Both the position numbers and the translations under genes were made by a program. A stretch of 62,936 nucleotides of DNA, filler included, from Reclinomonas americana ATCC 50394 (lineage: Eukaryota), in the NCBI GenBank assembly GCA_048213135.1. It is 16 parts of 16 records of this genome, joined end to end, with 100 filler letters (N's around TTAATTAATTAA, not from the genome) between each part and the next. Parts side by side here need not be neighbours in the genome. Positions count along the whole stretch, not along the records: positions 1 to 4,836 come from AFZH01019150.1; 15 more parts are not named here. One strand, 5' to 3'. Shown piece after piece: positions 1-62,936 of this stretch (the stretch's first letter is position 1; the number at the start of each line of letters is the position of its first letter). A model generated the notes under the pieces. It did not search any database and was not told where the DNA came from. It saw only the letters and a program-made list of their open reading frames with translations.

Positions 1-569
1 GAGAGAGAGAGAGTGAGAGAAAAGCAGTGAGGAAGCAGCATAGAGACACAGCAGCGGCAGGCGAGCACGAGAAGGAGGAGAAAGGGCGAAGGACTACGAC
101 TCTTCCTTCGTTTTCTTGATCTCCCACTTCGTCTCCCCCACTTCGTCTCCCCCTCTTCGTCTCCTCCCTCTTCGTCTCGCACTTCATCTCTCACTTCATC
201 TTCCCACTTCGTCTCTCACTTCGTCTTCCCACTTCATCTTCCCACTTCATCTCCTCCCACTTCGTCTCCTCCCACTTCGTCTCCACCCACTTCGTCTCCT
301 CCCACTTCGTCTTTCCACTTCGTCTTTCCACTTCGTCTCTCCCCTACTTCGTCTCCCCCTACTTCGTCTCCCCCACTTCGTCTCCCATTTTGTCTCTTTC
401 GTCTCGTCTACCTCGGTTCTCTTTGCTTCATTTCTCTCTCTCTGTCAGCTCTTGTCTCCCAGTTGTTCCCTTCTGCTTTACTTTCCGCTTTTAATGTCGC
501 TCGCTCGCCTCTTCTCCTCCTCCTTCTCCTCCTCCGCCATCCTCCGTGCCTCTCACTCGCATACCGCAG

Positions 570-1282
570 CTCGGATGCGGTCACGGACTCGCCGGGATCA
601 TGGCCCTCCACGATGGATGGGTATCGCGCATGGATTTTGCCGATTATGCTTCGTCTCACCCCCGTCCTCTCCTTTACGTGCATTCACTCGCTCACTCGCG
701 ACAGTGCAGAACTCGGAGGTGCTGGAGAACGTGACGGCGCGCAACGTGGTGCTCAACTGCGGTGCCAATGCGATGCGACGGTGTCGCTTCTTCGCCGGTG
801 ACTGGGAGTTCTTTTCGGTCAGAATCATCGCTTCTCTATACTGCTCCACTTCTCTCACTCATCTCGCACGTCACTGACAGGATGTGGTAAATCAGCGCTA
901 CGAGGGCGACGATGAGGAGGAGGGAGTGCCGTCGCCGGTGCTGTACGATCTGATCGTGTCGGGCGACACGTGCTACAATGTCGAGTCGATACCACGCCTG
1001 GTGCAGGTGCTGTGCAACCATCTGCGACCAGGCACCGGCCGCGCCATTGTGGCCTCCAAGATCTACTATTTTGGCGTGGGTGGCGGCACGCAAGGTTTTC
1101 TGCCTTCCCCGTCGTCGTCCTCTGAGAACACGACACTCACCGCCTCTCTCCATCCAACAGAATTCCGCGAGGCCGTCGCCGCCAGTCAAGTATTAACCGT
1201 GGCCGACTCGTACCGCGTCGAAGACGGCCTCTCCAACATTCGCGAGGTGCTGGTCGTAGCCACCACCGCCACCACAACGTAG
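570..1282 (+). CDS. METTL18: Histidine protein methyltransferase METTL18/Hpm1-like, 3' portion (4 visible exons; 5' end outside window)
   Basis: Spliced translation LGCGHGLAGI..DFADY|NSEVLENVT..FFAGDW..YDLIVSGDTCYN..ASKIYYFGVGGGTQ|EF..SNIREV carries the family motifs in order. Stop TAG at 1280-1282. Confidence 0.85.
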
Positions 1283-1303
1283 ACAAGAATAATAATAGAT
1301 CGC

Positions 1304-4200
1304 TTACACCAGTTTGTCAAACACCTCGGCCGCACTAATGCCGGTGGCATTCTGCCGTTCCAGCATAATGGTCTCCAGTCGCTCCATGTCCGTGGTAGCG
1401 AGTTCGTTGAATCGGGCGTCGATAATCACCAGTCGTGGATTGGCCACCACCGAATCCAGGAGCACGCTGCCGGCTGCGGGGAGAAAGAAAGGTCATTTTC
1501 AAGGGAGGTGTGATGAAAGGCAGGTGTCGCACGCAACTCCTGGCATCAATGGCGTTGCAGGAGACGTCGAGCGCGGTCAGCGAGTGGTTCGAGCGCAGCA
1601 CCTCGGCCAGCACCAGGGTTGTCTCCACGCCCAGGCCGGTGCCCTCGAGACTCAGCGTCTGCAGCTTGTGGTTGCTCTGCAATGGAGGAAGGGAGTAAGA
1701 AAAGAGAGGTAGGGGGGAATAGGAGAAGGAGAAGGGAGAATGGGGAACAGGAGAGGAAGAAACAGGGGGATGGCGTCGACAGAATCCTTCTTTTCGCCTC
1801 CACCCCTTCCCCTTTCCATCACCCACCTTCAACCCATTGACCACATGCAGTGCACCCTCCTCATGTAGCCGGTTGAGACGCAGCGAGAGACTCTCCAACG
1901 TGCTATTCTCCGCAATGGCACGACCCAAATGCTTGCTGCCTGATTTCCCAAAGGCGTTGTCGAACAGATTGAGATGTCTCAGGTGGCACTTGGCGGGCTG
2001 TCGCAACAGCGACGACAGTGCCTTGGCGCCGTCGTCTCCAATCTTATTGTGCGACAAGTCTACCAAGAGGTGTCAGCATGCGCACCAACTCCCTTTGCTC
2101 ATCTCCTACTTCTCCCCCCCACACTCACCCAACAACGTCACGCTGCTGTTCTTCACCAGGCCCGACAGGATGGCGCGCAGCTTCAAATCGTCAATCATGT
2201 TCTCGCACAGCTTGAGCTCGCGCAGCGTGTTGTTGGAGGAGAGCACGGCGGCGAGGTGCAGACAGTCCTGATTGTTGAGGCCAATGCCGCTCAACGAAAA
2301 GTCGGTGCCATACGACTGCGCACCGTAGGTGACGGAGACGCGCTCCAGTCGCGGCAGGCAGTGGAAGACGAGTCGAATGTCGAGGTGTGACTTGAGCTGG
2401 CGGCACGTGAGGTTGGTCACAATGCCGGCGGCCAGTTCGCAGTTTGCCCGGAAGCGATCCACGAAATCCGTCGCCACTTCGCCGCTCTGCTCCAAAAAGT
2501 CCTGCAGGTGCTTCTCCAGGTACAGCTGGCGAGGGGCGAAGAATGAGATAGGGACAGAGGGAAAAGGGGGTGGAATGGAGAGGGATGCACACCTTCTTCC
2601 AGTGCGTGGTCGGCGGCAACTGTCCCGACGGCCATCGACTCTCACAGCACCGCTTCCAGTACCGCTCGTCAGAGATGCGCGTGACTGTCAGCACCAGTGG
2701 CAAGTCCTGCAAAACAGAGGAGGGTAAGAGGGAGGGCGTCCGACAGGAGACGGGTGGCGGTGCTGCGCAACTGTGGACAAGTGCTCCGTGACCATCGCCG
2801 CACACTCCTCCGGCAAGTCGGCCAGCGTCGGCTGCTGCAAAAAGCTGGCGGCAATGCTCTTGGCGCACAGCAGCAGCAGCGGCGGTACAAAGTACGACGC
2901 GGTGCCATTTCGTCGGTATGCGTTGGGCGCCAGTGCACGCTGCAGCTCTTGCTCTTGCTGCGAGGGATGAGGGGGTGAGGGGGGTGCAAAACAAAGGGGA
3001 GATGGAGAGAGATAAAGAATGCACCTTCACAAATTGGTACATGAGCTTGACCTCGGATTGTGAGAGCTTGGCAGCCAGTGCCGCCTGCTGCTCGTTGAAT
3101 CTCCTCGACTGTGGGGGTGTGCGGAGAAAGTGAGCAGCGGCAAGGATGCGAAAAAGGAAAGAGACGGCTGTTCCACTCAACGTCACTGCGCAGCTCGCTG
3201 TGCTTCTTTCGCACATCGCGGAGTGGGTTGGAGATCTCGTGTGGTTCCTCGACGAACCAGTCTTCGGCGTTGCCGGCGGGACCACCGACGCCGGCGCTGC
3301 TGAGGCGGCCGCGGGTTTCTGGGAAGGAGGGAGAAGGGGTGAGGCGAAGGAGGAGAAGGAGGGAGAGGAGGTGAAGAGAGGGAGGTGAAGGGAGAGAGAG
3401 GGATAGGCAATGGAAGGGAGGAGAGAAAGAGAGAGAGGCAGTGATAGAGAGAAACACAAAGAGAGAGAAAGAGCGAGAGAAGAGAGACAGAAGAAGACGA
3501 ATAAGAAGAAGAAGAAAAGGAAGAAGAGGAGGAAGAGAGAGAGAGAGATGGTCAGAAGGAGAGAGAGAGACAACGATGCACACACAAAGAGAAAGAGTCA
3601 AGCGAAGAGAGACTCTTTGGTTCAAAGTATGTGGAGTGACACTGACTGACTGTCGCCGGTCATGAGAGATTGTCTAGTGAGTGCGCAAGTCGGTTGCTGC
3701 TCTATCGCTGTGCGGGGTGACAGAAACGCGCGTCTGCGCTCACTCGACTCTGTGTGTGTCTCTGTGATGCACACTGTTGACTCCAGTTTGTGTAACAAGC
3801 AAGGGACAGATTGTGGTTAAGAAAACTCTCGAATCTCTCAGTCTGGGGAACAAGCGAGAAACAACGCGCACATTCTCTACAAACAGGTGAGGGAAAAGCG
3901 TCCGTTATCAACACTGTGCGTGTTTGTCTGTCGCACTCTCCCCTGTTGCGATAGAAGTGACAAACAAGGCGAGCTAGCCAAGAGTGATGGTCTCGGATCA
4001 TGCAACGACACAAGGGCACACACATGGAGCGCTTGCCACTCGACTGCTGCTCAATTCCACAGATCTCTCCAGACAAACAGAAAACGTGCAGAACGAGGTA
4101 TCTCTCCTTGGCCCTGGATCAAACACTCACCAGGCAACAATGGCTCTGGCACCGGCGGCAACGGCGAACCCGCCTCCGGCAACACTGCATCCTCACTCAT
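1304..4200 (-). CDS. TCTE1: Dynein regulatory complex subunit 5 (TCTE1/DRC5), LRR protein, about 9 exons; N-terminal exons tentative
   Basis: Spliced VPPLLLLCAKSIAASF..HLST|DLPLVLTVTRISDERYWKRCCESRW..WKK|LYLEKHLQDFLE, then RNI-like LRRs (LKLCENMIDD, DLSHNKIGDDGA, LSLRLNRL). Stop TAA at 1304-1306. Confidence 0.85.
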
Positions 4201-4759
4201 CTACTCGACAGAGAGAAGAGAGATGAGTGAGAACGCAGAACCGCACAATTAAAGGAATGAGAACAGTCACGCCAGACAGCGACAAACAAGACTCGCCAAC
4301 AATGGGAACAGTGTCAAACAGCAACAGCGTGACCACACTATCACCAAACAACAACGGATGCAGAACGAAAACTGAACGATCGCAAGCACACACAAGCACT
4401 CTCACAGACAAAACAACAAGGGATGCAGCACAGAGAGGAACGATCGCACAAACTCACTCACTCGCACAGTCACACCGTCTCACAAATCAACAAGGGATGC
4501 AGAACGAAAATGAACGATGACAACAAGCGCACACAAAGTACTCTCTTTCTCTCTCAATCACGAAACAGCGTGCGTACACGAGTGAGTGAGAACGAGAGAG
4601 AGAGAGAGAGAGAGTGAGTGAGTGAGTGCATGAGTGAAAGAGAGAGTACAGTGAAGAGTGGGTGAGTGAGTGAGTGAGTGAGTGAGAGAGAATGAATGAA
4701 TGAATGAGTGATCATTCCTCTCTTATCTGCATCCCTTGATGCACTCACTCACACACACA

Positions 4760-4828
<69 letters not shown>

Positions 4829-4963
4829 CCTACCTANNNNNNNNNNNNNNNNNNNNNNNNNNNNNNNNNNNNNNNNNNNNTTAATTAATTAANNNNNNNN
4901 NNNNNNNNNNNNNNNNNNNNNNNNNNNNNNNNNNNNACGCTACTTGGTACGTCGTTTCTTCTG

Positions 4964-5018
<55 letters not shown>

Positions 5019-5104
5019 TTCTCTCTCTCCCATTGACACACGCACATACACTCCCTCCGTCTTGTGTGTGCGCGTAAAGTAAGCCGATCAACTGCATCGT
5101 GCAG

Positions 5105-5817
5105 ATTGCGTCGAGAATCAACTCGGCCCTCTCCAGTATCACAGCAAAATCAGCAATGAGTGCCTCGTTGCTGGTGCCGCTGCTTACCGCTCTCTTGATG
5201 AATTCAAGCAGTTTTTGCAGCGCACCGGAGTCGAGGATGCCAAGGTGTGTTTTTAGCCTGCTTGGCGCAGCGTGTGGTTTTCCTTCTTTATCGGCGCCAA
5301 CACGTTGACACACAGGTGGCGAATGCGAAGGATGGCCGTGCTGAGGCTATCACGGCTGCCTTTGCAAACCGTGAGCAGTCGCGCGTGGTCTTTGGAATGA
5401 TCGATGGTTTGTGGGCGGGAGCGTGATCGTTGGTCGTTGGGTGCAGCCTACGCTCACCGTACTTGTGATGTGTGTGCATGTAGTTGTCAGCTATCATCTC
5501 CACCATGTTGACGGCAAGAACGCGACGTTTGGGAAGATTGTTAACTGGTTGCACCGGCATCGACTTACGCTTTGCTCATCTCCGGAGACTGTTTCCGTGC
5601 TCTGGCCGGCTCCGAGGGGAATACGGCCTTCATGGTGCATCTACCGTGGGAGTTCTTGTTTCCGACGGCAGGTGGGATGGAACACGGTGACCGTGTGGAG
5701 CAGGCCGCACAGGCAGCTGGCAGTGACGCTGTTGGGAGCTCCTCGGGTGACGATCGCGGCGTGGGAGATGAGCTGGAGGAAGCTGAAAGGGAGGAAGATG
5801 ACGGTGATCTTGACTGA
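5105..5817 (+). CDS. 3' exons of a hypothetical protein with an acidic C-terminus
   Basis: GC-rich blocks bounded by cag/gt that join in frame (..FLQRTGVEDAK|VANAKDG..FGMID|VVSYH..). Ends ..EREEDDGDLD-TGA. The last junction is unresolved and I recognise no family. Confidence 0.45.
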
Positions 5818-6381
5818 CGGATCCCGAACGGGAGCGGGATATTTTTTGCAGTTTTTCACAGCAGTGCAGACTGACAGACAGACTTAGAAGATGAGTACTG
5901 TATAGTGAATGGTGCAGCACTTGCTTGCGGATTGTGGCGTTGTCGGGAGGGCTGGTGCAGCGGGGGGCGCGGGATTTGGCGATATAACCGGCCCGACGAT
6001 TGCAACTGATTCATGCAGTCGTCGTCCAAACGATTGTCGGCAGTAGCCAACGCTGGCAAACGTTTTCACCAGAGATGTGGGCAAAACGTCGCAACGAGGG
6101 AGCTAAATCAGGTACATGTCGGGATAACGTTCTAAACTAATGTTGGCCAAACGCTGTCGTATCGACGTCTATGTGAGATTTGCCGACGATTCACCGAGAT
6201 TTCTGCCTTATACAGGACATGAGGCGCCCAGGAATCGGGAGTCAGTCGGCCAACGGTTGGTGAAACTCTTCCCAACGTCGGACAGTTTGGACGCACTTGG
6301 CCGTGTACTCCACTCTCTGCGTGTTTGTGAGCGAAGCCCACGCACTCGAGTCGTCTCCCCGCGTGCGCCACATGTGCCGCA

Positions 6382-7888
6382 ATGACCACCGTCGCCACCA
6401 CAGTCAGCGAGTGAGTGGAGTCAGGCAAGAGAGACACACACACACGTCTCTGACACCACACTAACACGTCTCCACCGCGCAGCGCCACCACTCTCTCTCA
6501 GAGGAGGCGCCTCCACACACGAGATCACACACCGCGTCGTCGCCAGCAGCGGTGAGACGGCTGTGGAGTGAGTTGTCTGGTGATGATGGTGTGTGTGTGC
6601 GCCCTGTCGCAACAAAAGTGCCCCGACGCGACGCGTTGGATGATTTCTTGGGAGTGCGGGTGTCATGGGTGTGTGTGGGGGTGTGCTTGAGCGAAAGTGT
6701 GAGTGTTTGTTGTTGTGTTGAGCACACTGCGTGTGAGGGTGTTTGCTTTTCCCCCACGCGGGTTGCTCGCGCGCGGGAAAGTACTAAAGAGATTTTTCTG
6801 ACTGCTCCATCCTCGACTGCAGTGCCCTCAGAGACAACCATGCAAGGTATGATGATGGTGGTGATGGCTACTACCATGTGCCATGCCATATTGGCGCAGC
6901 GTTGTTGGATTCTCGGTGGTGCGTCGCCTGATTGATGATGCCTGTGTCTTGCTTCCTAATCTCTCTCTCCATCTCTCTCTCTCTCACACACATCTGCCCT
7001 TGCAGTCGCCGCGTGGTGACTCGACGGCAAGCATGCACAGCCCCTCCACCGTGCTTCAGGTGTGCTGCTGTTGCGCAGTGTGGCCGCTGATGCACTGTTC
7101 TCGCACTGAGTTCTTCCGATGACGCGTGTTGTTCTCTCCCCTCACAGGGCCGCAGCCGCTGTCGTCCGTGGCGATGCGACTCAGTTCCGCAGAGCTGCTT
7201 GACGATCTGCAGAAGCATCGATGCAGGTCTGTTTGTGTGAGTGGCATCGCACTGCCGATCTCACTTGCTTACGCTCATTGTACATCACGCACACAGGTTG
7301 TCACCAGATGCATTGCGGTGAGTCAGTACCCATGTGGCATCACTCCGTCTTGTGCTCATCAGAGTGTGAAACAGGCGCACAGGGAGTGCGAAGAGCGCTG
7401 CACCACGGCGTGTGGTTCAGGAGAGCAGTCACCGGCTGGACGTGCTCAAGGTTCGCTGCCTTCTCACTCCACAAGGGCCATTGCACGTAGCGTCTCTCTC
7501 ATTCACCATTCTAATAAGAGCCTGTGTTGCTGTTGCTCATACATTGCCTTCCTCCTTGTTTCCATTCCATGTCGCCTGCATTCTCTCTGCTTTGTGCCTG
7601 TGCCACTCTGAATCGTCCTTCATCTCTCCCTGGCATGTGCTGTATCTCTGCTGGCCCGCGCTGCACCTGCCTCGTGAACTCTGTTCCTTTCTCTGCCACA
7701 CGTCGTCGTTCCCTCTCCGCACTCCAACATCTTCCACTCTTTGGCGTTCTCACCACGTCAAGTGCTGTGTCGCTCACTGCTGTGATCATGCAGGGAGACA
7801 CCAACTGAGTGGTGTCGATGACGATGACGAGGATGAGGAGCACGACGAGGAGGAAGGTGAGAGGGAGGCGAGCAAGCGTGGACGGTAA
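6382..7888 (+). CDS. Small multi-exon hypothetical protein (exon structure only partly resolved)
   Basis: ATG at 6382 followed by repeated short blocks flanked by GTGAGT/GTGCGT/GTGTGC donors and YAG acceptors. Acidic last exon DDDDEDEEHDEEE..KRGR-TAA. Confidence 0.35.
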
Positions 7889-8074
7889 GGAGGGAGGCAT
7901 ATTACTTTCCAGTGTATCTGCATGTCGTTCAGTGAGACAGTGTGTGAGCGAGACGTTTGTACATGGTGTATTGGTGTTGGAGAGTACTTGAGTGAAAGCA
8001 GACGATTGTTGCTGTATGTGCTGCAGTGCGGGGGGCGGGGCGGGGCGGGGCTGGGCGGGGGTGCTGTATAGAGC

Positions 8075-8362
8075 ATGGACAGATGATTGACAGTGGATGG
8101 ACACTGCATGGACAGTCCACTGGGTGTCCATGGATGGTCCGACTAGAGCCACTTTTGTGGTCCATGGACCGGACCGTGGACACGCAGCGTCCATGGACTG
8201 TCCGTGCCACGGTCCATCAGTGTCCATGGACAGTCCATGCAGTGTCCATGAAAAAGTCCATGGTCCGGACCAGTGTCCATGCATCGGACCATCAAGGGGA
8301 GTTGAATAAGGTGGTCCGGCTCCATGGAGAGTCCATGCAATGTCCATGAAATGTCCATGGTC
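8075..8362. repeat. Degenerate minisatellite built on the GTCCATG/CATGGAC motif (palindrome GTCCATGGAC)
   Basis: More than ten GTCCA(T)/TGGAC units in about 290 nt of intergenic DNA upstream of ARL13. Confidence 0.75.
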
Positions 8363-8680
8363 CTCGGGAATCGTTCTGTCAGGGGTTGCAATTTCGAATG
8401 GCTCACAACTGCAATTCGAAAATGCATACTGCACGCAAGAACAAAGGCAAAGGATGATGTGTACTGTGCCAATGCAAGGCGATTGAAAAGCACCTTGTAT
8501 GTTTCCTGAAAGGCAGAAGCCGAGTGATCGGACAGATCACTACATGCTCGCGCAACAACTGTCCATTCGCACGTTGAACGATTTCCTTATTGAGTGGCGC
8601 TTACTCTCTCACTCTCTTCCCCTTCTTCTCTCTCTGTTAATAGTGAGCAAGTTGAGATAGTGTCTTTGTGTTTGTGAGGG

Positions 8681-8880
8681 ATGTTTGGTCTGCTCGGCAA
8701 CTGCGTGCAATGGTGTCGTGAGAAGCGAAAAGGACTGGAAGTGAGGGTGTTGGTGATTGGCATTGATGGCGCGGGAAAGACGACGTTGTGGTCGGTGTTG
8801 CAAGGAGGTGAGTGTGTGAGAAAGAGAGAGAGAGAGAGGAGAGAGAGAGGAGGGAGGGAAAGGGTGAGTGAGAGGAAGGA

Positions 8881-8911
<31 letters not shown>

Positions 8912-9075
8912 CGTGTGTGAGGGTGTGTGTATGTGTGTGTGTGTGTGTGAGAGAGAGAGAGTGTGTGTGTGAGAGAGAAAGACTGACTTTGGCAGTTTCC
9001 TTTGATTTCTCATGGCGTCCTCTCAACGACCCACTCACCAACTCACTGACTCACTCTCTCACTCTCTCACTCCCT

Positions 9076-9148
<73 letters not shown>

Positions 9149-9992
9149 TCACACACTCCCTCACTCACTAACTCACTCTCTCTCACTCACTTATTCACTC
9201 ATACACACACTCACTCTCTCACACTCCCTCACTCACTAACTCAGTCGCTCACTCTCTCTCTCTCCGTCTCTCACTTACTCATACACATACTCCCTCACTC
9301 TCTCACTCACTCACTCGCACTCTCCTTCCCTTCTCATCAGTCGCTGTCAGTTTGCTGTGCTCTTCACACCCCTCCTCACTCTCCTCTTCCCTTTCACTTC
9401 TCTCTATCGCCTCTCCTTTCACTCCCTGTTCACTGTTCAATTTCGTTCATCCCATCCCCCGTGCCCGTAACACATAGATCCCAAGCGCAACGCACGGCCG
9501 ACAATTGGTTTCGACGACGCCAAGGTGTCGATCGATGATCGGTATCGCGTGACGTTTTCCGATGTGGGCGGCGGCAAGGCCATGCGCAAGACGTGGGGAC
9601 AGTATTTTCATGATGTTGCGTGTGGGGAGGATCATCTTCTCTCTCTCTCTCTTCTCTCTGGTTGTCCATGTGTTCATCCACCCTCGTCTTGGCTCGCTAA
9701 CACGCTCAGTCGCTCGCCGTCGCTCTCTTCCCTTCTTGATTCGCGGCGTGTGACGCCTGTCTCGTCTCTCGTCTCTCTCTCGTCTCTCTCATTCTCCCCC
9801 ATCTGTTCTTCTTCTTCTTCTCCTTCTTCTGCTCTTCCTTCTTCTTGTTCTTGTCTTCTTCTTCTTCTTTCTTTCTCTCTCTCTCTCCTTTTCCTTGCGC
9901 GAAGTAGTTCACTCACACTCGCCCTCTCTTTTCTTCTTGATCGTCCGCGTTGTCTCGTCTCGTCTTTCCTCGTCTCGTCTCGTCTCGTCTCG

Positions 9993-10044
<52 letters not shown>

Positions 10045-10320
10045 CGTCCGTCCGTCCGTCCTCCGTCCTCCCCGTCCCCGTCTCCTCTCTCTCTCTCTCG
10101 TCTCGTACTCGTACGACGTACGACGTACGACGACGCGNNNNNNNNNNNNNNNNNNNNNNNNNNNNNNNNNNNNNNNNNNNNTTAATTAATTAANNNNNNN
10201 NNNNNNNNNNNNNNNNNNNNNNNNNNNNNNNNNNNNNGTAAGTTACGTTACTACCTACACCTACGTCCCGTCCCTCCTTTCTTTCTTTCGTTTACGTCGT
10301 CCGTCGTCGTCGTCTCGTCT

Positions 10321-10380
<60 letters not shown>

Positions 10381-13300
10381 CGCTCGCTCGCTTCCGCGCG
10401 CCCCCTTGTCCTTCCCTTCAGTCGTTCACTCCCAATCGCACTCTCGTTCCTCTTCTGTTGTTGTCAAGTGATCCGATTGACCGCGTTGCCTCGCCTCTTT
10501 CTCTCCCTCCTCTTCTTCTTCGCCTTTGTTCTTCTTCTCTCCCGCCCTTCCTTCCTTCTTCTCTTCTTCTTCTCTCTCTCTCTCTCCCTTCTTCTCCCTC
10601 CCTCTCTCCCATCTTCTCTCTCTCTCCCTCTCACTTGCCTCTCGCTCGCCGCTCGCAGAGTCACGGTTTTATCTTCATGGTGGACTCGGCAATGCCGGAG
10701 CGCTTTGAGGAGTCACGCAGCACGCTGGCTACGTACCTGGAGAATCCATACGTGGCTGGCAAGCCCGTCCTTGTGTTGCGTACATTTGTCCGTTGCGATA
10801 AATAGGGAGTACAAGAGAGTGTGCATCGTTTCCTCTGTTTCAGCAAGTACGTGTCTGCGCGTGAGTGATTGTTGATCGCAAGCCTCTCTTTCTCTTTCTC
10901 TCTCTCTGTTTCTCTCTCTCTCTCTCTCCCTCTGTTTCTCTTTCTCTGTGACTGAGCGAGTGCTCTTTGTGTGCTGCGCAAAGAGAGAGAATGAGAGAGT
11001 AGGCATCAGTATGTGTCTCAGTTGAGTGAGTGAGCGTCTTGATGTCGTGGTGACTTATTGGGTTTCTCACGTACTCTGGCTGGGTGTGATGAGAGCGAAC
11101 GAGTGAGTGTACGGCATCCCTTCCTACCCCTTTCTCCCCAAATTCTTCGTCTAGTCTTGTTCTGTGTCTGTGCTTGTTCTTCTCCACTATATTCTCCTCT
11201 TTTCCTTCCTCACCTCATCGTATTCTTCTTGTTCTTTTTGGTTTTTTCTCCTCCATTCTCCTCTTTCCTTCCTCACTTCACAGTCTCGTCCTGTCATTGA
11301 TCTTGTTTGTCCCTCAGCCTCTCTTTTCTCTCCATCCCCACCCGCCCTCCCCCTGCCCCTTTCCCTTTTCCCCCTCCCCCTTCCCTCACCCTCCCTTCCC
11401 CCTTCCATCAGCTTCGCGAACAAGCAAGACCTCCCCAAAGCACTGCCACCAGACCAAGTCGCCGAATCAATGGGCCTGGCCACGCTGCTGCAGTCGGCAT
11501 ATCAAATTGAACCGTGCGTGGCGCTGCTGCCTGAGGACGTCAACGACCCGGACCCGCGTATCCTCGACGGCGTGCGCTGGCTGCTCCGCACCATTGCGGG
11601 CGACTACGGCACGCTGTCGCACCGCGTGAAGCACGACAGTATCAAGGTGGAAGAGGAGCGGAGGCTGGCCATGGAGGAGAAGAAGAAGCGTGTGGAGGAG
11701 CTGAAGGGTGAGTGCGGAGGGAAGTGGCATTCAGGGAAAGGGAGTGACAAGACATGGGAGAAGAGAAGAGAGGAGAAGATAGGTGAAGGGAGGAGGAACC
11801 GAAAGGGGGCTGGAGGGAAAGGGACATGAGAGACAACACACACGACAGTGAAGGGGGAAGAGAAGAGGAAAGAGAAGAGTGGGGAGAAAAGAATAGGTGA
11901 GATGAGACAAGGGCAGGCGATCTGAACGGGGTTGAAGGGAGGGAGAAGGAAGACGCAATAGAGGGGAGAAGAGAAGAGAGGAGATGATAAGAGAAGCGAG
12001 GTCGAATCGAAGGAAACGGAGATGAGAGCCAACACACACACGCACATACACACAGCACACACAAAGAGGAGAGAGAACGGCTGAAAACAGAGAGCCTCCA
12101 ACTCGCTTTCCCTCCTCTTCTCATCTCCCGTCTTCTCTTCTCCCTTTGTGTTCTCTTCCACCTTCTGTCGTCTTCACTACCTCTTGGAGGATTAATGAAG
12201 GGAGAAGATAAGCGACAAGAGTAGGGAGAAGATAAGAGAGATGGAGGGGACAAGAGAAGCGAGAAGGAATCGAAGGGGCTGGAGGGAAAGGGATGTGAGA
12301 GACAACACGCACGCGCACGTACACAGAGCAGAGAGAGAACGGCTGAAAACAAGAGAGACAGTGAAGGGGGAAGAGAAGGGGAAAGAGAAGAGTGGGGAGA
12401 AAAGAAGAGGGGAGATGAGACAAGGGCAGGCGATCCGAACGGGGTTGAAGGGAGGGAGAAGGAAGAAGCAGTAGAAGGGAGAAGAGAAGAGGGGAGATGA
12501 TAAGAGAAGCGAGGTCGAATCGAAGGAAAGGGAGATGAGAGCCAACACACACACGCACACACACAAGAACACACACAGCACACACAGAGTAGAGAGAACG
12601 GCTGAAAACAGAGAGCCCCCAATTCGTTTTCCGTTCTCTTCTCATCTCCCATCTTCCCATCTCCCCTCTTCTCTTCTCTTCCACCTTCTGTCGTCTTCAC
12701 TACCTCTTGGAGGATTAATAAAAGGAGAAGATAAGAGATAAGAGTAGAGAGAAGCTAAGAGAAAGCAGACGAATAGAAAGGGAAGAGAGAAACGACGGAT
12801 CGCGCGTGTTTTAGTACTTTGTTGAAAACCCTGTGATTTCATTCTCATTCTTGTGCCACAGCGGCGAGACGGAGAGAGGCCGAGGCTGAAGAGGCGGCAG
12901 CGGCAGCCGCCGCTGGCGGTGGCGGTGTCGATTCTGCAGCAGCAGCACCACCACCCGTCACGGTGACCACCACCACCACGACGACCACTGCAACGGCGGC
13001 CAATGGCGGAGCCTCCTCATCGGTATCATCCATGCCCAGACCAATTCGACCCGGCGCCGTGGAGGGCGATGCCGGCAGTGGCAGTAGCAGCAGTGGCGGG
13101 AAAGTGGCCATGGTGGAGGTCGGTCGCTCCTCATCGACCCTCTCGTCGGCTTCCGCAGCGCAGCATGGCCACTCTGCGGCCGGGAATGAGGTGTCTGCGC
13201 TGAACACAGCAGCAGCAGCAGCAGCAGCACCGCCGCGCTCCAAGCGTGCGTTCGGGGAGAACGCAGTGTCGCCACGCGACGATCCGTCGCCTCGTGAGCA

Positions 13301-13730
13301 CGATGGACGGCCGGGACCACCGCCGCCCCCTCCTGGAGCAGGCGGGGCCTCGTTGTTGCACCGGTCGAGTTCGCGAGGCAGTGCGGCCGTGTCGGGATCG
13401 CCAATCACACCCACACGGACACACATTGAGATCGACTCGAACACGCCGATTCGCGAGGGTGACGATGCCGCGTATGCCTCACCACAGCCGTTGTTGCTGG
13501 ATGCGGGGCTGGCGCGCGAGGAGCACTCGATGATACCGAATGCGGTGCCGTCGCCCGCGCGTGCACTGCAGTTTGGCGAGGAGGCGGCCGGTGCAGGGTC
13601 GGTGCATGCGGGCAGCAGCAGTTCACGAGGGCGCACGACGTCGCCCCTGTTTGAGCTGCCGTCGGCGGTGGCCGCGGAGGGCGGCGTGGACTCGTCGTCA
13701 CCAAGGGCGCCGGATTTGAATCACGTGTGA
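8681..13730 (+). CDS. ARL13B: Ciliary Arf-like GTPase ARL13, 5 exons, spans one assembly gap
   Basis: MFGLLGNCVQW (N-terminal Cys), G1 GIDGAGKTT, PTIGF, G3 DVGGG (Gly replacing the catalytic Gln, typical of ARL13), G4 ANKQD, QIEPC, then coiled coil and a long Pro/Ser/Ala tail. Stop TGA at 13728-13730. Confidence 0.92.
11805..12735. repeat. Approx. 400-470 bp imperfect direct duplication inside ARL13 intron 4
   Basis: Blocks starting GGGGCTGGAGGGAAAGGGA at about 11806 and 12275 share long identical runs through CTACCTCTTGGAGGATTAAT. Confidence 0.8.
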
Positions 13731-14427
13731 TTGAAGTTTGTAGCCAATGGAAATCGTGGGATCTGATGAAGAACCTTCATTCTGCTAGTGTTCGCTGACG
13801 ACAAGGACGGTGGCAACAGCGACAGTGACAGTGGTGGAGTGGTGGTTTTTTGTTTCTTCCGATTGCTCTCACTGAGCGTCACCCCGCCTTGTTGTCCATC
13901 GTGCCACATATGGCGTCGTTCCAGACAAACATGTTTCTTAGTCACCGTGTGTTGTGTTTTCATTGTTCATTGTGTGTGCTTCGAGAGGCTGCTTCAGGCG
14001 ACTGAACTCGTTGGAGGTGTGTATGTGACAATGAGTGCGTCAACATTAGAAACTTGCCGCTTGCGATGTGTGGCGCGGCAAGGCAGCGAGCTCCCTTCTC
14101 AATGAAATAAAGACTGCGAGTGGAGCACGCGATATCTTGCCCTTTGTTGTTGTGTGTGGCAAGGCGGCGAGCTCGCATCTTTAACAAATCAAGCTTACGT
14201 CGGCTGTGAGAGCGAATCAAGCGAGTGAGGAAAGCAAGTTGTGCTCCCGTCTGCGACAATCTTTCCGAGGGGAAAGACAATTGGCGTTGACTTAGTTGTC
14301 GTACCTCCCACCTTCAACCTCCAAACCAACCCCACCAAAGACTCCCTTCCAACATTGTTCACTGTCTCACAATTCATACAAAAAAAAGAACACACCCTCG
14401 CTATAAAAGAACCATCAACCCTTTGCC

Positions 14428-23526
<9,099 letters not shown>

Positions 23527-24489
23527 ACGCGCGTGAGAGAGTGACAGTGAGAGATAAGAGGGTTTGGACAGATGGATTTTCGCGCCTTTTTTTGTAATCG
23601 CGTTTTTTTTTTCTCGAGTTGTGGTGAGTGTGCGGAGTGTGTGTGCGGAGTGAGAGAGTGATAGGCAAAGAGAGAAAAGAGAGCAGTGAGGGGAGGCTGT
23701 GAGACTGATGACGTTTTGCATGAGATATTTGTGTGTGAAAGTGTGTGTAAGTGTGTGAAAGTGTGTGCGGAGTGTGCGGAGTGTGTGTAAGAGAGTGATA
23801 GGCAGAGTGAGGCAAAGAGAGAAAGAGAGAATGCAGTGAGGAAGAGATTGTGTGAGACTGATGCCATTATTTGAGATATTTGTGAGTGTTTTGTGTGTGA
23901 AAGTGTGTGGTTTGTGTGCGGAGTGTGTGCGGAGTGTGTGTAAGAGAGTGATACGCAGAGTGAGGCAAAGAGAGAAAGAGAGAATGCAGTGAGGAAGAGA
24001 TTGTGTGAGACTGATGCCATTATTTGAGATATTTGTGAGTGTTTTGTGTGTGAAAGTGTGTGAAAGTGTGTGCGGAGTGTGCGTGTGCGTGAAAGAGTAA
24101 GTGTGTGCGTGTGTGTAAGAGAGAGAAAAAAAGAGATCGGAGAGGATTGCAAAAGAGTAAGACTTGTCATTTTCTTTTCTTGCACACTTGCGCAAGTGCC
24201 ACACACACACGCGCTCTCTTTCTCACACACACTCTCTCACACACTCTCACACTCTCGCACGCACACGTGAGCGACGAAATTTTGAGTGCATTTCTCCGCT
24301 GATTGTCGCCTTTCAGAANNNNNNNNNNNNNNNNNNNNNNNNNNNNNNNNNNNNNNNNNNNNTTAATTAATTAANNNNNNNNNNNNNNNNNNNNNNNNNN
24401 NNNNNNNNNNNNNNNNNNCGTACGTACGTACGTACCGTACCGTACCGTACCGTACGGTACGGTACGGTAACGGTACGGTACGTACGTCG

Positions 24490-24597
<108 letters not shown>

Positions 24598-24628
24598 CTT
24601 GTCTCTCACGTTGATTGGTGGTGTGCAG

Positions 24629-26938
24629 TCGTATGTGTTCCAGCAGACGATGATTGTTGCGTGCACCATTGACCCCGTCCCCCCTCTCTCCGTTGGCCTT
24701 TCTCCCTTGCTCCTCTCACCCGGTTGCCCTTTCTGCGTACTTGTCTCTCGATGTCCTTTCTCTTTCCGTTGCTCTCTCGTCTCTCTGTTGCCCTCCTTCT
24801 GTGTTGCTCAGTCCGTTGCTCTGTCCGTTGCTCTCTCTCCGTTGGTCCCAATCTCCGTTCCTCGCTTGTCTCTCTACGTTGCCCTCTCCGTTCCTCTCTC
24901 TCTTCTCTCTTCGTTGCCCTGCCGCTGTTGCCCCACTTTACGTTGGCCCAATCTCCATCGGCCTTTCTCCGTTGCTCCTCTCTCCCGGTTGCCCTTTCTG
25001 CGTACTTGTCTCTCCACGTCCTTTCTCTTTCCGTTGCTCTCTCTTTTGTCCGTTGCCCTCCTTCTGTGGTGCTCTCCGTTGCCCTCTCCGTTGCTCTCTC
25101 TCTCTCCGTTGTTTCCAATCTCCGTTCCTCTCTCGTCTCTCTCCGTTGCACCACTTTCCGTTGCCTGCCTCTGTGTTCCCTCTCCCCGTCGCCACTCTCT
25201 CCGTTGACCACTTCATCCGTTTCCGCACTCCATTTCTCTTGCTCCCTTTTTCTGTCTCCCTTCTCTCCGCTGCCCCACTCTTGTTTGCCGCAGTCTCCGT
25301 TTCGCCATTCTCAGTTGCTCTCTCTGCGTTTCACCAATCTCCGTTACCCTCTCTCCGTTTCCCCTCTCCGATGTCCACTCTACGTTGCTCTCTCTCCATT
25401 TCCCCACTCTCCGTTTCCCTTCCCCGCCTATCTCACTCCCCCTCCCCTTTCCCCATTCTTGCCTTGCAGCGTGTCACGAACGGCGAGCGCAGCGTGGACT
25501 TTTACACGCGCATCCTCGGCATGACGCTGGTGGTGCGTCGCCACGCGCGCAAGTCTTTCGCCTCCTTGAATTCACTTCCACCTGCAGGAGAAACTCGACT
25601 TTGAGGCCGCGCGCTTCTCGCTGTACTTTGTGGCGTACTGCGACCCGGCCGAGATTCCCGCCGACGACGCCGAGCGCAAGAAGTGGTTCCACTGGCGACC
25701 GGGTGCGCTGGAGCTGACCTACAACTGGGATGAGGAGGTGAGTAGAGAGGGAAAGACAGCAGGAGTTCTCTTCCTTCTTTTATTCTTTCCCTGCTGCGCT
25801 GATTACGAAGATGGGTGCGAAGACACCCATTGCTCTGTCTTATCTTGCTCTCTTTGGCCTGCGCTCCTGCCGCACGTCAATGTTTTGTTTTCTCTTCTCT
25901 TTCTCTCTCATTTGTTCACCGTTCTCTAAACATTCTCGCTACCTTTCTGTCTGACTTGCGCTCTCATTTCTGTTGCTCTTCTTTGGCGTTGTCACTCACG
26001 TTCTCGCGCTCCTGGTCTCTTTAGATGTCACTGTTGTCTTCACTTTCTCCTCTCTCTTCCACACTCGCTTAGCTCTTGTTCTTCTCGTGCTCATTTTTGT
26101 CTTTTCACTTCCGTTCTCGCGTTGCGGTCGCACTCACTCCTCATTTCGATGTTGTTGTCCTCATTCCTCTCCCTTCTGCCCTCTTCATTCCTCAACTCTC
26201 TCTCTCTCTCTCTCACTCACTCATCGTTTCACCAGGTGTACCACAACGGCAACGAGCCGGGCAACCGCGGCTTTGGGTGCGTCTCTCATTCTCGCCACAC
26301 GCTCCCTTTTCGTGCTTACTCACCCATGACTCGCTCGCAGTCACATTGGTTTGTAGATGTCCCCCTCTCGCGTTGTGCATGCTGTTCACATGCTCCCTCG
26401 TGTTCTATCCTGCATACATCAGGCATCAAAGTCCCTGGTACGATACTCGCGCGTCTCTCTCGTCCAACTTTCGTGAACTCACTCCGTGCTCGTATTTGCA
26501 GATGTTAACAAGGCGGTGCGCTCCACCGTTGCCCCTTCTCCCCTCTTTCCCTCTCTCACACATCGCTCGTGCATGCAGTGCGAGCGCTTCGAGGCCCTCG
26601 GCGTGCAGTTCCAGAAGCGCCCGGAGGAAGGTTTGTGAAGCCAGCCATGAGTTTTGTGTCCTCAGCCGCTAAACCTCCCTTGTGCAGGCCGCATGAAGCA
26701 CCTGGCTTTCGTTGCGTGCACTTTCTGCGCTGTCGCTCCTCTCTGTCACTCACATCACATGTGTCCCGCTCACAGATCAAGGACCCCGATGGTGAGTCAC
26801 GCACACACAAATAACCAATTTGAAGTCTTCAAGTCGCTCATCCCTCGCATCGCACAGGCTACTGGATCGAGAGTTGTGCCCCTCCATCTCCTTACTCACA
26901 CCATAATCACGCTAACCCTTCGCATCACAGTCTTCTAA
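24629..26938 (+). CDS. GLO1: Glyoxalase I (lactoylglutathione lyase), at least 12 exons including microexons; start lies in the gap
   Basis: Spliced SYVFQQTMI|RV..SVDFYTRILGMTL..FSLYF..LELTYNW..YHNGN..RGFG|HI|GIKVP|DVNKA|CERFEALGVQFQKRPEE|GRMKHLAF|IKDPD|GYWIE|IF-TAA. All four metal ligands (Q, E, H, E) are present. Confidence 0.95.
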
Positions 26939-27944
26939 GCCTCACGCACCGACATGGTATCCACCGACGGGTGAAACTGCAATGAAACTCACACCAATCG
27001 AGCGTCGAATTGCTTATCTGTGTGCACTGTTTGCTGTGCATGAGTTGTGCCCTACTAAGCTCGCTAACCCCACCATTCCCCGTCACAGGAAATGCGGGTA
27101 CATTGAGCTTTCATGAGTTCTCGCCATTGTCGGTGTGAGGTTTTGAAGACAGTGGCGAGAAACTACTACTGTTCACGAGTTGCTCCGGTTCTTCTCCCTG
27201 CAGAGCACGCAAACGCTTCCCCGTGTCACAGTCTTCGAGGCATCGATTGAGTGACGAAGTCAACGCGTACGGATGCCGGGAAACCGATCTGAAGCACGCA
27301 CCGACAATGCATTGCTGTGGCTGCTGAAGCTGCAGTTCTATGCAGTCACCGCTGTGCATGAGTTGGTCCCTCTTCTCCCTTACATAGCACGTTCCACCCG
27401 CTGTGTTCTCTCCTAGCCGATCGCGATCGACATCGACGTTCACCAATTACAATCGCGATCGCGACGAGTGATAGCATTCTAAAGCAGCATTGCCGTGGCT
27501 GCTGCAGCTGCAGTTCTGTGAAGTCACTGTTGAGCGTGAGTTGGTCCCTCCCTTCTCCCTTGTAAAGCACGTTCCACCCGTTGTGGACTCTCTTAGCCGA
27601 TATAAATTGCGATGTCGAACCGCGACGTACTGATGAAATCGNNNNNNNNNNNNNNNNNNNNNNNNNNNNNNNNNNNNNNNNNNNNTTAATTAATTAANNN
27701 NNNNNNNNNNNNNNNNNNNNNNNNNNNNNNNNNNNNNNNNNAGGGTTAGGGTTAGGGTAGGGTAGGGTAGGGGTAGGGAGGAGAGAGAGAGAGGGAGGGG
27801 GGGGGGGGCGTGATTAGTGGCTGGGTCTCTCTCTCACACCCTTGCACAACAGCCTTGTCGTCTCTCGTCTCTCTCATCGCCCGTCTCTTTCCCTCTTTGC
27901 TTGTCGCTCATCGCTCGTCTCTCGTCTCTTACGTCTCCCTCTTT

Positions 27945-28510
27945 GCTTGTCGCTCTTTGCGTGTCGCTCTTTGCCTATCGCTCTTTGCTCTTTGCTTGTC
28001 GCTCTTTGCCTATCGCTCTTTGCCTATCGCTCATTGCCTGTCGCTCTTTGCCTATCGCTTTTTTTCCTGTCGCTCTTCGCTTGTCGCATGTCGCTCTTTG
28101 CTTGTCAATCTTTGCCTGTCGCTCTTTGCTTGTCGCTCTTTGCTTGTCGCTGTTTGCTCGTCGCTGTTTGCTCGTCGCTCTTTGCCTATCGCTCTTGGCT
28201 TGTCGCTCTTCGCTTGTCGCATGTCGCTCTTTGCTTGTCAATCTTTGCCTGTCGCTCTTTGCTTGTCAATCTTTGCCTGTCGCTCTTTGCTTGTCGCTCT
28301 TTGCTTGTCGCTCTTTGCTTGTCGCTCTTTGCTTGTCGCTCTTTGCTTGTCGCTCTTTGCGTGTCGCTCTTTGCTTGTCGCTCTTTGCGTGTCGCTCTTT
28401 GCGTGTCGCTCTTTGCGTGTCGCTCTTTGCTCGTCGCTCTTTGCTCGTCGCTCTTTGCGTGTCGCTCTTTGCGTGTCGCTCTTTGCGTGTCGCTCTTTGC
28501 TTGTCGCTCA
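27945..28510. repeat. Intronic 14-bp minisatellite (TGTCGCTCTTTGCN), about 40 copies
   Basis: Direct reading. Confidence 0.9.
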
Positions 28511-28657
28511 TCTCCTCGTCTCCCTCGTCTCATCACTCGTCTCATTGATCGTCTCTTGTCGCTCGTCTCTCTCTTCGTTCTGGTCTCTCCTTTCGTTTCC
28601 TCCCTTCCTTTCCCCTTTCCCACCTTCCCCTTCTCCCTCCCTTCTCCCTTCACGCAG

Positions 28658-29378
28658 ACGAGGTCATGATCCGCAAGTGGAACCACCCGGTGCACTGGGA
28701 CGGCAAGTGGCCGGAGGAAGATCAGGAAAACCCCACCGTCCTCACCGACTCGGTGCGCCTGTCGCCCGGCTGGCACGTCGTGGAGGTGATTGGCGTCGGC
28801 GAGATGGAGGGCGACGCCAAGCTTACCCTGCAGCTCATGCGCCCCGATCGCCTCGATTTCGTCGACCTGGGAGAGTGCGTACTTTGTTCTTCACCGACGG
28901 TGGATGTGGGGACGAAACTCAAACTCCTTTGATGCAGCCTGTCGGTGCCCACGTCACTTCGCGGCGGAGAGGCGCTCTGCCCCGACAATTGCAGCGGCCG
29001 TGGTACGTGCACGGAGAATCGCGGCTGCGCGTGCAAGCCGCCGTTCAGCGGCGTGTCGTGCGATTTCGCAGTGGTGAGAAGGCGACGAAGAGGACGGAGT
29101 TGCCAGTCACAATGATCTTACACTTTTGTGCTGGCAGAACTTGTCGCCCGCCATTGGTAATCCGCTGCACGTTGGTGCCTTCCAGTTTGCCGTCATTGAC
29201 GGCACGTCGCACCGCTTTGAGCAGCCGCTGCCGCTGAACCGTCGCTGCCAACTGGGCGCCGTTGCTNNNNNNNNNNNNNNNNNNNNNNNNNNNNNNNNNN
29301 NNNNNNNNNNTTAATTAATTAANNNNNNNNNNNNNNNNNNNNNNNNNNNNNNNNNNNNNNNNNNNNCACAGAGAGTCA

Positions 29379-29422
<44 letters not shown>

Positions 29423-32102
29423 ATCTGTCTCTCTTTATCTGTCTGTCTGTCTCTTTATCAGTCAGTCTCTGTTTTTGTCTCTCTTTCTTCTGATTTCTTC
29501 TCTCAATCCGTCTGTTTTTCTCTCCCTTTTTCTCCACCTTTCGTCTCGACTTTTCTCTGTCTATTCCGTCTTCCCCCTTCTGTCTTCCCCCTTCGGTCTT
29601 TCCCCTTCGGTCTTTCCCCTCCCGTCTTCCCCCTTCCATCCTCCGTCTTCCTGTCTTCCCCCTTCGGTCTTCCCCTTCCTTCCGTCTCCCCCCTTGCTTC
29701 CGTCCCCCTTCCGTCTTCCCCCTTCGGTCTCCCCCCCTTCGGTCTTTACCCCTTCGGTCTTTACCCCTTCGGTCTTTCCCCCTTCCGTCTTCCCTCTCAT
29801 CCCTCCCCTCATGTCCCCCTTCTCCTTTGCCTCCCTTCCCCCTTCATCAGACACCTCGGAGCTCCTCCTCAGCGACCGCGGCGTGGCACTCTCCACCGGC
29901 ACCGGCGACGACGCACCCGAGTCCCCGCGCTCGATTCTCCGCTACAAGAACTCCAGCAAGGTGCAGGCGTCGCTATACTACGTGGAGGGTTGCGAGACTA
30001 CTGACGTGGTTGCCGAGCGACCGGCACGCATCCTGATTGCGAGAGAGGGCGGTGTGTCTCGCCTCCATGGTCGTCGTTGTCGCAGTCGTCGTCATTGAAT
30101 AACTCACTCGCGCACCAGACAACGCCATCGAGTACGACGACACCTATGTGCCTTCGCCGTCCAAGAAAATCGCCTTCGAGCGCTTCGAGTATGCCACGCT
30201 GTCGAATGTGGAACCCACCAAGCAGTGGCCTGCCGATGGTGCCGATCCGGCGATCACTGAGTGCTCGCCGATACCGATGAAGAAGATGCCGGATGGATGG
30301 CGGTTGGCGTCCAACACGCCGCGCACCCGAGGTGAAAATCAGTTCGATAGTGGAGAGAGCAGATAAAGAGAGGAGGAAGAGAGCAAGAGAGAGAATTGAG
30401 AGATAACAAGAAGAACTGATCGGAAGTCTGCGAAGTCTGCAGGGAAGACGAGAGGAATCGAGAGAAAGAGAGAGAGAGGGCGACGCAAGAAAAGTAATCA
30501 GACGGCGACGAATGCAGCAGGGAGGTCGAGAGAGAAAAAGAATAGATATACATAGAAACACACGCACGAGAGAGAAGATTATGCACTCATACACAAGAGA
30601 GAAGAGATGGCGTCGATCAAGAGAAGTTATCAGAAGGCAGGGTAGATGACAAACAATAGAGAGAAAACCATTATGGGAATCGCTGACGTATTCTCTCTCG
30701 CACTTCAGTGGCCATTGCTGGCTCCATGCACCGCTTTGGTGCACGCTGCTTGGTTGTGGAAGGTGGCGTGGCCATTGACGCGGTCACCGGCGACACGTGT
30801 GGTACGGACGAATTGCGTCAGATTGGTGAGTGCATTCACTGGCTCGATTTTGTTCTCCGTCTATCTCGCTCACGCTTGTCGCAGGCATCTGGATGCAACC
30901 AAAGCACTGCGACCGTCAGATTTTGCTGGAGCGTGACACCATGCGCGTCACCTCGTGGCCCGTCGGACCGTCGACGGTGAAGGACGTTGTGACGGTGGCC
31001 AAGAAGCAGATGGAGTACGCGTTGCAGCCGGTGGAGCACGTCGGCGGCGATTGCCCCACCTCTGTGGCGTCGGCGGTTCCCATTGGCTGGCGTGTTGGTA
31101 TGTGTATTCATTTTCTATTCCTCGCCACCTGTTCCTCATTTGTTGCGTGCAGCCGACCTCAGTGCGTCGGACGTGCGCGCCGCGGTGCGGAAGCTGAAGC
31201 TGGGCGTCTCATGCGTCGTCGGCATTGGCGGTGCAGTGGAGGTTTGTTGTCCATCGGAGCGATCCATCAAGACATGAGTTCATTGCTGAGCGTGGAGCAG
31301 TTGACCACCGACGGCTGCAAGGAGGTGCCGGAGGGTGCGCATGCGGTTGCTGCCCGTTCCGTGGTCGGCGACCTGTTTGTGGCGTCCCCCTCGTGCCACG
31401 CACACGTCCTGCTCAGTCGTTCGTTGGCCGAGTCGACCACCGACGACAACGATGCAGACAAGGAGTTCTTGTCGGCTGTCGATAACCCACCGCCACCCCC
31501 CACGCTGGAGACCTTGGAAGTGCGTGGCAACTCGCTGCTCTTCCGCGTTGGCGCTTCGAGTGAGGAGGGTCGGCTGCCTTCGCGCCTGTTCCTCAAGTAC
31601 CATCTCGACCCGGATTTGTACGACATTGAGGAGATCTTTACCGAGCCGCAGCTGGAGTCGGAGGTGCGCATCTCCGGTTTCGAGGCTGGTGAAGTTGCGA
31701 CGCGTGATGATGAGGGGCAGGAAGGGGGCGTTTGTTTTGTGGGGTGACTTACGAATCTCGCTGTCGCAGCCGCTCTTCATCACCCCGTACGTCAGTCGCC
31801 TCGGTTTGCCGCCCATTGGTGGTGAAATGATCTCAGTGGGTGAGTCGAGAGGGAGAAAGGAGAAGGGAGAGGGATGATGGAGAGGGAGAGGGAGAGAGAG
31901 GAGGGAGGAGGGAGGAGGAGAGGAGGAGGAGGAGGAGGAGGAGGAGGAGGAGGAGGAGGAGGAGGAGGAGGAGAGGAGAGGAGNNNNNNNNNNNNNNNNN
32001 NNNNNNNNNNNNNNNNNNNNNNNNNNNTTAATTAATTAANNNNNNNNNNNNNNNNNNNNNNNNNNNNNNNNNNNNNNNNNNNNTCTCTCTCTCTCTCTCT
32101 CG

Positions 32103-32153
<51 letters not shown>

Positions 32154-32222
32154 TCGTTGTGTCGTCGTCGTCGTCGTCGTCGTCGTGTCGTGTCGTGTGT
32201 GTGTGTGTGTGTGGTCGTCGTC

Positions 32223-32280
<58 letters not shown>

Positions 32281-34777
32281 TCACTCTCTGTCTCTCAGTG
32301 TGCTTGCCTTCTTCTGCTCCTCATCACGCTCATGTTCTTTTTTCTCTTTTCCCTTCATCTCCCTCTCCCTCTATCCCTCCCTTTTCCTTTCCCCCCTTTC
32401 CCTCTACCCCTCGCTGACAGTTCCCGCACAGCCACCAACACACCACCGGAGGTCCCGGAGTGGCCCAAGATCGAGCTGCTGAGCCACAACTCCGTGCGAG
32501 TGACCATTCCGAAGTCCACCGACAACTTTGGCACCAAGATCACCGGCTACCGTGTGCAATGGTCGGAGGACAATCGCTTCAAAGCTAAGGCCACGCAAGT
32601 GACAAAGGTGCAGGCGTCGCCGGTGTTTGTGCTGGAGAACTTGACGCCGGGCGTGCCGATTTTCATTCGTGGCGCCAACTGCAACAAGGCCGGCTGCAGT
32701 GGATGGGGCGATGTGGAGACTGTGGGTTCGTTGGTCGCAAGCACACGCACACATGCACATTAGGAGAGACACATCCAGGGCACTCTTCGCAGCTCGCATC
32801 ACTTTGTCACATGCTCACACACAATCACAGGCACACACAGGAGTGCACTACAATGGAGAGACACACATCCAGGCACTTTTCGCAGCTCGCATCACTTTGG
32901 CACACACACACGCATACGCACACATACACACACGCACTCACACACACAAATGCACCACAATGGAGAGACACACATCCAGGGCACTCTTCGCAGCTCGCAT
33001 CACTTTGGCACTCGCACACATAACCACGAATACAATACATGCACTCACAATGGAGTGACGCGTCCCGGGCACTCTTCGCAGATGGACACATACGCACACA
33101 TGCACACACATCTAGGACAGACACGCAGACCGACAGGTAGATTGATAGGGTGGAGACAAGGGGAAGACAAGAGAGGGAAGACGACCCAGATGCAGACACG
33201 TACATTCCGTTATTTGAAGACACCCTACCTTGTTGTCGCTCATCTTTTCCTCGCCCATATACAGAACCAGACGCCGTACCACCACCACCGGCGCTAAAGG
33301 TGAAGCTTCTCGACAAGCGACGCCTGCAGGTCAAGGTGGTGCCGCCGAAGCGCGATCAGGTCCTCGGCACACCGGTGACGGATGTGACGCGCGTGCGCTA
33401 CTCGGCCAAGCGCGACATGGTGGCGTCGACGACGGTGGAGGACGAGTCGCGCCAGATCACTATTGCCAAGTTGCCCAAGGCGGCCAATGTGGTGTACGTG
33501 CAGGCGGCTGTGCGGAACGACAAGGGGTTCTCGGAGTGGTCGGAGGCTGTGAGAGTGGGTGAGGAAAGAGGGGGAAGGGGGGGAAGGAATGGGAAAGGGG
33601 GACGAAAGGGGAAAGGGAAGGGGGAAGGGGAACGGGGGAGGGGAAGGGGGAGGGGGAAGGGGAGAGGGAAGGGGAAGGGAAGAGAAGAGATGAGGAGAGA
33701 AAAAGAGGAAGAGAGAAGATATGAGAAGAGAAGAGGTGAGGAGCGGTGAGAATGAGGGAAGGGTAGATGACGAGAGAACAAGATAGGAGGAGGGATGGAA
33801 AGAGTGGAGCAGAGAGAAGAGGAAAAACAAGAGAAGAGATGAGAAGAGAAGAGGAGAGATGGGAAGAGAAGAGGAGAGATGAGAAGAGAAGAGATGAGGA
33901 GGGATGAGAAGAGAAGGAAGGGGAGAAGACGAGAGAACCAGATAGGAGAGGGATGTCAAAGTGGAACAGAGAGAGAAGAGGAAAGGACAAGAGAGGAGGA
34001 GAGAGTAGATGAGATGCAATGAGAGTGAGAAGAGATGAGAAAAAGAAGAGAGAGTGGAGAAGTAGGAGAGGGAAAATCGAGACTTGAAGAGGAGAGAGAA
34101 TAGATGAGAAGAGGTGAGACGCGATGAGACTAAGAGAGGACAGAAGAGAGGAAAAAGAAAAATTGAGAGACTAGAAGGATGAGAAGAGCAGCGAAGAGAA
34201 GACAGGAGGAGAGAAGTGGACTCAAGCTTAGATGAGAATGTGAAGCAGATGAAGAGGATTGACGGGAGAATGAGCACTAGAGACAAGGAGATGAGGCGAC
34301 AATTCTAGGGAAGGGAAGGGACATGGAGAACACAATGAGAAAAAATAGAAGATGAGTGAAATGGTTGAAGCGAACAAACGGAGCGTGGGACGAGAGACGA
34401 GAACCTGATTTCGGGAACGTGGCTTGAGAGAAGAGCATCGTAAAAGTGTCCCCAGCACGTGGCACTCACTGCCGCATCTCGCAGTGCTTGTCGATCCACC
34501 AACCGTGGCGCTGTCGTCGACGCCGGACCAAGTGACAGCCACTGTCAAGGCGGCTCACGAGCACTCGTCGCCGCAGTACCAGTTGCGCTGGCGTGTCGGT
34601 GAGAAGGGAGAGTGGACCGCAGAGGCCGCGCAGTCGGCTGCCGAGTTTGTGCTGGCCTCGCCACCGCCACTGTGTGCACAAGCCGCGACGCAAGTCGGTG
34701 GCTCCGATAGTGAGCCGGAGTTTAGTGAGTGGAGTGCTGTCGTGTGCACTGGTGCCGCGAATAGAGATGAGTTGTGA
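28658..34777 (+). CDS. Secretory-pathway multidomain protein: PA14-like, EGF, three ~100-aa Cys-containing repeats, 3-4 FN3-like domains, C-terminal RDEL (5' end missing)
   Basis: SVRLSPGWHVVEV..GDAKLTL (PA14-like); CPDNCSGRGTCTENRGCACKPPFSGVSC (EGF); DNFGTKITGYRVQWS..LENLTPG..AGCSGW and AVRNDKGFSEWS (FN3). Ends ANRDEL-TGA. Confidence 0.8.
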
Positions 34778-35982
34778 GGTGAGGCATGTGGTGAAGAATC
34801 AGTGCGATGAGTTTATGGTGGGTTACTTCTTCATCCTCTGTTCGTCCTTGCTACGAGCAGGCTGCGATCTACGGGGTGCACAGCTGCAGTGCACTAGATG
34901 CCTATCAGGGTCAATGAGCGTATGCATTCAAGATTAGAGAGTCAAGGGTGAAGTGCAGGAGCGGTGAGATCTGCATTGCGGCTGCTTTGGACTTTGCTCG
35001 TCCTTCGTCCATAAGAAAGGGCCTCTCCTACACGACGAGCAAAACGAGGATGAGTCGGATGAACCGACTAGAGAACTGTCATGTTTCTTACGCCAAATGA
35101 AACAGGTGCCGCTGCGCTGCTGGTTTTTGACCAATGCTGACCTCTGCCATGGATCGGCGGTCATGGGTGCACGGGCTAAGGGCTAAGGGTCTATGGTCAA
35201 GAGACGATTGCTTGGAAGGTCTTGATGCAACGCTTGGAATTCGAAGCACAACAGCAGCTGTTCCCTGTTGGTTTTGGTCGCTGTACGTGCTGTTGGTGGA
35301 AGCAGACGACGTTCTTTTTCTTTTTCCCCTTCACGGCTCCAGCGAAACTGTGAAAGAAAGAATGGTCGTTGAAGAAGATGGGCATTGAGAGCGGCCAATT
35401 GCGCCCAGTGGTGGACAGATGCTGCGTGGAGATCCTGCGGGCGGACTATGCGATGTTCGCTTTCCGCTGTGCCGGTGGCAACCAGGCTCAAGCAAACAAC
35501 CCCCCACCCGCAGCAGCTGCGCCGCAGCCTCAGGGCAACTAGAACCATCGCGTCGCTACTACAGCATGCCCCAGCTTCAACGAGTTCAGCGTCGACATCT
35601 GCGTATGGCTGCTGATAACAATGCATATATATATATATTAATGCGCCACGAAATCCTTTTGAGGCCAACACGCGTTTGATTGGCTTTGTCTCCTGAAAGG
35701 GAAGATGACTGTTGGAGTAGATTTATCGATGTGTTGTATGTTGTTGGTGTGCCAATGGCAGGGGATTTGCGCTGCGAACATTTGTTGCATTAATCGAAAT
35801 GTGGTGAATGAAGTGTTTTTCTTTTCAAGGAGCAGTGCTGCGATTCCACGGCCACGCACGCGGATGAAGTGTCTCCGGTAGAAGAAGACGCCGATCACAC
35901 TCACGCATCGGTTCAAGGGTAACGAAAGGGGTTGTGTCCAGATCACGTCCGCCCCACAGGACCACTCATTGTCCGTGTAACA

Positions 35983-38900
35983 ATGTCGTCGCGCGGGAGC
36001 GACGAAGAGAGTCTTTCGCGGTTTCTCCGACGTGCTCCAGTCGCCGCCAATGCCAAAGCATTATACCACGGATCACTCACCGATTATGGTGCCTTTCTGT
36101 ACTCAGTGAGTCCTTCTTTCCTTCTCTCTTTGTCTGTGTGTTGCTTTGTTGATTTGTTCTTCTTTTGCGCAGTACACCACGTGTGATATGAGTGGTGTGA
36201 TGACGTGTATGGACTATGATCCCGTGCAACGCACTGTGGCGGTTGGCGATGAGAATGGTGTCATTCATCTGTGAGTATTGTGGGGGGGAAGAGGGTGACG
36301 AGTGTTTCGCGCGCTCACTTGTCTGAGAGAGAGAAGGAGGAGGAGGAGGAGGACAAGGGGGAAGGGAGAGAGGAGAATGGGGAGAGGCATGATTCGCGGC
36401 ATTGTCTCCTCTCATTTCAGTTGTCTCGGGGAGAGAGAGAGAGTGGGTGAGAGAAAAGGGAGAGATATGCTGTTGTTTTCATCTCTCCTCTTCCTTGTCT
36501 CTGAATTGTGAGCGTTGGAGCCTTGATTGTGTCTCACAGAGAGAATTCTCTGCTCATGCTCACTCTCTCTCCTTCTCTCTCCTCGTCATTCTCTGTGAGT
36601 TGTGAGCGTGGAGCCTTGATTGTGTCTCACAGCGAGAGAGCTTTCTGCTCACGTTTGGGTCTCCTCTCTATCTCTCATTCTCTCCTTCTCTCGTCTTCCT
36701 TTTCTCTTCAGTTGCGAGCGTGGTGCCTTGACTGTGTCTCACAGAGAGAGCTCTTTTGTTCACGTTCCGTTCTTCTCTCTGTCTCTCTCGCGCGCGCTCT
36801 CTCTCTCTCATTCTCTCCTTCTCTCGTCTTCCTTTTCTCTTCAATTGTGAGCGTGGAGCCTTGATTGTGTCTCACAGAGAGAGTTCTCCTGTTCACGTTC
36901 CCGTTCTTCTCTCTGTCTCTCCCGCGCGCGCTCTCTCTCTCTCTCTCATTCTCTCCTTCTCCCGTCGTTCTTTCTCTTCAGTTGCGAGCGTGCAGCGTCG
37001 GAGTGAGAGAAAGAGAGAGCCTCGTGTTCGTGTCATGTTCTTCCTGTCTGTTTCCTCTCTCTCTCTCTCTCTCTCCTCGCACGCTCTCTCTCTCTCCTTC
37101 TNNNNNNNNNNNNNNNNNNNNNNNNNNNNNNNNNNNNNNNNNNNNTTAATTAATTAANNNNNNNNNNNNNNNNNNNNNNNNNNNNNNNNNNNNNNNNNNN
37201 NCCACTTGCTGCTCGTGGCGTACGCCTTTGGCCTGGTGGCACTGCATGACCTCAATGCGCAGAGTGTGCTCCAGCGTTTCGGACCGTTCCAGGTAAGATG
37301 GTCGACGCCTCGACATCTTGCGCACCTTGTTCACTCACTCTCGCTTCAACGACAGCGGGTGCGCGACGTCAAAGTGCACCCGAGTGGCAAGCGCATGTCG
37401 ATTGTGTGCGGCGCCAGCGACTTGCTGGTGGTCTCGATGCCGGAGGGGGAGACCATCGGCACTCTGTCTCTCGCTCCCACCGTCTCCGCCGTCGATGCCG
37501 TCACCTCTGCCGCCGCCGCCGCCGCCGCCGCGAATCAGGGTGGCAGTGCCGAGGTCGCTGCTCCTGTGGATTCCGGCTGGGACTCGCCAATGCGTGCACG
37601 ACTCGTGTGGGCGTTGCGTTTTTTCCCTCATCACTTGTTTTCTCTGTGCACGAAGCGCTCATCCGTCGCCAACACGCAGAGATCCAAAGTGCTTGCTGGT
37701 ACACTCTCCGTCGCTCGGCGTTCTCAGTGTGCTGTGTGGCGAAGGCAAGAAGTTTGCGGCTCCCACGTTGCTGCTGCCGCCCTCTGCTGCGCCGCGACGC
37801 GTGTCGTTGTTGCAGCGCACGCCGTGGGGTGAGTGCTCTCCACCGCCGGTGGTTGCTTTGCTTCCCTCACTCCATCCTCGCTGTGTAGATGCGGTCAAGG
37901 AGGGCAAGGTGTTTGGGCTTCTCGCGCTGTGCGACACCGGGCAGGTGCTGATGCAGCTGTGGGACAAGAAGCGGTGCGTTGTTGAAGTGGGAGAAGTGAT
38001 CGCGCAGAGTCTTGGAATATTATCGCGGTTGTTTCGTGTGTTCACTTCTTATCCTGCGCGTAATGTGAGATCTTTGATGACATTCAACACTCTGAATGCT
38101 ATTGTTTGCGCTGTTGTCCGCACGACTTCCTGCCTGCTTGATTGTTTGTCTCCCTGTTTGCCTCGAGTTTGTTCTATTCCTTCATCTCCGCCTCCGTCTG
38201 TTTCTGCTTGCTCGCTCCCACTCGCTTGCACTTTCTTTTTCTCTTCTTCTTCTTCTCTTTCGCTCTCTCTGTTTTTCCTTTCATGTTCTCGTTGCCTGAT
38301 ATCGCTCCCCTTTCCATATTCTTCCAGTCTTCATCGTCCACTTGTCAATCATTCACTCTCGCTCTCATTTGCTCTCCTTCTGCCTGTCTTTTACTTCTTC
38401 CCTCATTCTTTTTCTGCCATTCACTCGCTCTCGCTCTCTTTTCTCTCATTTTCTCGCTCTCTTTCTGATTCATCTTTCGGGTTCTCGCTGTCTTGTAGAA
38501 CCGTGTCTTGGTGGTCATAGGAGTGAGAGGAAAGAAACAGGAGATCTGGATACAGACAGGGGGACCCGCGGGGTGTGATTTTTTTGCACGAAATGTTCGT
38601 GTCTGATCTCAGTGTTTCCCTGTAACTTGTCTTCCAGTCTTCATCGTTTACTTCTCTGTCATTCGCACGCTTTCCTTCGCTCGCACTCTCACTCCCTCTC
38701 CCTCTGTTTGCCTCTTGCTGTCACCGTCATGTACTCGCTCCTCTAATTCTCTCTCACTCTCTCTGAGTTCGGCTTTCAGCACTCGCTATCTACCACCACT
38801 TCCACAACTCGTCCCCCCCGTCTTCGTCATTTCTTCTTTCCCTCCCTCTTACTCTCGCCCCCCTTCCCCTTCCTTCCCCTTCACTCAGATCCTCCTCCAC

Positions 38901-41900
38901 CACCCGCCCACTTCCCACCTTCCACCGCACCGTGGGCGACGACGTGGCCCTCGGCACCTTCACCGCGCTATCCTCGTTCGACTTGCCGCTGCCGGAGTCG
39001 CCGGTGGACGGCGGCCAAGACACACCCTCCTATTTCGGTGCGCTCTTTGTGACGGGCAAGTCGCCGGCGTCGCGCCACTGCATTTCGTGTCACATTCTGC
39101 GACGTGATTCGGGCGCCGCCATTCCTCTGTGGAGGTATCTGTCGTGGTGTGTTGTTGCTGAATTGTTGATGCCATCGCTCACTCTTACCCCTTATTCTCA
39201 GAGCTCCCTCCAATACCGACCACCAGGCGATCACGGCGCTGCTGTCGAGTCGCATATCGAGTTGTCCCGACGGTCCGCCTCCGCAACCCGGCGACGGTGA
39301 GAGTGACGGCGATGCGAGTCGACGCACTGCATCCGTGTGCTCGATGCTGCTCGTGTTTTACGGGCTGCAGGATGGCACCGTCGGCTGCATGGATGTGGGG
39401 TGCGCATCGGCAGTGCAGTGCATGTACCTTGCTGACTGCCACTGACGAGCTTGTGCTGCAGGTCGGCGCACTTGTGGCGGTGCACGTCGCCAACCGATCA
39501 GCTGGTCGGCGACGAACTGAATCCACTGCCCGGCAGTCCCAGTGATGATGAAGTCGCGTGGGTTGTCGATGGAAAATGAATTTCCCCCACGCTGCTGATG
39601 ATGTAGTGCGCAGGAACCAGCTGGCGCCGACGAACAGCGTCTCGGACCGGCCACCGTCACCACCCTCGCTGTTTGGGGTCCCTTGTGAGTAATACTATAT
39701 GTGAAATGCCGCTTTTATTGGTGGCTCACTCTGTGCTTCTCCCAGCGTACTGGTTGCGCATCAGTCTGGCCTGATCTCCGTCTTGGTGGCGGTCAATGGC
39801 CACGTCGTGTGTCGGCTGCGATGTGTACAGGATTGGTGGCTAGCCAGCAGGCAGGACGTGCAGGCGCGCGTCTTGGCCACCATGGAAGCCGAAGCACAGA
39901 AGAAGAGCAAGTCGAAGCCGTCGTCGTCAGACGCGTCATCTGCCGCACCGGTGACGTGTTCTTGACCACTTGAGCACTCGCAGTCTTTTTCGCTCACATA
40001 TCGATGCTTGCACAGCTGTCACTCACGTGCACCTTGGCCGCCGTGTCGGCACTGGACGCATGCCACTTTTGGGTGCCCTCTTCTGGTTTGGAAGTACTGC
40101 CCGTGCTCTAATTGAGCGCTCTCGTTCTCAGTTGATCTCCCGCTGCGTAGATGGATTGTACAGTGTGCCGCACATTGTTATCGCTGTGGGCACTCCCGGA
40201 GGCGAGGTGCGCCACGTTTGATGTTGTCATATTGTATCCTCATCTTACATTGCATTGTTTACAGATACTGTTGGTCGACGCCATGGCCGATCGCATTGTC
40301 GCCGCCACGACGTCGTCGGTGCCCGCGAAGCAGCCGAAGAAACCGAGTGTGGATGACCTCATGGCGAAGCTCACGGATGATTCGCGTGCCATGTGCGGGG
40401 CATTTATTGTGGATAGCCGTGGACGGCCGCCGCCGCCGCCGTCGGAGCGCATTTTTGATGGTGCGCGGGGGAAGGGGAAGGGTGGAGGGGAAAGGGTGGA
40501 AGGGGGGAGGGTGGAGAGGGAAGGGGAAGGTGAAGGGGAAGGGGAAGGGGAAGGGGGAGAAAGGGGAAGGGGAAAGTAGAAGGAGGAGGGGTGGAAGGGG
40601 GAGGGTGGAGGGGAACGGGAATGTGAAGGAGAAGGGGAAGAGGGAAGGGGATACCGATATGAGTTGAGTATTGCACAGGAGATAGTAATTAGAATGTTGA
40701 GAGGCGAAGAGTGTGACACCAAGCCAAGGGAGAGGTAGAGTCGCGAATTGAACACGAGAAGAAGCGAACGGGAGGAGAGCAAAACGGAGGAGAAGTGAAA
40801 AGAACGTGACGGAAGTGAGTGAATCGAAGACAGGAGATAGCGAAGTGAAAGGGGAGAGGGGGAAGGGGGAAAAGGAGAGAGTCCCGAGGAGGCCATGAAA
40901 ACAATAAGTGAGGAGAAGGGAAATGAACGTGTCGGGAGAATCGAAGACAGGAGAGAACGAAGGTAAAGGAGAGGGAGAGAGTCGAGAGGAGGCCATGAAA
41001 ACAATAAGTGAGAAGAAGGGAAATGAACGTGTCGGAAGTGAGAGAATCGAGGACAAGAGAGAACGAAGGGAAAGGGGAGGAGATAAGCAAGGGAGAAGAA
41101 GAGAAGAGAAGTGAAAATAAACGAGGGGAATTTGGAAGGAGACGAGAACAAATCGATGAGAGTGAGCTGAAAACAGTGTGATCTTCGAGAGGTTACAAGA
41201 GAGAAGAAACAGTCAGCACTTGCAGACGTAATTGTGCATGGACTTCGTCCAGGCCGATAAGAGATCGGAAATGAAGAAATGATGAACGAGTGGTTGCAGG
41301 AGATGATGTATATGTTGTGAGCTAAGCGCAGCTGTCCGTGCGTTCGTTAGAGGACAAATCAGGGAGTCGAATGATTGGGTGCAGCATGAACCAATGAGAC
41401 GAAGAGGTGCGATGATGGAAGAATGAAGAGAGACGTGAAGGGAAGAGAAGGAGTGAGACAAGGGCGAGAAGCAAGAGAAGAGAGCTGAACAGCAAAAGCA
41501 GATGAGCTGTCGCTTGCGGGGTCCTTTACTCGGTTCTCTCTTTCACACACCCTTCCCTCCATTTCACAGCCACTCCCACTTCACCAAGCCCACTGGAGGA
41601 TGTGGTACTGGCCGTGCCGCAGGACTTTCATCTGGCACTCCATCTCCGCCGCGAGGCAGTGGACGCGCACGGTACGTGCATGAGCATGGCAAAGCATGGA
41701 GAATGATAATTTGACTCTCGTGCCTGCAGTGCAACGCTTGTCATCACCAGCAGCACGTGCAGCTGAGGTGTGGTGCCTTGCCTCTTCTATATGATTGCTC
41801 TTCACTAAAGCAGGATATGCAGGGATTTGCACCGGCGGCGCCTCTTGTGGTGGCGGGTGCGGGCTCGTATCAGGTGCGTGTTCGTGTGTCGGCACTTTTC

Positions 41901-43390
41901 TCGTGAACTTCGCTCACGAATCGACGCACCAGAGTCCCGTGCAGCCGTCGGCCTTGGCTGCGGCGGCATCGATGGATCAGGGGCTGGAGCGTGATAGCAG
42001 CTACGATTTCGGTGATGTCGGCACGCCGCCACCGTCAGTCGATCCGGCTGACCGTGCACGCGAGATGGTGGAGGTACTGCCAAGGGAGTTCGTTTTCCCC
42101 GTCGTCGATTGCTTGCTCATTGTGTCGCTCCCAGCAACTGGCACTCGATCCACACGGTTCCATGACCGATGAGCTCTCGGCCAAAGTCTTCTTTATCGAT
42201 CCGGTCGACCATCGTGCGATCGAAGTGTCGCTGATCAACTGTTGCCGCGTACTGTGCATTCGACATTTGCGACATGCGTGCGTACACATCACTGCTTTTT
42301 CTTTTCCGTGCGTAGCTAACCAGCCGTGCGCCACAGCTCTGCCTCGGGTCTCTCAAATCAGGCAAGCGCCGTGGCGCCGGAGGAGGTATGAGTTCGTTCA
42401 TGCGTGTAATGGTCTGTCTCGGGGTGCCACTCATTGTCTACTGTCTGCGACACAGCTGTGGAGTGTCTCTGTGCCGCTGCACACCTCCTCGTGTGACAAG
42501 GTGGTCGTGGAGCGTGCCTTGACCCCCGATGGTATGTCTGCCCTTTGCTCCTCATCGAATATAACTCTGCGCTTACTCCCCGTTCTCGACAAGGGCACGG
42601 CGTGTATCGGGTGTTTGAAGATGCGCAGTTGCTGGCCAGCATTCCGTTCACTCCCGACCATTTCCGTGCGCACTCCTAGTTCTCTTTGTTGCCCTGATTG
42701 TTTTCTCACTCCCCTATTCGATTATTCAGATGCTCGACTCTTTGCCGCGCAAGGAACGGTGCACATGGAGAATCGGGACGAGCTGCTGTCGTCGGTGGCT
42801 CTGCACGGTTTGACGAGCTCAGCTCGCTGTGCTCTCCTTATCACATGCATTCTCATCACGCGTGGAGCGCAGGGCACAATGCGGACACGGGCGAGGATAT
42901 TGCGCTGCAGTTTGCCACCATGCCACCGCCGCCGTGGGATCCCGTGCATGAGACGGTGCGGCGGACGATTCTGCTTGGTCCTGAGTTCCGACCGCGAGTT
43001 CCGCAAGGTGGGGTGAAGGGGAAGGGGGAAGGGGGAAGGGGAAGGGGAAGGGGAAGGGGAAAGGGGAAGGGGAAAGAGAAGAGAGAGTAGCTGCGTGAGC
43101 ATCTGGGCCTGGGTGAAGTGGCTGGTGTTTGGCAGCAGCTGGGGAGCATCCTCGCACTCGCCTACGTTGAGCAAGCATTTTTCTCGCTTTGGCAATGCAT
43201 GCATTGCACTACATGGATCTAAGGAAGACACGGGCAGAAAAAGGGTGAGCAAGGCTGACGAAAGAAACTCACCCTCACTTAAAGAGGCGGGTCGAATGTA
43301 GGGAGAGCTTTGACAGACGGAACCAGGGGTGAACAGAAAGAATGTGAGGCACAGGAAGAGAACGAGAGATAAACAGACAGACAGAGGAAG

Positions 43391-43432
<42 letters not shown>

Positions 43433-46097
43433 GAGACGAGAGAAGAGAGAGAGAGAGAGTAGNNNNNNNNNNNNNNNNNNNNNNNNNNNNNNNNNNNNNN
43501 NNNNNNTTAATTAATTAANNNNNNNNNNNNNNNNNNNNNNNNNNNNNNNNNNNNNNNNNNNNGAGAGAGAGAGAGAAGAGAGAAAGAGGGAGAGAGATAT
43601 GGACAAGAGAAGTGCAGTAGGCGAGGTAGACAGAGTGAAACAATGACTGGCAGACAAGTGGACAGAACGCAAGACAGAAACTGACTCAGAGAGAAGAGGG
43701 AGTGAAGGGGAGGGAGGCTGACAGTAGCAGACTTTGACAGAGGTGTAGATAAGAGTGTGCAACACAGGAAGACGGGAATAAGTTCAGAATGACAGAGAGC
43801 GAGTGAGTTCTGGCGAGGAAGAGCGAGACGGAGCGTTATGAGAGAGACCGAAAGAAATACAAAGACTGCAGACATACGGACAGAGAGATAGAGAGCGAGA
43901 GAGACAGACAGACAGGCAGACATACAGACAGAGAGAGAGAGAGAGAGAGACAGAATGAACAAGAAGTTGATCATCCACCCTGTTGTACAACCTTGGCCTT
44001 GCTTTCTGAGTGGAGCAAATGTCGTAACACGTGGTCTTTCGTGTGCTCCCGTCACAATTTTTTTTTGTAGACGTCGGGTAATCTTCTCTCTACGCGCATT
44101 TATATCTCCTTATCCCCCTAACAGTGCTCTCCTCCGCCTGGCAACCGGAATACGTGGTCACCGTGTGCCGCGATGGCGCCCGACTGCATCACTTTGGCAA
44201 CGAATTGAATCTGGTGAAGAGGCGGCCGGAGGAGGAGCGGCCGATTGTCGCCGCGTACTTGCTGCAAGTGGCTGGTGTGTGTATTTGACCCCTCGCGAAC
44301 TTTCTCCTCATGCGATGTCAACCTCACTCGCTGCCGCGCAGACGACTTTGCGCTGATGATGATTGATGAAACCAAGTTCATCATCACCACCAATCTCGTC
44401 GACTTGTCGACTCTGGTGTTCACAGCCAACCTCACGCAGCACGACTTGTGGTGAGCTCGTGCGCGACGTGTTTTTCGCGCTGGCATTCTGGGTCGTAATC
44501 TTATCACCTGCAGTTATGATATTGTGAATGCCGTGGTGGCGGTGGATGCTGCCAGTGCATCGATGGCGGTCATCTCTGCCGACGGTGTGGGCCAGGCGGA
44601 AGTGTTCCCGGAGCACAACCTTCGGGGGTGTGTGTGGTTGATACGAGAATGAGTGTGCTGTTCCACCGCAGTCTCATGTTTGTCGCAGGTACCTGTCGGC
44701 GCAAGTGCCCGTTTTGTATGTCGATGGGATTCCGACTCCAGATCGACCCACGACGGGTTTCCTCAGCATGTTCCAGTCTGCGCCGGAGGCTTTCTCGCAG
44801 GAAGTCGACGCTCTCTGTTGCGATTATCAGGGAGAAGGGGGAGAGAAAAGGGAGAAGGAAAAGGGGGAAGGGATAGGGGGAAGGGAGAAGAGGGAAGGGA
44901 TAGGGGAGGAAGGGACACGGGGAAGGGAGAAGAGGGAAGGGAAGGAAGGTTGAAGGCAGAGGGGAAGGAAAGGGAGCGAGAAGGGAAGGAGGAGGGGACG
45001 GGGAGAGGAGAAGGAACAGGAGAGGGAATGGAGAAGGAAGGGAGCGGGAAGAGAAGGAGGAGGAGACAGGGAGAGGGACGGAACGAAGGGCCAGGAGGGA
45101 TCGCGCAAGGAGGGATTGAGAGTGGAAAAAAGGAGAGGTGGGAGGGGATTAGGGGAACAAACTGAGAGACGGAATAGAAGAGACACGGGGAAGGGACAGG
45201 GAGAAGGAAGGGAGCGAGAAGGGAAGGAGGAGGGGACAGGGGGAGGGGGACTGGAGGGATGAAGCATGGAGGGATTGACAGTGTAGGAAAGTAGAGGTGG
45301 GAGGGGATTAGGGGAACGAACTCAGAGAAGGGACACGGGAGGAAGGGACACGGGAGGAAGGGACACGGGGAAGGGACACGGGGAAGGGACAGGGGAGGAA
45401 AGGGAGAAGGAAGGGAGCGAGAAGGGAAGGAGGAGGGGAAGGAGCAGAGGGACAGGAGGGATCGCGCAAGGAGGGATTGAGAGTGGAAAAAAGGAGAGGT
45501 GGGAGGGGATAAGGGCAACGAACTTAGAGAAGGAACAGGGGAAGGAATAGGAGAAGGAAAGGGAGAAGGAGAAGGAGAAAAGAACGGGACTGGGCGAAGG
45601 AGATGGAACAAGGGGAAAGAATAGGGAAGGAACAGCGGGAAGGAAGAGGAAGGAACCGGTGGAGCTCGCCCTTGTATTTGTTGCTCTCCATGCTGACTTT
45701 TTAGCGCCGTGCACGCAGTTGATCGAGTGGAGCGACCGGCGCAGGTGAAAGGACCCGCGCACGACACTACGAACCGCATGTCCAAGGCACAGCGCTCCAT
45801 GGGCGAGGTGGCCGACTTTATGCGGGAAAACTTGCAGGTTTTGTCATCTCCTCCTTCTCAAACGCTGTGTTATTCTGCTCTGAATCCCATGGCACAGCGA
45901 CTGGCTGAGCGTGGCGAGCGACTGGGGCGCATGGTCGATGCCAGCAATTTGATGGAGCAGCGCGCGTTGGAGTTCAGAGAGCTGGCAAAGCAGGTGCTGT
46001 TGCTGTGTGCTTCATTGTCAGCCGTTGTCTTGTTCTCACCGTCTGTGCACAGATTGCCGAGGAGAGCCGGAAGAGGGATCGCTGTTCACTCCAATAA
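35983..46097 (+). CDS. Tomosyn/Lgl/Sro7-family protein: WD40 propellers plus C-terminal R-SNARE motif, about 28 exons, spans two gaps
   Basis: N-terminal TCMDYDPVQRTVAVGDENGVIH and LLLVAYAFGLVALHDL match the family pattern. C-terminal MRENLQ|RLAERGERLGRMVDASNLMEQRALEF has the R-SNARE zero-layer ERGERL. Stop TAA at 46095-46097. Confidence 0.82.
36503..36995. repeat. Five imperfect ~95-145 bp intronic repeats beginning TTG(T/C)GAGCGTGGAGCCTTGATTGTGTCTCACAG
   Basis: Copies at about 36506, 36600, 36712, 36845 and a partial one at about 36982. Confidence 0.75.
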
Positions 46098-46146
46098 ACT
46101 GCAGCGACGAATGAGACTCAAAACACAAAGAGAACTACATTGGTTT

Positions 46147-47433
46147 TTATCGAGCATTGCGCCCCGATTTCTTCGCAGGTTTTCTGCTGTCGTCGTCACT
46201 GTGCTCATCAGCAGCAGCCTTGGCCTTGCCCTTTTTCGCCTTGGGCTTGGTCTGGACAATCTCTTCCTCATCATCGCTCTCCGATGCGGCCTTGGCCTTG
46301 CCCTTCTTCGCCTTGGGCTTGGTGTGTGCGGCCTCCTCTTCGTCGTCACTCGCAACTCTGGCCTTGCCCTTCTTCGCCTTCGGCTTCGTATGGACGGCCT
46401 CCTCCTCCTCGTCATCGCTTGCAACCGCCTTCGGCTTGCCCTTCTTGGCCTTCGGCTTCGTATGAACGGCCTCCTCTTCGTCGTCACTCGCAGCCTTGGC
46501 CTTGCCCTTCTTGGCCTTGGGCTTCGTGTGGACGGCCTCCTCCTCCTCGTCATCGCTCGGAGCTCTGGCCTTGCCCTTCTTCGCCTTCGGCTTGGTGTGG
46601 ACGGCCTCCTCCTCGTCGTCATCGCTCGCAGGCCTGGCCTTGCCCTTCTTGGCCTTGGGCTTCGTATGGACGACCTCCTCCTCCTCGTCATCGCTTGCAA
46701 CCCTGGCCTTGCCCTTCTTGGCCTTGGGCTTGGTCTGCACCACATCCTCCTCCTCGTCATCACTCACAGCCGCCTTCGGCTTGCCCTTTTTGTGCTTGGG
46801 CTTGGTCTGCACCACATCCTCCTCCGCTTCCTCCTCCTCATCGTCACTCCCGGCCGCAGCCTTCGGCTTGCCACCCTTGGCCTTCTTCTGCGTCGTCTTC
46901 TTCTTGTCACCAGCATCATCACTGTCGCCGTCCTCCAACGACATGGCCGCCAACTTGTCCGCCACTGCTCCCGCTCCTCCCCCTCCACCGCCACCCCGCT
47001 TGTTCTTGTGGCCACCACGACGTCGGCCACGCTTGCCACCACCGTGATCATCATCATCACCACTCGAATCCTCCATCATGCGCTGCAGCATGGCGCGCGC
47101 CTTGGCCTTCTGCTTCCGCTCATCCGCCTCCTCATCGTCGTCGTCGTCGTCGCTACCAGCATCGTCGTCACCGTCGTCGCCGTGGCCTTCGTCGCTGTCT
47201 TGGTGCTTGCCCTTCTTTCCGCCACCGCGGCGCCCCGCTTTGCCACCGCCATGCTTGCCGCCGTCTTTTGTCGCGGCAGCAGCACCGGCGGTGGTGGTGG
47301 CGGTGGTGGTGGCGGCCGAGCCGCCAGCATCTTCGCTGAGACCGTCGATCGACATGTCGCCCTCCACAATCACCTGCTGATTGACGACCTCCACCGTGGC
47401 CATGCCGCGAATCTGCTCGTCGACTTCGCGGTA
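46147..47433 (-). CDS. 3' exon of a protein with a possible SBDS/Sdo1 C-terminal end followed by a long acidic/basic repeat tail
   Basis: Open frame from the gap to TAA at 46147-46149. It starts YREVDEQIRGMATVEVV..EGD, which resembles the end of SBDS domain III, though only a short match is visible. Nine SDDEEE..TKPKAKKGK repeats follow. Confidence 0.5.
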   Translation of the reverse strand, partial: YREVDEQIRGMATVEVVNQQVIVEGDMSIDGLSEDAGGSAATTTATTTAGAAAATKDGGKHGGGKAGRRGGGKKGKHQDSDEGHGDDGDDDAGSDDDDDDEEADERKQKAKARAMLQRMMEDSSGDDDDHGGGKRGRRRGGHKNKRGGGGGGGAGAVADKLAAMSLEDGDSDDAGDKKKTTQKKAKGGKPKAAAGSDDEEEEAEEDVVQTKPKHKKGKPKAAVSDDEEEDVVQTKPKAKKGKARVASDDEEEEVVHTKPKAKKGKARPASDDDEEEAVHTKPKAKKGKARAPSDDEEEEAVHTKPKAKKGKAKAASDDEEEAVHTKPKAKKGKPKAVASDDEEEEAVHTKPKAKKGKARVASDDEEEAAHTKPKAKKGKAKAASESDDEEEIVQTKPKAKKGKAKAAADEHSDDDSRKPAKKSGRNAR

Positions 47434-47538
47434 ANNNNNNNNNNNNNNNNNNNNNNNNNNNNNNNNNNNNNNNNNNNNTTAATTAATTAANNNNNNNNNN
47501 NNNNNNNNNNNNNNNNNNNNNNNNNNNNNNNNNNGTTG

Positions 47539-47577
<39 letters not shown>

Positions 47578-47811
47578 TGTGGAGAGAGAGAGAGAGAGAG
47601 AGAGAAAGGAGAGAGGAGAGGCAAGGGTGCGTGTGTGTGTGAGAGAGAGAGCAGACAAGAGACAGAGAGTCATATGTAATCCTCCGGAGTCACGAGATGA
47701 ACTCGCTGTTCACAAGTTCTCTTGCTTTAATACTCAACTCTCTCTCTCTCTCTGTATGTGTGTATGTGTGTGTGTGTGTGTGCGAGAGAGAAGAGAACAC
47801 GATGACAGTGC

Positions 47812-48272
47812 ACGTGCGTGGAATCAAAGAATCGGCAAACAAGAACATGACAGCCACAGACACGCACACTCCCCGCACTTACACACCTGATTCACAGGAG
47901 TCTTGATCATCACACACAGCACACACTTCAAAAAAGCATGACGTCACACACACAATTGTCACTCAACACACAATCCAATGGACTTGGCGCGCGACGTTCT
48001 CCGCCTTTTCTCCGCTCACACCAACACTGGCATTGACGATGACGAAGACGATGTGTTATCACAGCGATCGCGAGCGAGACAACAGTGAAGAAGAAACGGT
48101 TGAGTGTGTCGGATGTGTTATGTGCGGTAATGGCGATGGCGGTGGTCGCTGGAGGTTGGTTGGTTGGTTGGTGGAGAAGAATGGGCGAACGGGAGGATGG
48201 GCGAGGGGAAAAGCGAAGACTGCAATGAGTTGTCCTGCGTGTGCGTGTGCGTGAGAGAGAGAGAGAGAGAGT
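47812..48272 (+). pseudogene. Degenerate upstream copy of the promoter and first exon of the downstream giant gene
   Basis: Near-copy of 48275-48715. The ORF from ATG 47978 (MDLARDVLRLFSAH..) hits TGA at 48086-48088 after a deletion relative to the second copy. Confidence 0.75.
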
Positions 48273-48418
48273 GCATGCGTGGAATCAAAGAATCAACAAG
48301 CACGAGCGCAACAGCCACACACACGCACACTCCCCGCACATACACACCTGTTCACAGGAGTCTCGATGCACACACAATGCATGACGTCACACACACAATT
48401 GTCACTCAACGCCATTCC

Positions 48419-60407
<11,989 letters not shown>

Positions 60408-60507
60408 NNNNNNNNNNNNNNNNNNNNNNNNNNNNNNNNNNNNNNNNNNNNTTAATTAATTAANNNNNNNNNNNNNNNNNNNNNNNNNNNNNNNNNNNNN
60501 NNNNNNN

Positions 60508-60848
60508 TCTCTCGCTGTGCGCTCGCCTGCTTCGCTGTCTCTCTCTCGCTGTGCGCTCGCCTGCTTCGCTGTCTCTCTCTCGCTGTGCGCTCGCCTGCTT
60601 CGCTGTCTCTCTCTCGCTGTGCGCTCGCCTGCTTCGCTGTCTCTCTCGCTGTGCACTCGCCTGCTTCGCTGTCTCTCTCGTTGTGCACTCGCCTGCTTCG
60701 CTGTCTCGTTGTGCACTCGCTGTCTCTCGCCTGCTTCGCTGTCTCTCGCCTGCTTCGCTGTCTCTCGCTGTGCGCTCGCCTGCCTTCGCTGTCTCTCGCT
60801 GTGCGCTCGCCTGCTTCGCTGTCTCTCGCTGTCTCTCGCCTGCTTCGA
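60508..60848. repeat. Approx. 30-34 bp minisatellite CTCGCTGTGCGCTCGCCTGCTTCGCTGTCT
   Basis: Direct reading. It precedes the acceptor at 60891. Confidence 0.85.
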
Positions 60849-60891
60849 GCTGTGCCACTTTGGTTCGCTTGTTTCTCACTTTCGTTCACAG

Positions 60892-60978
60892 ACCATCAAG
60901 GTGTTTATTTGGTCCATCGTGGTGGCCACGGTGATCACCGCTGGCCTCGTCGCCATCCCCGAACTGGGGGTGATCTAA
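60892..60978 (+). CDS. Terminal exon of an unidentified membrane protein (C-terminal transmembrane helix)
   Basis: cacag|TIKVFIWSIVVATVITAGLVAIPELGVI-TAA, with GC3-rich codons. Confidence 0.5.
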   Translation, partial: TIKVFIWSIVVATVITAGLVAIPELGVI

Positions 60979-61524
60979 AAAATCCGCAGGCGGCAAAGAG
61001 CAAGAGCATGCGCAGCAGCGTGTTCGGATGACAGCTGTCTCGTCAAAGTGCCATTTCTCGTGGTGGCGCACCGAGGCACGCTGGAAAGAATACACGTAGC
61101 GCACTTGCTCACCTCGGCCACAATGTACACACAATAATCATCGACGTCGACTTGGCGATTCGCGCTGTCCTCTCCGTGATTGACCATTCATCACACACAC
61201 AAAGCAAAAATGTCAGCGCGTCGGCAACTCTTTGACTTCCTGCAGCCACACGCTGCTCCTCGGGTGTGTGTGTCGCACAAGCAGATAGAGAGAGAGAAAG
61301 TGTGAGAGACAAGTTCCTCCGAACATGGCCGTCACGCACACAGTCAAACGAAGACAGCGCACGTGTGTGCGGAGTTGAGCTGAGCGCGCGTGTGCGTGCA
61401 GGGAAGAGTGATGCGGAGATGAGAAGACAGCGAGAGAGAGAGAATGCGTGTGTGAATGATTGATTATTGCTTCTGTTATCTCTGTGTGCGTGCGTTCTGT
61501 GTGCATGTGTGTGTATGCGTGTAT

Positions 61525-61560
<36 letters not shown>

Positions 61561-61912
61561 TAGAAAGAGAGAGAGAGAGCGCGTTTTGTCTTCATCTTTG
61601 GGTGTTGTTGCCTATATGTGTGCTCAAAAATAGCTTTTTTCTTGTTTTTGNNNNNNNNNNNNNNNNNNNNNNNNNNNNNNNNNNNNNNNNNNNNTTAATT
61701 AATTAANNNNNNNNNNNNNNNNNNNNNNNNNNNNNNNNNNNNNNNNNNNNTTCTCTTTGCTTTCTTCGTTCTCTTTGCTTTCTTCGCTCTCTTTGCTCTC
61801 TTCGCTCTCTTTGCTCTCTTTGCTCTCTTTGCTCTCTTTGCTCTCTTCGCTCTCTTTGCTCTCTTTGCTCTCTTTGCTCTCTTTGCTCTCTCATCAATTT
61901 TTGATCTCGCAG

Positions 61913-62476
61913 ATCGCGCAATTCTTCGTCGATGTGTTGAACCACCTGCCACGCGTCAGCAACGTCCTGCTGGTGGATATTGTGCGCCTCATCGACCAGC
62001 ACTTGGTGTGGGGCGCCGTCGAGGTCTCCACCTACACATCGCTGCTGAAGAGCGTGCTGCGTGCGGTGCACGACATTATGGCGACGCACGAGAGCGGTGT
62101 TGAGCTGCTGGACGAGCTGGTGGCGTTTTGCAATCCCGAAATGCTCAAGTCGTCTGTGACGTCACAGGACATTGGTTGCGTAATCCCGCTCTGGCTCTCT
62201 CACCCTTTCTTGTTCTGACGGTTCCTGTGTAGTGGACTCGCGCTTGTCGCTGGTGTGCCTTAGCAAGACACCGAGCATTGCGCGCAATGCTCAGTCCACT
62301 CTTGGCCGCCTCCTCATTGTGAAGAAGGAGCTGGTGAGTCGCCGTCAGGTACAGACATTTGCTTTTCCCTTGTTTTCTCACTGGGCTGCTGTGTGTAGGA
62401 CATTGGCGAACTGACGGAGGAGGATTTCCGCATCATTTCGCGAGTGTTGCAGTGGCAGAACCGCATCTTGTACGAT
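61913..62476 (+). CDS. Three internal exons of an unidentified alpha-helical protein
   Basis: IAQFFVDVLNHLPRV..SQDI|VDSRLSLVCL..SRRQ|DIGELTEEDFRII..ILYD join in frame with GC3-rich codons. Confidence 0.65.
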
Positions 62477-62519
62477 GTTGCGTGCTGCGCAGAAGCTTCC
62501 TTCTCCTCCTTTGCCTCCC

Positions 62520-62936
62520 TCGTCACCTCGTCACCTCGTCACCTCGTCACCTCGTCACCCTCGTCACCCTCGTCACCCTCGTCACCCTCGTCACCCTCGT
62601 CACCCTCGTCACCCTCGTCACCCTCGTCACCCTCGTCACCCTCGTCACCCTCGTCACCCTCGTCACCCTCGTCACCTCGTCCTCTCGTCACCCTCGTCAC
62701 CCTCGTCACCCTCGTCACCCTCGTCACCCTCGTCACCCTCGCCTCCTTCGTCACCTCGCCTCCTTCGTCACCTCGCCTCCTTCGTCACCTCGTCACCCTC
62801 GTCACCCTCGCCTCCTTCGTCACCTCGTCACCTCGTCACCTCGTCACCCTCGTCACCCTCGTCACCTCGTCACCTCGTCACCTCGTCACCTCGTCACCTC
62901 GTCACCTCGTCACCTCGTCACCTCGTCACCTCGTCA
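62520..62936. repeat. 8/9-bp tandem repeat CGTCACC(C)T running to the window end (intronic)
   Basis: Direct reading. Confidence 0.9.

Follow-up and report, generated by a model that had tools for sequence, protein, structure and literature searches.

The window analysed here, a stretch of 62,936 nucleotides from Reclinomonas americana ATCC 50394 (assembly GCA_048213135.1), has a G+C content of ~55% and comprises 16 contigs joined by linkers. All 15 linkers, beginning with the one at 4837–4936, are alike: two blocks of 44 N flank a 12-base word that carries stop codons in each of the six frames. The contigs appear to be ordered, since one Arf-like gene seems to extend from one side of the gap at 10138–10237 to the other. 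Another observation on the window concerns the heptamers GTACGTA/TACGTAC, for which 23 occurrences were counted on both strands against 1.3 expected, an over-representation of 18 times.

The first contig carries, on its plus strand, the 3′ part of a methyltransferase-like gene. The first visible exon (570–647) encodes a SAM-binding GxGxG motif and a strand that ends with D-Y, the tyrosine codon being at 645–647, and an AG lies directly upstream of it at 568–569. It is followed, in our preferred reading, by intron 1 (648–709, 62 nt), which has a GC donor and an AG acceptor, and by exon 2 of the visible gene part (710–817), which opens with the asparagine of a D-Y-N motif. Intron 2 (818–880, 63 nt) has the donor g|GTCAGAA and is the sole GT–AG join between its anchors; its exact borders fall in a variable loop and are not fixable by the protein profile described below. 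Exon 3 (881–1094) is separated from the last exon (1161–1279), which is closed by the stop codon at 1280–1282, by intron 3 (1095–1160, 66 nt, in frame and stop-free) with the weak donor g|GTTTTCT. The profile supports the removal of intron 3, the spliced form scoring 199.6 bits versus 184.9 bits for the unspliced one, and its retention would add 22 residues to the protein. A minus-strand LRR_6 (RNI-like) gene converges on the methyltransferase-like gene, with the two stop codons only ~20–25 nt apart (1280–1340), so that the 3′ UTRs of the two genes must overlap.

Protein searches have been employed to assign the gene to a family. The search over 1.84 billion protein representatives gave 564 matches at E up to 0.001, and a profile was built from 83 relatives of 220–420 residues taken from the best 150 of those matches. 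The exon at 570–647, contained in the frame-0 ORF 495–731, matches profile positions 137–167; exon 2 covers positions 167–205, starting at residue 223 of ORF 44–874, which corresponds to base 710; and ORF 878–1279, in which exon 3 lies, matches positions 213–300. The sole match in the PDB was human METTL18 (4rfq_A, E 3.3e-6). Exon 3 matches this chain and exon 2 shows a weak local match to it from N139, while PDB searches with short exon pieces were blank or weak. Pfam Methyltransf_16 gave 17.6 bits with the window's 133-residue piece, below the cut-off of 21, and was above the cut-off in all five relatives that were scanned. By its sequence, the gene looks like that of a METTL18/Hpm1-like protein-histidine methyltransferase. 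It has in common with METTL18/Hpm1 (Pfam Methyltransf_16; PDB 4rfq) the GxGxG motif, the D-Y-N stretch and a C-terminal YYFGVGGG-like block, and it differs in that the window holds only ~176 C-terminal residues. The nearest relatives are identical to it at no more than 56% of residues, in alignments of partial length. Proteins of the source organism were not found in the protein collections searched, further homologous-protein searches gave no match, and a metagenome locus returned by a related-DNA search was set aside, as it is not a homologue.

The N-terminal 136 profile positions of the family find no match anywhere in the window, and the missing block may lie beyond its left end. The region before the first visible exon holds ~19 tandem copies of a 15-nt unit (120–385 on the plus strand), which is pyrimidine-rich on the gene strand. 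This repeat and further pyrimidine-rich sequence upstream are probably part of a long preceding intron running off the left end.

At the end of the first visible exon the sequence reads tat|GCTTCGT, with the GC at 648–649 and AGs at 703–704 and 708–709, in agreement with the preliminary description of this DNA. Codons of the upstream exon start at positions divisible by 3 up to its terminal D-Y (645–647), and the downstream N at 710 is in another frame. As the two exons are in different frames, the length of the intron must be 2 mod 3, which fits the 62 nt of 648–709. The two AGs are 5 nt apart and, with the donor at 648, only that at 708–709 restores the frame; use of the AG at 703–704 would shift it. 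The GT at 653–654, correctly dismissed earlier, offers no in-frame join, since it would give 52 nt with 704 and 57 nt with 709. The further claim that the motif D-Y|N forces a GC donor holds by homology, which places 648–709 best (see below), but fails by the DNA sequence taken alone, because in-frame GT joins exist that had been overlooked. These start at 621 (with 709, 718 or 727), at 664 (with 704) and at 678 (with 709, 718 or 727), the AGs at 718 and 727 lying inside exon 2.

The protein family provides the principal evidence on the junction. The two raw ORFs, each matched to the profile independently, meet exactly between its positions 166 and 167, corresponding to bases 647|710 (Y at 645–647 and N at 710–712), and base 647 is the endpoint of many tblastn matches. 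Removal of 648–709 leaves a continuous conserved reading frame, and the full candidate protein scores 200.3 bits against the profile, compared with 160.0 bits for the unspliced reading from the ATG at 494. When every in-frame, stop-free pair with a start in 625–675 and an end in 685–730 was scanned for all dinucleotides, 648/709 came first with 199.6 bits, the next pairs scored 195.2 and 194.7 bits, and none of the near-best junctions had AG at its end. The 15 introns mapped in the window are 55, 61, 63, 63, 64, 65, 66, 66, 66, 66, 67, 68, 69, 73 and 150 nt long, and the 62 nt of 648–709 falls within the 55–73 nt range of 14 of them. With GC as its first and AG as its last dinucleotide, 648–709 has the ends of a GC–AG intron, and by comparison with the family this is the best-supported reading of the locus and probably the correct one.

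The motifs of U12-type introns are the donor RTATCCTT and the branch box TCCTTAAC; neither was found in 648–709 and a U12-type reading was rejected on this ground. The motifs TTCAC (683–687) and CTCAC (691–695), read on the plus strand, are candidate branch sites of the intron. They resemble the CTNAC-like motifs that other acceptors have 15–30 nt upstream.

Shifted donors form a class in the window, with the consensus H|GTTGCGT and the looser form GTTNCGY, and they stand after exons without a final G. Counted on both strands, GTTGCGT occurs 22 times against 8.9 expected, a number reached by 0 of 100 shuffles, and GTTGAGT is seen 12 times against 5.5 expected. Examples of GTTGCGT are found at 9615(+), 10775(+), 26711(+), 37613(+), 62175(+), 1537(−), 15988(−) and 18069(−). 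By eye, ~14 of the 22 sites terminate sequence that looks coding, and downstream of them come a pyrimidine-rich stretch and, 45–75 nt away, CAG/TAG; 3 of these ~14 plausible sites follow G, as judged by eye without a frame check. At least three GTTGCGT sites do not look donor-like, two of them being in the 3′-terminal part of introns while others precede purine-rich sequence.

Individual members of the class were mapped by hand between coordinate anchors. The GTTGCGT at 1537(−) is the sole GT donor that joins its two exons (64 nt), the GTTGCGC at 19160(−) is likewise a sole GT donor (66 nt), and the GTTGAGT at 3181(−) is one of two GT donors (73 nt). The minus-strand intron at 19533–19597 (65 nt) has the donor a|GTTTCGT, the GT twin of GCTTCGT. 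This donor at 19597(−) is the sole GT/GC donor between its anchors, the only other join listed being one that would make a 26-nt intron. The hand-mapped set, which is neither exhaustive nor selection-free, has G before the donor in 11 of 11 canonical cases and a base other than G (a, c or t) in 8 of 8 shifted cases. Four of these shifted donors were fixed or narrowed by frame logic and four were placed by eye, namely those at 9615, 10775, 26711 and 18069(−). The canonical donors are of the GTGAGT-, GTGCGT-, GTGCGG-, GTGCGC-, GTGGGT-, GTGCAT- and GTCAG-type, together with GTTTGCT and GTTTTCT.

Several routes to an automatic intron catalogue were tried and rejected. Open-frame filters were without discrimination, a self-trained codon model came to favour low-complexity purine-rich sequence, coding scores of flanks and interiors could not tell GT from decoy dinucleotides, and filters on composition and branch motif were swamped by pyrimidine tracts. 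The Pfam search with 150 ORFs was nearly blank. A glyoxalase I gene was also encountered, the exon 25582–25755 of which is backed by PDB matches; at 26711–26800 (+) this gene has, by eye, an apparent 16-nt micro-exon between GTTGCGT and GTGAGT donors.

The donor of 648–709 fits the shifted class and not the canonical register, as originally proposed. Like the H|GTTGCGT donors of this genome, it follows an exon that does not end with G (T at 647), it has T at +3, C at +5, G at +6 and a pyrimidine, T, at +7, and it opens an intron of ~60–70 nt. Unlike them, it has C instead of T at +2, the base at 649, and it has at +4 the less common T rather than the commoner G, so that GCTTCGT is the pattern GTTNCGY save for its second base. 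Where the donor consensus of animals and plants has G at −1, R at +3 and G at +5, the bases here are T, T and C, and when read in the canonical register GCTTCGT shows no match from +3 to +6. Judged from these positions, the GC donor, which follows an exon without a final G, is plausibly a shifted-class donor with C in place of T at +2.

Inspection by eye of the 97 GCTNCGY sites in the window found no second GC donor of this type to be forced. Two candidates for a second GC donor were discarded, as that at 17819(−) has a canonical g|GTGCGG in frame (66 nt) and that at 16820(−) sits within an intron starting with g|GTGCGC. Three anchor pairs that seemed to allow only GC turned out to be artefacts of anchors running into introns; two of them have canonical g|GT donors and the third probably uses a GT donor.

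We put at roughly 0.7 the probability that 648–709 is a genuine U2-type GC–AG intron with a donor from the abundant second, shifted class of this genome. Donors of this class would carry the usual motif (G|GTGCGT or G|GTGAGT) one base deeper in the intron. With the textbook 5′ end of U1, the first G of the intron would then pair where the last G of the exon normally pairs, +3, +6 and +7 would take the pairing places of +2, +5 and +6, and +2 would come opposite a C, with which neither U nor C can pair. Recognition by U1 would thus not suffer from a C at +2, which would have to be tolerated only in the subsequent catalysis; the catalytic steps of splicing accept GC.

A search of the window against Rfam gave no match, neither to U1 nor to another snRNA, and the pairing counts were made with the U1 5′ end as printed in the excerpted text of Tan et al. 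2016 (PMC4856993). For GCTTCGT, the +1-shifted helix has 4 pairs (+1 G, +3 U, +6 G and +7 U), the helix with +2 bulged has the same 4, and the canonical helix has 1. The shift and the bulge give equal numbers of pairs and, therefore, the two registers are indistinguishable here. The suggestion of the preliminary description that +2 may be bulged or dispensable in the shifted class follows a sound logic, as +2 stays unpaired, be it U or C, with the shift as with the bulge, but it is inferred from one site; the U1 register, the branch site and the splicing of 648–709 in this manner are likewise inferred. That only the shifted register accommodates this GC donor yields a simple, testable prediction on the donor positions that U1 reads in an organism with routine shifted donors, for which one site is insufficient. 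It is doubtful that the shifted class as such frees +2 from pairing with U1, with GC and other dinucleotides tolerated without a compensating consensus. If this were true, GC donors, and perhaps others, would be several times commoner in the shifted than in the canonical class, and the class would be a natural experiment separating the needs of U1 recognition at +2 from those of catalysis.

It is possible, though unlikely, that the GC–AG intron is real and its likeness to the shifted class coincidental, in which case short introns here would be recognized mainly through intron definition and by U5/U6, with little need for U1 pairing in any register. The donor of intron 3, GTTTTCT, pairs poorly in any register, and as this intron is supported by homology, U1 pairing may matter less than assumed; since this GT donor is very weak, weak donors seem to be tolerated generally. 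The argument from the shifted class rests, moreover, on a single case, and GCTTCGT is not enriched in the window (8 seen against 8.5 expected). Coincidence would, however, have to produce a joint match at −1, +3, +5, +6 and +7, which is expected for ~1% of GC sites. GCTNCGY makes up 97 of the 9358 GC sites on both strands, a proportion (1.04%) that was computed post hoc, and a random GC would therefore seldom resemble a shifted donor so closely. The association of the −1 base with the type of donor in the hand-mapped set also argues that the register matters in this genome.

Use of another junction (621–709, 664–704 or 678–709), or a locus that is a decaying or truncated copy, is improbable. 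All three joins are GT–AG and in frame, but their full candidate proteins fall 14–20 bits below that of 648–709 against the profile, with 186.0 bits for 664–704, 184.5 bits for 678–709 and 180.3 bits for 621–709. The competing in-frame GT donor at 621–627 (+), g|GTATCGC, follows G and could form four contiguous canonical pairs with the textbook U1, while the join over 89 nt to the AG at 709 costs 9 residues including D-Y and deletes the strand with the conserved acidic residue. The joins 664–704 and 678–709 insert 7–10 residues by way of introns of 41 and 32 nt, shorter than the 55-nt minimum of the 15 mapped introns. The window lacks the 5′ exons, as would be the case with a truncated copy, but those exons that are present are open and resemble the family from end to end, giving no hint of decay. 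A minor or even a major isoform may use the donor at 621 or the AG at 704. With 648–709 as the preferred junction, the last alternative concerns the base itself: that the true base at 649 is T, whether because of a mistake in base calling or assembly or because of a strain polymorphism, which would make the donor an ordinary GT–AG shifted one, is very improbable. Although GTTTCGT does serve as a donor elsewhere in the window and 15 linker-filled gaps in 63 kb suggest an assembly of draft quality, the estimated rate of consensus substitution errors per base is far below the share of GC–AG introns, ~1% in most eukaryotes, and the other exons of the gene showed no signs of error such as frameshifts.

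The GC–AG reading of 648–709 has consequences for gene finding. Programs restricted to GT–AG introns, or those that admit GC donors only with a strong consensus, would mis-predict this gene. The ATG at 494 opens a frame that runs stop-free through intron 1 into exon 2 (494–817, +), and a GT–AG-only program would probably call a false N-terminus from it and lose the SAM-binding motif. The wider phenomenon of shifted donors is more notable than the single GC case.

GC–AG introns are, to our knowledge, the main non-canonical intron class everywhere. GC donors of animals and plants usually have a strong consensus at the other positions, and the rule of a near-perfect U1 match stems from those groups. 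Like ordinary U2-type GC–AG introns, 648–709 has GC and AG ends, no U12-type boxes and a short length similar to that of its neighbours, and its removal restores a conserved protein; unlike the ordinary GC donors of animals and plants, it has T at −1 and nothing that matches the canonical register from +3 to +6. Roca and Krainer are said to have described in 2009 human 5′ splice sites to which U1 pairs either in a register shifted by +1 or with +2/+3 bulged. The excerpted text of Tan et al. 2016 (PMC4856993) gives the share of GC–AG as ~0.9% of human 5′ splice sites, and an excerpt of a second report (PMC7072748) gives <1% in model organisms. The same text of Tan et al. lists 68 sites predicted to bulge at +2/+3 and 9 GC sites in which +2 takes part in a loop, treats such bulge registers and +2 loops at GC sites as predicted or validated, and puts the human U1 registers with experimental backing at ~1.5% of sites. 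The literature search on GC–AG introns, U1 and bulged sites, which was not species-specific, found no such protist class described, and a species-level report could exist; the donor heptamer gave only primer-like matches in the literature. The new part is plausibly, as far as the sequence of this locus goes, a naturally occurring donor with GC that belongs to the shifted class, itself common in this genome, which is a small advance. As in the human shifted or bulged U1 sites of the excerpted report, the motif lies one base deeper while cleavage would still occur before the first G; unlike those human sites, which are rarities in that text, the shifted form here, known from its sequence, is common and GC appears as its natural variant.
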